This document shows, in pieces, positions 1 to 64,000 of a DNA stretch of 64,000 nt. Source of the stretch: Dehalococcoidia bacterium (GTDB lineage Bacteria > Chloroflexota > Dehalococcoidia > Lucifugimonadales > SHYT01). The translations under genes were made by a program, and so were the position numbers. Location of the stretch: contig SHYT01000006.1 of assembly GCA_009692665.1 (NCBI GenBank), positions 14,224-78,223 of the forward strand. Direction: 5' to 3'. The notes under the pieces were generated by a model that saw only the letters and a program-made list of their open reading frames with translations, searched no databases and was not told the origin of the DNA. Numbering within the stretch: position 1 is the stretch's first letter; each line of letters opens with the position of its first letter.

Positions 1-120
1 ACGGTTATGTTGTGACAATCGTCTAGGCTCTTCATCGTGTCAGCCCCGCATATTTGTAGCGAGCTCCACAAACCTGTCCCACGGCGTGGCCACCCACGTT
101 TCAGTTGTTGCGTGGCCTAG

Positions 121-342
121 TTACCTTACTAAGAGGGCCGCCTTCGTAGCGGTCTCTGCATCAGGCGCTTCAAAGATATCAATACAGTCACACGCATCCA
201 ACACAGCGTAATTGCTCACCCACCGCACAGTAGGGCATTCACGCTTAATCCTTTCGGACGTCTTTTTGTTCAGATCAGCCACTGACTCAGGTTTTGTTAG
301 TGCTTCGGGTGCGAGCCGAGTCAACATCACGTACGTAGCCAT
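121..342 (-). CDS. GYD-domain family small protein (putative)
   Basis: 73-aa track ORF. The N-terminal MATYVMLTRL..PE pattern and the size resemble GYD-domain proteins as I recall the family. No search was run. Confidence 0.5.
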   Translation of the reverse strand: MATYVMLTRLAPEALTKPESVADLNKKTSERIKRECPTVRWVSNYAVLDACDCIDIFEAPDAETATKAALLVR

Positions 343-436
343 CCCATCGCCTCCGCACAGCTATATCTTCTAGTGTAGTCCAACGAGGGCACAGTAAAGC
401 CCCCCCCCGATATACGATTCGCGGCACACTTTTTGT

Positions 437-2239
437 CTATTTCTGCTCCGGAGGCGACACCTTGATGTGCACCTGTTGTAGCTGCTGCTGACCAACCGGC
501 GCCGGTGCACCGAACAGTAAGTCTGTGGCACTTTGCGTCTTGGGAAACGCAATGACCTCGCGCAGGTTGTCCTCGTCTGCCATGATCATCGCCAACCGGT
601 CGATGCCTGCGCCAATGCCTCCGTGCGGCGGCGCGCCATATTCAAACGCTTCCAACAGGTGGCCAAATTTCTCCTTCGTTTCGTCAGGCGTGTAGCCGAG
701 CACCTGGAATATCCGCTCCTGAAGCTCTCGCCGGTGAATGCGAATGCTCCCACTGAACATTTCTATGCCATTGCACACAAGATCGTATGACCAGGCACGG
801 ACCCGCGCCGGGTCGCTTTCCAAGTACTGAATATCTTCCGGGTGCGGCATAGTGAACGGATGATGAGCCGAGTTCCAGCGCTTTTCCTCCGCGTTCCATT
901 CCAGCAGCGGGAAATCCGTGACGAACGCGAATTTCATGTGGTCCTTGTCCTGAAGATGCAGCCTCTTGCCAATCTCCAACCGCAGCGCACCCAGCACCGT
1001 GTTCACCATCTGGTGAGCGCCGGCCACAATAAGCAAGAGGTCACTCGGTTTTGCGCCCACCGCATGCGCCATGCCTTTCACTTCATCGATAGTGAAGTAC
1101 CGTGCTGCCACGGAGCGCACATGCTCCATGCTCAGCGAATCAACAGTGCTTGCTCCGGGTTCTAGCGCAATAGTGATCAGCCCCCTGGCGCCCTTGTCCT
1201 TCGCCATCTGTGTAAGGTCGTCAAGCTGCTTGCGAGAGTACCCCGCACAGCCAGGCGCCGTGATTCCTTTAACGACACCCTTTTCTGTCAGTGCTTGCCG
1301 GAACACCTGAAACTGCGTCCCACGCACGGCAGGCTCAAGGTCTGTCAATTCCAAGCCAAAACGAAGGTCCGGTTTGTCCGAGCCGTACTTTTCCATCGCT
1401 TCCTTATAGGTAAGGCGGGGGAACGGCTTAGTGACATGCTTGCTTGGCGTTACTTCTTCAACAATGCTGGTGTAGAGCGGCTCCATTAGGGCCAGAATGT
1501 CCTCTTGCTCGACAAAGCTCATCTCAAGATCAAGCTGGGTGAACTCCGGCTGGCGGTCCGCCCGAAGATCCTCGTCACGAAAGCAACGCGCGATTTGGTA
1601 GTACTTCTCATACCCAGATACCATCAGCAACTGCTTCATCTGCTGCGGCGACTGCGGCAGCGCATAGAAGCTGCCAGGGTAGAGACGGCTGGGAACGAGG
1701 TAGTCTCGTGCGCCTTCCGGCGTGCTCTTGCCCAAGATGGGGGTCTCTATCTCCAGAAACCCGCGGGTGTCCAGGTATCGCCGCATTTGCTGAATGATCT
1801 TATGGCGGAGTACAAGATTGTTCTGGATGCGTTGCCGCCGCAGATATATGGGGCGGTAGCGCAGACGCAGGGCCTCATCCACCTCGCTGTCATCGTTCAC
1901 ATAGAAAGGAGGCGGCTTACTTTCATTAAATACCTCGAGCTCGACCGCCTGAACTTCAATATCGCCCGATGGAATCTTGGAGTTCTCAGTGCCGGCGGGA
2001 CGCTCAACAACGTTCCCGCGCACGCCAACAACCCACTCACCCCGGAGATTTTCCGCCATCTTGGCAGCCTGGGGCGCTGTCTGGGGGTTAAATACCACCT
2101 GTGCAATACCGGAGCGGTCCCGAAGGTCAATGAAGATGAGGCTACCGTGGTCACGCCGCCGGTTCACCCAGCCTGCCAGACGGACCTCTCGACCAGCATG
2201 CTCTTTCCGAAGCTCTCCGCAGTTGGTATCCTTAAACAC
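437..2239 (-). CDS. aspS: aspartate--tRNA ligase, bacterial type
   Basis: 600-aa ORF. It has an N-terminal OB-fold region (RLAGWVNRRRDHGSLIFIDLRD) and class II motifs (FYALPQSPQQ, IARCFRDEDLRADRQPEFTQLD, GGIGAGIDRL). Confidence 0.95.
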   Translation of the reverse strand: MFKDTNCGELRKEHAGREVRLAGWVNRRRDHGSLIFIDLRDRSGIAQVVFNPQTAPQAAKMAENLRGEWVVGVRGNVVERPAGTENSKIPSGDIEVQAVELEVFNESKPPPFYVNDDSEVDEALRLRYRPIYLRRQRIQNNLVLRHKIIQQMRRYLDTRGFLEIETPILGKSTPEGARDYLVPSRLYPGSFYALPQSPQQMKQLLMVSGYEKYYQIARCFRDEDLRADRQPEFTQLDLEMSFVEQEDILALMEPLYTSIVEEVTPSKHVTKPFPRLTYKEAMEKYGSDKPDLRFGLELTDLEPAVRGTQFQVFRQALTEKGVVKGITAPGCAGYSRKQLDDLTQMAKDKGARGLITIALEPGASTVDSLSMEHVRSVAARYFTIDEVKGMAHAVGAKPSDLLLIVAGAHQMVNTVLGALRLEIGKRLHLQDKDHMKFAFVTDFPLLEWNAEEKRWNSAHHPFTMPHPEDIQYLESDPARVRAWSYDLVCNGIEMFSGSIRIHRRELQERIFQVLGYTPDETKEKFGHLLEAFEYGAPPHGGIGAGIDRLAMIMADEDNLREVIAFPKTQSATDLLFGAPAPVGQQQLQQVHIKVSPPEQK

Positions 2240-2453
2240 GGTTCCCCCAATTGTCTATCGCCTTCTAGGCGTCACCACCAACGCGCCATTGAACACCAAA
2301 CAAGCGCATCTTGGCGAACATTATAGGGGAGCCGTTGGTGTGGCGCATGCGGGAGCGTGGCGTTGTTACCGGCGCGTTTCTATGCTACACTTCACCGAGG
2401 GCTCAAAAAGCGGATCCCTTGTTGCATCGCATGACGGAGGAAGAACAAGGTTT

Positions 2454-3284
2454 ATGGTGGAGCAACAAACAGCGCCCGAACAGGCTAGACCAGGGCAGGG
2501 AAGTCCGCCCACGATTAGAACTCCTGCTATGGCGCCTGCCGGGGAGGCGCCTCGCGAGCAACTGTCCATGAAGACACTGCTGGAAGCGGGCGTACATTTC
2601 GGCCACCAGACGTGGCGCTGGAACCCGCGCATGAAGCCATACATCTTCACGCAGCGGAACGGCATTCACATTGTGGACTTGCAACAGACCCTTTCCATTC
2701 TGGAGCGCACGGCAAAAATCGTGGCCCAACTGATTGCGGACGGCGGGAGCATGCTGTTCGTCGGCACCAAGAAGCAGGCGCAGGAAGCTATTCAGCTTGA
2801 AGCGCAGCGCTGCAACATGTCCTATGTGAACCAGCGCTGGCTCGGCGGCACCCTCACCAACTGGACCACACTGCGCAGCCGCATTGAGCGGCTCAAGCAG
2901 TTGGAAAAGGAGGAGGCCAGTGGCTTTATCGGCCGCCTGCCCAAGCGTGAAGGGTTGCACATTTTGGAAGAGAAGCGCCGCCTTACCAAGTATCTGGGGG
3001 GCATCAAAGAACTAAAGACGCTGCCCACGCTTCTCTTCGTCGTTGATGTGACCAAAGAGCATATCGCTGTCACGGAAGCACAAAAAATGGGTATCCAGGT
3101 GGTCGCGCTGGTGGACACAGATTGCAATCCAGATATAGTGCAGTACGCTATCCCCGGCAACGACGACGCCATTCGGTCCATTCGGCTCATTACCGGCAGA
3201 TTTGCTGACGCTGTGCTGGAAGGCATGGAGATCCGGAAGCAGCGGGCCCTGGAAAACAAGGACGCGGTCCTCGCCAACGCCTAA
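2454..3284 (+). CDS. rpsB: 30S ribosomal protein S2
   Basis: Contains the S2 signature MKTLLEAGVHFGHQTWRWNPRMKPYIF. ATG 2454 has GGAGG 13 nt upstream. The alternative start ATG 2568 would give a canonical-length S2. The track ORF start at 1977 overlaps aspS and is not used. Confidence 0.9.
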   Translation: MVEQQTAPEQARPGQGSPPTIRTPAMAPAGEAPREQLSMKTLLEAGVHFGHQTWRWNPRMKPYIFTQRNGIHIVDLQQTLSILERTAKIVAQLIADGGSMLFVGTKKQAQEAIQLEAQRCNMSYVNQRWLGGTLTNWTTLRSRIERLKQLEKEEASGFIGRLPKREGLHILEEKRRLTKYLGGIKELKTLPTLLFVVDVTKEHIAVTEAQKMGIQVVALVDTDCNPDIVQYAIPGNDDAIRSIRLITGRFADAVLEGMEIRKQRALENKDAVLANA

Positions 3285-3394
3285 CGGTTGGCGTCCACCG
3301 CACAATGTCGTTACAAACCGTGAGCGGTCCCCTAACGGCGACACCAGAAGCGGCATGCCTATAGTCGGACGTCGCTCCAACTGAGGAGGCCCCG

Positions 3395-4681
<1,287 letters not shown>

Positions 4682-4687
4682 GGGGCT

Positions 4688-5257
4688 GTGATGGTCAGTA
4701 ACGCAAGCACTATCATCAGTGATGCCGACAGCCGCATGAAAAAGGCGGTAGAGGCACTGGCCAAGGAGCTTGCCACCATCCGCACGGGCCGCGCCAACAC
4801 TAATTTGGTGGAGCACCTGCAGGTTGACTATTTTGGGTCAACCATGCCACTGAACCAACTCAGCCAGATTGCCGCACCCGATGCGCGCATGATTACTATC
4901 CAGCCGTGGGACAAGAATGCTATAGGCCCTATTGAAAAAGCAATCTTGAAATCTGATATTGGTCTGACGCCAGCTAACGATGGGATAATTATCCGGCTCA
5001 CACTCCCACAGCTTACGGAAGAGCGCCGCAGGGAATTGGCAAAAGTAGTCAGCAAACGCGTGGAAGAGGGTAAGATCGCCGCCCGTAACATCCGCCGCGA
5101 TGCGATGGATAAAGTGAAGGAGAAAGAAAAGAATAAGGAGTTGTCCCAGGACGACAGCCGTCGAGCACAGGACCAAATTCAGAAGGTGACGGACAGCATT
5201 ATTGCGCAAATTGAAAACGTCGCCAAAGCAAAAGAGAAAGAGGTCCTCGGCAGCTAA
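4688..5257 (+). CDS. frr: ribosome recycling factor
   Basis: 189 aa. LATIRTGRANTNLVEHLQVDYFGS and the C-terminal coiled-coil region are typical of RRF. The start is GTG 4688 or ATG 4691 (AAGGGGG 5 nt upstream). Confidence 0.95.
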   Translation: MMVSNASTIISDADSRMKKAVEALAKELATIRTGRANTNLVEHLQVDYFGSTMPLNQLSQIAAPDARMITIQPWDKNAIGPIEKAILKSDIGLTPANDGIIIRLTLPQLTEERRRELAKVVSKRVEEGKIAARNIRRDAMDKVKEKEKNKELSQDDSRRAQDQIQKVTDSIIAQIENVAKAKEKEVLGS

Positions 5258-6029
5258 TGGCCGATACTTCCACATCGTATCAGAACGGCAACGGCTCGGG
5301 GCTTGACCCATCGCTTCCCCATCACATTGCCATTATCATGGACGGCAACGGCCGATGGGCCAGACAGCGCAACCTCCTGCGCTATGAAGGTCACCGCGCA
5401 GGCGTGCAGAACATCCGAAAAATCGTTGAAGCTTGCGCCGCAAACCGCGTACCCTACCTGACTGTCTACGCCTTTTCCACTGAGAATTGGTCCCGGCCCA
5501 GCACTGAGGTACAGGCCCTGCTTGGCCTACTGGCGGAAGCTGTTGACAGCAAGCAGCAGAGCTTCATGAGGAGGGTGTCCGCCTGCGTCATTTGGGGCGC
5601 CTTGACCGGCTGGACCCGGAGATCAGGAATTCTATTAAGCACGCCCTAGAACTCACCAAAAACAACAAGGGGCTGACGCTCAGTGTTGCGTTTGACTACG
5701 GTGGCAGGGCTGAAATTCTGGATGCCGTCCGCCGCATGCTTGCTGACCGAATCTCGCCAGACCAGCTTGACGAAACGCTCCTCCAGCAGTATCTATCCAC
5801 CGCTTCCACGCCTGACCCTGACCTCATCATTCGCACCGGCGGCGAGATGCGATTGAGCAATTTCCTGCTGTGGCAATCCGCCTACGCCGAGTATTACAGC
5901 ACGCCTGTGTTTTGGCCCGACTTTTCGAAAGAAGAACTACAGCGGGCCCTGATTGCGTACCAGCAACGCCAGCGCCGCTTTGGTGGCGTAGTGCCTCCGG
6001 CTGCTGCCGCACAAGCCGCTTCCCAGTAG
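5257..6029 (+). pseudogene. uppS: undecaprenyl diphosphate synthase with a broken reading frame (apparent 1-nt deletion near 5545-5562)
   Basis: ORF 5257-5649 encodes the UppS N-terminus (HIAIIMDGNGRWA, YLTVYAFSTENWSRP). The homology continues in the -1 frame (ELHEEGVRLRHLGRLDRLDPE..., ORF 5592-6029, with RTGGEMRLSNFLLWQSAYAEY). Frame 1 after the break reads non-homologous sequence. Confidence 0.85.
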
Positions 6030-6110
6030 CGTGGGGTACACTTAATACCGCATCTACTATCACATCAGGGCCGCTGCTCCCCGCCCGCGAGATTTGCAAC
6101 GTAGGACTAC

Positions 6111-6938
6111 ATGACTCGACGTCTGATTACCGCCGCAATAGGCCTCCCTATTCTGCTTGCCGCGATCTGGCTGGGTGCGCCGTGGCTGACGGTGCTCATT
6201 GCCGTGATTGCGCTGTTCGGCATGTGGGAGTTTGGGGGGCTGTCGAGCGGTCTTGGCGCGCCTCCAACGTGGCCCCTTATGATTGCCTGGGGACTCGCGT
6301 TTATCCTCGACGCTCACTTCGGTGGCGGGAACACTGCGATCATTCTGAGCGCCGGCCTTGTCGCTTCGCTGACGTTGCGAACGCTCAGGGCCTGGCGTCC
6401 CACAGGCGTTGCGCCGCCAGCCGATGCCGGCAGCATGGCCAGCACCGTAACCGGGTGGGCGCTCACCATCACGGGTACACTCTACATTGGCTGGGCGCTC
6501 GCTCACGGCGTGCTCTTGCGCGCGCTGCCCGGCGGCCGCGAGTGGATCATCGTGGCGCTGGCCATTGTTTTTGCCACGGATACGACCGCGTTCTTTGCGG
6601 GAAAGTTTTTTGGGCGGCACCAGCTGGCGCCCGCCATCAGCCCCGGCAAGACGTGGGAAGGCGCGGCGGGCGGCTTTCTGGGCGCTGTTTTTGTTGGTGC
6701 GGCTGCTACATCAGTCTTTTCCCTCCCTATTGCTCTCTGGCAAGTGGTACTCCTGAGTAGTAGCATCTCGATAGCAGCCCAAATCGGCGATTTGGCGGAA
6801 TCCATGCTCAAGCGCGCGGCACGCACAAAGGAATCCGGCGCTTTACTTCCAGGCCACGGCGGCGTTCTCGATAGGCTTGATAGCGTGGTGCTGAGTTTGG
6901 TGGTCGCGTATTACGCGATTCAATGGATGACAATGTGA
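6111..6938 (+). CDS. cdsA: phosphatidate cytidylyltransferase
   Basis: 275-aa polytopic membrane ORF with the CdsA motif SPGKTWEGAAGGFLG...GDLAESMLKR..KESG.LLPGHGGVLDRLDS. Confidence 0.85.
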   Translation: MTRRLITAAIGLPILLAAIWLGAPWLTVLIAVIALFGMWEFGGLSSGLGAPPTWPLMIAWGLAFILDAHFGGGNTAIILSAGLVASLTLRTLRAWRPTGVAPPADAGSMASTVTGWALTITGTLYIGWALAHGVLLRALPGGREWIIVALAIVFATDTTAFFAGKFFGRHQLAPAISPGKTWEGAAGGFLGAVFVGAAATSVFSLPIALWQVVLLSSSISIAAQIGDLAESMLKRAARTKESGALLPGHGGVLDRLDSVVLSLVVAYYAIQWMTM

Positions 6939-8065
6939 AAAACATTGTGGTGCTGGGCTCCACAGGCTCCATTGGGCGCCAGACGCTGGACATCGTCCGC
7001 GCTTTCCCCGATGAGCTGCGGGTGGTCGGCCTTTCTGCATGGAGCAACCGCGACCTGCTCATGCAACAGGCCAAAGAGTTCTGGCCGCAGATGGTCTGCT
7101 GCGAGTCCCTGGGCGAAGACCTCCCGCATGGCTGCCGTCCCGTCCATGACTTGACCGAAATGGTCAACGACCCGCGTGTCGATCTCGTCATGCTCGCGGT
7201 CGTCGGCGCCGTTGGACTGCTGCCGGCGCTGGAGACGCTGCGAGCAGGCAAAGCACTCGCGCTCGCCAACAAAGAGCCGGTCGTCATGGCAGGTGAGTTG
7301 CTTACCACTACAGCAGCCAAGCACCACGCGCCCATCCTGCCGGTGGACAGCGAGCCCAGTGCCATCTGGCAGTGCCTGCACGGCGAAGACGCGGCAAAGT
7401 CCGTCAGGCGCATCATCATCACCGCGTCCGGCGGCGCGTTCCGCAACAGTCCTCTCAGCAAGCTCGCTGCCATGACGCCTGAGGAGGCGCTGAAGCATCC
7501 CACGTGGACGATGGGCAAGAAGATTACCATTGACTCCGCCACGCTTATGAACAAGGCGTTTGAGGTGATTGAGTCCCACTGGCTGTTCAACATGCCGTGG
7601 GATCGCATCGACGCGGTCATCCATCCCCAAAGCGTTATCCACTCCGTGGTGGAGTTTGAGGACGGCTCGCTGAAGGCACAGATGGGGCCGCCGGACATGC
7701 GCTTCCCAATCCAGCACGCGCTCTTTTACCCACGCCGTCTACCCAATCCCAATCTCCAAACGTTGGACTTGCTGAAGGTCGGCTCGCTCACCTTTGAGGC
7801 GCTGGATCCCAACCGATATCCGTGCTTCACGCTTGGGCTGGAGACCGCTAAGAAAGGCGGTACCTACCCCGCCGTGCTGAACGCCGCCAACGAGGAAGCA
7901 GTATCGCTCTTTCTCAAGAAGGAAATCGGGTTCTTGGACATTCAGAAGTTTGTGACACTGGCAGTAGAACGCCACGCACCAAGCAAAACGTCAGGCCTTG
8001 AGGACATTCTTGAGGCCGACGCCTGGGCGCGGCGCACCGTTCGCCAGGCAGTGAAAGGGGCCTAA
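6923..8065 (+). CDS. dxr: 1-deoxy-D-xylulose 5-phosphate reductoisomerase
   Basis: 380 aa. Contains the NADPH-binding motif VVLGSTGSIGRQTLDIV, plus LANKEPVVMAG and HPTWTMGKKITIDSATLMNKAFE. The start may instead be GTG 6935. Confidence 0.95.
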   Translation: MDDNVKNIVVLGSTGSIGRQTLDIVRAFPDELRVVGLSAWSNRDLLMQQAKEFWPQMVCCESLGEDLPHGCRPVHDLTEMVNDPRVDLVMLAVVGAVGLLPALETLRAGKALALANKEPVVMAGELLTTTAAKHHAPILPVDSEPSAIWQCLHGEDAAKSVRRIIITASGGAFRNSPLSKLAAMTPEEALKHPTWTMGKKITIDSATLMNKAFEVIESHWLFNMPWDRIDAVIHPQSVIHSVVEFEDGSLKAQMGPPDMRFPIQHALFYPRRLPNPNLQTLDLLKVGSLTFEALDPNRYPCFTLGLETAKKGGTYPAVLNAANEEAVSLFLKKEIGFLDIQKFVTLAVERHAPSKTSGLEDILEADAWARRTVRQAVKGA

Positions 8066-9412
8066 GTGTCTATCGTTATTTTCTTTGTCATCCTCAATGC
8101 CCTCGTAGTCATCCACGAGCTTGGCCATTATCTGACCGCACGCGCGTATGGCATTAAGATTCTGGAGTTCGGTGTTGGCTATCCGCCCCGGCTGTTGGCG
8201 TTTTGGACTGGCAAAACAAGGATCTCTGTAGGGTCTTATACCGAGTTTCGCTTCCCTGGCGGGGCAAACGGCGCCATGAATCATCTGGTGCACGTCAGAA
8301 CGCTTCCAGGGGAGAAGGGCGACTTGATCGCCCGAGCGGTCTACGCAGCCGGCAGCGCTGACGCCACCAATCTTGCGGACGGGCGTATCCTCATGGGCAA
8401 ACTGAAGGCAGTCAGCTCAGACCACATCCTCCTTTCCGACATGTGTTGGTCTATCAATCTGCTGCCGCTTGGCGGCTTCGTGAAACTCTTGGGAGAAGAA
8501 GACCCTAGCGAGCCACGCAGCCTTGCCCGTCAGCCGTTGCTCACACGCACGGTGGTCATCGGCGCGGGCGCGTTCATGAACTTCATCCTGCCGATCTTCA
8601 TCTTCATGTTCGTCGCCATGGTGCCTCAGCCAACTCTGGTTGGCCAAGTGCAGCTTCAAGGAATCGCCCCAGGGTCGCCGGCGGAGCTTGCGGGCCTTCG
8701 CCCAGGCGACATTGTTACTGCCCTGGACGGCCATTCCGTCCGGAATACGCAAGAGCTGGCGTCCCGCATCCGCATGCGGCTCGGCGCTGACACAACGTGG
8801 GATATTTTGCGCCAGAAGATGGCTGCCACCGGCGGAATCGGCCTTGGCCGCGATCCCGGCCTCGTTCCAACGAATCAAATAGTGTCCTCAGAAACCCTGA
8901 CGGTCCACCTGACGCCACGCTGGAAGCCGCCGCAGGGCCAGGGCAACACCGGCGTGAGCATCGCCACCGTCAACAGCCAGGTGATTCGCGAGGCCATGCC
9001 CATCTGGCGTGCGGCCCCCTACGGGTTCGTCCGCATGTGGGAGACGCTTGTGCTGCTACGGAACGAAATCACCAGCATGATCATCGGCGCCACGGCTCCG
9101 CAGTTCGCAGGCCCGGTCGGCATCGCGCAGATGACCTCCGAAGTGAGCAAGGCCGGGTGGGTGCCGCTGGTAGAGCTCGCCGCGCTGCTGAGTCTGAACT
9201 TAGCCATTATGAACATCCTGCCCATCCCGATGCTGGACGGCGGCAGACTGCTGTTCCTTGCCATCGAGTTTGTCCGGCGCGGCAAACGCATCTCGCCACA
9301 ACGGGAGGCACTCGTGCACATGATCGGCTTCGTCGCGCTTCTGCTGCTGGTGGCCGTCATCAGCTTCTTCGACATCTCACGGCTTATCCGCGGCGAGAGC
9401 TTCCTGCGCTGA
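8066..9412 (+). CDS. rseP: RIP (site-2) zinc metalloprotease RseP family
   Basis: 448 aa. HELGHYLTAR zinc motif, a PDZ-like region (GSPAELAGLRPGDIV) and the C-terminal NILPIPMLDGG motif. Confidence 0.85.
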   Translation: MSIVIFFVILNALVVIHELGHYLTARAYGIKILEFGVGYPPRLLAFWTGKTRISVGSYTEFRFPGGANGAMNHLVHVRTLPGEKGDLIARAVYAAGSADATNLADGRILMGKLKAVSSDHILLSDMCWSINLLPLGGFVKLLGEEDPSEPRSLARQPLLTRTVVIGAGAFMNFILPIFIFMFVAMVPQPTLVGQVQLQGIAPGSPAELAGLRPGDIVTALDGHSVRNTQELASRIRMRLGADTTWDILRQKMAATGGIGLGRDPGLVPTNQIVSSETLTVHLTPRWKPPQGQGNTGVSIATVNSQVIREAMPIWRAAPYGFVRMWETLVLLRNEITSMIIGATAPQFAGPVGIAQMTSEVSKAGWVPLVELAALLSLNLAIMNILPIPMLDGGRLLFLAIEFVRRGKRISPQREALVHMIGFVALLLLVAVISFFDISRLIRGESFLR

Positions 9413-9465
9413 ACGCCCGCAACAGGTGTCCCATCCGGCACAAGCGGTGAGTGCGCCATTGACCT

Positions 9466-9479
9466 ACTATGTACATAGT
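9466..9479. promoter_or_regulatory. 14-nt perfect palindrome ACTATGTACATAGT upstream of ispG (candidate operator)
   Basis: Perfect palindrome read directly. It lies 54 nt upstream of the ispG ATG, next to a TTGACC hexamer (9459-9464). No convincing -10 element was found. Confidence 0.3.
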
Positions 9480-9532
9480 CAGTACCCCGTCTCACAGGTG
9501 TGAAACGGCCGGGTGAGGGGTAGTACGCAAAC

Positions 9533-10696
9533 ATGATGACCGGAACGCGGCGACCAACTAAGCCCGTCTACGTCGGCGGCGTCAAAATCGGCGGTGACGC
9601 GCCCATCACTGTCCAGTCGATGACCAAGACGGACACGCGGGACGTGGCCGCCACCGTCCGCCAGATTAAAGAGCTTGAGGACGTCGGCTGCGAAATCATC
9701 CGCTGCGCCGTGCCAGACATGGCCGCCGCGCAAGCGCTGGGCGCCATCAAAAAGCAAATCAAGATTCCCCTGATTGCCGACATCCATTTCCACTACCAAC
9801 TTGCGCTTGAGGCGCTGAATCAGGGCATAGACTGCCTGCGTCTGAACCCCGGTAACCTCCGTAGCTCCGATCAGGTGCGCCTGGTAGTACGCGCCGCCAA
9901 GGAGCGCCGGGTACCTATCCGCATCGGCGTGAACTTCGGCAGCCTGCCGCCTGTGGACGGCATTGGCAAAACCGGGGGCTTCTCCCGCCACATGGATCTT
10001 GTCAACCGCCTGCCCAAGGCGCGCATGGGCCAGGTCGGCGAGTACAGCGTCGTTGACCATATGGTCGCTACCGGCTTATGGGAGATCAGCCTGTTGGAAG
10101 ATGAGGACTTTGACCTCATCAAGATTTCCCTGAAAGCGTTCGACGTACCAACAACTGTGGAAGCCTACCGCCGCATGGCCGCCCTCGTCCCGTACCCGTT
10201 CCACCTGGGCATCACCGAGGCCGGCACCGCGTTCGGCGGCTCCATCCGCAGCGCCGTAGGCTTGGGCGCGATGCTCTACGATGGCATCGGCGACACCATC
10301 CGCGTCTCCCTCAGCGACGACCCGCGTGAAGAGGTCAAGACCGGCTACGAAATCCTGAAGTCCCTCAACTTACGCACCAAGGGCGTCACGCTCGTTGCCT
10401 GCCCGTCCTGCGGCCGCGCAGACGTAGACATCCGCAAGCTGGCCAATGACGTGGACGCGTTGCTCAAGAGCATGAACGCTCCCGTCAAAGTCGCCGTCAT
10501 GGGCTGCGAAGTGAACGGCCCCGGCGAAGCGAAGGACGCCGACGTGGGCATCGCCGCCGGTGCAGGCCGCGCCATCATCTTCCGCAAAGGCCAAAAAGCC
10601 CGTGTCGTCGCCGCCGCCGATATGCTGCCCGCACTTATGGAAGAGGTGCGAAAGGTGGTAGCGGAAAAAGGCGGCGAGACGGTAGTGACGGCGTAG
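9533..10696 (+). CDS. ispG: 4-hydroxy-3-methylbut-2-en-1-yl diphosphate synthase
   Basis: 387 aa. Contains GGDAPITVQSMTKTDT, RIGVNFGSL and the C-terminal Fe-S cysteines (ACPSCGR...VMGCEVNGPGE). Confidence 0.95.
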   Translation: MMTGTRRPTKPVYVGGVKIGGDAPITVQSMTKTDTRDVAATVRQIKELEDVGCEIIRCAVPDMAAAQALGAIKKQIKIPLIADIHFHYQLALEALNQGIDCLRLNPGNLRSSDQVRLVVRAAKERRVPIRIGVNFGSLPPVDGIGKTGGFSRHMDLVNRLPKARMGQVGEYSVVDHMVATGLWEISLLEDEDFDLIKISLKAFDVPTTVEAYRRMAALVPYPFHLGITEAGTAFGGSIRSAVGLGAMLYDGIGDTIRVSLSDDPREEVKTGYEILKSLNLRTKGVTLVACPSCGRADVDIRKLANDVDALLKSMNAPVKVAVMGCEVNGPGEAKDADVGIAAGAGRAIIFRKGQKARVVAAADMLPALMEEVRKVVAEKGGETVVTA

Positions 10697-10950
10697 GCAG
10701 GGCGACAGCCGCGATTTGTTCTCTTCGAAAGCATGCGGCGTACTGCAACCTGGCTGCAAAGGCGTCGTCGCTGTGCGGCGTGTCAGACGCAGGCCGCAAG
10801 GAACCCAGGTAGGTTCTGAAGACCGGCTTCTGTTCTCAACGCTGCGGCCTTATCCGGCAGCTATGAGTTCCGACGTGTGAGGGACATCGCCAAGCCGCAG
10901 GCTGCGCTGTGTTCATGAGGGATTCTAAAGACTCCTCAGGTGAGCTTTGA

Positions 10951-11785
10951 ATGTTTATTCCAACGGCTCATGCTGCAAAGTTCATTCACCGCCGAACATT
11001 GTGGGTCCTAACCTTGCTCCTTGCTTCGTCGTGCATCGTTGCGTTTTCGCTGATGTCCTGCCGGTCAACAGGTGCGCCGTTGGTGAATAGCACGAAGCCG
11101 ACTCGATTACAAACGTACGTCGACCCCAGTAAGACTTGGCAGATTAGCTATCCGGACGAATGGTTGACCGATTTGGTCGGGTACTCCGGCTATTACATCC
11201 GGGTTGATTTCAAGCCCGTCGGACGGGACACCCCGCACATTTTCGTCCTCTGAGACCAAGTGCTGCCGAAGAGGTATGACAATGTTGAAGCATGGTTCAC
11301 CAAGCAACTTTCTGAACGGCGCCAGGCATCTCGCCAGGGTGATATCGGCGCGACCACTCTGGCTTGATGGCATGCAAGCCTTCGAAGTAGAAGTGGTGTC
11401 CGAGAGTACCCACGAAATTAATGTACTGGTATTTTCCAAAGATGACGGCTACCTCATTGGAGGATGGACTCGGATCTCTGCCTGGGAGCGAGACCGCGCA
11501 CTGCTAGACCAAGTAGTCCATTCCTTCCAACTCTTTGATCGCTCGATCTACCGGCCGCTAGATCCTCCGGCATTTGCAGATGGTACCACTATTGATGTGG
11601 CCAAACGCCGGCTTTCTCTAAGTTCCGTCGCTGTCTGCAGGCTTTACTCCGAGAGCTCCGCTGGGTGGACGGAAACGTACCAGGGTGGCGGTACGTGGAT
11701 CGTCACCAGTGGCAGCGGTCTCCAGTGGCGCGTGTATGAGAAGTCGGGAAAGGTGGAGGAAGTCGACGGTGGATCGTGTCCGTAA
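10951..11785 (+). pseudogene. hypothetical exported protein, apparently disrupted (in-frame TGA plus a frame change)
   Basis: ORF 10951-11253 has a signal-like N-terminus and ends at TGA 11251. The same frame then reads protein-like DQVLPKRYDNVEAWFTKQLSE... up to TGA 11365. The +1 frame carries on as LDGMQAFEVEVVSES... (ORF 11204-11785). This looks like one gene of about 275 aa broken twice. Confidence 0.4.
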
Positions 11786-11871
11786 AGGCTCCTCGCCTGC
11801 CTGCTGCCAACCTGGGACCCCTGTGTCACTGACGAAGACTATTTCCGCAAGGTCGCATTTGAAGCATAAGA

Positions 11872-11905
11872 ACCAGCCGCTGGGAGGGGGGTACCAGCGG
11901 CTGGT
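11872..11905. terminator. 12-bp perfect hairpin between convergent genes
   Basis: ACCAGCCGCTGG, a 10-nt loop, then CCAGCGGCTGGT. It lies between the 3' ends of the plus-strand ORF (ends 11785) and hup (ends 11975). There is no clear T tract. Confidence 0.45.
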
Positions 11906-11974
11906 GTATGCGCCGAACGCCTTTTGAGGATGTCTCCCTCAATCGACATTGGCCTCAATGTATCGCCGTGTCGC

Positions 11975-12286
11975 CTATGAGCGAGGGCGGCGGGAAGACC
12001 GGACGGCCGCGGACAGTTCCGCGCCAGAGGAGAAGCCCACACGGCGGTGTGCAGGGACTGTGATGGTCTTGCCGGCTGAGCCACCACGAATTGGGCGGAC
12101 TTTGCGCTCTTTGACTTCGCGCACTTCAAATGTGCCGAAGCCTGTCAGCACTATACGGTCGCCCTTGGCCAGCGATATCCGAAGCGTGTCCAGCACGGAG
12201 TTCAGCGCATCCTCGGCGGAGCTTCGGGTTCCATTGGACGCCTTTGCCACTGCTGCTACTAAATCGCTCTTTCGCAAGGTTCCCAT
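11975..12286 (-). CDS. hup: HU family DNA-binding protein
   Basis: 103 aa. N-terminal helix region (KSDLVAAVAKA...AEDALNSVLDTL) followed by the arm GDRIVLTGFGTFEVRE...VGFSSG typical of HU/IHF. The arm sequence is somewhat atypical. Confidence 0.8.
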   Translation of the reverse strand: MGTLRKSDLVAAVAKASNGTRSSAEDALNSVLDTLRISLAKGDRIVLTGFGTFEVREVKERKVRPIRGGSAGKTITVPAHRRVGFSSGAELSAAVRSSRRPRS

Positions 12287-12559
12287 ATGTGCTCATTACC
12301 TCCTTAAGCTTTTGCTTGTGCTGAATTGTGGGACTAAACAACGCCGCTGTCAAGGGGTTTTTCCGATTTTTTTAGGCAAATGTTTTCATTCGTTCCTGGG
12401 ATTAGTCCCGTCAGTACCCTAGAAAGAGCCCTCATCATTTTTTCAACTTATGTGAAAGCTTCATACAAATGCCGATAGCCACGCTGGAAACCCAGATACC
12501 CTGCTCCCGGATTCGCCTTGGAATGCCTTTTCACGTGGCCATGATCATGGAAACGCACA

Positions 12560-12593
12560 CATGCTTGAGCACCCTTGAAGGTGCTCAAGCATG
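12560..12593. other. 14-bp perfect hairpin in an otherwise unassigned 0.9-kb region
   Basis: CATGCTTGAGCACC, loop CTTGAA, then GGTGCTCAAGCATG, read directly. No T tract and no assignable gene context. Confidence 0.6.
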
Positions 12594-13187
12594 CTATCAG
12601 CACCGTAGCCAGCGCGTCCCGCCACCTCCAACTGCGCCCCAAAAATGCATGCTTCGCCAGGACAAACTTAATCGGACACCAACCACTTGCGGCTGCTGGC
12701 GCGCGGCGGTTAGATAAGAAGTGAATCACCGCAGCGGCAGACGTGGAGCCCGCAACGGCAACAGCTATCGGCCCCCTCCCCAGGAATGCGGACGTTACCG
12801 CAGCAACAGGAGTGCCGTCTATCACAGACATTCCCGCGTCCCGTGTGCCAACCACGTCAGCGGCGTCATCATCACGAAACGGGTGGCACAAACCACCAAC
12901 AAGCTCGAAGACAAAAACGTAGGTAATCGTGGATAAATGTTGACAATTGCTGGTGAGTTTTGCCTGAAAAGTAGGTGGGAGAACTGGTTGGAAGCTGGCA
13001 GGAATGGTGGCAGCAGACTGGGCGCCATGGACCCTGCATCGGAGATTTTTGGACAAAGACGGTATCCGTCACTGGCCACGGGTCGCCTTGGGCGTTACAC
13101 AAACCCGGCCGCGGGTTCCGTATACTCTAAACACTGTAGAAACGGCACTGGCGCGCAACGTGACTACGAAGAAGAGACGAGGGCAAC

Positions 13188-14597
13188 ATGCCAAACTCAG
13201 TCCTGACCCCACAGGCATCGGACTTTCCCCAGTGGTACCAGGACATCCTCAATAAAGCGGAATTAGCCGATAACGGCCCTGTCCGCGGCACCATGGTCAT
13301 CCGCCCGTACGGATACTCCCTTTGGGAGCACGTCCAGGCTGAAATTGATGCGCGCATCAAGGCCGCCGGCGCTCAGAACGTCTACCTGCCTCTTTTTATT
13401 CCAGAGAGCTACCTTCGCAAAGAGGCCGAGCACGTGAAGGGCTTTAGCCCAGAGTTGGCCGTCGTCACTCACGCAGGCGGCAAGCAGCTTGAGGAGCCCG
13501 TGGTGGTGCGCCCCACCAGCGAGACGCTCTTTGGCGAGGTCATGGCCAACTGGATCCAGAGCTATCGCGACCTTCCGCTGCTGCTCAACCAGTGGGCAAA
13601 CGTCGTCCGCTGGGAGCTGCGGCCGCGCATGTTCCTCCGCACTACGGAGTTCCTCTGGCAAGAGGGCCACACCGCGCACGCCACGCAAGAGGACGCCGCG
13701 CAGTATGCACGCAAAATACTCCATGAGGTCTACCAAGACTTCTTCAACAACGTGCTCGCACTGCCGGTCCTCATTGGCCGCAAGACCCGCAAAGAGCGCT
13801 TCGCCGGCGCTGCCAACACCATGGCTTGCGAAGGCATGATGCGCGATGGCAAGGCGCTGCAGATGGCCACCAGCCACGAGCTTGGCCAGACCTTCGCCAA
13901 GGCGTTCAACATCGATTTTACGGACGTCGCCGGCAAGGTGCAGCTCGCCTGGACCACGTCCTGGGGCAGCTCCACGCGGATCCTGGGCGGCCTCATCATG
14001 GCCCACGGCGACGACAATGGCCTTCGTATTCCGCCTCGCCTCGCGCCTATCCAGGTGGTTGTCCTGGTCGTCCGCGACGAGCAGGGCGTCGGCGACCGCG
14101 CCCGCGCGCTCATCAGCGAGATGAAGGCCGCCGGCATCCGCACGCAGCTTGACACGGACGTGAGCAGCAGCTTTGGCCGTCGCGCCACTAACTGGGAGCT
14201 AAAGGGCATCCCCATTCGCATCGAGCTTGGCCCTCGCGACCTCGCCGCCGGCAACGCCACCGTTGTCCGCCGTGACACCGCCGCCAAGTCCGCCATCCCG
14301 CTGCAGGGGGTCGTGGCAGCCATCGCCCGCATGCTGGAGGAGATCCAGGCTAACCTCCTCGCTGAAGCCACCGCCACACAAAAGAAACACCTTACCGACG
14401 TGAAGACGATTGATCAGGCCCGTGACGCCGCACAGGAAGGCTTTGCGCGACTGCCCTGGTTAGTGCTCGGCGAAGCCGGAGAGGCGGAGCTGGCGCAAGG
14501 CGGCATCACCGTCCGCTGCCTCCAGCGCCCAGACGGCGCCATTAGCAAAAGTGAGGACGACCCTGAACTGCTGGCAATTGTGGCCAAGGCGTATTAA
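13188..14597 (+). CDS. proS: proline--tRNA ligase (archaeal/eukaryote-like type without the insertion editing domain)
   Basis: 469 aa. N-terminal FPQWYQDILNKAEL, the class II motifs (VRPTSETLF, FLWQEGHTAH) and the C-terminal zinc-binding-like domain are typical of the short ProRS type. Confidence 0.95.
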   Translation: MPNSVLTPQASDFPQWYQDILNKAELADNGPVRGTMVIRPYGYSLWEHVQAEIDARIKAAGAQNVYLPLFIPESYLRKEAEHVKGFSPELAVVTHAGGKQLEEPVVVRPTSETLFGEVMANWIQSYRDLPLLLNQWANVVRWELRPRMFLRTTEFLWQEGHTAHATQEDAAQYARKILHEVYQDFFNNVLALPVLIGRKTRKERFAGAANTMACEGMMRDGKALQMATSHELGQTFAKAFNIDFTDVAGKVQLAWTTSWGSSTRILGGLIMAHGDDNGLRIPPRLAPIQVVVLVVRDEQGVGDRARALISEMKAAGIRTQLDTDVSSSFGRRATNWELKGIPIRIELGPRDLAAGNATVVRRDTAAKSAIPLQGVVAAIARMLEEIQANLLAEATATQKKHLTDVKTIDQARDAAQEGFARLPWLVLGEAGEAELAQGGITVRCLQRPDGAISKSEDDPELLAIVAKAY

Positions 14598-14637
14598 CAA
14601 GTCGAGGCAATAATATCGGGTTAGCGGGAGCAATTCC

Positions 14638-14991
14638 GTGCTGATGCACTACTTGATTATCGCCTTGTTCATCTGCGCTTACGCTTTAGGGCCTTCGTTG
14701 TGGATCTTTGCGCGGTGGTTGCATCTCGGTTCCTCGCAGACCGCAGTTCTGGCTGCCGCAGGGACAATCATTAGTTTAGTAAGCCTGCCTGTAATGGTAA
14801 TCGTCGACCCAGACCTTCTCGAATTCAACCAAGCGTGGGGAATTTCACTGATCCTTACCGCGATGGCAAGCGGTGGACTCATAAGCTGTATTGGCGCATT
14901 CTCCCAACACTTCCCACGTTGGGCTACGGCGATTTTGGCTATTCGGCCTCGTAAATGTGATAGCTGCCATTACCCTTATTTGGTCCATTGA
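14638..14991 (+). CDS. hypothetical membrane protein
   Basis: 117-aa ORF with 3-4 hydrophobic segments. GTG start with GGGAG 8 nt upstream. No family recognised. Confidence 0.4.
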   Translation: MLMHYLIIALFICAYALGPSLWIFARWLHLGSSQTAVLAAAGTIISLVSLPVMVIVDPDLLEFNQAWGISLILTAMASGGLISCIGAFSQHFPRWATAILAIRPRKCDSCHYPYLVH

Positions 14992-15087
14992 TTGGCATGC
15001 GTGTGTTGACGCATACTTCGGGCCTTGCTAAGCTTAGATATGCCGTCTACAAGGGCGGCGCCGTTTTGCGGAGGTCTACCAAACCTA

Positions 15088-15462
15088 ATGCCCGTCTACG
15101 AATATCAGTGCACAGAATGCGGCAACCAGTTTGAGTTGCGCCAGAGCTTCTCCGCCAGCACTGAAACAACATGCCCTGTCTGCGGCAAGGTTTCCAAGCG
15201 CCGCATCTCTCCCGTGCCCGTCATCTTTAAGGGTTCCGGCTGGTACGTAACTGACTACGCCCAGAAGAGCCCCACGGTCTCTAAGCCCGCGGAGAAGGAT
15301 GAAGCCAAGACTCCCCCGAAGAGCTCTGACGATGCAAAGTCGGCCCCCGCTGCGTCAACAGCCTCGCCGTCCAAATCTGACGCCGCAAAGTCCGACACCA
15401 AGGCGTCAACGCCTGCAAAGGCCTCATCTAGCCCAGCTCCAGCGAACCAAAAGAAGGACTAG
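15088..15462 (+). CDS. FmdB-family zinc-ribbon protein with a low-complexity tail
   Basis: Begins MPVYEYQCTECGNQFE...CPVCG, the CxxC..CxxC zinc-ribbon signature. GGAGG lies 13 nt upstream of ATG 15088. The C-terminus is rich in Ser/Ala/Lys/Pro. Confidence 0.8.
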   Translation: MPVYEYQCTECGNQFELRQSFSASTETTCPVCGKVSKRRISPVPVIFKGSGWYVTDYAQKSPTVSKPAEKDEAKTPPKSSDDAKSAPAASTASPSKSDAAKSDTKASTPAKASSSPAPANQKKD

Positions 15463-15466
15463 CTCC

Positions 15467-15931
15467 GTGCGCGCGCTGATACAGCGCGTCACCCGCGCGT
15501 CCGTCACCGTGAACGGGGCCCCCATCGGCGCCATCAACCGTGGCCTGCTCGTGCTCTTGGCCGTCGGTCAGGGCGACACGGAGGAGGATGCCCGCTACAT
15601 TGTGGACAAGACCGTCAACTTGCGCATCTTTCCGGTCGCAGAAGACCGCTTTGACCGCTCTGTCTTAGATGAGCACTTAGATGTGCTCGTCGTGAGCCAG
15701 TTCACCCTCTACGCAGACACGCGCCATGGCCGCCGTCCGGGCTTCTCCAACGCGGCCCCGCCAGACCAGGCACGCACGATGTTCGACCACACCGTAGATC
15801 TCTTTCAGCAAACTGGCCTTTTGGTGGCAACGGGCCAGTTCGCAGAGCACATGCTCATAAACCTCGTTAATGATGGGCCGGTCACTATCTGGCTGGATTC
15901 CACGGAGCGGCACACACCACGAAACAGGTAA
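15467..15931 (+). CDS. dtd: D-aminoacyl-tRNA deacylase
   Basis: GTG 15467 with AAGAAGGA upstream. VRALIQRVTRASVTV...LLVLLAVGQGD...VSQFTLYADT..GRRPGF are Dtd hallmarks. The upstream part of the track ORF (from 15299) overlaps the previous gene. Confidence 0.9.
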   Translation: MRALIQRVTRASVTVNGAPIGAINRGLLVLLAVGQGDTEEDARYIVDKTVNLRIFPVAEDRFDRSVLDEHLDVLVVSQFTLYADTRHGRRPGFSNAAPPDQARTMFDHTVDLFQQTGLLVATGQFAEHMLINLVNDGPVTIWLDSTERHTPRNR

Positions 15932-15962
15932 GATGGATGGCGTGGTTCCAGGAGAAGGCGCA

Positions 15963-16352
15963 ATGAATGAAGCCGCAGTACAGGCGCTCAGGAAAGACCG
16001 CCTGATTGACATCACCACCATCGGGCGGAAGTCCGGCAAACCTCATCGCAAAGAGTTCGGCTTTTTTATCAGAGATGGCAAGCTCTACCTAACCGGCAGG
16101 CCGGGCAAGCGCTCCTGGTATGCCAACCTTCTCGCCAACCCCAACTTCACGCTCCATCTAAAGCAAAGCGCAACCATGGACCTGCCGGCCGTTGCAACGC
16201 CCATCCGCGATCCTCAAGTGCGCCGCGCCTGGTTCACCCAGTTTGGTGAAAGGTGGCCGCGCCAAGGCCCTCCGTTCAAACTGGACGAGTGGGTTGCTGG
16301 CAGCCCGCTGGTTGAGGTCACTATTCAGGGTGTGACGGACAGCCTGGAATAG
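15963..16352 (+). CDS. deazaflavin (F420H2)-dependent nitroreductase/quinone reductase family protein
   Basis: ITTIGRKSGKPHRKE...SWYANLLANPNF matches the family motif (GRKSG...WY.NL.ANP). The start is ATG 15963 (GGAGAAGG upstream) or ATG 15933. Confidence 0.7.
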   Translation: MNEAAVQALRKDRLIDITTIGRKSGKPHRKEFGFFIRDGKLYLTGRPGKRSWYANLLANPNFTLHLKQSATMDLPAVATPIRDPQVRRAWFTQFGERWPRQGPPFKLDEWVAGSPLVEVTIQGVTDSLE

Positions 16353-16353
16353 T

Positions 16354-17514
16354 GTGCCCAAAATGAGAGCGACCATTCTGTCCATGGCGGCAGTAGCAAT
16401 CTTGCTGCTGGCGGTAAGCTGCACGCCGAGCAGCCCTATAGTGCCTTCCGCTGCCAGCGATAGCATCAGCACACTCCCGTTTCCTGTCAGCGGCTGGAAG
16501 ACCAACTTCCAGAAGCATTCGGCCCCCTACAAGGAGTTCTTAAGCGGCGGCCCCGCCAAAAACGGCATCCCGGCGATAGAAACCCCTATATTTGTCAGCG
16601 TGCAGGAAGCTGGCGCGTGGCTTGCTGACCGCGAGCCTGTCCAGGTGGTGAACGTCGCGGGGGACGTACGGGCATACCCGCAGCAAATCCTGATCTGGCA
16701 CCAAATCGTCAATGACACTGTGGGTAGCCAACCCGTTCTTATCACATTCAGCCCCATCAGCAGCACGACGTCCGCGTTCAAGCGAACCATAGACGACCAA
16801 GTGCTTGTCTTCGGGACCGCAGGAGTCACCCGCAAGTCTAACATCGTGCTGTTTGACCAGCAGACTGAGTCCTGGTGGCAAGAGTTTGGTGGCGAGGCTA
16901 TTGTGGGCAATCTGACCGGCAAACAATTGGAAGCCTTACCAATGCAGATCGTCTCCTGGCGGCAGTTCAAGACCGCGTTCCCTGACGGAAAAGTGCTCTC
17001 TCGTCAGACCGGTTTTGCCCGGCCGTACGGCCAGACACCCTACGTCCTCTACGACACTGAGGGTACCCCCCAGGGATGGGACGGGACCTATGACCGCCGC
17101 GTCATCCCAATCCAAGAGCGCGTGCTTGGCATCCACATCGGCCAAACGGCAATGGCGATCCCTTATCCCAAGCTGGCAACTAAGCCTGTTATCCAGATAT
17201 CTTTGGGGGGCGTAGAACTCGTCGCTTTCCACCAAAAGGGCATGGCCTCACCGCTCGATAGCCGCACCATTAGCGACGGGCGTGACATCGGCTCAACTGG
17301 CGTCTTTGAGCGAACCCTCCAGGGCAAGCTCCTCTCGTTCCATTGGGAGGACGCCAGCTTCGTGGATGAGGAGACAAACAGCACCTGGAACATCTTTGGC
17401 CATGCACTAAGCGGCCCCCTTGCCGGGCAACAACTCGCTCCGGCACAACATCAGGGCGTCCTGTGGTTCGTCTGGTCACCATTCATGCCGCAAACTGCCG
17501 TCTACGGCAAGTAG
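16354..17514 (+). CDS. DUF3179 domain-containing (lipo)protein
   Basis: 386 aa. Signal peptide with LLLAVSC. The core GIPAIETPIF...VRAYPQQILIWHQIVND...LVFGTAG...LFDQQTESWW is typical of DUF3179. Confidence 0.8.
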   Translation: MPKMRATILSMAAVAILLLAVSCTPSSPIVPSAASDSISTLPFPVSGWKTNFQKHSAPYKEFLSGGPAKNGIPAIETPIFVSVQEAGAWLADREPVQVVNVAGDVRAYPQQILIWHQIVNDTVGSQPVLITFSPISSTTSAFKRTIDDQVLVFGTAGVTRKSNIVLFDQQTESWWQEFGGEAIVGNLTGKQLEALPMQIVSWRQFKTAFPDGKVLSRQTGFARPYGQTPYVLYDTEGTPQGWDGTYDRRVIPIQERVLGIHIGQTAMAIPYPKLATKPVIQISLGGVELVAFHQKGMASPLDSRTISDGRDIGSTGVFERTLQGKLLSFHWEDASFVDEETNSTWNIFGHALSGPLAGQQLAPAQHQGVLWFVWSPFMPQTAVYGK

Positions 17515-17625
17515 TACACATGTACGAACTAGCCAAAGCATCTCACTCTTAGAAGTCGGATGCCCAAGCCCCCGTTGCTTTCCTTGGAGGTTGCCAAAAG
17601 TGGCTCAATCTGGGAGGATAACTAT

Positions 17626-18516
17626 ATGAAAATTGGTGCGTTCGTTCTCCAAGACCCTCTTCCAGAGCTACGAGAACCGCATGCAGTCTCCATGCTCCAT
17701 CCCTGGGTGGACGCGGGCAATGTGGGTACCCTAGCCCTCGCGCGCATGGAGCACCATTTAGGCGCCCAAGAGATTGGTAAGCTGGAGCATCCCGGCGTTT
17801 TCTTCGACTTCACCCGCTACCGCCCTACAACCAAGAATGTGGACGGTAAGCGCGTGTTCACCATACCCAATACAACCATATACGCCGCCCGAAGGGAGAC
17901 CCCTCCTGACTTGCTCTTGGTGCATGTCATGGAGCCTCATACCTTCGCAGAGGACTATATTGCGTCCCTCGTTGAGCTGTTCAAGACGCTGGGCGTCAAA
18001 CGGCACACACGCGTCGGCGGCATGTGGGATGCTGTCCCCCACACCCGGCCGTTGCTGGTCACCGGCACCATCGACAATAAGCCCGTCGACGTTAAGGGCG
18101 TGACCTCCCGCCGCTGGGGCCAATATGAGGGCCCAACAACCATCATGGGCCTTCTGAACGACGAGTTGGCGAAGTTCGGCGTCGAGAATGGCAACCTGAT
18201 GGTTCATTTACCGCAATATCTCCAGCTTGAAGAAGACTTCACTGGCTCCGCGCGCTTACTGGAAGTGCTGGCGCAGTTGTACAAACTGCCGCAGGACCTG
18301 CCGGACACCGAGCACGGCCGCCAGCAGTACCAGGAGCTCAGCGCAGAAGTGGAGCGCAGCCCTGAGGCCAAGCGGCTTGTTCGGCGGCTGGAAGCCCACT
18401 ACGACACACGAGCAGCTAATCAGCAGCACCAGCAGCAGGCGGACAACACCCCACCGCTTGCCCCGGATATTCAGCGCTTTCTGCAGGATCTGGGCAAGCG
18501 GCTGGATGAGCCCTAG
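17626..18516 (+). CDS. PAC2 (proteasome assembly chaperone 2-like) family protein
   Basis: ATG 17626 with GGGAGGA upstream. L.EP..V.ML.PWVDAGNVGTLA and overall length match PAC2-family proteins as I recall them. Confidence 0.7.
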   Translation: MKIGAFVLQDPLPELREPHAVSMLHPWVDAGNVGTLALARMEHHLGAQEIGKLEHPGVFFDFTRYRPTTKNVDGKRVFTIPNTTIYAARRETPPDLLLVHVMEPHTFAEDYIASLVELFKTLGVKRHTRVGGMWDAVPHTRPLLVTGTIDNKPVDVKGVTSRRWGQYEGPTTIMGLLNDELAKFGVENGNLMVHLPQYLQLEEDFTGSARLLEVLAQLYKLPQDLPDTEHGRQQYQELSAEVERSPEAKRLVRRLEAHYDTRAANQQHQQQADNTPPLAPDIQRFLQDLGKRLDEP

Positions 18517-18537
18517 CCCACCAATAGCCAGAATCAC

Positions 18538-18569
18538 GAAACGCTCGACTGGACGGAGTCGAGCGTTTC
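18538..18569. terminator. 13-bp perfect hairpin between convergent genes
   Basis: GAAACGCTCGACT, loop GGACGG, then AGTCGAGCGTTTC. It lies between the 3' ends of the PAC2 gene (+) and the PD40 gene (-). Confidence 0.5.
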
Positions 18570-18662
18570 TGCGCGCAATGAGGGAGACCCTTCCGGCTCA
18601 TTCAGGCAATAATAGGAAAATACTGTCGTCAGGGAAGCAGGCGCGGGTTGCCCACAGGAGAC

Positions 18663-19832
18663 TTAGCGCGGCGACCAGAACGCCATCGACCCCTCTGCAA
18701 TCGGCTTGGGCGGCTCTTTGCCGGACACATCAATGACAAAAACCGATGGCGTGCTCCCCTGTATGCTGCCGCGGAACGTGCCAGGCACCACGAGAGCACT
18801 GCTGTCCGGTGACCAGATGCGATGTGAACCAGCGTACTGGTCAAAGTACGGTAACATGGTCAGAAATCCCCAGGCCGGAGCCATTTCCAGCCGCAAGGTC
18901 TCCCGCTGCTGCGATAAGTTCAGCACAATAAGCGATAACGTGGTGTCGGTCGTCCCAAGCGTCACGTACGCCAGCTTACGCCCGTCCGGCGACCAGAAGA
19001 AGGCAAGCACTCTCTCCTGAGTAATCTCCACATGTGTCCCGTCCAGCCGCACCAGCTTCATACCTGGAAAGAACGGCGCAGCGTTATCCTGGCCGTCTCC
19101 TAGCGCCAGCACACCGCCTGCAGGCGACCATGTGACCACGGCTAGAGACCGCACATCAATGAGCCTGCGCGGCTCCTTGCCCTGGCGGTTAGCGACGTAT
19201 AGCGCGGTCGGCTCCCCGTCCTGCTCCGCAATATACGCCATCGCGCCCCCGTCCGGTGACCAACAGGTCACGCGGTGGGCAGCGGACGATACGCCAAGTG
19301 CAGCAGGTGGGACTCGGCCTTCCACATCAAACAAGTACTGTTGCCGCCCGATATGGAGCAGCAGCGCGGATCTATCTGGCGCCCACGCGAAGTACAAAGG
19401 AGCGCCAATAACTGCCGCAGTCGCAGCAATGCCCTTGCTCGGAGACGCCACATGCAGCGCAAGCCCGCGTTCCGTTCCGACAAGAAAGGAAATGAACGTC
19501 CCATCCGCTGACCACTGCGCGTAATGCGGGATTCGCGGGCCAATCTCCGGCACGCCTGCAGGGTTCACGTACAGCGATGTAATCTCGCCCGTTGGCAGCG
19601 TTACCATCCGCAACGCTAGCTGGTTGCCCCCGTCAATGGTCGCAGTGGCGCGCGAATACGCTATGCGGTTCGCGTCCGGTGACCAGACAGGCCACGCCTC
19701 GCGGCCCGGCGCGTGGTGCCCATTGCCCACAGCCGAAAACCCGTCGGGCGATAGCAGTCTCCCGCCAGTCCCGTCTGGGTTGCAGATGTACAACTGCCTG
19801 TCCGTCCCACGGTACGCAATACGGCCTTCCAC
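18663..19832 (-). CDS. PD40/TolB-like beta-propeller repeat protein
   Basis: 389 aa with repeated WSPDG/WSPD..IAY motifs typical of WD40-like (PD40) propeller blades. No obvious signal peptide. Confidence 0.7.
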   Translation of the reverse strand: MEGRIAYRGTDRQLYICNPDGTGGRLLSPDGFSAVGNGHHAPGREAWPVWSPDANRIAYSRATATIDGGNQLALRMVTLPTGEITSLYVNPAGVPEIGPRIPHYAQWSADGTFISFLVGTERGLALHVASPSKGIAATAAVIGAPLYFAWAPDRSALLLHIGRQQYLFDVEGRVPPAALGVSSAAHRVTCWSPDGGAMAYIAEQDGEPTALYVANRQGKEPRRLIDVRSLAVVTWSPAGGVLALGDGQDNAAPFFPGMKLVRLDGTHVEITQERVLAFFWSPDGRKLAYVTLGTTDTTLSLIVLNLSQQRETLRLEMAPAWGFLTMLPYFDQYAGSHRIWSPDSSALVVPGTFRGSIQGSTPSVFVIDVSGKEPPKPIAEGSMAFWSPR

Positions 19833-19850
19833 ATCCGTCCCTTACAAAAG

Positions 19851-20717
19851 CTAGCCGCGCTTGGCCAGCTCCACATCCATGCTAACGTCCAAAGACTTTA
19901 CAGAGTGCGTGAGCGCGCCCACGGAAATGAGATGCACGCCCGTCTCGGCCACGGCGCGTATAGTATCCAACGTAATGCCACCGGACGCCTCAATAATAGC
20001 CTTGCCCCGCACCATCTGCACGGCTTCACGCATCATCGGTACTGGCATGTTGTCCAGCATAATGATCTGCGCGCCCGCCTCCAGTGCCAGCCGCAGCTCG
20101 TCCAGGGATGTCACCTCAACCTCAACCTTAATGGTATGTGAGGCGTTCCGTACCGCTTGCTGAATAATCTCCTTGAACGTCTTTCCTTGCGCGCGCAGCA
20201 CAGCCAGATGGTTATCCTTGATGAGAATCCCATCGCCCAGGTTCTTGCGATGGTTCCCGCCGCCGCCAACATGCACGGCATACTTCTGCAGTGAGCGGAT
20301 GCCCGGGATAGTCTTGCGTGTGTCTACAATCCGCACCGGCAAGTCCTTCACACGCTCTGCGTACTTGGCCGTCTCTGTAGCAATTCCACTGAGGTGCTGC
20401 AGGATGTTCACTGCTGTGCGCTCACCGCTCAGCATGGACGCCGCCGAGCCCTGCAGGCGGATGATCGTCGAACCGCGCTCCAGCCTATCGCCATCGGAGA
20501 GAACGGCCTCCACCTGCAACGCTGGGTCCACACGCTTGAACACCTGTATCGCAACCGGGACGCCGCATAGAACACCCGGGCTCTTCGCAAACAGCTTGCC
20601 CTCGCCCGGCACGTCCGGCGGAATGAGCGCTTCCGTCGTCGCGTCACCCAGCGAAAGGTCTTCCATCAGCGCCCGGTCGATGAGTGCTTCTATGTCTGAC
20701 TTCAACGGGAGCATCAT
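19851..20717 (-). CDS. nadC: nicotinate-nucleotide diphosphorylase (carboxylating)
   Basis: 288 aa. Contains ILDTRKT.PG.R-like VDTRKTIPGIRSLQKYAVHVGGGGNHR and MLDNM motifs. Confidence 0.95.
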   Translation of the reverse strand: MMLPLKSDIEALIDRALMEDLSLGDATTEALIPPDVPGEGKLFAKSPGVLCGVPVAIQVFKRVDPALQVEAVLSDGDRLERGSTIIRLQGSAASMLSGERTAVNILQHLSGIATETAKYAERVKDLPVRIVDTRKTIPGIRSLQKYAVHVGGGGNHRKNLGDGILIKDNHLAVLRAQGKTFKEIIQQAVRNASHTIKVEVEVTSLDELRLALEAGAQIIMLDNMPVPMMREAVQMVRGKAIIEASGGITLDTIRAVAETGVHLISVGALTHSVKSLDVSMDVELAKRG

Positions 20718-20729
20718 GTCCTCCTGTAC

Positions 20730-22292
20730 TTAAGCTCGTTCTTCGCCCTGGAACACTGTATGCAGTTCCCACTGTGGTGAAGGCTCTGGGAAGTCCGTGC
20801 GATAGTGCGCTCCACGGCTTTCCTGCCGCACGAGCGCCCCTTCTACCAGCAGGCGTCCTACCCACACTAGGCTCAGAAGCTCATGTGCAGTCCGTTGGCG
20901 CGACTTTGCGGGGATACGGCTCCAGACGCTGAGCACCCGTGCCGCCCAGAGCAGGTCTTCGCCGTTCCGCGCAATCCCCGCATTCCGCCACATCAAGTTT
21001 TGCACGTTCTCCAACGTCAGCGGCGGGATAGCCGCGCACGGCACCTGCCGGTTGGGCATCTTAAACACACGTTCCTTGCGAACGCCTTGTGGCTCTTCGT
21101 CAGTTTTATCAAGTGTGCGGTCCAGCAGCCGCTTGCCAAACACCACCGTCTCCAGCAACGAGTTGCTGGCCAGCCGGTTGGCGCCATGCACACCCGTCGA
21201 GGCAACTTCGCCACAGGCGTACAGCCCTGCCACCGTGGTCTCACCCCAGAGGTTCGTCTTCACACCGCCCATCATGTAGTGCGCCGCCGGCGCCACAGGC
21301 ACCATGTGCTTCGTCATATCAATGCGATAGCCAAGGCAGAACCGGTAAATCGTGGGGAATCGCGTGCGAATAGTCGCTGCGGGTAGATGCGTCACGTCCA
21401 GCAGCATGTGGTCCGCTGCCGCCTTCTCCATCTCCGCTACTATGGCGCGCGCCACCACGTCTCGCGGAGCAAGATCACCTTGCTCGCTGTAGCGTTTCAT
21501 GAACGCCTCGCCGTGGCCGTTGCGGAGTATCGCGCCCTCCCCGCGCACCGCCTCGGAGATAAGGAACGATGGCGCTCCCTTGATCGCCAGCGCGGTTGGA
21601 TGGAACTGGTAGAACTCCTCATCCATAATGGCCGCGCCCGCTTTAAATGCCAGATATACGCCATCACCGGTAGCGACCTCCGGGTTAGTCGTGTAACGAA
21701 ACAGCCGTCCCGCACCGCCTGTGGCAAGCACCGTGGCCTTCCCGCCAAACTCCTCTTCCTTACCCGTTCGCGTGTCCAGCACTCGGACACCGCGCGCAGC
21801 GCCGCCATCGTCCACAATAATGCGGGTCACCATGACGTGCTCGCACACCTTCACCCTGGACACCCGAAGCTGCGCGGCTAATGCAGTCTCAATGTTCAGT
21901 CCTGTCGCATCACCACCCGCATGCAGCACCCGTGACACACTGTGCGCCCCTTCGCGGGCCAGCAAGAGCGAGCCTTCCTCTGTATCGAATACAACACCAA
22001 GCCGCACCAGCTCCGAAATAGCCATTGGCCCGTCGCGTGTCAGTACATCCACTGCCTCTTGCAAGCACAACCCGGCGCCAGCCGCCACAGTATCCTGCGA
22101 ATGCAGCGCCGGCGAATCGTCCCAACCCACTGCAGCCGCAATTCCACCTTGCGCGTGCCGCGTATTGGCATCCTCAATGCTGCCCTTGGTGATGAGCAGC
22201 ACAGAGCCATGTTCCTGCGCCATCAGCGCTGTATACAGCCCGCCAATCCCGCTGCCAATGATGATGTAGTCAAACTGTTCAGAAGTGGTCAC
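20730..22292 (-). CDS. nadB: L-aspartate oxidase
   Basis: 520 aa. FAD-binding motif DYIIIGSGIGG, HAQGGIAA, and the C-terminal RQESRGAHYRTDFP. Confidence 0.95.
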   Translation of the reverse strand: MTTSEQFDYIIIGSGIGGLYTALMAQEHGSVLLITKGSIEDANTRHAQGGIAAAVGWDDSPALHSQDTVAAGAGLCLQEAVDVLTRDGPMAISELVRLGVVFDTEEGSLLLAREGAHSVSRVLHAGGDATGLNIETALAAQLRVSRVKVCEHVMVTRIIVDDGGAARGVRVLDTRTGKEEEFGGKATVLATGGAGRLFRYTTNPEVATGDGVYLAFKAGAAIMDEEFYQFHPTALAIKGAPSFLISEAVRGEGAILRNGHGEAFMKRYSEQGDLAPRDVVARAIVAEMEKAAADHMLLDVTHLPAATIRTRFPTIYRFCLGYRIDMTKHMVPVAPAAHYMMGGVKTNLWGETTVAGLYACGEVASTGVHGANRLASNSLLETVVFGKRLLDRTLDKTDEEPQGVRKERVFKMPNRQVPCAAIPPLTLENVQNLMWRNAGIARNGEDLLWAARVLSVWSRIPAKSRQRTAHELLSLVWVGRLLVEGALVRQESRGAHYRTDFPEPSPQWELHTVFQGEERA

Positions 22293-22328
22293 GCGCTACC
22301 TCGACACAACACAGTCTTAGCCCTAGTC

Positions 22329-22721
22329 CTAGCTCGGTACCTCGCTGGTGAGTGCCATCGTGTTGCCCTCGGTGTCATTGAAAAAAGCCATCCCTATCGT
22401 GACATTGCCCATCTTCGTAATGACATGTGGGTCCAGGATAAAGTGAATGCCCTTTATCTTGAACGCATTCGCCGCCGCCTGAATGTCCGCGACTTTGAAG
22501 TAGACGGGGCAACTGGGATGCGCAAATTGCTTGTCCTCCGGCACGTCCAGCATGAGCCGAATGCCGTTGCAGTCAAAGAACGCCAGCGCGGGCGGCGCCT
22601 GGAACATCAGCTTCATGCCCAGGGAGTCCCGATAGAACGCCACTGCACGGTTGATGTCCTTGACCGGAACGGCGATTTGGGCAATGACTGAGAGGCCCAG
22701 GTGGGTATTTGATTGAGTCAT
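22329..22721 (-). CDS. VOC (glyoxalase/bleomycin-resistance/dioxygenase) family protein
   Basis: 130 aa. IAVPVKDINRAVAFYRDSLGMKL and the beta-alpha-beta-beta-beta pattern are typical of VOC proteins. Confidence 0.7.
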   Translation of the reverse strand: MTQSNTHLGLSVIAQIAVPVKDINRAVAFYRDSLGMKLMFQAPPALAFFDCNGIRLMLDVPEDKQFAHPSCPVYFKVADIQAAANAFKIKGIHFILDPHVITKMGNVTIGMAFFNDTEGNTMALTSEVPS

Positions 22722-22728
22722 AACATTC

Positions 22729-23898
22729 TTACCTCGTCAGCTTCCGAATTTCGTCCGCCACGTGCGCCACCTCTTGCTCCGTATTAAACAGATGCAGTGA
22801 GAGCCGCACGCCGCGAAGCGGATCAATCGCCCGGCACACAATCTTTCGCTCCTGCCACAACGCGTCCACAATAGCCTGCGGTTCCTGGCCCGCAATGCTG
22901 AAGGTGACCAGAGAGGTAGCCTCAGGCGGCTCCGCGGGCGAGTGCACCTGCACGTTTGGGATCTTGGACAGCGCCTGTTTCATCGCGGTGGCTAGCAGCG
23001 TGTTGTGCTCTTGAATATCGGCAAGACCTAGACCCTGGAGGAACGTGATGGCCTCCATATATCCCGCCTGCAGCGGCCTGCTGGACGTGGTAAGGTGGAA
23101 TTTCTCCACCGATGTATCATTCGGCTCCCAATCACCCGTCGGCAACCACGACGTCGCCGCGTGCGATGAAACAAACGTCGGCTGCAAGCCCTCAATGGCG
23201 TCCTTCCGTACGTACAGCGCGCCTGTTCCCTGCGGTCCGCATAGCCACTTATGGCCGGGTGTTGCGTAGAAGTCCACGCCCATTGCGTGCAGGTCCAGCG
23301 GTATGTTTCCCAGCCCCTGCGCGCCATCCAACAGCACCTGGACACCGTGGCGCTTTGCCAGCGCGCATATCTCTTCGGCTGGCATGCACATGCCGTTCAG
23401 ATAGTGCACGTGACTCAGGAAGATGAGCCGCGTTCGCGGTGTGATCGCCTCGGCAATCTTCGCCACGATGCTTGCCCGAGGCTCCGTAGGCGATATCTCT
23501 ACTAGCCGCAGCTTTACTCCATACCGGCGCGCTACCTGCATCGCCAGCACCATAACCGACGGGTATTCAATAGTGACCGTGAGCATCTCGTCCCCTAGCC
23601 TCCAGGGAATGCCGTGCAGGACGATGTTCAGTCCCTCAGTAGTAGTGTGCGTCAGGTGTATCTCATCTGCGGATGCGTTGAGCATTCCTGCGATAGTGGC
23701 CTTGGCCTGTTCCTCCAGCGCCTTGCCGCTCTCCAGCACGTGCGGGCTCGTTGGTCCTTCCTGCGAGTGCAGTGCAAGCCGCTGCTGGACGGCCTTTACA
23801 ACCGTAGCCGGAGACGGCCCTTCGAAGCCGCTGTTCATATAGATGGTCCGCTGGCATGCCGGGAACAGCAGCCGGATACTTTGCACGTCCAGAGCCAT
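22729..23898 (-). CDS. class V aminotransferase-fold PLP enzyme (cysteine desulfurase-like)
   Basis: IYMNSGFEGP start region and the PLP-lysine motif ATPGHKWLCGPQGTGALY. ATG 23898 is preferred over the track start at 23952. Confidence 0.8.
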   Translation of the reverse strand: MALDVQSIRLLFPACQRTIYMNSGFEGPSPATVVKAVQQRLALHSQEGPTSPHVLESGKALEEQAKATIAGMLNASADEIHLTHTTTEGLNIVLHGIPWRLGDEMLTVTIEYPSVMVLAMQVARRYGVKLRLVEISPTEPRASIVAKIAEAITPRTRLIFLSHVHYLNGMCMPAEEICALAKRHGVQVLLDGAQGLGNIPLDLHAMGVDFYATPGHKWLCGPQGTGALYVRKDAIEGLQPTFVSSHAATSWLPTGDWEPNDTSVEKFHLTTSSRPLQAGYMEAITFLQGLGLADIQEHNTLLATAMKQALSKIPNVQVHSPAEPPEATSLVTFSIAGQEPQAIVDALWQERKIVCRAIDPLRGVRLSLHLFNTEQEVAHVADEIRKLTR

Positions 23899-23980
23899 CT
23901 TCCTGTCCCATCTATGCCGACGCCATCCCTTGAGGGATGGCGTCACAAGCAATTTTTCCGCGTGTGGCTTTTACAGAGCA

Positions 23981-25192
23981 CTAGCCGTATTGCAGCATCC
24001 GCTCCAGCGCGAGCTTGGCGTTCTTCCGTGTGTCGCCCGTCACTACAATCTCGTTCACCACCTCGCCCTTGACCAGGCTTTCCAGCACCCACGCCAGGTA
24101 CGCGGGGTGAATACGGTACATAGTCGAGCACGGGCAGACCACCGGATCAAGGCAGAATACGGTCTTGTCCGAGTTCTCCTTCGCGATGCGGTTCACCAGG
24201 CTAATCTCAGTGCCCACGCCCCAAACGCTGCCTTTGGGCGCAGCGCTTATCGCTTTGGAAATTTGCTCCGTAGAGCCAACTTTGTCCGCTGCTTGCACCA
24301 CTTCCATTGGGCACTCTGGGTGCACCATGATAGTGATGTCCGGGTACTTGGCCCGCGCCTCCTGGATTTGCTTCGGGTTGAAGCGCGTGTGCACGGAGCA
24401 GTGGCCCTTCCAGAGAATAAGCTTGGCGTGCCCTAGTTGCTCCTTGGTGTTCCCGCCCAACGGCTTGAACGGATTCCACAGCACCATCTCATCCAGTTTG
24501 ATACCCATCTTCAGGCCCGTGTTGCGACCCAGGTGCTGGTCGGGATAGAAAATGACACGTGGCGCCTGCTTGTACGCCCACTGCATCACGTTGTCCGCAA
24601 TCGATGACGTGCAAATGATACCGTTATTGCGCCCGCAAAGCGCCTTGAGATCGGCCGTGCAGTTCATGTAGGCCACCGGCACAATGCTGCCTGGGCCCAG
24701 CGTATCCATCAGGTCATCCCAGCACTCTTCCACGTCGCCGGTCTGCGCCATATCAGACATGGAGCAGCCTGCCGCCATGTTCGGCAGCATCACCCGCTGG
24801 TGCGGCTGCGCCAGGACGGACGCTGTCTCCGCCATGAAGTGCACGCCGCAGAACACGATGTACTCGGCGTCCTTCTGCTCAGCAGCAAGCTGCGAGAGCT
24901 TGAACGAGTCACCGCGGAAGTCCGCGTGCTGGATGATCTCGTCGCGCTGGTAGTGGTGCCCCAGGATAATCAGCCGCTTCCCGAGTTTGCCCTTCGCGGC
25001 ACGAATACGGTCATCAAGCTCAGGCGCCGTGGTGCGCATGTACTCAATGGGAAGCCGTTGCCAGCGGACGCCGGACTTGAACTCCTCCACCAGCGGCTTG
25101 GAGACAAGCGATTCGGTTGTACAGAACGCAGACTGCTCCAGCTCGGTCAGCGGAACCCGCGTCCTCTTGATCGTCGTCAACATTTCAGCCAT
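23981..25192 (-). CDS. nadA: quinolinate synthase (long form)
   Basis: 403 aa. ILGHHYQRDEI..ADFRGDSFKLS, FCGVHFMAE and conserved Cys residues are typical of NadA. Confidence 0.9.
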   Translation of the reverse strand: MAEMLTTIKRTRVPLTELEQSAFCTTESLVSKPLVEEFKSGVRWQRLPIEYMRTTAPELDDRIRAAKGKLGKRLIILGHHYQRDEIIQHADFRGDSFKLSQLAAEQKDAEYIVFCGVHFMAETASVLAQPHQRVMLPNMAAGCSMSDMAQTGDVEECWDDLMDTLGPGSIVPVAYMNCTADLKALCGRNNGIICTSSIADNVMQWAYKQAPRVIFYPDQHLGRNTGLKMGIKLDEMVLWNPFKPLGGNTKEQLGHAKLILWKGHCSVHTRFNPKQIQEARAKYPDITIMVHPECPMEVVQAADKVGSTEQISKAISAAPKGSVWGVGTEISLVNRIAKENSDKTVFCLDPVVCPCSTMYRIHPAYLAWVLESLVKGEVVNEIVVTGDTRKNAKLALERMLQYG

Positions 25193-25201
25193 AGCAACCT
25201 C

Positions 25202-26581
25202 CTATTGGATGCCTGCCAACTTGCCCTGGAGAGCCCATGCGCTCGTGTGCGTGACCTCCACGTCCACCAGCTTTCCCAGCAAGTCTCGCGGATGCTCAAA
25301 AAACACCAACTTGTCAGTGCGTGTGCGGCCCTTCCACTTTCCAGACTCGTGGCCGTCCACCAGTACCCCAATGGTCTTCATTAAGTACGCTGCGTTCCGC
25401 TCCGTCGCGATGCGTGTTTGCAGTTTTTCCAGCACCTGCAGCCGCTCATCTTTTACACGCTCCGGCACGTCATCTACCATCTTCCGCTCAGCAATCGTCC
25501 CCGGCCGCGTGGAGTACCGCGCCAGATGCACCTTGTCGAACCTGACCTCTTCCAGCAGCGAGACTGTCTGCGCAAACTGCTCATCCGTCTCACCGCAAAA
25601 ACCAACAATAATGTCCGTGTGCAAGCCTACGCCCGGCATCGCCATTCGAATCCTGTCCACTAGGCGAACGTAGTCCGCCCGCGTATACCCGCGCCGCATC
25701 GTCTCCAGCACCGTATCATCCCCCGCCTGAATCGGCAGGTTAATGAGCTCGCACACTTTCGGCAGATCAGCCACTGTCTTGATGATGCGGTCCGTCATGT
25801 AATTGGGATGAGAGGTCAGGAACCGGACGCGCTGCAAGCCACTCACTCCGTGCACAGCAGTAAGGAGGTCCGCCAGGTCGGGCTTCTCCGCCAGGTCCAG
25901 CCCGTACGCATCCACCGTCTGCCCCAACAGCGTTACCTCTTTGACCCCGCGCTCTACTAGGTGCTGCACCTCCCACACAATCTCATCCACCGTGCGGCTC
26001 ATTTGCCGGCCGCGGCGGTACGGAATGATGCAGAAGGAGCAGAACAAATCACACCCATGAATGATCGGCACGTAACTCGACACGTCCGGCTGCAGGGGCG
26101 CCAGCGAGCCAACGCACCCTTCCCAGTCCACGCCCAACCGTTCGCCAACCACATCCAGAAGCGGTTTGTACTCCTGGGGGCGCATAAACAGGTCAACGTA
26201 CGGGAACCGGCGCTTCATTTCCTTGCTCACGGTGGGGCCAACCATGCACCCCATGAGCGCAATCACCTTGTCCGGCTGCTCGCGCTTCAGCGGGCGCATC
26301 AGCCCCAGCGCGCTCGCCACCTTGTCCTCAGCCGACTGCCGCACCACGCATGAGTTGAACACCACAACGTCCGCGTTCTGTGCGTCCCCCACCTGCCGCA
26401 GCCCAAGCTGCTCCAGCGCACTCCCCAACCGCTGAGAATCCGCCACGTTCATCTGGCACCCAATAGTCCAGATGTAATAGCTCTTCGGCCCAACTCCCCT
26501 TTCTCCTTGTGGGAAAGGGTGAGGGATGCTTTCATTTGCTGAAGGCACTTGTCCCCTTGTTTCCAGCCGAATATCAACCAC
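25202..26581 (-). CDS. miaB: tRNA-i6A37 methylthiotransferase
   Basis: 459 aa. UPF0004 domain (YIWTIGCQMNVADS), radical-SAM CDLFCSFCIIPYRRG, and a TRAM C-terminus. The N-terminal ~40 aa are atypical and contain an interspersed repeat. An alternative in-frame start is GTG 26548. Confidence 0.9.
   Translation of the reverse strand: MVDIRLETRGQVPSANESIPHPFPQGERGVGPKSYYIWTIGCQMNVADSQRLGSALEQLGLRQVGDAQNADVVVFNSCVVRQSAEDKVASALGLMRPLKREQPDKVIALMGCMVGPTVSKEMKRRFPYVDLFMRPQEYKPLLDVVGERLGVDWEGCVGSLAPLQPDVSSYVPIIHGCDLFCSFCIIPYRRGRQMSRTVDEIVWEVQHLVERGVKEVTLLGQTVDAYGLDLAEKPDLADLLTAVHGVSGLQRVRFLTSHPNYMTDRIIKTVADLPKVCELINLPIQAGDDTVLETMRRGYTRADYVRLVDRIRMAMPGVGLHTDIIVGFCGETDEQFAQTVSLLEEVRFDKVHLARYSTRPGTIAERKMVDDVPERVKDERLQVLEKLQTRIATERNAAYLMKTIGVLVDGHESGKWKGRTRTDKLVFFEHPRDLLGKLVDVEVTHTSAWALQGKLAGIQ
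26495..26526. repeat. TCCCCT..TCC / GGA.AGGG..GTGAGGGA hairpin repeat, copy 1
   Basis: TCCCCTTTCTCCTTGTGGGAAAGGGTGAGGGA, with a 7-bp stem CCCTTTC/GAAAGGG. It is related to the copy at 51294-51333 and lies inside the 5' end of the miaB ORF. Confidence 0.6.
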
Positions 26582-27314
26582 CGGTAACCTCTACGTATCT
26601 CTTTGACTGCGGCGGCATGTACGTACCCTCACGCAGTTCGTCCAGCATCCGCACCACGCGCTTCTGGCGCGTAGCCTCCTGCTTCCCTTCGGCAATCCAG
26701 GATAGGTACCCATTGCGCTGGTAATAGGGCCGCGCTTCATACACCTTCATGAGCCCAGCCTTCTGGAACGTTGCACGTATTTCCGGTGACATGGTGAGCG
26801 TTGGCCGTGTCCTGCCCTTAACGACAATTTTCTTGTCTTGCAGGTTATTCGCCACCGCTTGCTTCACGTACTCGATAATGACCTTGTCCTCGACATCTTT
26901 GGCGTCCGTGTAGCGGATGGAGCGGTTGTGCAGGTTTTCCGGCTCGGAGTCAAAGGCCTGGTATTGGTCCACTAGCAGCGAACCCTGCCGAAAAGTGAAT
27001 TTCACAAAGTTCTTCGATGCCCAGAAGAAGCACACCGGCCCGTTGTGGGAGAAATACGGCGAAGTCCACTTCCACTCCTCCACAATAGTAGCGGCCGCCT
27101 TATGCACTAGTGCACGGAGCTTTTCGCCAATCTGTCGCTGCCAGTCCGGCAGTTGGGCAAGGTAGACATCAATGTTCGTGGAAGCCGGGGAAGGACGCCT
27201 GGCGACAGATGGACGAGCTACCTTGCTGGCGGCGATTGTCCGCCCTGTGCGTGGTGCCATCTCTGCTAGCCTTGTGCTCAACTCGGCCCCTAGTACGGAG
27301 AGTTCGTCAGTCAT
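26574..27314 (-). CDS. DUF1801 (YdhG-like) plus YdeI/OmpD-associated domain protein
   Basis: 246 aa. YLAQLPDWQRQIGEKLRALV...EEWKW..PYFSHNGP (DUF1801-like) and the C-terminal ARPYYQRNGYLSWIAEGKQEATRQKRV (YdeI-like). Confidence 0.65.
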   Translation of the reverse strand: MTDELSVLGAELSTRLAEMAPRTGRTIAASKVARPSVARRPSPASTNIDVYLAQLPDWQRQIGEKLRALVHKAAATIVEEWKWTSPYFSHNGPVCFFWASKNFVKFTFRQGSLLVDQYQAFDSEPENLHNRSIRYTDAKDVEDKVIIEYVKQAVANNLQDKKIVVKGRTRPTLTMSPEIRATFQKAGLMKVYEARPYYQRNGYLSWIAEGKQEATRQKRVVRMLDELREGTYMPPQSKRYVEVTGG

Positions 27315-27328
27315 ACGACAGATGTGGC

Positions 27329-27421
27329 TGGCGGGGGGAGAGGGATTCGAACCCTCGAGAGGCTTTAAGGGCCCCCAATCGCTTAGCAGGCGACCGCACT
27401 AGACCACTATGCGATCCCCCC
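27329..27421 (-). tRNA. tRNA-Ser (anticodon GCU), CCA encoded
   Basis: Manual cloverleaf of the reverse complement. Acceptor GGGGGGA/TCCCCCC; D stem GCAT/GTGC; anticodon stem GTCGC/GCGAT with loop CTGCTAA; long variable arm; T arm GAGGG-TTCGAAT-CCCTC; discriminator G plus CCA. 93 nt in total. Confidence 0.9.
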
Positions 27422-27641
27422 GACGCTTTTCCCCTCGGCTCACTAAGGCTGAGGGGATTGGAGCGAACCGTAAGCCATCAGCCTACGCACATGACGAGTT
27501 CCGTTCATGGTAACGGAAGCCAAGAACCGCGACAAGACGCTTTGCATGGCGCTTTCCAAGCTACGCTTGTGAAGGAAGTAACAAATTGACATCCAGGATA
27601 CCTTGAAGCAGCCTATTATGGCAATAACTATCATCTTTGCA

Positions 27642-27670
27642 AGCTTGTCGAATCCACGAACGGACGCCAC
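27642..27670. repeat. 29-nt interspersed repeat AGCTTGTCGAATCCAYGAACGGACGCCAC, copy A
   Basis: Identical to 53173-53201 except for one C/T difference. A near-complementary decamer CCGTTCATGG lies upstream at 27501-27510. Confidence 0.85.
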
Positions 27671-27686
27671 TTATGTGGCCCGTGTA

Positions 27687-27717
27687 CGTAGGGGCGGGTT
27701 TGAAACCCGCCCCTACG
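27687..27717. repeat. GTAGGGGC-type palindromic hairpin (possible terminator of the DinB gene)
   Basis: CGTAGGGGCGGGTTTGAAACCCGCCCCTACG is a 31-nt near-perfect palindrome. It shares the outer stem GTAGGGGCG/CGCCCCTAC with the hairpins at 48403 and 62753 and lies about 80 nt 3' of the minus-strand DinB gene. Confidence 0.6.
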
Positions 27718-27796
27718 ACTTGCCCTATGCCAGCTTCGCCTCTTATCGAGCCTTCCGACGCACACCTTGGGGGGGCGAGGCGTGGCCTACCTGCCC

Positions 27797-28306
27797 CTAC
27801 CCAACGTAGCCTTTGCCGCCCTTGATGCCCTTGATGGCGGAGATCTCGCCCATGTGGTCCGCAAAGTGCGTCACAATGGCGCTTGAGAGCTGGTTGGCCA
27901 GCGGCACCATATTCCCGCCGGCACCCGGAATCTGCTTGTCCAAATCCGAAGGCTGCGCTGTGGCCAGGTACGCGTCAACCGAGGCCAGGACCTGGTTGGT
28001 GTACTCCTTGAGCGCCGCCAGGTTCACCTTCGCAGCACGCGCCTTTGCCAGGTCCTGCCGTCCCGGTGCAATACCGTTGATCTTTGTTCCCCAGTTGCCG
28101 CTGTCCCAAATGGGCGTCTTGCCCTGCGCCGTCTTATTCACGACCGTATCCAGATACCCAAGGCTGTGTACCACCAACTGGGAAATAGGGTTCGCAAGCC
28201 CTTCCGGATGGTAGTCCACCTGCTCTTGGGTCATATCGCCAAGAATGTTGTTCCAGTCACGCCGGAGTCCCGTAGCCTGCGTCTTCAACAAAGCCAAACC
28301 GTCCAA
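27797..28306 (-). CDS. DinB-family (four-helix bundle, metal-binding) protein
   Basis: W..IL.DMTQEQVDYHP...NPISQLVVHSLGYLD...HFADHMGEI fits the DinB/YfiT-like His triad pattern. TTG 28306 has GGAGGA 6 nt upstream. The track start at 28384 would overlap moaE. Confidence 0.7.
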   Translation of the reverse strand: MDGLALLKTQATGLRRDWNNILGDMTQEQVDYHPEGLANPISQLVVHSLGYLDTVVNKTAQGKTPIWDSGNWGTKINGIAPGRQDLAKARAAKVNLAALKEYTNQVLASVDAYLATAQPSDLDKQIPGAGGNMVPLANQLSSAIVTHFADHMGEISAIKGIKGGKGYVG

Positions 28307-28319
28307 AGGTAGTCCTCCT

Positions 28320-28760
28320 CTAAGTCGCTGGGCTCTGCGCCTCAGCGTGCTCCTCGCTGCCAATCCAGACCTGGCCGCCCGCAAACACCTCGCGCTTCCA
28401 GATGGGCACCGTTTCCTTGATGTGGTCTACTGCAAACGCGCAGGCGGCAAACGCTTCTTTGCGATGTGGCGCGCCCGTGGCGATAATCAGACTCACCTCG
28501 CCAATTTCCAGCCTGCCCAATCGGTGCCCAATCGCAATGTCTATACCAGGCCACCGTCGGGACGCTTCCTCGGCCACGCGTTGAAGCTCCTGCTGGGCCA
28601 TCTCTTCGTACGCCTCATACTCCAGGTACAGCACCTTGCGGCCCTCGTTGTGGTTCCGCGTCACACCCAAGAACGTGACCACGCCACCGTTCTCCGGCTT
28701 CTGCACAGCGGATGTCAATGTGTCAGCATCCAGAACGTCGCGAGTGAGAACAATCTTCAC
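28320..28760 (-). CDS. moaE: molybdopterin synthase catalytic subunit
   Basis: 146 aa. GGVVTFLGVTRNHNEGRKVLYLEYEAYEEMA...ATGAPHRKEAFAACAFAVDHIKETVPIWKRE is typical of MoaE. The GTG start overlaps the moaD stop (GTGA). Confidence 0.9.
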   Translation of the reverse strand: MKIVLTRDVLDADTLTSAVQKPENGGVVTFLGVTRNHNEGRKVLYLEYEAYEEMAQQELQRVAEEASRRWPGIDIAIGHRLGRLEIGEVSLIIATGAPHRKEAFAACAFAVDHIKETVPIWKREVFAGGQVWIGSEEHAEAQSPAT

Positions 28761-29008
28761 GGAGCACCTCCGCTCACGGGAGGAATAATCGCAATCTCGT
28801 CATTATCCTGCAAGCGATGGTCGCGCTCCACGTACTCCCGGTTCACCGCGATCATGCTGCGCCGCAAAATGGCCGGTAGCTTCGGAAACTGCAAGCCGAC
28901 CACATCAAGCGCTTGGCCCACGCTTGCATTGGCCGGCACATCCAGCAACACTTCGCTTCTATCGGCGCGCTCACGGGCAATAGCAAAGAATCTAATGCGT
29001 ACTTTCAT
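28757..29008 (-). CDS. moaD: MoaD/ThiS-family sulfur carrier protein (Gly-Gly followed by Ala-Pro)
   Basis: 83 aa. Begins MKVRIRFFAIARERA and ends EIAIIPPVSGGAP. Translationally coupled to moaE. Confidence 0.8.
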   Translation of the reverse strand: MKVRIRFFAIARERADRSEVLLDVPANASVGQALDVVGLQFPKLPAILRRSMIAVNREYVERDHRLQDNDEIAIIPPVSGGAP

Positions 29009-29077
29009 ACCGGGTATTATGGCACTGACCCTCTGTACCATGCAAAGCGACAGTGGTTGCGACTGGCCGCAGCAGCA

Positions 29078-29815
29078 CTACTGTGACTGCGCCCTTCCAA
29101 ATCGGCCCATGAGGAGTCCCTGTCCCAAAATCTTACCGGCCATAGCTGCACTCACCTGCAACTTGGTGGCGCCCGGCGGCAAGTCCAGTGGAGCGCTTAG
29201 CGCGTAGACAAAGAACCTGTAGGTGTGCGGGTTCCCCGGCGGTGGGCACGGCCCGGTGTACCCGAGTTTCCCACTACCGTTATTTCCTTGCAGGGCGCCA
29301 CCGGACAACTGCGTGCGCGCCTTTTCCACGTTCTCCTCAAGGCTGCGCTGCACAGCGGGCAAGTTGAACACCACCCAGTGCACAAACCCACCAGACACGC
29401 CAGCGTCCGGGTCATCCATGATTACCGCAATTGCCTGCGTGCCGGCGGGAATGCCGCTCCAGGCAATCTGTGGTGAAAGGTTGTCACCAGAGCACGTGTT
29501 CTTTGGGGGAATGGGGCCGCCATTGGAAAAGGCGGTAGACGTCACCGCCAGGGCGACAGGCGCTGGCACGGGTGCCGGGCTTGGGTTCGGAGATGTGGCC
29601 GCCGAAGGTACGTTCGGTACGGGCGCGGCTGGAGCAGGCAGCGCCGAGGCCGCTGCGGGCGTCGGGGCAGGCGTTGTGGCTGGCACGCCGGTCTGACTGC
29701 CACAAGCCGATAGTATGAGAGCGCACACCAATGCTGCCCCACCCCCCAAGAACCTGACCCTCAAACGTCCCCCTGTCGTTGGTTCCCCTTCGACTCTACA
29801 AACGCGCGCAGGCAC
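29078..29815 (-). CDS. YbhB/YbcL (PEBP/RKIP) family lipoprotein
   Basis: Lipobox LILSAC, a Pro/Ala-rich linker, then the PEBP core (SPQIAWSG.P, MDDPDA, FVHWVVFNLP, YTGPCPPPG.PHTYRFFVYAL). A shorter start at TTG 29764 is possible. Confidence 0.85.
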   Translation of the reverse strand: MPARVCRVEGEPTTGGRLRVRFLGGGAALVCALILSACGSQTGVPATTPAPTPAAASALPAPAAPVPNVPSAATSPNPSPAPVPAPVALAVTSTAFSNGGPIPPKNTCSGDNLSPQIAWSGIPAGTQAIAVIMDDPDAGVSGGFVHWVVFNLPAVQRSLEENVEKARTQLSGGALQGNNGSGKLGYTGPCPPPGNPHTYRFFVYALSAPLDLPPGATKLQVSAAMAGKILGQGLLMGRFGRAQSQ

Positions 29816-29893
29816 AAGATTGACCCTGCTTGTACACGGCCTGCTGCTGGCTAGGAGCGAGAGGGGCCATTCCGCGGAATGGCCCCTCTCGCA

Positions 29894-30276
29894 TTACCGG
29901 TCGAACTTCACCGTCAATGTGCTCTGCGCCAGGATGTGGCCTTGCATTGCAGTAAGCAGGTGGTTCCGTGAGATGCCTACCGGCAAATCCAGGACCATGT
30001 CCAAAGCATAGACGGTGATCCTGTAGTTGTGCGCCGCCTGACCTCTAGGCGGGCATGGGCCACCGTAGAACGCGTTGTTGAAACTATTGGCGCCATGGAG
30101 CGCCCCAGATAGGAAATCAAGGCGCGAAATCTGCGGCAGACGCTCCGCCAGTCCGCGGGTGGACGCTGGCAAGTGGTGGTGGACTTCGTACAGGCCACAC
30201 CCAACAACAAAAGGATACCGATTGCGAAAATGGTGAACGCTCGCGGGTAAATACCCAAATGCATGTTCCTTAACAA
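29894..30276 (-). pseudogene. truncated, frame-broken PEBP-family paralogue
   Basis: One frame encodes a signal peptide plus lipobox (MHLGIYPRAFTIFAIGILLLLGVAC). A different frame encodes only the C-terminal half of a PEBP domain (VHHHLPAS...YGGPCPPRGQAAHNYRITVYALD...). The N-terminal half of the domain is absent. Confidence 0.5.
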
Positions 30277-30383
30277 AGTGAACGATGTCGTTTCTTAGCT
30301 TGCCATGAAGCGGGCGGGAGCGCAACCGGAGGGGACAAGAAAGAGGGTACCCATAGGCACCCTCTTAATTCTTGGGTCGTAGC

Positions 30384-30809
30384 TTAAGCCGGTTGCTTCT
30401 CCCGGCGCTTCCGCACTTCCTTGCGGATGAACTCCGCAATGTCCTGTGTGGATGTGCCAGGGCCGAAGACGCCGACGACGCCCATCTTCTGGAGTTGCGG
30501 GCGGTCTTCTTCCGGAATGATGCCGCCCAGGATCACGAGCATATCTTCCGCGCCCTGCTGCTTGAGGGCGTCCATGATAGGCGGCACAAGCTCCATGTGC
30601 GCCCCGGAGAGGATGGACAAGCCGACAACGTCGACATCTTCCTGGATGGCGGCCGAGACGATCATATGCGGCGTCTGACGGATGCCGGTGTAGATGACTT
30701 CCATGCCGGAGTCGCGGAGCGCGCGTGCCACTACCTTGGCGCCCCGGTCGTGGCCGTCCAGCCCAGGCTTTGCTACCAGCACTCGAATGTTGTCTCGCGG
30801 TTGTGTCAT
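30384..30809 (-). CDS. methylmalonyl-CoA mutase, cobalamin-binding small subunit
   Basis: 141 aa. B12-binding motif [20 protein letters not shown] and the Rossmann-like remainder ([13 protein letters not shown]). Confidence 0.9.
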
Positions 30810-30852
30810 GCCAACCTCCCATAGACAAGGCTGCCAGTGTTATTCTACTCCG

Positions 30853-31299
30853 CTAGTGCGACGACGAGTCCACCAATTCGATGAGCACACCACGCGTTGC
30901 GCCTGGGTGGATGAATGCGATGTTGCCTGCCAGGCCTTTGCGCGGGGCTTTATCAATGAGCCGCGTCCCGTTCGCTTCCAGGCGCTTCAGCGTGTCAGCC
31001 AGGTGATCTACCTCAAAGCAGATGTGGTGCATACCCTCGCCGCGCTTGTCCAGGAATTGGGCCACGCCGGAGGACGGGTCTGTGGGCTGGATGAACTCCA
31101 TCTCCGTGCCGCCGATCTTGACCAGGGCGGCTTTCACCTTCTGGTCGGCGACCTCAACAATGTCGATGTGTCCCAGGCCAAACGTGTCCTGGTAAAACCG
31201 CACTGTGTCAGCTATGTCTTTCACCGCGATGCACACGTGGTGCAGGTGCTTTGCGATACATGGCGCATTTGGCAAGTTGTCTGGCAAGGTGCCCTCCAA
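30853..31299 (-). CDS. mce: methylmalonyl-CoA epimerase (VOC family)
   Basis: 148 aa. HHVCIAVKDI...EFIQP...SGVAQFLDKRGEGMHHICFEV.D...IAFIHP...GVLIEL is typical of the epimerase. Confidence 0.85.
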   Translation of the reverse strand: MEGTLPDNLPNAPCIAKHLHHVCIAVKDIADTVRFYQDTFGLGHIDIVEVADQKVKAALVKIGGTEMEFIQPTDPSSGVAQFLDKRGEGMHHICFEVDHLADTLKRLEANGTRLIDKAPRKGLAGNIAFIHPGATRGVLIELVDSSSH

Positions 31300-31325
31300 C
31301 AGCGCGTCATGCCAACGCGCTCCCG

Positions 31326-31643
31326 TTACGCGACTCTCTCTACCGCCGTGATGATGCGCTCGTACTTGCGCCGGTTGTCTATGTTGTACGTGGGGCGCGG
31401 TGCGAATACCTCGTCCAGCACCTGCACGGTATTAATCTCCTGCAGGTGGAACTGCTTCCATCCCTCGGGCTCACCCGATTCACTATGCCCGCCAAGTTGG
31501 TACGCATCCAGCCATGTGCCGCTTCCCTTACGCTCGTAGATGATGTACGGCTCTATCACGCGCTGCCCGACGCCCTTGTAGGTGATGGACATCAGCTTGC
31601 GGTTCTCAATAGCTCCTTGCGACAATACAACTTCGTCCGCCAT
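31326..31643 (-). CDS. small stand-alone WYL-like domain protein (paralogue 2)
   Basis: 105 aa. AIENRKLMSITYKG.GQRVIEPYIIYERKGSGTWLDAYQLGG....GWKQFHLQEINTVQVLDEVFAPRP follows the WYL-domain pattern (R..v.i.Y....R.veP..l....g.WYL.Ay....r.Fr...I..v..l...F). No HTH or other domain is present. Confidence 0.55.
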   Translation of the reverse strand: MADEVVLSQGAIENRKLMSITYKGVGQRVIEPYIIYERKGSGTWLDAYQLGGHSESGEPEGWKQFHLQEINTVQVLDEVFAPRPTYNIDNRRKYERIITAVERVA

Positions 31644-31670
31644 ACTCCCCCTCCGCTCCCTTGTCTGATC

Positions 31671-31994
31671 TTAAGGCGTTACAGCAACCACCACTTCAGC
31701 ATACCGTGTCCGGTCATTGGAGCTAAACCCTTCACGCACCAGAAAGCGGTTTTTGGTAGCGCTTACCGACGTGATTTTCGTGACCGGAATGGTGTGCCAG
31801 ACCGGGGGCTTACCTGCGTAGGTGGCGCCGGTGATCTGGTAGCCGCCCAGTATGACGTTGCCATTCTTACTGGCGAAGAGGATGTACGGCTCAAAGACCC
31901 GCGTGTTGGGGCGTCCGCCCTCTTCGTCGGTAATGGCGAGCGTCTTCCGGTCGCGGATGGCCTTGGCGATGATGTCAGCGTGCGATGTGGTCAT
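31671..31994 (-). CDS. small stand-alone WYL-like domain protein (paralogue 1)
   Basis: 107 aa. It aligns along its full length with the neighbouring 105-aa protein (AIRDRKTLAIT...TRVFEPYILFASKNGNVILGGYQ...VWHTIPVTKITSV). Intergenic gaps in the operon are only 26-43 nt. Confidence 0.55.
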   Translation of the reverse strand: MTTSHADIIAKAIRDRKTLAITDEEGGRPNTRVFEPYILFASKNGNVILGGYQITGATYAGKPPVWHTIPVTKITSVSATKNRFLVREGFSSNDRTRYAEVVVAVTP

Positions 31995-32027
31995 GAGTTT
32001 TACCTCGCGCTGGGCGTTGGGTGATGA

Positions 32028-33701
32028 CTAGACAGTCGCCAGGTGCCGCGCCTCGCCAAACACTTTGCGCAGCGTGCCCGCGATTTCGCCCATGGTGCAG
32101 TACGCTTCAACGCATTCCATGATAATGGGCACGGTGTTCTCATTGGAGCGCGCCACCGCATCCAGCTGCTTAAGCACCTGCTGCGCCTTGCTGGAGTCGC
32201 GCTTCTTCCGCACATCCTGGAGCTTGGCAATCTGCTGGCGGGCCGCTTCCTGGTTGATACGCATAATGCCTGCGACGGGCGGCTCCACCGTCTGGTACTG
32301 GTTCACGCCGACGATGATGCGCTTCTTCTGCTCCACCAGCATCTGATGCTTATATGCGGCGTCCTGAATCTCCCGCTGCTGGAACCCCTGCTCCAGCGCC
32401 GCAAGGGCACCGCCCATATCGTCAATGCGCCGGATATACTCAAACGCCTTCTTCTCAAGTTCGTTGGTGAGCGTTTCTACATAGTAGGAGCCGCCGAGCG
32501 GGTCCACCACATCGGCTACTCCGCTCTCGTTGGCGAGGATCTGCTGTGTGCGCAGCGAGATCTGCACGGACTGCTCCGTGGGCAGCGCCAGAGCCTCATC
32601 GCGCGAGTTCACGTGCAACGACTGCGTGCCGCCAAGGACGGCCGCCAGCGCCTGCACGGTGCAGCGGATGACGTTGTTGTCAGACTGCTGCGCGGTGAGC
32701 GTGACGCCAGCGGTCTGGGTGTGGAACCGCAGCGTCCACGAGCGGGGGTTTTGCGCCTTGAACCGCTCACGCATGATCTTGGCCCACATGCGGCGCGCCG
32801 CGCGGAACTTCGCGACCTCTTCCAGCAAGTTGTTGTGCGATGCGAAGAAGAAGGAGAGGTTGCCTGCAAAGGAATCAACATCAAGGCCGACGTTCACGGC
32901 GTTCTGCACGTACTCGATCCCGTCGCCCAGCGTGAAAGCAAGCTCCTGCGCCGCGGTGCATCCCGCCTCACGCATGTGGTAGCCGCTGATGCTGATGGTG
33001 TTCCACCTGGGCATGTTCTTGGAGCAAAACTTGAATACGTCCGTGACCAGGCGCATGGATGGTCGCGCCGGATAGATGTACGTGCCACGCGCGATGTACT
33101 CCTTAAGGATGTCGTTCTGAATAGTGCCATCCAGCTTGTCCAGGCCAACGCCCTGCTTCTTGCCGACTGCGGCGTAGAGGCACATGAGAATGGACGCGGT
33201 TGCGTTGATGGTCATGGACGTGCTGACTTTGTCCAGCGCAATGCCATCAAAGAGGGTTTCCATATCACGGAGAGATGCAATGGGCACGCCGACCTTGCCG
33301 ACCTCGCCCAAGGCCATCGGATCGTCGGAGTCGTAGCCGGTCTGTGTGGGCAGGTCAAAGGCCACGGACAGACCTGTTTGCCCCTGGCCCAACAGGAACT
33401 TGTACCGTCTGTTCGACTCTTCCGCGGTGGAGAAGCCGGCATACTGACGCATGGTCCACGTGCGCCCGCGATACATCGTCGGCTGTATGCCACGGGTGTA
33501 GGGGTACTCGCCGGGGAAGCCATCGTCACGAGTGTAGTCGGACTGCGTAAGGTCTTCCGGTGTGTAGACGGGCTCCTGCGGAATACCGGCCTCGGTTTCA
33601 AAGTGCGGCTGGCGCTCAGGGTTGCGTTTGACTCCGGGGTCGTAGACCTTTTCACGCCACTCGCGCTTACTCTTACTTTCAGCCACGGAGGCCTCCTTCA
33701 C
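32028..33701 (-). CDS. methylmalonyl-CoA mutase, large (catalytic, N-terminal) subunit
   Basis: 557 aa. [48 protein letters not shown] and [22 protein letters not shown] are hallmark mutase motifs. The B12-binding domain is encoded separately. Confidence 0.95.
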
Positions 33702-34130
33702 GCGAACTCATGGGATGCACGGCTGCCGCGAAAGCTATCTAGCAGTGTAACTTTGCCCCTTGCGAGTGTCAATGAACGTGGTGCCCTCCAGGTGAAAGGC
33801 TATAAATCGGACTGGATTGTTCTGGGGTGCTTTTTCCTTTGGCGAGGGCCTACGCTGGGCGCCTGACGACCGTTGTGAAGCTCGACGGAAACCGCTGGCC
33901 GAAGGGATTTTACTGACGAGGCATGACGTATTGTGTCGCAAGTGGCCCGCATAGGCCCATGTACTGGAGATGTCGCAAGATGGGGGAGAGCCGCCTAGCT
34001 GGAGGTGGAGTGCGTTCACCGAAAGACGTTTGTTCATAGCTTCACGATAGCACCGCGCGGTGGTGGGTCAAGGGTATGATGACCTACTGGTTTCGACATC
34101 CCAGACGCCAAAAGTACGCTCTGTTTTTTA

Positions 34131-34160
34131 TTGACCGCTCAGATGTTCTAGCGGTACAAT
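34131..34160 (+). promoter_or_regulatory. sigma-70-like promoter positioned for a leaderless ruvB mRNA
   Basis: TTGACC (34131-36), an 18-nt spacer, then TACAAT (34155-60). The ruvB ATG (34167) begins 7 nt after the -10, there is no SD, and a T-rich tract lies upstream. Confidence 0.45.
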
Positions 34161-34166
34161 GCGTTG

Positions 34167-35237
34167 ATGGCAGAAGATGGGGAACCAACAGCATCGCCAC
34201 GGCTGGTGACGCCACGGGTGCAGGTGGAGGACACGCCGCTTGACCGGACGCTGCGGCCCAGGCGGCTGGAAGAGTATGTTGGGCAGCAGCAGGTCAAAAA
34301 CAATTTGCGGATCGCCATGCAGGCGGCCAAGCAGCGCAAAGAGGCGCTGGACCACACCATCTTCTACGGCCCACCCGGCTTGGGGAAAACCACACTCGCC
34401 TACATCATTGCGCAGGAAATGGGCGTCAACATTCGCGTGACGTCAGGCCCCGCCATTGAGAAGCCCGGCGAGATGGCGTCCCTCCTGACCGTGCTGGAAC
34501 CGTACGACATCTTCTTCATTGACGAGATCCATCGCCTGAGCCGCCTGGTGGAGGAAGTGCTGTACCCGGCCATGGAGGAGCAGCGCGTGGATGTGGTGCT
34601 CCCCGGCAAAGGCCCCGGCAGTGCGCGCATGCTGCGCATCAACCTCAAGCCATTCACACTGGTTGGCGCCACGACCCGATTTGCCATGGTCAGCGCTCCG
34701 CTGCGAGAGCGGTTTGGCTCCATCTACCGCCTGGACTTCTACACGCCCGAAGACCTGGAAATCATTGTGCTGCGCTCAGCGGAAAAGCTGGGCATCAAGA
34801 TTGAGCCTGCGGGCGCCACAGAGATTGCGGCGCGCTCACGCGGCACACCGCGGATCGCCAACCGCTTGCTGCGCCGCCTGCGGGACTTCGCCCAGGTGCG
34901 CGGCAAGGGCGTCATCACGAAGGCAATCGCGCAGGAGTCACTGGCCAGCCTTCAGGTAGATCCAATGGGGCTGGACCTCATCGACGTGAAGCTGCTGACG
35001 TCGCTTATTGAGAAGTACGGAGGCGGGCCGGTGGGACTAGAGACGCTGGCTGCGGCTGTCGGCGAAGAATCGGACACGGTCATGGACGTATACGAGCCGT
35101 ACCTGCTGCAGCTTGGCTTCCTTGACCGCACGCCGAAGGGCCGGGTTGCTACGCCGCTCGCCTACCGCCACCTTGGCCTGCCGGACCCGCGTGCCGCGCA
35201 GCAAGAGGGCCGCGCGCAACAGGAGCGGTTGCTGTAA
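34167..35237 (+). CDS. ruvB: Holliday junction branch migration DNA helicase RuvB
   Basis: [16 protein letters not shown], Walker [22 protein letters not shown], and the C-terminal winged helix. The track ORF starts 3 nt earlier at TTG 34164. Confidence 0.95.
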
Positions 35238-35323
35238 TCGGGGAATGGGGACGGGGTTGTTTTAGGAATTTTGTCGAAGATGTTGTCGAGAGTTAGTCGC
35301 CCCGCGAACTGGATAATCCTTAT

Positions 35324-35366
35324 GAACTTATATACGTGACGCCGTAGGCGTCACGTATATAAGTTC
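35324..35366. terminator. 20-bp perfect hairpin between convergent ruvB and an oxidoreductase gene
   Basis: GAACTTATATACGTGACGCC, loop GTA, then GGCGTCACGTATATAAGTTC, read directly. The AT-rich outer stem stands out in a GC-rich genome. Confidence 0.55.
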
Positions 35367-35376
35367 TAGACTCGCC

Positions 35377-36435
35377 CTACACGCGAAGCTTGATCACTGA
35401 CTTCTTCATCCCGGAGTCTCGAACGGCCAGCACAATCTGCCGCTCACGCCAACCATCGACACCGGAAGGGTTTGCCTCTTTACCGGTCTGGATCGCCTGG
35501 TTGAACGCCTCAATCTCGTCCACAAACATGTTCGTCCCGTGGAATTCTTTCACCGTCTCGCCCTGCGCTGTCCGCACCCGCAGCACCCCATCCGAGGTCA
35601 CAGTGGGATTCAGCGGAGAAGCGGACGCCCGTCCCTTCGTGCCGTACACCGTTACCACGTTGTCCGCAAACGGCGTGTGGTTGCACGTTGCGTAGCTCGC
35701 CGGAACTCCGCCCTGGAAAATGAGCGTCGCCTCCACGATGTTCTCCTGGTTCCGCTCGGCAGTGACCACATCGGAGTAGGCGTACACTTCCTCGACCTCG
35801 CGCCCCATCAGGAATCGCATCATATCCGTGCCGAACATCGCGGTGCCGGACATGACCCCGGATCCGCGCATGCTCAGGACTTCCTTCCACGCGTGTTCAG
35901 TCGCGCCCAGCACGCCTTTCGCCGGGACGGTCCACGCCTGCCGCGTACCTCCACTGGCGCCTTCCCATGGCGTCGACGTCTGGCACCGCAGCGACACGAT
36001 GTCACCGATGGTGCCGTTGTGCATGACCTCTCTGAGCGCCCGGAACGCTGGAGCAAAGCGCGTCTGGAAGTCGGTGCCGAGCCGCACGTTATGCTTCTTG
36101 CCCGCCTCAACCATCGCGATACAGTCTTCTTCCGTCACTGCCATCGCGCTGCCCACCAGCACGTGCTTGCCCTTCGCCATCGCCGGAATCGCTGTCTCTG
36201 CGTGAAGATTATTCGGCGTCAGGACGTAGACCACGTCCACTTCTTTGTTGTTCAGCAAGTCGTCCAACTTGTCGTACGCGTGCTGCGCCCCATGATAGTT
36301 AGCAAACTGCTGCGCCTTCGCCTTATCCCGGCTTACCACCCCCACGAGCTTCGTGTCCTTTGCTTGACGCACCGCCGGGGTCGAGTACCGGTCCGCCCAT
36401 CCTCCCAGTCCAACTATGCCCCATCCTATCGCCAT
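35377..36435 (-). CDS. Gfo/Idh/MocA family oxidoreductase
   Basis: 352 aa. N-terminal Rossmann motif IGWGIVGLGGWA...LVGVVSRD and overall architecture match the family. Confidence 0.85.
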   Translation of the reverse strand: MAIGWGIVGLGGWADRYSTPAVRQAKDTKLVGVVSRDKAKAQQFANYHGAQHAYDKLDDLLNNKEVDVVYVLTPNNLHAETAIPAMAKGKHVLVGSAMAVTEEDCIAMVEAGKKHNVRLGTDFQTRFAPAFRALREVMHNGTIGDIVSLRCQTSTPWEGASGGTRQAWTVPAKGVLGATEHAWKEVLSMRGSGVMSGTAMFGTDMMRFLMGREVEEVYAYSDVVTAERNQENIVEATLIFQGGVPASYATCNHTPFADNVVTVYGTKGRASASPLNPTVTSDGVLRVRTAQGETVKEFHGTNMFVDEIEAFNQAIQTGKEANPSGVDGWRERQIVLAVRDSGMKKSVIKLRV

Positions 36436-36474
36436 GTAACCCCTCTTCCTTGTCTGCTTCCGCAGAGTCTTTTC

Positions 36475-36585
36475 TTACTTGAACTTAGGCATAACCTTTT
36501 CGCCGAAAATACGCAGGTTCTTGGCAGAATCCCGGCCATCAAATGAGGGTGTGCGGTAGTCGATGCCGCCGAACTCTTCATTTAT
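36475..36585 (-). pseudogene. C-terminal remnant of an LLM-class (luciferase-like) flavin/F420 oxidoreductase
   Basis: A 36-codon stretch, INEEFGGIDYRTPSFDGRDSAKNLRIFGEKVMPKFK*, resembles the characteristic C-terminus of LLM enzymes (..lfaeeVmP.f). It is preceded by an in-frame TAG. Weaker protein-like pieces in other frames extend up to about 36800. Confidence 0.45.
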
Positions 36586-37070
36586 CTAGTGGATTTGGCT
36601 CACTATGTCCTCCGGAGACCCCAATTTGCGTTACTGTGCACAGGCTCCCTGTCCTCCACCTGTTCAATCGAGCCCGACCACCCCCAAGAACTGGCGATGC
36701 TCTACCACGTTCCAGTTTCCTGGGGCTTCGGTACTCGTGTTTGCCCGCTTAGTGCAGTTTACCCCCTTCGCTCAAAAGGCAGCACCCTTCCAAACAGAGG
36801 TCTGGTGAGCTTATTTTTTCATCAGGTCGGATTGGTCAGATTGGATGGATCCTCGCCACTTTAACTAGTATTGATATACGACCTCAGCTTCCCTATGTCA
36901 AACAAGTTCCATGCCTCACAAATGGGACAGAAAATCATGCATAAATAACGAATATCGTTGAAATAACTAGGGGGTACTGGCTTTGCACAAGAAACCCCTT
37001 TTTCAGGCCAATTTCTGTGCAAGGCCGGGGGTACTAAGCAATAATCTACTGGAGAGTTTTAGGTTTCGCC

Positions 37071-37607
37071 TTACTTCGCTGGCGGGGTGGTGGCCGCTGG
37101 AGCGATAAACTTGTCTTTCACGAGCTCTATGACGAGCTTCCCGGATGGTGTTTCCGCTGGATACTGAGGACGCGCATAGACTTCAAGCGACAAGTCTTTC
37201 AGGGTGGCGCTGACAACCCAGCAGAATACAAGCTCCTCGGACTTACCCGGTTGTAAATCCCCGCCTTTGGGCCCGGTTGCCCCCTGCGGGATGGTATCCG
37301 CCGGGCAGTCGGCTGGGAGATTGGGCGTGCCTAGACGCTCGCCACGGAAGTCGCCCCAGCTGAGCGTCCTTACCGCTTTGTCGCCCTTTACTTCAGTGTG
37401 CCAGTGAGTGAGCACATAGGTGTCTTTCCAGGTTGCTCCCACTAGAGTTACCGTCAGGCCTCCTACCTCCGCAGGCTTGCCTATCTGAATAGGAATAACG
37501 GGCACCAGCGCGGGCTTCACTGGCTCGGACTTGCATCCCACCAGCGCTATGAGCCCCGCAGTAAGAGCAAGGAGCACGAATACAATATGTCGTCGCATGT
37601 CCATCAC
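37071..37607 (-). CDS. hypothetical lipoprotein
   Basis: 178 aa. Signal peptide plus lipobox (LIALVGC). The mature part is predicted beta-rich. No family confidently recognised. Confidence 0.55.
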   Translation of the reverse strand: MMDMRRHIVFVLLALTAGLIALVGCKSEPVKPALVPVIPIQIGKPAEVGGLTVTLVGATWKDTYVLTHWHTEVKGDKAVRTLSWGDFRGERLGTPNLPADCPADTIPQGATGPKGGDLQPGKSEELVFCWVVSATLKDLSLEVYARPQYPAETPSGKLVIELVKDKFIAPAATTPPAK

Positions 37608-37711
37608 TTTAGAAAACGCGAATTTGTTGGTTATGGTTCAACCAGCGTGTCATTATATCCTGATATCTTGGGAAACCTCCGCAACACGCCGGAGAGAGCA
37701 AGGCAAGACAT

Positions 37712-37870
37712 ATGGCGGTCTCGACGAAGGAACGCGTCCTCGGCGGCATGCTCGGCCTGACGGCAGGCGACGCGCTTGGCGTGCTTGTGGAGTTTTGCAC
37801 CCGCGAGGAGCTAGATGCCGATCCGGTCGTTGACATGCGCAGCGGCGGAACTTCCGCTTTTCCGTCTTAA
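37712..37870 (+). pseudogene. N-terminal fragment (52 aa) of an ADP-ribosylglycohydrolase family gene
   Basis: MAVSTKERVLGGMLGLTAGDALGVLVEFCTREELDADPVVDMRSGG matches the family N-terminus (GallGlavGDALG.p.Ef). The ORF stops after 52 codons and the rest of the roughly 300-aa domain is missing. Confidence 0.6.
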
Positions 37871-37885
37871 GCAACGGTACCGTTT

Positions 37886-38545
37886 TTAACGTGGCGTTGG
37901 CGCCGGCTCCGCTTCCCGCTGCGCGCTGAAATACTGCGCGTACAGGTTGGCGTACAGCCCGCCCTTGGCCAGCAATTCCTGATGCGTGCCTTGCTCGGCA
38001 ATGCGTCCGTTTTCCAGCACCACGATCAGATCAGCGGCGCGGACAGTGGACATGATGGCCTGTTTGCGGTCTGGTGAAAAACTGAAATGGGTGCGGCTTG
38101 CCACAGAGTACGGAAAGCGTTCCACTGTTGCACCGTTCTTTTGATTCCATACCAAGAGTCGGCCAAAGCCCTCAGCCGACCCGCGGTCAAAATAGATGCA
38201 CAGGTAGACAAAGGCAATATCGCCTTGACCAAGGTATTCGTAGCCTCCCAAGAGCTCGCGGCTGCATTGCCCGTCCCGCGTAGGAGCTCCGGGCAATGGA
38301 ATTGGTAGTTTCTGAAAATCTTTCCCGTCAGGAGTCATGCTCCATAGGCCCGCTTTGGCATTGAGCACACCCAGTTGTTCCTGATAGTCAACAAGCAGTC
38401 GATTAGGCTCCGGCCCAGTCACGTTGAGATATGAGCCGTAGGGCGTACCGATTCGGATTGGAGTGAGCAAGCGAGAAGCGATTTCTGTATTCGCGCAAGA
38501 AATAGCGGTCAGGAGCAACAATATAACTGCGAAACTTTTGGCCAT
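37886..38545 (-). CDS. chimeric ORF: lipoprotein N-terminal part fused in frame to the last ~55 aa of an ABC exporter ATPase
   Basis: The N-terminus has a signal peptide and lipobox (LLLLTAISC) and propeller-like motifs. From about 38053 to the stop, the sequence [37 protein letters not shown] is the canonical C-terminus of MsbA-type ABC ATPases. No Walker or signature motifs are present. Confidence 0.5.
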
Positions 38546-38675
38546 GTTTTCATTCTAGCGAATACCAACTTGTAGAGCTTACTCAGGGGTCCTAACAAGG
38601 AAAGCGTAGACGTGCGCAAACAAAGCAGTGACGGTTCACGAACTCCCACTGCTTAGGCTGGTATCTGCCCTGGCG

Positions 38676-39875
38676 TTACGGGCGCTTGGGCTGATCGAAG
38701 GGGACGCGGTGGGGTTGGGAGCCGGTGTCGCCGCTGGCGCGGCGGTCAATCTCTTGCAGGAGCACTTTCAGGTCTTCGATCTGCTCCTCGATGAACCGCT
38801 GCACGCGTTGCTTTTGCTCCGGCGTCAGGTCGCTGGCGGGCAATGAAGCCAGCGCCCGCTCGTGGAAGCTGATGGAGACTTGCACCCGTGCGTGCAGCTC
38901 TGCTAGCGCCCGAGTCTCGTTTACCTTCAGCCCACGCGGCGCAATAACCGGCGGTTGCGCTACAGCCGTGGTTGTCGGTCTGGCTATCGCCGATTGGCTT
39001 GTCGTGGCCGCGGGCGCAGCGGTCTTGGGCGCCGCCTCTGGCGCGGAGCTATCTTTCGCACCCGGCGTGGCGGCTGCTGACGCGGTAGTCGGCGCGGCCG
39101 TTGCGGACACCGCCGTGGGTGCAGGCCGCGCGGGAGCGTTTGGCTGCGGCGCCGGGGCCGCGCTGGCCGAGGGCCGTTGCGGGGCGGTGGCCGCCGATGA
39201 GCCACCGGGCGCGGGAGCCGCAGCCGTGCGTTGGGACGACGCACTTGCAGCCGTACTGACAGGCACGACGTTCACGTTGAGCAACTGCGCTGCCTTGCGG
39301 GATGTTTTCGACGACCGCGACGACGCAGATACAATCGCATCCTGGTCAGCGCCCCGCTTATTGGTAAGCTGCTCCATCTCATGCCCGCGCTCGGCGGCAA
39401 GGGCGGCGTACTGCACGGCCTTGTCTTCCGGCGAGCGGGTGAGCAAGAGGCCTACGTTTTCCTTTGCGGTCTTCACGGCGTAGAGCGGGTCGCCGGGCGT
39501 GCTATCCGTCGACGCGGTGACCGTGCCCCATCCGCCGACAAAGAGCATGAGCGCCAAGGCCACCCCGACGGAAGCGGGCCGCATAAGCAGCGTGAACGCG
39601 GCGGAACGCCTATGCGGACGGTCCGGCCACTGCTGCATGACTTTGGAGAGTCCGGCGCTCCGCTGCTGCGCGGTGGAACGAATGCCGGCCGCCGCTTGCC
39701 TGGTGAGCGCCGCCATCCGCAGGAGCGGCTCCAAGTCGCGGGCCAGCTCCGGGTTCTGCCCCAAGCAGTCCTCTACGCTTACCCCGCGAGCGATTCGCTC
39801 TAGGCATTCGTTAAGGACGTTCTGTAACCGTTTGTCGTTCACCCTTCCACCATCATCCTTCAACCTGGCGCGCAC
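38676..39875 (-). CDS. anti-sigma factor-like membrane protein (DUF5667-type) with a long Ala/Pro/Ser-rich region
   Basis: 399 aa. N-terminal cytoplasmic region, one TM segment (VGVALALMLFVGGWG), the motif PGDPLYAVKTAKENV typical of DUF5667, then about 130 aa of low complexity. It overlaps the stop of the upstream ECF sigma gene. Confidence 0.6.
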   Translation of the reverse strand: MRARLKDDGGRVNDKRLQNVLNECLERIARGVSVEDCLGQNPELARDLEPLLRMAALTRQAAAGIRSTAQQRSAGLSKVMQQWPDRPHRRSAAFTLLMRPASVGVALALMLFVGGWGTVTASTDSTPGDPLYAVKTAKENVGLLLTRSPEDKAVQYAALAAERGHEMEQLTNKRGADQDAIVSASSRSSKTSRKAAQLLNVNVVPVSTAASASSQRTAAAPAPGGSSAATAPQRPSASAAPAPQPNAPARPAPTAVSATAAPTTASAAATPGAKDSSAPEAAPKTAAPAATTSQSAIARPTTTAVAQPPVIAPRGLKVNETRALAELHARVQVSISFHERALASLPASDLTPEQKQRVQRFIEEQIEDLKVLLQEIDRRASGDTGSQPHRVPFDQPKRP

Positions 39876-40506
39876 CCTTTTCCTGTTGCTCGATGACCCT
39901 TCGCAGCGACTTGAGCGCCGCGTGCTGGAGCGCTTTGACTGTATTCACGTCCCGGTGCATTGCTTCCGCGGTTTCCGCCAAAGAAAGCTCCGCAACAAAC
40001 CGGCACGTCACCACTTCCCGCTGCAAGTCCGTCAGCCTCCGCAGTGCTATCTGCACCTGCTCAAAGCTCACGTTCTTCAGCGCCTCTTGCGCCACGTCTT
40101 CGCCGGACGATACCGGCTCCGCGTCGTCCAGCGACACGCCGTCGTTCGGCCCCCGGTGCTGCCGGTGGCGATCCACCAGCACGTTGTGCGCTATGCGGAA
40201 CAGCCATGCCGCAAACGGGCTCCCCCGGAACTGGTAGCCGGTAATGGCTTTCATCGCCTTCAGGAACACCTCTTGCGCGAGGTCTTCCGCTTCCGCAGAC
40301 GAGCTTACCCGCACCAGCATGTAGCGGTACACGCGGTCATGAAACGCCTCGTAGAGCTGGCTGAACGCTCCACGGTTGCCCTCTTGCGCCCCGCGTACCA
40401 GGGCGTCGATGTCGTCCACGCGGCCTCCGGCCTCAGTCCTTGGGCTTATTATCTCCAAAGGCAGGCTTAATGCCCCGTGCATACTATAAAACGTTTGCGT
40501 CACCAA
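39853..40506 (-). CDS. ECF-type RNA polymerase sigma-70 family factor
   Basis: Region 2 (FSQLYEAFHDRVYRYMLVRV...AEDLAQEVFLKA, FAAWLFRIAHNVLVDRHR) and region 4 (REVVTCRFVAELSLAETAEAM). The start may lie downstream of 40506. Confidence 0.85.
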   Translation of the reverse strand: MVTQTFYSMHGALSLPLEIISPRTEAGGRVDDIDALVRGAQEGNRGAFSQLYEAFHDRVYRYMLVRVSSSAEAEDLAQEVFLKAMKAITGYQFRGSPFAAWLFRIAHNVLVDRHRQHRGPNDGVSLDDAEPVSSGEDVAQEALKNVSFEQVQIALRRLTDLQREVVTCRFVAELSLAETAEAMHRDVNTVKALQHAALKSLRRVIEQQEKGARQVEG

Positions 40507-40632
40507 CAGGGAAGGCCCCTTTCCGCGTTGCCCAACAGAGTTCTACAATTGTTCCGACGGATTCCTGCGCAATGGTGTTTCCAAATGGCCTATGGCCAGT
40601 TAGCCTAGAGCAGGCCGTCTATAGAGGAGAAC

Positions 40633-41310
40633 GTGCCAGAAGCAAAAAGGATGAGGTTTTCTTTAAGGCCCCTTGGGCATGACGATATTCCGCAGGTTGA
40701 AGAGGTCGAAAAGAGTGCTTTCCCTACGCTATGGCCCCTCACCTCCTTTGAGCGCGAACTGAAGAACCATCTGGCCTGCTATCTCATTGCCTGGGAGCCG
40801 CTTCAGGAGGGAATAGTCCTGCCACCTCGTCCACCGCGCCGCCACACGTGGCTGCAGCAGTTAGCCGGCCGGTGGGGCCTGGAAGCGCCACGCCCGGAGC
40901 CGCTGCACCCGCCCAAGCAGCGCGTTGTCGGGTATGTTGGGGTCTGGTTCATGACAGACGAGGCACATATTGTGTCCCTAGGCACGCAGGAAGAGTACCG
41001 CCGCCAGGGTATCGGTGAGCTCCTCCTGATTAGTAGCATTGAACTGGCGTACCTACACCGTTCCCGTCTGGTGACGCTGGAAGTGCGCGCCAGCAACGCC
41101 GCTGCCCAGGTGCTGTACGTGAAGTACGGCTTCGCGCGCGCGGGCGTCCGCCGCCGCTACTACACAGACAACCGGGAAGACGCCGTCATCATGAGCACTC
41201 CGCCCATTGACACGCCCGAATACCGGGCACATTTCGTGGGCTTAGTCCTGGAGCATCAGACCCGCTGGGGCGCCTGTGAACGCATCCTGCAGCCCGCCGC
41301 TAGCAGCTAA
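40633..41310 (+). CDS. rimI: ribosomal-protein-alanine N-acetyltransferase (GNAT) with an internal Pro/Arg-rich insertion
   Basis: VEEVEKSAFPTLWP....VVGYVGVW....AHIVSLGTQEEYRRQGIGELLL...LTLEVRASN..A..LY.KYGF is RimI-like. GTG 40633 has GAGGAG upstream. Confidence 0.75.
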   Translation: MPEAKRMRFSLRPLGHDDIPQVEEVEKSAFPTLWPLTSFERELKNHLACYLIAWEPLQEGIVLPPRPPRRHTWLQQLAGRWGLEAPRPEPLHPPKQRVVGYVGVWFMTDEAHIVSLGTQEEYRRQGIGELLLISSIELAYLHRSRLVTLEVRASNAAAQVLYVKYGFARAGVRRRYYTDNREDAVIMSTPPIDTPEYRAHFVGLVLEHQTRWGACERILQPAASS

Positions 41311-41587
41311 CCCCCGCCTTCTTCGACTCCGTTCGGAATCCGGGCAGATTACCAGGGCGATCTCTTTATTCCCATAACTCACAGTGTCATACTCTCGTGC
41401 TCCAGACCCCAAGATTGTCTACGGAGCCCCTCCACATTTTGCCCTCGGCTTCATCCCATTCCAAGACCAGCAGCGAAAGGCAAATACCCTCCGCCTCCTA
41501 CAATCTATACTATTATGTAAATCGACATTTATATGGTGCCCTCGCCGCGCAAGTGCGTTATAGTGCTATGCAACCACTGTGTGATTC

Positions 41588-41616
41588 TTGACACAAGCTG
41601 GTCACTTCCCTATACT
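41588..41616 (+). promoter_or_regulatory. near-consensus sigma-70 promoter upstream of yceD-rpmF
   Basis: TTGACA (41588-93), a 17-nt spacer, then TATACT (41611-16). An AT-rich tract lies upstream, and the yceD SD (GGAGG) and ATG follow about 20 nt downstream. Confidence 0.55.
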
Positions 41617-41637
41617 TTCGCTCTTAGTGGAGGCGTC

Positions 41638-42204
41638 ATGCAGTTCGATGTCGCGCAGCTCCTCAGAGAGCCGATTGGCTCAGAGCGCGCTTATACAATT
41701 CCTTCGGAGATACTCGCCCTGGAGCCTGAGCAAACCGCCCAGGCCGGTGGCGAAGTTCGCGTCACCCGCACGGACAAAGGTGTCTGGGTGCACGGCAGCA
41801 TTGACGCCATCGTGGCCACGCAGTGCAGTCGGTGCCTTAAAAACGTCACAGAGCGCCTGTCCTTTGATCTGGATGAAGAGTACCTGCAGCGCCTGGATCT
41901 GGTGAGCGGTGCTCCCGTTTCGGAGGACGACACTGACCTGGACTCCTTCAAGCTTGACGATCGGCACACGCTCGACCTGCGGGAGGCAATCCGACAGTAC
42001 ATCATCGCGAGCCAGCCCATGAGCCCGGTCTGCAAGGCAACATGCACAGGTCTCTGCCCGCAGTGCGGAACAGACTTGAATAGGCGCCAGTGTTCTTGCT
42101 CTAGGGAGCAGACAGACTCACAGCTAGACCCAAGGTGGTCAGCCCTTCGGGAGCTGATGCCCAAGAACCAGAAGACGAATCAAGTCCAACGTCAAGTAAG
42201 GTAG
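41638..42204 (+). CDS. yceD: YceD (DUF177) family protein
   Basis: ATG 41638 with GTGGAGG upstream. Internal C..C and the C-terminal CK..C.GLCP.CG.DLN motif. The position immediately upstream of rpmF is conserved in bacteria. Confidence 0.85.
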   Translation: MQFDVAQLLREPIGSERAYTIPSEILALEPEQTAQAGGEVRVTRTDKGVWVHGSIDAIVATQCSRCLKNVTERLSFDLDEEYLQRLDLVSGAPVSEDDTDLDSFKLDDRHTLDLREAIRQYIIASQPMSPVCKATCTGLCPQCGTDLNRRQCSCSREQTDSQLDPRWSALRELMPKNQKTNQVQRQVR

Positions 42205-42213
42205 AAGAGAAAA

Positions 42214-42408
42214 ATGCCACCACTGCCAAAACGGAAACTGTCGGCCTCCAAACAGCGCTCCCGTGCGGCGCACTACAAGGCGCAGCCCATGGGCATCGGC
42301 GAGTGCGCGCAATGCCACCAGCCCAAGCTGTTGCACCGCGTATGCCCTAGCTGTGGCTACTATAAGGGGCGCGAAGTGATCGCCCACGCTGCGCCAGAGC
42401 GCGGTTAG
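42214..42408 (+). CDS. rpmF: 50S ribosomal protein L32
   Basis: 64 aa. MPPLPKRKLSASKQRSRAAH...CAQCH.PKL.HRVCPSCGYYKGREV. Confidence 0.9.
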   Translation: MPPLPKRKLSASKQRSRAAHYKAQPMGIGECAQCHQPKLLHRVCPSCGYYKGREVIAHAAPERG

Positions 42409-42453
42409 ACCCATCGGTTCTTCCACCGATGGGTCTATGGCCCACGGCACTCC

Positions 42454-43434
42454 ATGAAAAAAGGATGGTGTCAGCCCTTGAACGAAGCCATGCAGGCCAC
42501 AGAACCCAGCGTAGGAAAAGTCGCCTTCCTGTTCCCAGGCCAGGGAACCCAGCAGGTCGCCATGGGACGGGACCTGGCTGAAGCATCACCCGCCGCAAGG
42601 CAGGTATTTGAGGAAGTTGACGAAGCCCTTCACTGCAACATGAGCAAGCTTATTTTTGAGGGGCCTGAGCCCGAACTGCTCAAGACCTCCAACGCCCAGC
42701 CCGCCATTCTCGCCGTCAGCATTGCCGCTCTGCGCGCGCTGTGGGAAAAGCAGGGGGACAAGTTTCCAATCCCTGACTTTGTCGCCGGCCATAGCCTGGG
42801 CGAGTTCTCCGCCCTTGTTGCCGCCGGCGCCCTGGATCTGGCGGACGCCGCCAAGCTGGTGCGCGCGCGCGGCAACGCCATGCAACAGGCATCCGAGACC
42901 GTTCCCGGCGGCATGGCCGCCATCCTTGGCCTGGACGAGCTTACTGTCGAGGAAGTCTGCCAGGAGACCGGCGCTCAGATCGCCAACATCAACGCCCCGG
43001 ATCAGATCATCATCGCCGGTGACCGCCTGGCCATGGCGCAGGCCATCGACCTGCTCACCGCCCGCGGCGCCAAGCGCGCCATCGCCCTGCAAGTCGCAGG
43101 TGCGTTCCACTCCAAGCACATGGGCCTTGCCGCGGCCGCATTTACGGAAGCCCTCAACGCAACTCCGCTGCACACCCCCAAGGTTCCCGTCATCGCTAAC
43201 GTAGTCGCGTGGCCCCTTAACTCCGCGAATGAAGTGCGCTACGCGCTGCAAAAGCAACTAGTGAGTTGCGTCCAGTGGCATCGCTCGGTACAGTATATGA
43301 ACACGGCAGGGGTGGCGAAGGCCTACGAGTTTGGCCCCGGGCGCGTCCTGTCAAACCTAATGAAACGAGCAACCCCAAATGTCCGCACGTTCAACGTCAG
43401 TGACGTCTCGAGCCTCCAGGCAACCCTCGGCTAG
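42454..43434 (+). CDS. fabD: malonyl CoA-acyl carrier protein transacylase
   Basis: VAFLFPGQGTQ, active-site GHSLGEFSALVAAG, and QVAGAFHS. The start may instead be ATG 42490. Confidence 0.9.
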   Translation: MKKGWCQPLNEAMQATEPSVGKVAFLFPGQGTQQVAMGRDLAEASPAARQVFEEVDEALHCNMSKLIFEGPEPELLKTSNAQPAILAVSIAALRALWEKQGDKFPIPDFVAGHSLGEFSALVAAGALDLADAAKLVRARGNAMQQASETVPGGMAAILGLDELTVEEVCQETGAQIANINAPDQIIIAGDRLAMAQAIDLLTARGAKRAIALQVAGAFHSKHMGLAAAAFTEALNATPLHTPKVPVIANVVAWPLNSANEVRYALQKQLVSCVQWHRSVQYMNTAGVAKAYEFGPGRVLSNLMKRATPNVRTFNVSDVSSLQATLG

Positions 43435-43447
43435 CCTGCAGGCCGAC

Positions 43448-43915
43448 ATGCCCTTTGTCCCAAATCCACATGACATTCAGGACGATGACCTCGACTTTGG
43501 TATTAGCCTGTCACCTCGCAGACAGGCACGCGCCATTGCCGTGGGCGTCCTCTATGAGCTCGATTTAGTCCAGCACTCGGCTACTAACGCTCTGGCATGG
43601 AGCGTGGCTCCCACCCAAGCACCTGAAGAGACACTCCAATTCGCACGAGACCTTGTAGACGGCGTCCTGGCTCACACAGATGCTTTGGACAAACAGATCC
43701 AGCAACTAGCGCCCGCATGGCCAGTTGCGCAACTCAGCCCAATAGACCGGAACCTGCTCAGGCTGGCAATCTATGAGGTAACCCTGGCGTCCGGAACGCC
43801 GCCCAAGGCGGCCATCAACGAGGCTGTGGAACTCGCCAAGCTCTACGGCAGTGAAAGCTCCCCGCGGTTCATCAACGGCGTCTTGGGTTCTATCATGGAC
43901 AAGGCCAAACGATAA
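43448..43915 (+). CDS. nusB: transcription antitermination factor NusB
   Basis: RRQARAIAVGVLYELDL..., LSPIDRNLLRLAIYEV, PPKAAINEAVELAKLYG...RFINGVLG. ATG 43448. The track ORF's upstream extension overlaps fabD. Confidence 0.85.
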   Translation: MPFVPNPHDIQDDDLDFGISLSPRRQARAIAVGVLYELDLVQHSATNALAWSVAPTQAPEETLQFARDLVDGVLAHTDALDKQIQQLAPAWPVAQLSPIDRNLLRLAIYEVTLASGTPPKAAINEAVELAKLYGSESSPRFINGVLGSIMDKAKR

Positions 43916-43968
43916 TCCCTGCCACCTGTTGAGCACACTCTAGACAAAAAACCGGAGGACGAAAACAA

Positions 43969-44226
43969 ATGGCAACCACGTACGAGCGCGTCAAGAAGGT
44001 CGTGGTGGAGCGGCTGGGTGTAGACGAAGCAAAGGTTAACATGGAAGCCTCATTTGCTGACGACCTCAACGCAGACTCGCTGGACCTGGTGGAGCTCATC
44101 ATGGCATTGGAAGAAGAGTTCTCCGCCAACGGCAAGGCTATGGAAATCTCTGACGAAGAGGCCGAGAATATCCACACCGTCAAAGAGACTGTGGAGTTCA
44201 TTGACGCCAAACTGAAGGCCATGTAG
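43969..44226 (+). CDS. acpP: acyl carrier protein
   Basis: 85 aa with the phosphopantetheine attachment motif [20 protein letters not shown]. Confidence 0.9.
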
Positions 44227-44250
44227 CCAGTAGTTCAAACGCCTCTCGTG

Positions 44251-44272
44251 GGCCAGGCGGCGTTGCCTGGCC
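44251..44272 (+). terminator. 8-bp GC hairpin downstream of acpP
   Basis: GGCCAGGC, loop GGCGTT, then GCCTGGCC, 25 nt after the acpP stop. No T tract, so terminator function is uncertain. Confidence 0.35.
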
Positions 44273-44441
44273 GGATGCTATTAATACCATGCGGCCCGGT
44301 TGTCATGCTTCGGCAGCGGCCTCAGTGAAGCAGAGCGGGACCCTGAGTTGCTGACTCCAAGCCTGGCCGAGGGGCCGAACGGGCATCTTGGGTTGCGGGT
44401 TCCCGTCTAAAGATTCAGGATGACAACCAGGGGTGGACCCA

Positions 44442-45263
44442 ATGGGCTACCAGCGCATCGAAGACCAGCTCCACGTTGTCACGCAGCGCGGCGAGGTAGG
44501 CTTCATTCCGTACCTCACCGTAGGCTACCCGGATGTGCGCGCTACTGTGCTTCTAGTGGAAACGCTTGCCAAGGCAGGCGCCACCATTATTGAGCTTGGC
44601 ATCCCGTTCAGCGACCCCCTGGCAGACGGCCCTACCATTCAGAAGGCCAGCCTCCAGGCCCTGCAACACGGCGTCAAAGTTGTTGACTGCCTGGATGTTG
44701 TTACCCAGGCCCGCAAACGCGGCGTCAAAACACCTCTCGTCTTCATGAGCTACTACAACCCACTCCTGGCCCACGGCTTGGCCAACATTGCCCACCTGGC
44801 CTGTCAGGCCGGCGCCGACGGCTTCATTGTGCCTGACCTGCCCACGGAGGAATCCGGCCCCTTCCACGACGCCTGTGCAGTGGAAGGCATGGCCCTCATT
44901 CCTCTTCTCACGCCTACCAGCAGCCCGGAGCGCGTAGCGCTCGGCTGCTCCAAAGCGCGCGGCTTCGTGTACTGCGTGAGCGTCACCGGCGTCACCGGAG
45001 CGCGACAGGACCTTGCGCCGGATATCCGGCCGCTGGTGGAATCTATCCGCAGAAGCACCAGCCTGCCAGTGGCCGTAGGCTTCGGCGTCTCGCGCAAAGA
45101 ACACGTCGCTGCCGTGGGCCAGTTCGCGGACGCGGCGGTGGTCGGCAGCGCCCTCATAGACGTCATCGGCAAGTCGCCCAGGCGGCAGGTGCGTTCTCAC
45201 GTTCAGGCCTTTGTGGCAGAATTAACCCACGTCAAAAAGAATGCGGAGCAGGTGCGACTATGA
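44442..45263 (+). CDS. trpA: tryptophan synthase alpha chain
   Basis: FIPYLTVGYPD, IIELGIPFSDPLADGPTIQ, and VGFGVS. ATG 44442 is preferred; the track start is GTG 44433. No trpB lies adjacent. Confidence 0.9.
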   Translation: MGYQRIEDQLHVVTQRGEVGFIPYLTVGYPDVRATVLLVETLAKAGATIIELGIPFSDPLADGPTIQKASLQALQHGVKVVDCLDVVTQARKRGVKTPLVFMSYYNPLLAHGLANIAHLACQAGADGFIVPDLPTEESGPFHDACAVEGMALIPLLTPTSSPERVALGCSKARGFVYCVSVTGVTGARQDLAPDIRPLVESIRRSTSLPVAVGFGVSRKEHVAAVGQFADAAVVGSALIDVIGKSPRRQVRSHVQAFVAELTHVKKNAEQVRL

Positions 45264-45637
45264 CCCTGGCTTGCCGCGGCATCCGCGGGGCTACCACCGC
45301 TGAAGCCAACACTCGAGACGCCATCGCCAAAGCCACGCAGGAGCTCCTGGAAGAGCTTATCAAGGCGAACGACATCAGGCCTGAGAACGTCGCCGCCGCC
45401 ATCTTCAGCACCACGCGCGACCTGACCGCCGCCTACCCTGCAACCACCGCGCGCGTGCACTTTGGCTGGACGCACGTGGCCTTCATGTCCACCCACGAGC
45501 AAGAAGTCCCGGACGACCTCAAGCACTGCATCCGCGTCCTGGTGCTGGTGAATACCGAGAAAAAACAAGAGGAAGTCCGCTTCGTATACCTGAAAGAGGC
45601 TGTAGCCCTGCGCAACCGGGGTGTGACGACCTCGTAA
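45260..45637 (+). CDS. aroH: chorismate mutase, AroH class
   Basis: 125 aa. CRGIRGATTAE.NT..AI..AT.ELL......N........AIFSTT.DL is the AroH-type signature. ATGA overlap with the trpA stop. Confidence 0.85.
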   Translation: MTLACRGIRGATTAEANTRDAIAKATQELLEELIKANDIRPENVAAAIFSTTRDLTAAYPATTARVHFGWTHVAFMSTHEQEVPDDLKHCIRVLVLVNTEKKQEEVRFVYLKEAVALRNRGVTTS

Positions 45638-45728
45638 AAGGCGCAGCACAAATGAACGCAGCGATTGCTTCCCACCCGCTGCGTTGATTTATCCTTAAGG
45701 GCAGACAGCCCAAACGCATAGGTGACCG

Positions 45729-46694
45729 ATGAAAGCCCTGGAAGAATTGAGCGCCATCAGGCCAGGCCATGACACCGCCATCATCGTCGGTGTGTTCGAC
45801 GGCGTTCACCTGGGCCATCAACACCTGCTCCGCCAGTTGAGAGCCCGCGCACGGGAGCTGCATCTGCAAAGCACTGTCGTGACCTTCAAAAATCACCCAC
45901 GAGAAGTCCTCCACCCGGAGATGGACGTCCCGGCTCTCTCCACCCTGGCGCGTCGTGTCAGCATCATGCACACGCTCGGCATCGAGCTTGTTGTGCCGCT
46001 GACATTTGACCTGGAGCTTTCTAACCTCACCGCCCGCCAGTTCCTGGACATTCTCTATGACAAGCTTCGCATGCGTGCGCTCGTCGTCGGCCCGGACTTT
46101 GCGTTGGGCCACAACCGGGAAGGCACCGCACCCGTGTTGCACACATTGGGCAAAGACATAGGGATCCATACCAGCCAGGTCACGCCGCTGCTGCTGGACG
46201 GCCGTCAGATCAGCAGCACCGAAATCCGCCGCTACCTGGCGGAAGGCGATGTGGTCACCGCTGCGCGCTACCTAGGCAGGCCCTACTGCCTGGAAGGCCG
46301 CATTGTGCATGGCGACCGCCGTGGTTCCGATTTGGGTTACCCTACCACCAATCTGCAGGTGGAGCCCGGCACCTCTATTCCTAAGAACGGCATCTACGCC
46401 ACCTGGGTCTCCGTCAAAGGCAAACGCTACCCCTCCGCCACCAGCATCGGCGTGCGCCCCACGTTTGGTGAAAGCCTTGGACGCACCATTGAAACGTTCA
46501 TCCTGGACTTCAGCGATGACATCTACGGCCAGCCCATGAGCCTGGAATTCGCTCGGCGCCTGCGTGACGAGCTGAAGTTTGACTCCCCAGAAGCCCTCAT
46601 CTCCCAGATTGACCGTGACGTTGCCGACACTAAAATTGCGCTCAGCCTGTCCGACTGGATGCTGGAGATGTCCCCGCTCCGGTGGAGACAATAA
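45729..46694 (+). CDS. ribF: bifunctional riboflavin kinase / FMN adenylyltransferase
   Basis: 321 aa. VGVFDGVHLGHQHLL, and the kinase part GRIVHGDRRGSDLGYPTTNL...GIYATWV, E.FILDF..D.YG. Confidence 0.9.
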   Translation: MKALEELSAIRPGHDTAIIVGVFDGVHLGHQHLLRQLRARARELHLQSTVVTFKNHPREVLHPEMDVPALSTLARRVSIMHTLGIELVVPLTFDLELSNLTARQFLDILYDKLRMRALVVGPDFALGHNREGTAPVLHTLGKDIGIHTSQVTPLLLDGRQISSTEIRRYLAEGDVVTAARYLGRPYCLEGRIVHGDRRGSDLGYPTTNLQVEPGTSIPKNGIYATWVSVKGKRYPSATSIGVRPTFGESLGRTIETFILDFSDDIYGQPMSLEFARRLRDELKFDSPEALISQIDRDVADTKIALSLSDWMLEMSPLRWRQ

Positions 46695-46703
46695 CCCCCT
46701 GCC

Positions 46704-47132
46704 GTGCGCTCTTGCCGGGAAGCGCTACTATGGAAGCGCCGCATCGGCCCTGAGAAGCCAGGCCAGGAAGTCCGATCGGCCTACGACGGCCCATCAGGTC
46801 TGCAAGCTGTCTTGGACTCTCCGCCGGACATTGTGCTCCTGGATATCGGCATGCCGGGCATGGACAGCTACGCAGTGGCAAAGAAGCTCCGCGAATAAGA
46901 GGCGCTCAAAAACGTTGTGCTGGTCGCCTTAACCGGCTACGACCAGGAAGCCAACCTGCGTAACTCTCGCGACGCAGGGTTCGAATTCCACCTGGCCAAG
47001 CCGGTTACCGTTGGGTCGCTGCGCCAGCTCTTGCAGTCCGTCAAGGAGTTGAAGAGCTCGCGGGAGGGGGGGGGTAACGCAACGCCCTTACAAAATCACA
47101 AAGGCCTTGACACATCTCTAACATCCTGCTAA
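46704..47132 (+). pseudogene. remnant of a response-regulator receiver domain (N-terminally truncated, in-frame TAA)
   Basis: [84 protein letters not shown] is one continuous receiver domain in a single frame, interrupted by TAA at 46896. The DD acidic-pocket N-terminus is missing. Confidence 0.6.
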
Positions 47133-47136
47133 TAAT
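47107..47136 (+). promoter_or_regulatory. sigma-70-like promoter positioned for a leaderless transcript starting at the leader-peptide ATG
   Basis: TTGACA (47107-12), an 18-nt spacer, then AATAAT (47131-36). The ATG at 47144 begins 7 nt after the -10, and no SD lies between them. Confidence 0.5.
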
Positions 47137-47143
47137 CAGTACA

Positions 47144-47215
47144 ATGAATACCTTGAACGGGTTTTTCTATTACTTCTGGTTTACAGACGCCCGCCATAGG
47201 GAGGCTGCCTCGTAG
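47144..47215 (+). CDS. candidate leader peptide MNTLNGFFYYFWFTDARHREAAS (7 consecutive aromatic codons)
   Basis: 23-codon ORF read directly. TTT TTC TAT TAC TTC TGG TTT at 47162-47182. It is followed by alternative hairpins and the DAHP synthase gene. Too short to appear in the ORF track. Confidence 0.55.
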   Translation: MNTLNGFFYYFWFTDARHREAAS

Positions 47216-47241
47216 CGTAGTTTTTCAACCGAGCGCTCGCG

Positions 47242-47271
47242 AAGCCCTCCCATACGGAGGGCTTTTATTTT
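47242..47271 (+). terminator. intrinsic terminator / attenuator hairpin upstream of DAHP synthase
   Basis: AAGCCCTCC, loop CATAC, GGAGGGCTT (9 bp), followed by TTATTTT. It ends 31 nt before the aroG ATG. Confidence 0.65.
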
Positions 47272-47302
47272 GGCATTCAGCAATAACAGAAAGGAAGCCT
47301 CC

Positions 47303-48376
47303 ATGACACAGATTTACGACGTCAATGTCAAAAATATCCAAGCTCTTCCCACGCCCAGGGAGTACCTGGAATCCTTGCCCATCACCGACGCCGTTGCAGA
47401 GACCGTCCGCAGGGGCCGCCGCCAGATTGCGGATATTATGTCCGGCAAAGACAAGCGCATGCTCGTCATCGTCGGCCCGTGCTCCATCCATGACCTCAAG
47501 GCCGGCACCGAGTACGCGAACCGCCTGAAGGAACTTGCCCGGCGCTATGAGGACCAGATGCTTGTGTCCATGCGCGTGTACTTTGAGAAGCCGCGCACCA
47601 CGGTAGGGTGGAAGGGCATGGTCTACGACCCCCACATGAACAGCACGTACGACATCACCACCGGCCTGCGCATGGCCCGTGAGTTCTTGCTCAACGTGGG
47701 CGCAATGGGCCTGGCGGCCGCCACCGAGTTCGTGGACCCCATCACACCGCAATACATCGCTGACCTCGTCTCCTGGGGCGCCATTGGCGCGCGCACGGCT
47801 GAGAGCCAGACGCACCGGGAAATGGCCAGCGGCCTGAGCATGCCCATCGGCTTCAAGAACGGCACCGGCGGCAGCGTGCAGCTTGCCGTGGACGGCGTTG
47901 TCGCTTCCCAGGCCGCGCACGCTTTTCTGGGTGTGGACGGCAACGGCAAGGCGTCCATCGTTATGACCAAGGGCAACCCCAACTGCCACATCGTCCTGCG
48001 CGGCGGCTCCCGTGGCCCCAACTATGACGCCACCTCCATCGCCGACGCTGTTGCTCTTCTGAAGTCAGCCAAGGTGCGGACGCAGCTCATCGTGGACTGC
48101 TCCCACGCCAACTCCAACAAGGACCACACCCGCCAGGCCGCCGTCTACCGCGACCTGCTCAAGCAGCGCCTAGCCGGCAACGAGGACATCGTCGGCATCA
48201 TGCTGGAAAGCCATCTGAACCCCGGCGCGCAGAAGCTGGACGAGCGCGACCCCTCCAAGCTCAAGTACGGCGTCTCCATCACCGATGCCTGCATCGGCTG
48301 GGACGAGACCGCCGCTCTGCTGGCCGAGTCCTATGAAACCCTCAAGTCACGGCAGCAGGTCAGCGCGGGGCGGTAA
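47303..48376 (+). CDS. aroG: 3-deoxy-7-phosphoheptulonate (DAHP) synthase, class I
   Basis: 357 aa from ATG 47303 (AAAGGAAG upstream). LVIVGPCSIHD, VYFEKPRTTVGWKG, WGAIGARTAESQ.HRE.ASGLS.P.GFKNGT.G and KLKYG.SITDACI are typical of AroF/G/H-type enzymes. Isoenzyme specificity is unknown. Confidence 0.9.
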   Translation: MTQIYDVNVKNIQALPTPREYLESLPITDAVAETVRRGRRQIADIMSGKDKRMLVIVGPCSIHDLKAGTEYANRLKELARRYEDQMLVSMRVYFEKPRTTVGWKGMVYDPHMNSTYDITTGLRMAREFLLNVGAMGLAAATEFVDPITPQYIADLVSWGAIGARTAESQTHREMASGLSMPIGFKNGTGGSVQLAVDGVVASQAAHAFLGVDGNGKASIVMTKGNPNCHIVLRGGSRGPNYDATSIADAVALLKSAKVRTQLIVDCSHANSNKDHTRQAAVYRDLLKQRLAGNEDIVGIMLESHLNPGAQKLDERDPSKLKYGVSITDACIGWDETAALLAESYETLKSRQQVSAGR

Positions 48377-48402
48377 CACTCGCCAAACGTCTGCACGTAC
48401 AG

Positions 48403-48436
48403 ACCGTAGGGGCGCAGCATGCTGCGCCCCTACGGT
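48403..48436. repeat. GTAGGGGC-type perfect 34-nt palindrome downstream of aroG (probable terminator)
   Basis: ACCGTAGGGGCGCAG, loop CATG, then CTGCGCCCCTACGGT (15-bp stem), 27 nt after the aroG stop. No T tract. Confidence 0.6.
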
Positions 48437-48493
48437 TGTTAACACGCCCCGTCCGCTACAATATCCCTAGCCAGCCAAACCCAAAGAGGCGCC

Positions 48494-49675
48494 ATGCTAG
48501 ACCAAGCCACCATCCACAAGCTCACCCGCCGGGGCGTCGCTGAAATCGTCTCTGAAGAGGAGTTCGTCAGGCTCCTCCAAGCGGGCGCGCCCCTGCGCCT
48601 CAAGATGGGCTTCGACCCATCCCGCCCGGACTTGCACCTGGGACACGTCGTCGGGCTGCGCAAGCTGCGGCAGTTGCAGGACATTGGCCACCAGGTCGTG
48701 CTCGTCGTCGGCGACTGGACGGCGCAGATCGGCGACCCGTCCGGCCGCTCCGCCACCCGCACCATGCTCACCGCGGAAGAGGTGAGGTCCAACGCCCTCA
48801 CGTACATGGAGCAGTTCTTCCGCATCGTGGACAAGCAGAAGACCGAAGTCCGCTGGCAGACCGAGTGGTTCGGCAAGTTCACGCTGAAAGACGTGGTGCG
48901 ACTCACCGCCAAGTTCACCGTCGCCCAGTTCCTCCAGCGCGAGGACTTCCGCAAGCGCTTCGACGCCGGGCACCCCATCGCCATCACGGAGCTGCTCTAT
49001 CCGCTCATGCAGGCGTACGACTCCGTCGTCATCCGCTCAGACGTGGAGTTCGGCGGCACGGATCAGAAGTTTAACCTGCTGGTGGGCCGGGAGCTGCAGC
49101 AGATGCAGGGCATGCGGCCGCAGCAGTGCTTCATGGTGCCCATCCTCGTCGGCATAGACGGCGTCCAGAAGATGTCCAAGAGCCTCAGCAACTACATCGC
49201 CGTTGACGAGCCGGGCGCCGACCAGTACGGCAAGGTCATGTCGCTGCCCGACGCTGAAATCGTCCCGTACTTTGAGCTGCTCACCGACACGCCGGACGCC
49301 GAGCTTGCCGAGATGCGCGCGCACATCGCGGGCGGCGCCGTCAACCCCATGACGCTGAAAAAACGCCTCGCCCACGAAATCGTCCGCATGCTGCACGGCC
49401 CCGAGGACGCGCAGGCGGCGCAGGAGCACTTTGAGCGCGTGCATCAGCAGGGGGACATTCCAGCCGACATCCCCACCTACGCCTTCAACGGCGCGCCCCT
49501 CGTAGACGTGCTCGTCAGCGCAGGCCTCGCCGCCAGCAAGAGCGAGGCGCGGCGGCTGGTCGCCCAAAAGGCGGTTGAGGTGAACGGCGCCGCCGTTTCC
49601 CCAGAGACACCGCCAACCTTGAAAGCCGGCGACGTGATCCGCGTGGGCAAGCGGCGGTTCGTGAAGCTAGGCTAG
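48494..49675 (+). CDS. tyrS: tyrosine--tRNA ligase
   Basis: 393 aa. HIGH-type motif (PDLHLGHVVG), KMSKS, GDPSGRS, and the C-terminal S4-like domain (SKSEARRLVAQKAVEVNG). Confidence 0.95.
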   Translation: MLDQATIHKLTRRGVAEIVSEEEFVRLLQAGAPLRLKMGFDPSRPDLHLGHVVGLRKLRQLQDIGHQVVLVVGDWTAQIGDPSGRSATRTMLTAEEVRSNALTYMEQFFRIVDKQKTEVRWQTEWFGKFTLKDVVRLTAKFTVAQFLQREDFRKRFDAGHPIAITELLYPLMQAYDSVVIRSDVEFGGTDQKFNLLVGRELQQMQGMRPQQCFMVPILVGIDGVQKMSKSLSNYIAVDEPGADQYGKVMSLPDAEIVPYFELLTDTPDAELAEMRAHIAGGAVNPMTLKKRLAHEIVRMLHGPEDAQAAQEHFERVHQQGDIPADIPTYAFNGAPLVDVLVSAGLAASKSEARRLVAQKAVEVNGAAVSPETPPTLKAGDVIRVGKRRFVKLG

Positions 49676-49687
49676 CTGACTCCGAAC

Positions 49688-49918
49688 ATGTCATTTGCCA
49701 AGCCACAGTTGAGAACAGTAATTGCCGTCGCCCTTGCTGCCGTCGGCGCGCCAATTATGATCTGGGGTGCCATCGGCTTCATCTCCGTCATACGCACCTA
49801 CAACGGCATCCATGACACCCTCGTCCGTTTCTACCTGACCCTCATCGTCATCGGCATCCTCACCCTGGCCGCAACCCTCGCGCTCTGGCTCATCCCCAAG
49901 TACCGCCATCCCCAATAG
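49688..49918 (+). CDS. hypothetical small membrane protein
   Basis: 76 aa with two clear hydrophobic helices. No family recognised. Confidence 0.4.
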   Translation: MSFAKPQLRTVIAVALAAVGAPIMIWGAIGFISVIRTYNGIHDTLVRFYLTLIVIGILTLAATLALWLIPKYRHPQ

Positions 49919-50179
49919 AACCGCCAAGCGTGCATGCTCTCAAGCTTGGATGGCTTATCGGCTATGTAGGTCAATGCTGGTCACTTGCGCAGCAATGCTT
50001 GCAGTGCGAAGTCCTGCTGCAAAGTCAGGGCGCATATATGCCTGGGGCAACAGGGCGTGCCCCCTCACGACATACGTCCACGGTTTGGTGACTTTTGCCC
50101 TGCGTTATGGAACGCGCAGTGCTACAATAAGCCCCGATATCCTGCGGCCAAATACACCCACAAAAAAGAGGAGCACATC

Positions 50180-51280
50180 GTGCCTGTAAACCTTCGAATT
50201 CCCGGCCCTACCCCGTGCCCCGAGGACGTCCTCCAGGCTGGGGCCAAGCCCATGATGAACCACCGCGGCCCTGAGTTCCGCGACATCATGTTCCGCACCC
50301 ACACGCGCCTTCAGACCGTCTTCCAGACCAAGAACGACATCATCATGCTGACGACCTCCGGCACCGGCGGCCTGGAAGCTGCCGTTGCCAACATCGTCTC
50401 CCCCGGCGATAGGGTGCTCTGCGTCAGCATCGGCGCGTTCGGCGACCGGTTCACGCAGATCTGCGAGGCGTACGGGGCTAAGGTCACCAAGATGCAGGTG
50501 CCCTGGGGCCACGCGGCCAACCCCGACGAAATCGCCAAGGCGCTTGACGCTGACCCCTCCATCAAAGCCGTCACCGTCACCCACAATGAGACCTCCACCG
50601 GCGTCACCAACGACATCGCGTCCATCGCCAAAGTCGTGAAGGGGCACGACAAGCTCATCCTCGTCGACGCTGTGAGCAGCCTGAGCTGCATCCCCGTCCT
50701 TGTGGATGCGTGGCAGTGCGACGTGGTCGTCACCGCGTCCCAGAAGGGCTTCATGGTGCCCCCCGGCCTCGCGTTCGTCAGCGTCAGCGCCGCCGCGTGG
50801 GAGGCCAACAAGGCCGCCAAGTCGCCGCGCTTCTACTTCGATTTCAAGCGTCACAAGGACTCCCTTGCCAGGGGCGAGACGCCGTGGACGCCTGGTATGT
50901 CGCTTTTCTTCTCGCTTGACCTTGCGCTGGACAAGCTGCTCAAAGAGGGCATGGAAAACGTCTACGCCCGCCACGCGTCCATCGCGAAGCACACCCGCAA
51001 GCAGATTAAGAGCATCGGCTGCACGCTGTTCTGCGCCGACCCAAAGTTCGCGTCCAACACCGTCACCGCCATCAACGCGCCCGCGGGCATCGACACCAAC
51101 AAGCTGGTGGAAATCCTGCGCAAGGAAGAAAACACGGTCGTCGGCGAAGGTCAGGCCGCGCTCAGCGGCAAAATCTTCCGCCTCGGGCACATGGGCTACG
51201 TCACACAGAAAGATTTGGATGACGCGATTCAGGCCGTCAAGCGCGCGCTCGCCAAGATGGGCGCCCAGGTGCCTGCCTAG
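50180..51280 (+). CDS. class V aminotransferase (serine-pyruvate/alanine-glyoxylate/phosphoserine aminotransferase family)
   Basis: GTG 50180 with AAGAGGAG upstream. IPGPTP.P..V......MNHRGPEF, TTSGTGGLEAAV, and the PLP lysine motif ASQKGFMVPPG. Its position next to serA suggests a SerC-like role (inference). Confidence 0.8.
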   Translation: MPVNLRIPGPTPCPEDVLQAGAKPMMNHRGPEFRDIMFRTHTRLQTVFQTKNDIIMLTTSGTGGLEAAVANIVSPGDRVLCVSIGAFGDRFTQICEAYGAKVTKMQVPWGHAANPDEIAKALDADPSIKAVTVTHNETSTGVTNDIASIAKVVKGHDKLILVDAVSSLSCIPVLVDAWQCDVVVTASQKGFMVPPGLAFVSVSAAAWEANKAAKSPRFYFDFKRHKDSLARGETPWTPGMSLFFSLDLALDKLLKEGMENVYARHASIAKHTRKQIKSIGCTLFCADPKFASNTVTAINAPAGIDTNKLVEILRKEENTVVGEGQAALSGKIFRLGHMGYVTQKDLDDAIQAVKRALAKMGAQVPA

Positions 51281-51293
51281 CATTAACAAACAA

Positions 51294-51333
51294 TCCCCTC
51301 TCCTTCGGAATGGGAGAGGGCTAGGGTGAGGGA
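51294..51333. repeat. TCCCCT..TCC / GGGAGAGGG..GGGTGAGGGA hairpin repeat, copy 2
   Basis: TCCCCTCTCCTTCGGAATGGGAGAGGGCTAGGGTGAGGGA, with an 8-bp stem CCCTCTCC/GGAGAGGG. Located in the spacer between the aminotransferase gene and serA. Related to 26495-26526. Confidence 0.6.
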
Positions 51334-51382
51334 AGTCTCCTCCATGCTTACATGGCGAGGAGAGATCACGAACGGAGTGACA

Positions 51383-53005
51383 ATGTTCAGAATCCTCGTC
51401 GCTGACCCACTGCATGATGCCGCCGCTCAGATGTTCAAGCAGCACGCCGACATCCAGCTCGATACCAAGCTCAAGCTGCCCAAGGCCGACCTCCTGAAAA
51501 TCATCGGCGACTATGATGCACTCATTGTCCGCAGCGAGACGCAGGTCACCGCGGACGTGCTGAAGGCGGGCCACCGTCTCCAGGTGGTCGCGCGCGCAGG
51601 CGTTGGCGTAGACAACATCGACCTGGACACCGCCACGCAACAGGGCATCGCAGTGGTGAACGCGCCCACGGGCAACACCATCGCCGCCGCCGAGCACACT
51701 ATCGCGCTGATGATGGCGATGGCGCGCAACATCCCACAAGCCGATGCCTCCATGAAGCGGGGCGAGTGGAAGCGCGGCGACTTCATGGGCATCGAAGTGA
51801 AGGGCAAGACGCTCGGCATCGTCGGCCTGGGCCGCGTCGGCTCCGAGGTCGCGAAGCGCGCCCAAGGCATGCAGATGCGCACCATCGGCTTTGACCCATA
51901 CGTTCCCGCCGAGGCCGGCCAGCGCATGAACGTTGAGCTCATGACGCTGGAAAAAATGATTACCGAGTGTGATTTCCTGACCATCCACACGCCGCTTACC
52001 CAAGGCACTAAGAGCCTCATCGGCGCAAAAGAGCTTGCGTCCATGAAGAGGGGCGCGCGTCTGCTGAATGTGGCGCGCGGCGGCCTCATCGACGAGCAGG
52101 CGCTCGTGGATGCCGTGAACAGCGGCCACATCGCCGGCGCCGCCATTGACGTGTACCCTGAGGAGCCGCCTAAAGAGTACGGCCCTCTTTTCAAGCACCC
52201 CAAGATCATCACCGTCCCTCACCTTGGCGCGTCCACCGTGGAAGCGCAGGCAAGCGTGGCCAAGGAAGCCGTGGAGCAGCTACTCTTGGTGCTGCGCGGC
52301 CAGCCCGCCCGCTGGACGGTCAACGTCCCGTTCATCCCCATCGAGGCGCAGCAAGCGCTTGGGCCGTACTTGGAAGTCGGCACCATGCTCGGCCGCATTG
52401 CTGTCCAGCTTGCGGAAGGCCAGTGGACTTCCGTCACCCTCCGCTACGAAGGCGAAATCGCCAGCTTCAACACGGCCATGCTTAAGTCAGCAGCGCTCAT
52501 CGGCCTGCTCCAACCCGTCGTCTCTGAGCGCGTCAACCTGGTGAACGCACCCATCCTGGCGCAGCAGCGCGGCCTGCGTGTGGAAGAGCACAAGGGCCCG
52601 TCTGAGGAACAGTACCCCAGCCTGCTCACGCTCGAGGTTGCCTCTTCAGAAGGCACGCTCATCCTGAGCGGCACGTTTGGACGGGGCAAAGTCCACATCG
52701 TTCGCGTGGGCCAATCGTGGCTTGACGCCGTGCCGGACAGCCCATATATGTTGTTCACGGACCACCGCGACCGACCCGGCCTCATCGGCGCGTTCGGCAC
52801 TATCATGGGGCAGCACGACGTGAACATCAGCTTCATGGAGGTTGGCCGCTTGGAGGCTCGGGGCGCCGCCACCATGGTCATCGGCGCCGATAACCCCATC
52901 CCGCCTGAGGTGCTCGCCAAGCTCCGCGCCATCCCCGGCGTCAAGAACGTCAAGCTTGTCACCCTCGCCAACGGCGCGCCAGACGCCTCAGTACGAAGGG
53001 ACTAA
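51383..53005 (+). CDS. serA: D-3-phosphoglycerate dehydrogenase (long form with ASB and ACT domains)
   Basis: ATG 51383 (GGAG upstream). FRILVADPL, GIVGLGRVGSEVAKRA, HTPLT..T, the PHLGAST motifs, and a C-terminal ACT-like domain. Confidence 0.9.
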   Translation: MFRILVADPLHDAAAQMFKQHADIQLDTKLKLPKADLLKIIGDYDALIVRSETQVTADVLKAGHRLQVVARAGVGVDNIDLDTATQQGIAVVNAPTGNTIAAAEHTIALMMAMARNIPQADASMKRGEWKRGDFMGIEVKGKTLGIVGLGRVGSEVAKRAQGMQMRTIGFDPYVPAEAGQRMNVELMTLEKMITECDFLTIHTPLTQGTKSLIGAKELASMKRGARLLNVARGGLIDEQALVDAVNSGHIAGAAIDVYPEEPPKEYGPLFKHPKIITVPHLGASTVEAQASVAKEAVEQLLLVLRGQPARWTVNVPFIPIEAQQALGPYLEVGTMLGRIAVQLAEGQWTSVTLRYEGEIASFNTAMLKSAALIGLLQPVVSERVNLVNAPILAQQRGLRVEEHKGPSEEQYPSLLTLEVASSEGTLILSGTFGRGKVHIVRVGQSWLDAVPDSPYMLFTDHRDRPGLIGAFGTIMGQHDVNISFMEVGRLEARGAATMVIGADNPIPPEVLAKLRAIPGVKNVKLVTLANGAPDASVRRD

Positions 53006-53029
53006 CGCTCTGGGTCGTTACCATTCTAA

Positions 53030-53290
53030 GTCCGCAGCGGCAAAGTGAAGCCGAGCGGAACCCCGAGCGGAGTCGAAGGGAATCTGGAGTGGGGAAGCAT
53101 CCGGCAGCCAGCCACAGTGGTATTATCCGTTCGTGGTGCGGAGCCGCAGCGGAGTCCCGCTGGAAGTCGGGGAGCTTGTCGAATCCATGAACGGACGCCA
53201 CCTCTCTTAACAGACAGCCTACCAGCGTCCTGCACATCTTCAGCACACGCGGAGTGAAGCGGAGCGGAACCCGACTCAGCTCCGAGTAGG
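53030..53290. repeat. non-coding region packed with degenerate GCGGAG / GAGCGGAACCC repeats and one 29-nt interspersed repeat copy
   Basis: AGTGAAGCCGAGCGGAACCCCGA (53044-) and AGTGAAGCGGAGCGGAACCCGA (53253-) are near-identical. About seven (A)GCGGA(G) units are present. The 29-nt repeat copy B lies at 53173-53201, with partner CCGTTCGTGG at 53127-53136. Confidence 0.6.
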
Positions 53291-53300
53291 GGGTGCGCAC

Positions 53301-53855
53301 GTGGCGCAAAACAACGAGCCCAACAATCAGCCAGGCGGCCCGCAAAACCCTGAGAGCTCCGGCCTCGTACCCCCATCCGGCACGCCGTACGTCGCCGCGG
53401 GCACCGGCATCAACGCCTCACTCGCCCGGCTCCGTCTGCTCATCCGAAGCATTGAGCAAAGGCAGCAGGAATCGCAGCGCCGCCTCAACGTGCTGCGCCA
53501 GCAGTTCCGGCGCATCCCAACGCTCGCCGTCAACAGCCCGCTCAACGTGGAGACCTATCTGGCTGCCACGGCCGAGTCGCGCCGCTGCATCGCTAACCTT
53601 GAGTTGGAAGTGCAAGACCTGAAGCTGCTGCACACGCACGCCCAGCGAGAACTGTACACGCTAGAGCTGACCATCCGCATCCAGCACAATCAGGCCGACC
53701 TGGCGCACCTCAAAGAGCAGGCCCGCTGGGACGACCGCCCGGAGCTTGCCGAAGAAATTAAACGCCTGGAATCATTGGCGCAAGATTACGCGCTGGAAGC
53801 CGGCCGCAGCATCACCAGCGCAGAGCTACCCACGCTGGAGCCGCCTGTGCGGTAG
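53301..53855 (+). CDS. hypothetical coiled-coil protein
   Basis: 184 aa. Disordered Pro/Gly/Asn-rich N-terminus followed by heptad-like Gln/Leu/Arg-rich helices. GTG start with AGGGGGTG upstream. No family recognised. Confidence 0.45.
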   Translation: MAQNNEPNNQPGGPQNPESSGLVPPSGTPYVAAGTGINASLARLRLLIRSIEQRQQESQRRLNVLRQQFRRIPTLAVNSPLNVETYLAATAESRRCIANLELEVQDLKLLHTHAQRELYTLELTIRIQHNQADLAHLKEQARWDDRPELAEEIKRLESLAQDYALEAGRSITSAELPTLEPPVR

Positions 53856-53942
53856 CGGCGCGCTTCGATTCCAACGATTTTGCGCTCCCGCGTATGATGA
53901 AGACGCATTGCTGATGTTACGCACATCAGATAAGTCTTCGAG

Positions 53943-54453
53943 GTGCGCATGTTGCATTTGGGAACCAGCGTCATAGAAATCATCGCCCGCACCCTGGTTA
54001 TCTATGTGGTCGTCGTCATTGGGCTACGGCTCATAGGGAAGCGCGAGTTGGGGCAGATGACGCCATTCAACCTGGTGCTCATCCTGCTCATCGCAAACTC
54101 AGTGCAGAACGCCATGGTAGGCCCAGACACCTCGCTCGTCGGCGGACTGATAGCCGTCTCGGTCTTGCTCACGGCAAACACCGTCATGTCGCGGTTTGAA
54201 AACTGTATTCCCTGGATTACACCGGGCCGTGGAAGGCACGCCCACGTTGCTCATTGACGACGGCAAGTTCATCATGGACAACCTGCGGCGTGAACGGATT
54301 CTGGAAGACGACATCATGATGGCCATACGGGAGCACGGGCTTCTAGAAGTCGCGGCAGTGAAGATGGCAGTGCTGGGAACGGACGGGACCATCAGTATCG
54401 TCCCCGGCGACGCCAAACTGATCCGTACGCGAAAGCTCCCGCGTTTCGTATGA
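53943..54453 (+). pseudogene. DUF421 (YetF-like) membrane protein gene with a +1 frame break at a TTT run (54195-54197)
   Basis: ORF 53943-54257 encodes the TM half (GKRELGQMTPFNLVLILLIANSVQNA). The conserved soluble half (GTPTLLIDDGKFIMDNLRRERI..DDIMMAIREHG...V..AVL.TDGTISIV) continues in the +1 frame (ORF 54196-54453). Confidence 0.75.
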
Positions 54454-54474
54454 GACCAGAAGTAAGCGACCCGG

Positions 54475-55761
54475 TTATTCGTCCAGCGTCCTAAGCACGA
54501 TGCCCGTCGGCAGCTTGGGGTAAAAGAACGTGGCTTTGGGGGGCAGCCGCTGGCCCTTGGACACCAGCCGCCGGAACAGGCCCAGCGGAATGGCGCGCAC
54601 CAGAAACGCCATCTGCGCCTCGCCCTTCTCTAACAGCGAGGCCACCTCGTCTAGCCCGTGCGGAAAGCTCAAGTGGCTGGGCGCCGCCTCGCCGAGGGCG
54701 GGGTCAATGACGGCGCGGTGCAACACCCACGGCTCGCACTCGCGGAACTCGGGGATGGGCGGGGTGGGCATCTGCGCGTCAGGCTTCAGCCGAAGCAGCG
54801 TCGCCTTGCGTCCGCCGTCCTCGAGTACACCTACTGCACATATGCTTTCGCCTTGCACTTCCAGTGCGTCCGTCAGGGAGCGGGCTGCCTGGCTTGCGTC
54901 CTGCCACCGCGTGCTGGAGCGCACGTCAAACGCCGCCTCCCACTTTGTTCGCAGCGCGGCCATCTGCGCCGGGCTGAGGTCACGAAGGACGCGGTGGAAC
55001 GATTGCACGTGCAGCCCCGGGTCCTTCATATCTATGAGGCTCATCATGATCTGCTTGGCGCCCTGGTCGTTCTTGCCTGCGCCCCGAGAGAAAGCCAGCG
55101 CCGTCTCGTAGCGGTGGTGGCCATCTGCAATAAATAATTGCTGGCGGTCAAACGCCACCCGCAAGTGCGCGTGGACCGCCGTGTCGGTGATGGCCCACAG
55201 CTTGTAGCGCACGCCGCCGGTGCTGAAGGTGCCGGTCGCAGGCTTCACAGTCTTCATCTGGTGGTCAAGCGCCTGGCGGATATCACCGGGGTCTTCGTAG
55301 AGCACCATGACGGGACTGATGTTGGCGTGTACAGCTTCCATCAGCCTCATGCGGTCGGCCTTGGGGCCGGACGTGGTCTCCTCGTGTGGGAGGATGACGC
55401 CGCGCTCAAACGGCTCCAGCGTCACCGCGGCGAACAGCGCCAGACGTCGGAGCCTTTGGCCCTCGGCCTCAAAGCTCTCTTCTATTAAATAGAAAGCGGG
55501 CTTATCCTCTCGCGCCAGCACACCCTGCTCACGCCAGGTGCGGAGCAATGCCGCCGCGCGGGTGTAGACGTTGTCACCGTCATTGTCCGTGGGCCTTGGC
55601 TTGCCGAACTCCAGTTGCACGACGTTGTGCGGGCTCATCCGGTGCAGGTCGTCCTGTTGTGCGGGGCTTATAACGTCGTACGGAGGAGCGATGACCTGGG
55701 AGAGATTGGGGGCCGCCTGCTGGCTATACCGCCAGCCTCGGAACGGGCTTACCACTGCCAT
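54475..55761 (-). CDS. DUF1015 domain-containing protein
   Basis: 428 aa. N-terminal VSPFRGWRY......L..VIAPPYDVIS and the internal FIADGHHRYETA motif are typical of DUF1015. Confidence 0.85.
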   Translation of the reverse strand: MAVVSPFRGWRYSQQAAPNLSQVIAPPYDVISPAQQDDLHRMSPHNVVQLEFGKPRPTDNDGDNVYTRAAALLRTWREQGVLAREDKPAFYLIEESFEAEGQRLRRLALFAAVTLEPFERGVILPHEETTSGPKADRMRLMEAVHANISPVMVLYEDPGDIRQALDHQMKTVKPATGTFSTGGVRYKLWAITDTAVHAHLRVAFDRQQLFIADGHHRYETALAFSRGAGKNDQGAKQIMMSLIDMKDPGLHVQSFHRVLRDLSPAQMAALRTKWEAAFDVRSSTRWQDASQAARSLTDALEVQGESICAVGVLEDGGRKATLLRLKPDAQMPTPPIPEFRECEPWVLHRAVIDPALGEAAPSHLSFPHGLDEVASLLEKGEAQMAFLVRAIPLGLFRRLVSKGQRLPPKATFFYPKLPTGIVLRTLDE

Positions 55762-55829
55762 TTTGACTCCTTGTGGGGTACTCTAGAAGGGGCCCAGTAC
55801 CTAGCAACGAGCGCCAGCGAACAGTATAG

Positions 55830-57929
<2,100 letters not shown>

Positions 57930-57933
57930 ACCT

Positions 57934-58539
57934 GTGGCTGTGAAGCTCATCGTGGGGCTCAACAATCCGGGCAAGGACTACGAAGGCACCCGCCACAACG
58001 CCGGCGCCATGTGCGTGGAGCTTTTGGTACGGCGTCTTGGGCTGAAGCTGGAGCCCAAGACCGCCGCACGCGTGGCGCAAGGCGCCTTGCGGGGCCGGCA
58101 AATCATTCTGGCTACGCCGCGCACGTTCATGAACGCCAGCGGCGAGGCTGTGGGGCCGCTGACGAAGCAGTACGGCGTCAAACCAGCCGAACTTGTCGTG
58201 GCCTACGACGAGATGGACTTGCCGCTGGGCACAATCCGCCTGCGGCCGGACGGCAGCGCGGCAGGCCACAACGGCATCAAGTCCATCATCGCCGCGCTAG
58301 GCACCGACCAGTTCATGCGGATACGCATCGGTGTAGGGCACCCTCGCGGCGGCGACCGCATTCGTCATGTGCTAGGTAAGTTTTCGCCTGAGGAAGAGCC
58401 TGTTTTTCGAGATGCGCTGGAGCGAGCGGCGGACGCCATTGAGTGCCTGATTACCGAGGGCGTGGACGTTGCCATGAACCGCTTTAACAGGCGGCCCCCT
58501 GAAGAGCCGCAAGCTCCGCTGCCTCCTAAGCCCGAGTAG
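57934..58539 (+). CDS. pth: peptidyl-tRNA hydrolase
   Basis: KLIVGLNNPGKDYEGTRHNAG, TFMNASG, and GHNGIKSI motifs. Confidence 0.9.
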   Translation: MAVKLIVGLNNPGKDYEGTRHNAGAMCVELLVRRLGLKLEPKTAARVAQGALRGRQIILATPRTFMNASGEAVGPLTKQYGVKPAELVVAYDEMDLPLGTIRLRPDGSAAGHNGIKSIIAALGTDQFMRIRIGVGHPRGGDRIRHVLGKFSPEEEPVFRDALERAADAIECLITEGVDVAMNRFNRRPPEEPQAPLPPKPE

Positions 58540-58787
58540 GTTATGTTAACTGCTTCGAGATATGCTAACCTTTCAGAAAGCCAAACGTTGTGGCTCTTAG
58601 CGCCACGTTCGTTAGACTTGTCTGACGGGCGAGCTTTGTCGTGTTCCGGCATGGCAGATTTGGACGAAGACACCCCAGTGGCGGAAGCGGTGGAAGCTTC
58701 GGGTGTATTCATAATTCCTTCACATTGTCCTGCTAGTGTTTTATTCGATTAGGTATCCAAAATAGAAAACTCCCTTGGGAGGGATCA

Positions 58788-60719
58788 ATGGTCAGCCGTC
58801 ACTATAAGCTCCTTACGTTAATTGGTGTCGTTATTTTCGTCGTTGTAGGCGCCGGGGTGTTTTTCGTGAAGCAAAAGCAGACCGCATCCGCCGCAACGGC
58901 AGCGCCGCAGACCACTGCTGTCCGAAAGGGCGTCTTGGTCGTGACCGTTGCCACCACGGGGGCCGTGCAGTATCCAACCCAGGCCAAGCTCCAGTTCCCA
59001 ACCTCCGGCACCGTGCTCAGCGTGCCCGCTCAGGTTGGCCTGTCTGTGACGAAAGACCAAGTCCTTGCCAAGATGGACGACAAAACGTTGCAACTTGCCG
59101 TGCTGAAAGCCCAAAGCGACCTTGGCAACGCCCAAACCTCTTTAAAGGACTACCTAGACGGCTTCTCCGACGTCCAGATTCTCAAGACAAAAGCCTCAGT
59201 TACCAGTGCCCAGGCCGGACTCCTAAAAGCCCCGAAAGACCTGGCCAATTACAAGTCCACCGGAGCCGCTACCGCTCAAGCAGCCGTCGCCAAAGCCCAG
59301 ACTGATTCTCAGACAGCCAAGGTGGCACTGGATCTTGCAAAGAGTGGCGCCCCCGGCAACGCCGTCCGCGATGCGCAGGACGCGCTGACAAAGGCCAAGG
59401 CCGACCTCCAGAATACACAGACGAATAACGAGCTCAGCTTGGCGCAGGCCCAACGCGCCCTCAAAATCGCGGAGGACGCCTACAAGGACCTCATCTACCG
59501 GCTATACCGCTTGAACTTTAACACGCCGCAACTGCTGCACGCTGACCTGACTGTGTACGTGACCCCCTTTCTGCTGCAGACCCAAGATACCGTCATCATC
59601 CCGCTAAACGTGCTGGACGCCTGGAATGCGGCGAGTGACACGCTCAAGAGACTTGACGTGACCACCACGCAAAACACAACAAGTCTGACCACCGCCCAAA
59701 AAACGGTGGCGCTCACCCAGCAAACACTGGATACCGCCTTCGCTGCCGACCCGAACAACCTGCAGTCAAGGCAGATTGCTTATGACCAGGCGCAGACTAC
59801 ACTGTTCATCGAGAATGAGAACGTGCGGAAAGCAGATGCTGGCTTGGACCCCATCCAGATGGCGAACCTGACCGCTGGAGTGGACAACGCGGTGGCCACA
59901 GTAGCGATTGCGCAAGACAACCTGGCCAAGCTGCAGGCCGGACCGGATCCAAACAAGAAGAACAGCCTGGACACCTCCATCGCCAACGCGCAGCAGCAGC
60001 TCCAGGTCGCCAAGGACAACCTGGCGGCAGCCACCATGAAGGCGCCATTCGACGGCATTGTGAGCACCGTGAACGTGAGCGTTGGCGACACAAACTCAGT
60101 TATCACGACGAGCGGCGGCGGAACCGGCGCGGGCATCGTCATGATTGACCCGAAGAGCGCGCAGGTAAACGCGACCGTAGACGAGATTGACGTGACCAGC
60201 CTGAAAGTGGGTATGCCGGTGGCCTTGAAGGCGGACTCGCTGCCTGGGAAGACCATCCAGGGCAAGCTTGCTTCCATTGCGCCGGTAGCTACTGTGACGC
60301 AGGGTGTGGCATCGTACTCCATCGCGATTGAGTTCCTGAATCCGGCGGACTCCGCGCTCGTCAGGGGCGGGATGTCTATGAACGCGCAGATTGTGACCGT
60401 CAACAAGCAGGGCGTTTTGCTGGTGCCGGTTACGGCGCTGCAGACGTCCGGCCGTGGCCGCACAGTCCAGGTGATGGAGAACGGTGTGGCAACGCCGAAG
60501 ACCGTCACCGTGGGCTCCACCAACGCCCAGGTTGCGGAGATCACTGACGGCGTAAAGGAAGGCGACCTGGTCATCATCCCAACGCGCACGACGACGACCG
60601 CAGGAGCCAATACCACGCGCATCCCCGGCGTCGGCGGATTTGGCGGGCCTGGCGGCGGCGGCGGATTTGGCGGGCCTGGCGGCGGCGGCGTGTTCATCGG
60701 CGGCGGGCCGGGGCGGTAA
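58788..60719 (+). CDS. HlyD/MacA-like periplasmic adaptor (membrane fusion) protein with extended coiled coil and a Gly-rich tail
   Basis: 643 aa. N-terminal TM, a very long Ala/Gln-rich coiled-coil region, a lipoyl/beta-barrel region (MKAPFDGIVSTVNVSVGD), and the C-terminal GGFGGPGGGGGFGGPGGGGVFIGGGPGR. Confidence 0.8.
   Translation: MVSRHYKLLTLIGVVIFVVVGAGVFFVKQKQTASAATAAPQTTAVRKGVLVVTVATTGAVQYPTQAKLQFPTSGTVLSVPAQVGLSVTKDQVLAKMDDKTLQLAVLKAQSDLGNAQTSLKDYLDGFSDVQILKTKASVTSAQAGLLKAPKDLANYKSTGAATAQAAVAKAQTDSQTAKVALDLAKSGAPGNAVRDAQDALTKAKADLQNTQTNNELSLAQAQRALKIAEDAYKDLIYRLYRLNFNTPQLLHADLTVYVTPFLLQTQDTVIIPLNVLDAWNAASDTLKRLDVTTTQNTTSLTTAQKTVALTQQTLDTAFAADPNNLQSRQIAYDQAQTTLFIENENVRKADAGLDPIQMANLTAGVDNAVATVAIAQDNLAKLQAGPDPNKKNSLDTSIANAQQQLQVAKDNLAAATMKAPFDGIVSTVNVSVGDTNSVITTSGGGTGAGIVMIDPKSAQVNATVDEIDVTSLKVGMPVALKADSLPGKTIQGKLASIAPVATVTQGVASYSIAIEFLNPADSALVRGGMSMNAQIVTVNKQGVLLVPVTALQTSGRGRTVQVMENGVATPKTVTVGSTNAQVAEITDGVKEGDLVIIPTRTTTTAGANTTRIPGVGGFGGPGGGGGFGGPGGGGVFIGGGPGR
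60633..60686 (+). repeat. perfect 27-bp tandem duplication (x2) encoding GGFGGPGGG
   Basis: GGCGGATTTGGCGGGCCTGGCGGCGGC occurs at 60633-60659 and again at 60660-60686. Read directly. It lies inside the 3' end of the adaptor gene. Confidence 0.9.
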
Positions 60720-60723
60720 GGAG

Positions 60724-61470
60724 ATGGCTTTAATGACGACACCCCTTGTCGGCGCGGGCCGAGCCTCCACCGAGCCCGTGGTGCGGCTAGAAGGCCTGAC
60801 CAAGATATACAAGACGGGCGGCGGCGAAGTGCGAGCGCTCAACGGCATCTCCTTTATCATTAACCCCGGCGAAATGGTGGCGCTCATGGGCCCCAGCGGC
60901 TCCGGCAAGTCCACGCTCATGAACATCCTGGGCTGCCTGGACCGCGCCACGGACGGGAAGTATTTCCTGGACGGGGTTGACGTGTCCAAGCTGAGCGACG
61001 GGGAACGGGCCGACATCCGCTGCAAGCGCATTGGGTTTGTGTTCCAGAGCTTCAACCTGATTCCGAGGCTGTCCGCGCTGGACAACGTGGCGCTGCCCAT
61101 CATGTACTCGGACGCGAAGACCAAGTCGCACGAGCGGGCGATGGCGGCGCTGGACAAGGTTGGGCTGGCAAAGCGCGCGCATCACCGGCCCAGCCAGATG
61201 TCCGGCGGCGAGCAGCAGCGCGCGGCAATTGCCCGCTCGCTGGTGAATCACCCTTCGTTTATTTTGGCGGACGAGCCGACGGGCAACCTGGACTCGCGCA
61301 CCAGCAGCGAAATCATGACGGTGTTCCGGGAGCTGCAAGACCAAGGCATCACGGTGGTCGTCGTGACGCATGAGGCTGACATCGCTGAGTGGTGCGGGCG
61401 GACGATATTCATTCGCGATGGCGAGCTCCTTCGGGACGAGCGCCATACGCCGCGGGCGGTGAACGCATGA
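60724..61470 (+). CDS. ABC transporter ATP-binding protein (MacB/LolD-like)
   Basis: ATG 60724 (AAGGAG upstream). Walker A GPSGSGKST, Q-loop, signature MSGGEQQR, and Walker B FILADEPTGNLD. Confidence 0.9.
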   Translation: MALMTTPLVGAGRASTEPVVRLEGLTKIYKTGGGEVRALNGISFIINPGEMVALMGPSGSGKSTLMNILGCLDRATDGKYFLDGVDVSKLSDGERADIRCKRIGFVFQSFNLIPRLSALDNVALPIMYSDAKTKSHERAMAALDKVGLAKRAHHRPSQMSGGEQQRAAIARSLVNHPSFILADEPTGNLDSRTSSEIMTVFRELQDQGITVVVVTHEADIAEWCGRTIFIRDGELLRDERHTPRAVNA

Positions 61471-62711
61471 CACCACTAGACGCACTGAAGACCGCGTACC
61501 GCTCCCTCACGGGGTCGGCGCTGCGCTCCACGCTGACGGTGCTGGGCATCGTCATCGGCATCACATCCGTGATTGCGCTCATGTCCGTTGGGCGAGGCGC
61601 TTCCGCGCAGATCACCAGCCAAATCGAGAGCATTGGCACGAACCTGTTGTTTGTGTCCCCCCTGCAAGCCACATCAAGCGGCGCCAGGGGCACGGGCGAG
61701 GTGGTGGCCTTGACACTGGACGACGCCAAGGCGCTCGCAGACCCGACGAGGGCGCCGAGCATTGCTGCCGTGGCGCCGCAGGTGGGCGCGGGTGGGCAGC
61801 TCATTGTCGGCTCCAATAACATGCGTGCGCAGATTACCGGCGTGACGCCGGAGTTCGCTGTCATTCGCAATTACCAGCTTCAGTCCGGGGATTTCATCAC
61901 CGAGCAGCAGAACACAAGCCGCCAACTGGTGATGGTCATCGGCGCGACGGTGGCGACAACACTGTTCCCGAACGGGGATGATCCTGTAGGGCAAAACATC
62001 CGCATCAACAACCGGACTTTCCAGGTGATTGGCGTGCTGCAGGCCAAGGGCGGGAACGCGCTGGGCAACCAGGACAGCGCGGTGTATGTGCCACTCAACA
62101 CGGCGCTGGTGCGCCTCACCAACTCCAGATCCGTGCGCGGCAGCCCCATCGTGAACACGATTACGCTGCAAGCGGCGTCTCGCGATTCACTGGACGCGGT
62201 GAAGGCGGAGGCATCGGTGATACTGCGGGAGCAGCACCGGCTGACGGGCGACGACGACTTCCAAATCACGAGCCAGCAGGACCTCATCAACACCACATCG
62301 CAGATCACAGGGGTGTTCACGATTGTGCTGGGCGCGATTGCGGGCATTTCGCTGCTGGTGGGCGGCATCGGCATCATGAACATCATGCTGGTGTCCGTGG
62401 TGGAGCGCACGCGGGAGATTGGGCTGCGCAAAGCCGTAGGTGCGAAGCAGCGCGACATCCTCATCCAATTCCTGGTGGAGTCCATGCTGCTGAGCCTGAC
62501 GGGCGGCGTGCTGGGCGTGGCCTTGGGGTACCTGGGCGCGCACCTGCTGTCCGGCGTGCAGTTCAACAGCAACCGGCTGAACACGGTGGTGTCCGCGGAC
62601 ATCGTCATTTTGGCGGTGTCGGTATCCATCATTATCGGCCTCTTCTTCGGCATCTTCCCAGCGTCGCGCGCCGCGCGGCTGGATCCTATCGAGTGCTTGC
62701 GGCACGAGTAG
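61467..62711 (+). CDS. ABC transporter permease, MacB-like (FtsX family)
   Basis: ATGA overlap with the ATPase stop. N-terminal TM, a large periplasmic domain, and the C-terminal FtsX module (ERTREIGLRKAVGAKQRDIL.QFL.ES). Confidence 0.9.
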   Translation: MTPLDALKTAYRSLTGSALRSTLTVLGIVIGITSVIALMSVGRGASAQITSQIESIGTNLLFVSPLQATSSGARGTGEVVALTLDDAKALADPTRAPSIAAVAPQVGAGGQLIVGSNNMRAQITGVTPEFAVIRNYQLQSGDFITEQQNTSRQLVMVIGATVATTLFPNGDDPVGQNIRINNRTFQVIGVLQAKGGNALGNQDSAVYVPLNTALVRLTNSRSVRGSPIVNTITLQAASRDSLDAVKAEASVILREQHRLTGDDDFQITSQQDLINTTSQITGVFTIVLGAIAGISLLVGGIGIMNIMLVSVVERTREIGLRKAVGAKQRDILIQFLVESMLLSLTGGVLGVALGYLGAHLLSGVQFNSNRLNTVVSADIVILAVSVSIIIGLFFGIFPASRAARLDPIECLRHE

Positions 62712-62752
62712 CCGCTGGAAGCAGCAGAACGCGGTGTCATCAATAGGTTTTT

Positions 62753-62791
62753 GTAGGGGCGTCCGCCTTCGGCGGATGCCCCTACTTTTCC
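62753..62791 (+). terminator. GTAGGGGC-type hairpin plus T tract: intrinsic terminator of the exporter operon
   Basis: GTAGGGGCGTCCGC, loop CTTCG, then GCGGATGCCCCTAC (14 bp including one G-T pair), followed by TTTTCC. It lies 42 nt after the permease stop. Confidence 0.65.
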
Positions 62792-62888
62792 GCCCTCTTC
62801 TTTTTCTAACGGAACAGGACACCCAACGCTTGCATCACACGCACTGCGGCGATTTACTTTGCTCAGCACGACTTTTGGTACTTTTGGT

Positions 62889-63446
62889 ATGGAGGCGAAG
62901 CACGTGAAAACCGAAGAAATAATCATGCGCAGTAGAACACCACTCATTGACCCCAACACTGTCACCCAGGCCTGGCTTTTGGCGGAACTCGAGCGGCAAG
63001 AAGCAGAGCGCCGGGAGCAAGCAGCGCAGCGTGCTACGCCTCCACCCCTCCCGCCCCAGCCACCGGCCCAACACGGATCACCCAACAGCGGTGCGCAGAA
63101 GCAACCTGCCCCTGCGTCTGTCGCAGACCCGGCATCCTCAGCAGAAGCGCCGCCGCAGCCCAAGCGCGGACGAGGCGCCCCAAAAGGCAATCGCAACGCC
63201 TATAAGATCGGCTATTATTCCAGAGTCTTGTCCCCGGAAAGTCAGAGTGGCCTCGATGACATGCCCAGGAGCAACAACCTTGAAAATGAGATCGCTACCA
63301 TGCGCATTAAATTGAAGCAGTTGCTGGCCGACCCAAACGCCTCCATAAGGGATATGAATGCCGTCGCGCGTACCCTCACTACCTTTGTCGGAATGCGGCA
63401 CAAAATCAACACGGCTCGCGTCTGGATGGAGTATCCTCCCCAGTAG
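62889..63446 (+). CDS. hypothetical protein with a Pro-rich linker and a GAPKGNRNAYK motif
   Basis: Track ORF 62859-63446. ATG 62889 or 62925 are possible starts. The RGRGAPKGNRNAYKIGYYS motif resembles motifs I recall from small proteins in phage/mobile contexts (unverified). Followed by an AT-rich non-coding stretch. Confidence 0.4.
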   Translation: MEAKHVKTEEIIMRSRTPLIDPNTVTQAWLLAELERQEAERREQAAQRATPPPLPPQPPAQHGSPNSGAQKQPAPASVADPASSAEAPPQPKRGRGAPKGNRNAYKIGYYSRVLSPESQSGLDDMPRSNNLENEIATMRIKLKQLLADPNASIRDMNAVARTLTTFVGMRHKINTARVWMEYPPQ

Positions 63447-63898
63447 CTCGTCGGAGCGCCAAATGAAAAAATTAAACAAGTATCAATTCGGGAACAGCAT
63501 AACGGCCACAAAAGCGTCTTAGAAAATGATTTGATTCAAAAAAACAATTCCCGGCAATGGACTCTGAACATAGCGATGAAACACCTTGACTCAGATGAAT
63601 CCGCTATGTACTCTTTGAACAATTTGTAAAACTATGGCTCATCGCTGTTCAAAACAGCGGTTAGGTCTGCGGGTAGGGTATGGATCTGGGCGCGCCGGGA
63701 ATCCCTTTCAGGACAGACCGCTGGGCGCTGTGCATGCCGAAGTTCTGCATTTATCAGGCGGCGTGCCCATTGTGCTGCCTTTCCCATTTTGGTGCTGGGT
63801 TTAGCAATCGGAGGTGGTTTCATTGTTATTGGGGAGCGGCACGGGTAGGATAGGCTTCGGTGATTTTTGCAGACGTTGGGACGTTTTGGGGAGGGCTT

Positions 63899-64000
63899 GT
63901 GACGGGCGCGTGTTTGGACCGGGAGAGTATTTTGCAGCTGATTCTGGCGAAGCCGCCGCTGGTGGAAGGCGGGCGGGACTTGCCGGCGCAGCTGCAGCCG
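63899..64000 (+). CDS. 5' end of an ORF running off the window (possibly dCTP deaminase/dUTPase-like)
   Basis: GTG 63899 with GGGGAGGG upstream. VTGACLDRESILQLILAKPPLVEGGRDLPAQLQP is open to the window end. The family guess rests only on a weak N-terminal resemblance. Confidence 0.25.
   Translation, partial: MTGACLDRESILQLILAKPPLVEGGRDLPAQLQP

What the first reader, a model, noticed from the sequence alone, without database searches (positions are those of the whole stretch)
47107..47302. Candidate ribosome-mediated attenuator: leaderless 23-codon uORF with FFYYFWF upstream of DAHP synthase
Seen in the sequence: (i) TTGACA (47107-12), an 18-nt spacer, then AATAAT (47131-36). (ii) An ATG at 47144 only 7 nt after the -10 and with no Shine-Dalgarno sequence, which is the geometry of a leaderless mRNA. 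(iii) The ORF MNTLNGFFYYFWFTDARHREAAS has seven consecutive aromatic codons (47162-47182: 4 Phe, 2 Tyr, 1 Trp). (iv) A 9-bp hairpin AAGCCCTCC/GGAGGGCTT (47242-47264) followed by TTATTTT. (v) GGGAGGCT at 47199-47206, inside the last codons of the uORF, can pair with AGCCCTCCC (47243-47251); this gives 6 contiguous bp plus 2 more across a 1-nt bulge and occupies the 5' arm of the terminator, so it is a mutually exclusive antiterminator. (vi) A ribosome reaching the TAG (47213) would cover that segment and so favour the terminator. A ribosome stalled on the aromatic codons, at least 16 nt upstream, would leave it free and favour read-through. (vii) The SD and ATG of a class I DAHP synthase lie 31 nt downstream; this enzyme catalyses the first step common to Phe, Tyr and Trp synthesis. 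Established knowledge: leader-peptide attenuation with runs of the regulatory amino acid is classical for the trp, pheA, his and leu operons of Proteobacteria. I recall an aromatic-rich leader upstream of a DAHP synthase gene being reported in Corynebacterium, but cannot verify that here. Inference: a single attenuator sensing all three aromatic tRNAs at once, on a leaderless uORF, in a Chloroflexota-like genome would to my knowledge be undescribed for this lineage.
Basis: partly seen in the sequence, partly recalled or inferred. Interest (0 to 1): 0.8.

Follow-up and report, generated by a model that had tools for sequence, protein, structure and literature searches.

The report
Aromatic-codon attenuator before DAHP synthase
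A 23-codon upstream reading frame packed with phenylalanine, tyrosine and tryptophan codons, followed by a switchable terminator hairpin, very probably lets this Chloroflexota bacterium switch on the first enzyme of aromatic amino-acid synthesis only when those amino acids run short; the mechanism is the classical one and matters mainly as an uncatalogued example in a little-studied phylum.

Summary
Seven consecutive aromatic codons are expected about 0.0004 times in this window.

Comparison decides the case. Seven non-redundant Chloroflexota-type DAHP synthase loci (68-76% protein identity) share the same architecture although the nucleotide sequence has diverged:
- an invariant TTGACA, then 30-36 nt to an ATG with no Shine-Dalgarno sequence;
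- a 21-25-codon uORF with 5-8 Phe/Tyr/Trp codons;
- GGGRGG always 14-15 nt before the stop codon;
- a terminator hairpin with a T tract, usually 26-29 nt after the stop, and 25-51 nt before the DAHP synthase ATG.

In all 8 leaders GGGRGG pairs with the terminator's 5' arm when the 3' arm is left out. Masking a ribosome at the stop codon restores the terminator. One relative carries compensating changes in all three segments.

My best explanation is a ribosome-mediated transcription attenuator (confidence 0.85).

Caveats:
- Trp codons occur in only 4 of 8 leaders, so Phe and Tyr are the conserved signals.
- Leaderless initiation fits the geometry but is unproven.
- No 1:2 hairpin is demonstrable.

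Precedents are Corynebacterium glutamicum aroR-aroF and leaderless leader peptides in Actinobacteria and Deinococcus. No Rfam family matches. I rate it a new member of a known kind, of moderate interest.

The parts
47107..47112 (+). -35 hexamer TTGACA
   Evidence: It is invariant in all 8 family members, always 30-36 nt before the uORF ATG.
47127..47136 (+). -10 region TG-c-TAATAAT (TAATAA with a 17-nt spacer, or AATAAT with an 18-nt spacer)
   Evidence: Relatives carry CATAAT-like hexamers at the same distance from TTGACA. The predicted transcription start at about 47143-47144 is an inference.
47144..47215 (+). Leader uORF, 23 codons plus TAG: MNTLNGFFYYFWFTDARHREAAS. It has no Shine-Dalgarno sequence, so initiation is presumed leaderless.
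   Evidence: Homologous uORFs of 21-25 codons occur in L161, L164, L165, L168, L169, L172 and L173.
47162..47182 (+). Regulatory codons F F Y Y F W F. The last one, TTT at 47180-47182, is the family-invariant Phe codon.
   Evidence: The uORF has 7 aromatic codons in frame against 1 and 3 in the other two frames.
47189..47192 (+). Invariant GCCC, a possible 'segment 1' of unresolved role
   Evidence: Invariant columns. Its pairing with segment 2 is no better than shuffles.
47199..47208 (+). Segment 2, the 5' strand of the antiterminator: GGGAGG, then a CU bulge, then GC
   Evidence: GGGRGG lies 14-15 nt before the stop codon in 8 of 8 leaders, although the reading frame differs in the window and in L168.
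47199..47251 (+). Whole antiterminator structure. The outer helix is 47199-47208 with 47244-47251. The inner helix includes the stop codon. Energy is -24.8 kcal/mol when the terminator 3' arm is absent.
   Evidence: RNAalifold returns it as the consensus structure.
47241..47271 (+). Intrinsic terminator: 5' arm 47241-47250, loop 47251-47255, 3' arm 47256-47265, T tract 47263-47271
   Evidence: -17.0 kcal/mol. It is conserved in position in all 8 leaders. It forms in 8 of 8 when a ribosome at the stop codon is masked.
47292..47297 (+). Shine-Dalgarno sequence (AGGAAG) of the DAHP synthase gene
   Evidence: In the window only, 47292-47302 can also pair with 47199-47210.
47303..48376 (+). Regulated gene: type I-alpha 3-deoxy-D-arabino-heptulosonate-7-phosphate (DAHP) synthase, 357 aa

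Best explanation
This is a ribosome-mediated (leader-peptide) transcription attenuator that controls a type I-alpha DAHP synthase gene.

**Proposed sequence of events**
1. A sigma-70-type promoter (TTGACA / TAATAAT) starts the transcript at, or one nucleotide before, AUG 47144. A ribosome therefore loads without a Shine-Dalgarno sequence (inferred).
2. When Phe-, Tyr- and Trp-tRNA are plentiful, the ribosome runs to UAG 47213. Its footprint covers GGGAGG (47199-47204) and the stop-codon stem. When CCUCCC (47246-47251) emerges it can only pair with GGAGGG (47256-47261). The 10-bp terminator forms and RNA polymerase releases a transcript of about 127 nt at the T tract.
3. When an aromatic aminoacyl-tRNA is scarce, the ribosome stalls on codons 7-13. 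Stalls on the last codons, 47174-47182, are the most effective, because the ribosome's leading edge then ends near 47190-47196.
4. GGGAGG and the sequence after it stay free. They capture the terminator's 5' arm as soon as it is made, forming the antiterminator 47199-47251. Polymerase then reads into the DAHP synthase gene.

**Shown here**
- The sequence elements and their alternative pairings.
- Their conservation and spacing in relatives.
- The enrichment of aromatic uORFs upstream of this gene family.

**Inferred**
- The transcription start.
- Translation of the uORF.
- Termination in vivo.
- Which amino acid(s) matter. Phe and Tyr are the conserved candidates. Trp is plausible in this genome because TGG is the second-to-last aromatic codon.
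For: - **Family.** Among the closest DAHP synthase relatives (68-76% identity) whose upstream DNA could be read, seven non-redundant loci carry the same element: L161 (= L162, L163), L164, L165, L168, L169, L172 and L173 (sequences).
- **Spacing.** TTGACA is invariant and lies 30-36 nt before the ATG. The uORF has 21-25 codons. GGGRGG lies 14-15 nt before the stop codon. The terminator starts 26-29 nt after the stop (19 nt in L172, whose stem is longer). The DAHP synthase ATG follows 25-51 nt later.
- **Translation-level constraint.** The uORFs have 5-8 aromatic codons in frame against 0-2 and 2-4 out of frame.
- **RNA-level constraint.** GGGAGG is kept in the window even though it sits in a different reading frame (…HREAAS against …HRGRVAL).
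- **Antiterminator.** Each leader has 6-10 contiguous pairs. Duplex energies are -15 to -22 kcal/mol and beat shuffles in 8 of 8.
- **Constrained folds.** The antiterminator forms in 8 of 8 leaders when the 3' arm is absent. The terminator forms in 8 of 8 when the stop-codon footprint is masked.
- **Consensus fold.** RNAalifold predicts the antiterminator as the consensus structure.
- **Compensation.** L168 changed the terminator arms (GACCCGC/GCGGGUC) and segment 2 (GGGGGGUCA) together.
- **Not a terminator for an upstream gene.** The promoter sits between the upstream gene and the hairpin. In L161 the gene called upstream lies on the opposite strand.
- **Survey of 167 DAHP synthase loci.** A uORF with at least 6 aromatic codons in 9 occurs in 20 loci, against 1 of 167 on the reverse complement and 2 of 835 shuffles. 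Of 24 loci with a 5' terminator-like hairpin, 20 have an aromatic-rich uORF just upstream of it.
- **Experimental precedent.** C. glutamicum aroR-aroF.
Against: - There are no transcript-end, ribosome or expression data for this organism or any relative. Everything is sequence inference.
- Covariation is thin. Seven of the eight leaders share the same GGGAGG/CCCUCC core, so L168 is the only independent compensatory event.
- With all segments present, the terminator state is only about 4-5 kcal/mol better than the antiterminator in the window, L164 and L172. In L161, L165, L169 and L173 the antiterminator is the minimum-free-energy structure. The switch therefore has to be kinetic.
- No convincing 1:2 hairpin exists.
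- Three similarly close relatives (L166, L167, L174) have a different promoter region and no leader. The element is therefore not universal in the clade.
- Leaderless translation has not been shown for this lineage.
Confidence: 0.85

Rival explanations
1. The terminator/antiterminator switch is real, but a factor other than the translating ribosome sets it, such as an RNA-binding protein, a small ligand or an uncharged tRNA. On this view the aromatic uORF is incidental.
For: The two alternative structures are conserved at the RNA level. GGGAGG keeps its position regardless of reading frame. Untranslated RNA already folds into the antiterminator.
Against: - No T-box, riboswitch or other Rfam family matches, in the window or in 20 related loci.
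- Aromatic codons stay in frame in 8 of 8 leaders while the nucleotides change.
- Aromatic uORFs are about 20- to 50-fold enriched upstream of this gene family.
- The fixed distance of 14-15 nt from GGGRGG to the stop codon only makes sense if the stop codon is read.
Confidence: 0.05
2. The leader peptide is an arrest peptide of the TnaC type. The nascent chain senses free aromatic amino acid and holds the ribosome at the stop codon, keeping segment 2 covered. On this view aminoacyl-tRNA supply is not what is read.
For: - It gives the same regulatory sign: excess amino acid leads to termination.
- The C-terminal half of the peptide looks conserved in most members (A-H-R-G-R-x-x-L).
- The SD-like GGGAGG lies at start-site spacing from the P site of a terminating ribosome.
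Against: In the window the same nucleotides are read in another frame and give HREAAS, so the constraint acts on the RNA rather than the peptide. A cluster of 5-8 codons for the pathway's end products is the signature of tRNA sensing. No similarity to known arrest peptides was seen.
Confidence: 0.04
3. Control is mainly translational. The 3' end of the uORF (GGGAGGCUGCCU, 47199-47210) sequesters the DAHP synthase ribosome-binding region (AGGAAGCCUCC, 47292-47302), as in the mycobacterial Cys leaderless sORFs. The hairpin is then only a leaky terminator.
For: The minimum-free-energy fold of 47143-47303 contains this pairing. The duplex energy is -17.9 kcal/mol against a shuffle mean of -7.1 (p = 0.003). 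A precedent exists.
Against: The pairing is absent from all 7 relatives (p = 0.13-0.99), whereas the terminator and antiterminator are present in all. It may add a second layer in this genome only.
Confidence: 0.04
4. The features coincide by chance. The hairpin merely ends transcription from the upstream ribF and response-regulator remnant, and the uORF is never translated.
For: Hits to the loose terminator consensus are not rarer than in shuffles. The upstream genes are on the same strand.
Against: A run of 7 aromatic codons is expected 0.0004 times in the window. The whole arrangement recurs behind unrelated upstream genes, including a divergent one.
Confidence: 0.02

Closest known systems
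Corynebacterium glutamicum aroR-aroF attenuator (Neshat et al. 2014, J Biotechnol 190:55; described in PMC11802643, PMC7356990 and PMC4046766)
   Same: - A short leader peptide with Phe and Tyr codons lies directly upstream of a DAHP synthase gene (aroF; that it is type I-alpha is from my memory).
- It produces short attenuated transcripts.
- Read-through rises under Phe limitation.
- From my memory of the abstract, which I could not verify here, the C. glutamicum attenuators are leaderless transcripts.
   Different: - AroR has only an F-Y-F motif. The window has seven consecutive aromatic codons, including Trp.
- The phyla differ (Actinomycetota against Chloroflexota).
- Common descent could not be tested because the aroR sequence is not held. 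Convergence is likely, given that the families found here have unrelated sequences.
Escherichia coli pheL-pheA attenuator (Rfam RF01859, Phe_leader)
   Same: - A run of about 7 regulatory codons in a short leader peptide.
- A G+C-rich terminator with a very similar stem (AAGCCUCC…GGAGGCUUUU).
- Mutually exclusive antiterminator logic.
   Different: - pheL is led by a Shine-Dalgarno sequence.
- It senses Phe only.
- It controls pheA, not DAHP synthase.
- It has a 1:2 hairpin.
- The covariance model scores the window 18.9 bits against a gathering threshold of 55, and only over the terminator.
Leaderless leader-peptide attenuators of Actinobacteria and Deinococcus (S. lividans leuL/ilvL/metL, PMC8079986; M. 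smegmatis poly-Cys leaderless sORFs, bioRxiv 10.1101/834739; D. deserti, 14 predicted, PMC4007540)
   Same: The regulatory uORF starts at or within a few nucleotides of the transcript's 5' end and has no Shine-Dalgarno sequence. [quoted passage not shown]
   Different: Those have mapped transcription start sites; this one does not. They involve other amino acids and other target genes. The mycobacterial case is translational, not terminator-based.
Escherichia coli trpL / Salmonella hisL classical attenuators
   Same: The position of the ribosome on a leader ORF selects between an antiterminator (2:3) and a terminator (3:4).
   Different: The classical leaders have a 1:2 (or A:B) hairpin, so an untranslated leader terminates. 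Here no significant 1:2 pairing is found, and naked RNA folds into the antiterminator.

Membership tests
Ribosome-mediated (leader-peptide) transcription attenuators | A short ORF in the 5' leader of a biosynthetic gene, with a cluster of codons for the pathway's end product(s) | tested here: met
   The 23-codon uORF has 7 consecutive Phe/Tyr/Trp codons upstream of DAHP synthase. Such a run is expected 0.0004 times per window.
Ribosome-mediated (leader-peptide) transcription attenuators | An intrinsic terminator (G+C-rich hairpin plus U tract) between the leader ORF and the structural gene | tested here: met
   The stem spans 47241-47265 and the T tract 47263-47271, at -17 kcal/mol. The position is conserved in 8 of 8 leaders.
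Ribosome-mediated (leader-peptide) transcription attenuators | A mutually exclusive antiterminator whose 5' strand is covered by a ribosome that finishes the leader ORF and is left free by one stalled at the regulatory codons | tested here: met
   Pairings were computed and beat shuffles in 8 of 8 leaders. RNAalifold gives the antiterminator as the consensus. The ribosome footprint geometry is inferred.
Ribosome-mediated (leader-peptide) transcription attenuators | Conservation of the ORF, regulatory codons and structures upstream of orthologous genes | tested here: met
   Seven non-redundant relatives carry the element. Three others lack it.
Ribosome-mediated (leader-peptide) transcription attenuators | A 1:2 (anti-antiterminator or pause) hairpin, so that an untranslated leader terminates | tested here: not met
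   Segment 1 to segment 2 duplexes are no better than shuffles in any of the 8 leaders (p = 0.08-0.77). This feature belongs to the trp/his archetype, not to the whole class.
Ribosome-mediated (leader-peptide) transcription attenuators | Translation of the leader ORF, and amino-acid-dependent premature termination in vivo | not testable with these tools
   This needs mapping of RNA ends, ribosome profiling or reporter assays.
Rfam RF01859 Phe_leader | Covariance-model score at or above the gathering threshold (55 bits) | tested here: not met
   The score is 18.9 bits (E = 3.9) and the alignment covers only the terminator.
T-box leader and other catalogued cis-regulatory RNAs (Rfam 15) | Any family match at its gathering score in the leader | tested here: not met
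   Nothing but one tRNA matches in the window. Nothing matches in 20 related loci.
C. glutamicum aroR-type attenuator (homology) | Sequence or structure similarity to aroR beyond the shared logic | not testable with these tools
   The aroR sequence and the primary paper are not held. Only secondary descriptions are available.
Leaderless mRNA | Transcription start at, or fewer than 6 nt before, the start codon, with no Shine-Dalgarno sequence | tested here: inconclusive
   No Shine-Dalgarno sequence is present. The ATG lies 7-8 nt after the -10 in the window, 6-10 nt after it in six relatives and about 13 nt in L168. No transcription start data exist.
Type I-alpha DAHP synthase (the regulated gene) | PF00793 domain and full-length similarity to AroG/AroF-type enzymes | tested here: met
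   PF00793 scores 294 bits. The E-value is 1e-111 to E. coli AroG (1GG1) and 1e-110 to AroF (6AGL).

The most novel reading that the evidence does not exclude
The window's element may be one representative of several uncatalogued, apparently independent families of aromatic-codon attenuators on type I-alpha DAHP synthase genes. These families are spread over at least Chloroflexota, Desulfobacterota-type 'delta-proteobacteria' and Myxococcota.

The Chloroflexota family would then work as a three-segment, leaderless variant:
- It has no 1:2 hairpin, so an untranslated leader defaults to ON.
- The terminating ribosome itself acts as the anti-antiterminator.
- The ribosome holds the Shine-Dalgarno-like GGGAGG, kept exactly 14-15 nt before the stop codon. 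It does so by its footprint and possibly by anti-Shine-Dalgarno pairing.
- In this genome the same strand can additionally sequester the DAHP synthase ribosome-binding site.
Probability: 0.3. Interest if true: 0.6.

Novelty: new member of a known kind. Interest (0 to 1): 0.42.

Why it matters
- **Regulatory logic.** DAHP synthase is the entry point of the shikimate pathway. In textbook organisms it is controlled by repressors (TyrR, TrpR) and by feedback inhibition. A translation-coupled sensor on this gene shows that uncultured Chloroflexota, and apparently several other phyla, gauge the supply of aromatic aminoacyl-tRNA directly at the committed step.
- **Annotation.** The 8-member family and the other families seen here are missing from Rfam. 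Gene callers did not call the uORF at any of these loci. They could therefore be added as new cis-regulatory families.
- **Translation in Chloroflexota.** The family would be indirect evidence for leaderless translation in this phylum.
- **Mechanism.** It offers a simple test of whether a leader-peptide attenuator can work without the 1:2 hairpin.

No long-standing question is opened or closed.

Tried and rejected
- **Rfam.** An E-value scan of the leader, a gathering-threshold scan of the whole window and a scan of 20 related loci found no family. The weak Phe_leader hit is terminator-only.
- **Metagenome and genome scans with the protein.** These returned only relatives of 64% identity or less. 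The informative close relatives came from exact-protein look-ups (against 18-44).
- **Unusable look-ups.** P0005 (75% identity) has no DNA on file. The L171 contig is cut 171 nt upstream of the gene and is uninformative.
- **Covariance model.** Model R1, built from the 8 leaders, found no further member in 80 sources and no second copy in the window.
- **MAFFT alignments.** They put segment 3 one column out of register in some rows. I therefore counted helices per sequence with a script instead of using count of structure pairs.
- **Classical 1:2 hairpin.** GCCC pairing with GGGAGG is not supported.
- **Shine-Dalgarno sequestration as a family feature.** Rejected, because it occurs in the window only.
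- **Second aromatic run at 62873-62890.** Rejected as an attenuator. It is a tandem 9-nt repeat with no start codon in frame, no terminator and an unrelated downstream gene.
- **A trp-type leader upstream of trpA.** None exists. The gap holds an acyl-carrier-protein gene.
- **Co-transcription of tyrS with DAHP synthase.** Unlikely. A 14-bp G+C-rich palindrome and a TACAAT -10-like site lie between them.
- **Literature.** I found no paper describing a DAHP synthase leader peptide in Chloroflexi or delta-proteobacteria. The library lacks most subscription journals, including Lopatovskaya et al. 2010 and Neshat et al. 2014.
Full report
**1. Observation**

- TTGACA lies at 47107-47112 and AATAAT at 47131-47136. 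The -10 can also be read as TG-c-TAATAA, an extended -10 with a 17-nt spacer.
- An ATG at 47144 follows with no purine-rich stretch before it.
- The 23-codon ORF MNTLNGFFYYFWFTDARHREAAS ends at TAG 47213-47215.
- Codons 7-13 are TTT TTC TAT TAC TTC TGG TTT (47162-47182).
- The hairpin spans 47241-47265: 10 bp counting a terminal G-U, 6 of them G-C, with a 5-nt loop. It runs into TTTTATTTT (47263-47271).
- AGGAAG lies at 47292-47297 and the ATG of a 357-aa protein at 47303.
- That protein is a type I-alpha DAHP synthase. PF00793 scores 294 bits, and the E-value to E. coli AroG and AroF structures is about 1e-111.

A run of 7 or more aromatic codons is expected 0.0004 times over the six frames of this 60% G+C window. 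The leader folds better than 200 of 200 dinucleotide shuffles (z = -3.0). The single promoter and terminator consensus hits are not by themselves rarer than in shuffled sequence.

**2. Context and organism**

The gene order is as follows:
- acyl carrier protein
- trpA (44433-45263)
- AroH-type chorismate mutase (45260-45637)
- ribF (45729-46694)
- a decayed response-regulator receiver with an in-frame TAA (about 46704-47080)
- the leader
- DAHP synthase
- tyrS (48494-49675)

A G+C-rich palindrome and a TACAAT -10-like site separate DAHP synthase from tyrS, so the enzyme gene is probably monocistronic. The best named relatives of both DAHP synthase and RuvB are Dehalococcoidia and Chloroflexota MAGs. 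The 'Chloroflexota-like' label therefore holds.

**3. Comparative test, the decisive evidence**

I read the DNA upstream of the closest DAHP synthase relatives (68-76% identity). Seven non-redundant loci carry the same element: L161 (= L162, L163), L164, L165, L168, L169, L172 and L173 (sequences).

Their leader peptides are:

| Locus | Leader peptide |
|---|---|
| L161 | MHRPTAFYYYYGFTYAHCGRAGL |
| L164 | MQRPYIYFYYFTYAAPFGRVAL |
| L165 | MSGLVAFWHPFYFSITAHRGREFL |
| L168 | MTNFYSYFYFGYRAQTRGVMS |
| L169 | MSRPTARFYYPWFTQAHRGRVAL |
| L172 | MSRSIAYLPYYFEFTYKARTGRVAV |
| L173 | MRNTSWFYYGYFTGARHGRDSL |

The spacing is tightly kept:
- TTGACA is invariant and lies 30-36 nt before the ATG.
- The uORF has 21-25 codons.
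- GGGRGG begins 14-15 nt before the stop codon in 8 of 8 leaders.
- The terminator starts 26-29 nt after the stop (19 nt in L172, whose stem is longer).
- The DAHP synthase ATG follows 25-51 nt later.

Mean column identity is only 57%. The upstream genes differ, and in L161 the upstream gene is divergent, so the hairpin cannot be the terminator of a preceding gene.

Two kinds of constraint can be separated.
- **Codon level.** The uORFs have 5-8 aromatic codons in frame against 0-2 and 2-4 in the other frames, and one TTT codon is invariant.
- **RNA level.** In the window (and in L168) GGGRGG is read in a different frame (…CAT AGG GAG GCT… gives HREA; elsewhere …GGG AGG… gives GR). It nevertheless keeps its sequence and its distance to the stop codon.

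Three equally close relatives (L166, L167, L174) have a different promoter region and no leader. L171 is truncated.

**4. Structures**

- When the terminator's 3' arm is left out, mimicking the co-transcriptional intermediate, GGGRGG pairs with the distal half of the 5' arm in 8 of 8 leaders. An inner helix that contains the stop codon forms as well. In the window this structure spans 47199-47251 at -24.8 kcal/mol.
- When the footprint of a ribosome at the stop codon is masked, the terminator forms in 8 of 8.
- Per-sequence helices have 6-10 contiguous pairs.
- Duplex energies are -15 to -22 kcal/mol and beat shuffles in all eight.
- RNAalifold on the region, terminator 3' arm included, returns the antiterminator as the consensus, with 7 of 11 pairs showing a double change somewhere. 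That alignment is imperfectly registered.
- L168 is the one clear independent compensation. Its terminator is GACCCGC/GCGGGUC and its segment 2 is GGGGGGUCA, pairing with UGACCC.
- With all segments available, the terminator state is favoured by about 4-5 kcal/mol in the window, L164 and L172. The antiterminator is the minimum-free-energy structure in L161, L165, L169 and L173. The decision must therefore be kinetic, as in other attenuators.

**5. Mechanism**

*Shown:* the elements, the alternative pairings, their conservation and the spacing.

*Inferred:*
- Transcription starts at about 47143-47144.
- A ribosome initiates without a Shine-Dalgarno sequence.
- With ample aromatic aminoacyl-tRNAs the ribosome reaches UAG 47213 and covers roughly 47198-47228, which includes GGGAGG and the inner stem. 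Helix 3:4 then forms and transcription ends near 47270.
- A ribosome stalled with codons 11-13 (47174-47182) in its A site reaches only to about 47190-47196. Segment 2 then captures segment 3, and polymerase reads on into the DAHP synthase gene.
- The conserved 26-29 nt between the stop codon and the terminator fits a ribosome parked just short of the hairpin base.

**6. What is weaker or different**

- **Trp sensing.** Trp codons occur in only 4 of 8 leaders and at different positions. Phe and Tyr are the conserved signals. In the window TGG is the second-to-last aromatic codon, a position where a stall should be effective. Three-way sensing is therefore plausible here but is not a family trait.
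- **No 1:2 hairpin.** The invariant GCCC (47189-47192) does not pair with segment 2 better than chance. Naked RNA folds into the antiterminator. An untranslated leader may therefore default to read-through, unlike trp or his.
- **Leaderless start.** It rests on geometry only. The -10 is followed by 7-8 nt before the ATG in the window, 6-10 nt in six relatives and about 13 nt in L168. None of the eight has a Shine-Dalgarno sequence.
- **Window-only pairing.** GGGAGGCUGCCU (47199-47210) can also pair with the DAHP synthase ribosome-binding region (47292-47302) at -17.9 kcal/mol (p = 0.003). This is not seen in the 7 relatives. It may be a second, translational layer or a coincidence.

**7. Wider survey**

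- Among 167 class I DAHP synthase loci, 20 have a uORF with at least 6 aromatic codons in 9. The controls give 1 of 167 on the reverse complement and 2 of 835 shuffles.
- Of 24 loci with a terminator-like hairpin in the last 200 nt before the gene, 20 have an aromatic-rich uORF just upstream of it.
- At least two other families with unrelated sequences follow the same logic.
  - Desulfobacterota-type loci have peptides ending …GLPVLR or …GAPVVR. Their terminators are AAAGCCGCAGGC…GCCUGCGGCUUU. Their uORFs are led by Shine-Dalgarno sequences, and several carry two tandem terminators. Examples are L016, L026, L044, L054, L102, L105, L140, L150 and L158.
  - Myxococcota loci L028 and L039 have M..SRR.FWFGYW…AATGSSL.
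  - L009 (Dehalococcoidia) has a YYYY leader with a terminator.
- None of these matches an Rfam family.

**8. Comparison with what is known**

- The closest described system is C. glutamicum aroR-aroF. It has a leader peptide with F-Y-F upstream of the aroF DAHP synthase gene, short transcripts, and read-through under Phe limitation.
- Homology to it could not be tested, because neither the sequence nor the primary paper is held.
- Leaderless leader peptides are documented in Streptomyces lividans, Mycobacterium smegmatis and Deinococcus deserti.
- An early comparative study of Actinobacteria found no RNA elements for Phe/Tyr genes.
- A 2005 survey cites predicted attenuators before aroF-tyrA in Vibrio.
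- I found nothing on Chloroflexi or delta-proteobacterial DAHP synthase leaders in the held library. That library omits most subscription journals.
- The window is not a member of Rfam Phe_leader (18.9 against 55 bits).

**9. Verdict**

The element is real and well supported. It is very probably a classical ribosome-mediated attenuator (confidence 0.85). It is a new member of a known kind, and every individual feature has a precedent. Interest is moderate (0.42). Its value lies in annotation, in new Rfam-type families, in indirect evidence for leaderless translation in Chloroflexota, and in a testable three-segment variant.

Noticed in passing
window 62873-62890 (+): A second run of aromatic codons (TTT TGG TAC TTT TGG TAT). 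It is a tandem 9-nt repeat (CTTTTGGTA x2) in the 5' region of an ORF that probably starts at GTG 62904. Its frame has no ATG/GTG/TTG after the stop at 62807, no terminator follows, and the downstream gene is unrelated to aromatic metabolism. I judge it a chance feature.
   Followed up: yes
window 46704-47080 (+): A decayed response-regulator receiver domain (PF00072, 31 bits on 46704-46895) is interrupted by an in-frame TAA at 46896-46898 and lacks its N-terminal part. A run of about 10 G follows near 47064-47076.
   Followed up: partly
window 44433-49675; L166, L167, L174: The aromatic neighbourhood runs trpA, chorismate mutase (CM_1), ribF, receiver remnant, leader, DAHP synthase, tyrS. Relatives without the leader have trpA-CM_1-DAHPS (L167), or DAHPS followed about 2 kb later by ribF-tyrS (L166, L174). 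The leader-plus-DAHPS unit therefore looks rearranged relative to them.
   Followed up: partly
window 27688-27716, 48406-48433, 62753-62785 (+): Three intergenic hairpins share the outer stem GTAGGGGC…GCCCCTAC (0 expected in shuffles). This may be a repeated terminator-like or REP-like element. The copy at 48406 separates DAHP synthase from tyrS.
   Followed up: partly
window 47199-47210 with 47292-47302: The antiterminator strand GGGAGGCUGCCU can also pair with the DAHP synthase ribosome-binding region AGGAAGCCUCC (-17.9 kcal/mol, p = 0.003). This occurs in the window but in none of the 7 relatives.
   Followed up: yes
L016 304-381, L026 2824-2895, L044 2352-2432, L054 2834-2911, L102 2345-2404, L105 2325-2405, L140 2330-2407, L150 2310-2390, L158 2211-2345, L117 561-635, L103 2280-2363: A different attenuator family sits upstream of class I DAHP synthase in Desulfobacterota-type genomes and in metagenome contigs. 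Its leader peptides have 6-9 F/Y/W in 9 codons and end in …GLPVLR or …GAPVVR. The uORFs are led by Shine-Dalgarno sequences. The terminators are AAAGCCGCAGGC…GCCUGCGGCUUU, and several loci carry two tandem terminators. No Rfam family matches.
   Followed up: partly
L028 1411-1482, L039 2834-2905: Myxococcota DAHP synthase leaders encode MLSRRHFWFGYWPAQAAATGSSL and MASRRFFWFGYWRAETAATGSSL. An imperfect terminator (AAAGCCCCGGUCGCCGCAAAGCGACGCGGGGCUUUC in L039) follows each. No obvious Shine-Dalgarno sequence precedes the uORF.
   Followed up: no
L002 2730-2858, L004 2681-2848, L005 2703-2840, L006 2762-2851, L007 2683-2841: Marine Dehalococcoidia DAHP synthase loci share a longer upstream ORF ending in a conserved Tyr/Phe-rich tail (…YFGYTYTGGLFTYGRSYRS). 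It ends about 130 nt before the gene, and my scan found no canonical terminator. Its nature is unknown.
   Followed up: no
L009 2740-2823: This Dehalococcoidia leader, MKISWDGCIYYYYRLAGYQIAGEGLVR, has four consecutive Tyr codons and a strong terminator 31 nt after the stop. It looks like a Tyr-biased variant.
   Followed up: partly
window 47189-47192 and the aligned positions in 7 relatives: GCCC is invariant, 6-9 nt after the invariant TTT codon, in all 8 leaders. It does not pair with segment 2 better than chance. In naked-RNA folds it pairs with the terminator's 3' arm around the antiterminator. Its role is unexplained.
   Followed up: partly
window 47204-47225 (+): A small hairpin, GCUGC-CUC-GUAGC, spans the stop codon and is followed by GUAGUUUUU. 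The terminator scan flagged it. It is not conserved in relatives and might be a pause site.
   Followed up: no
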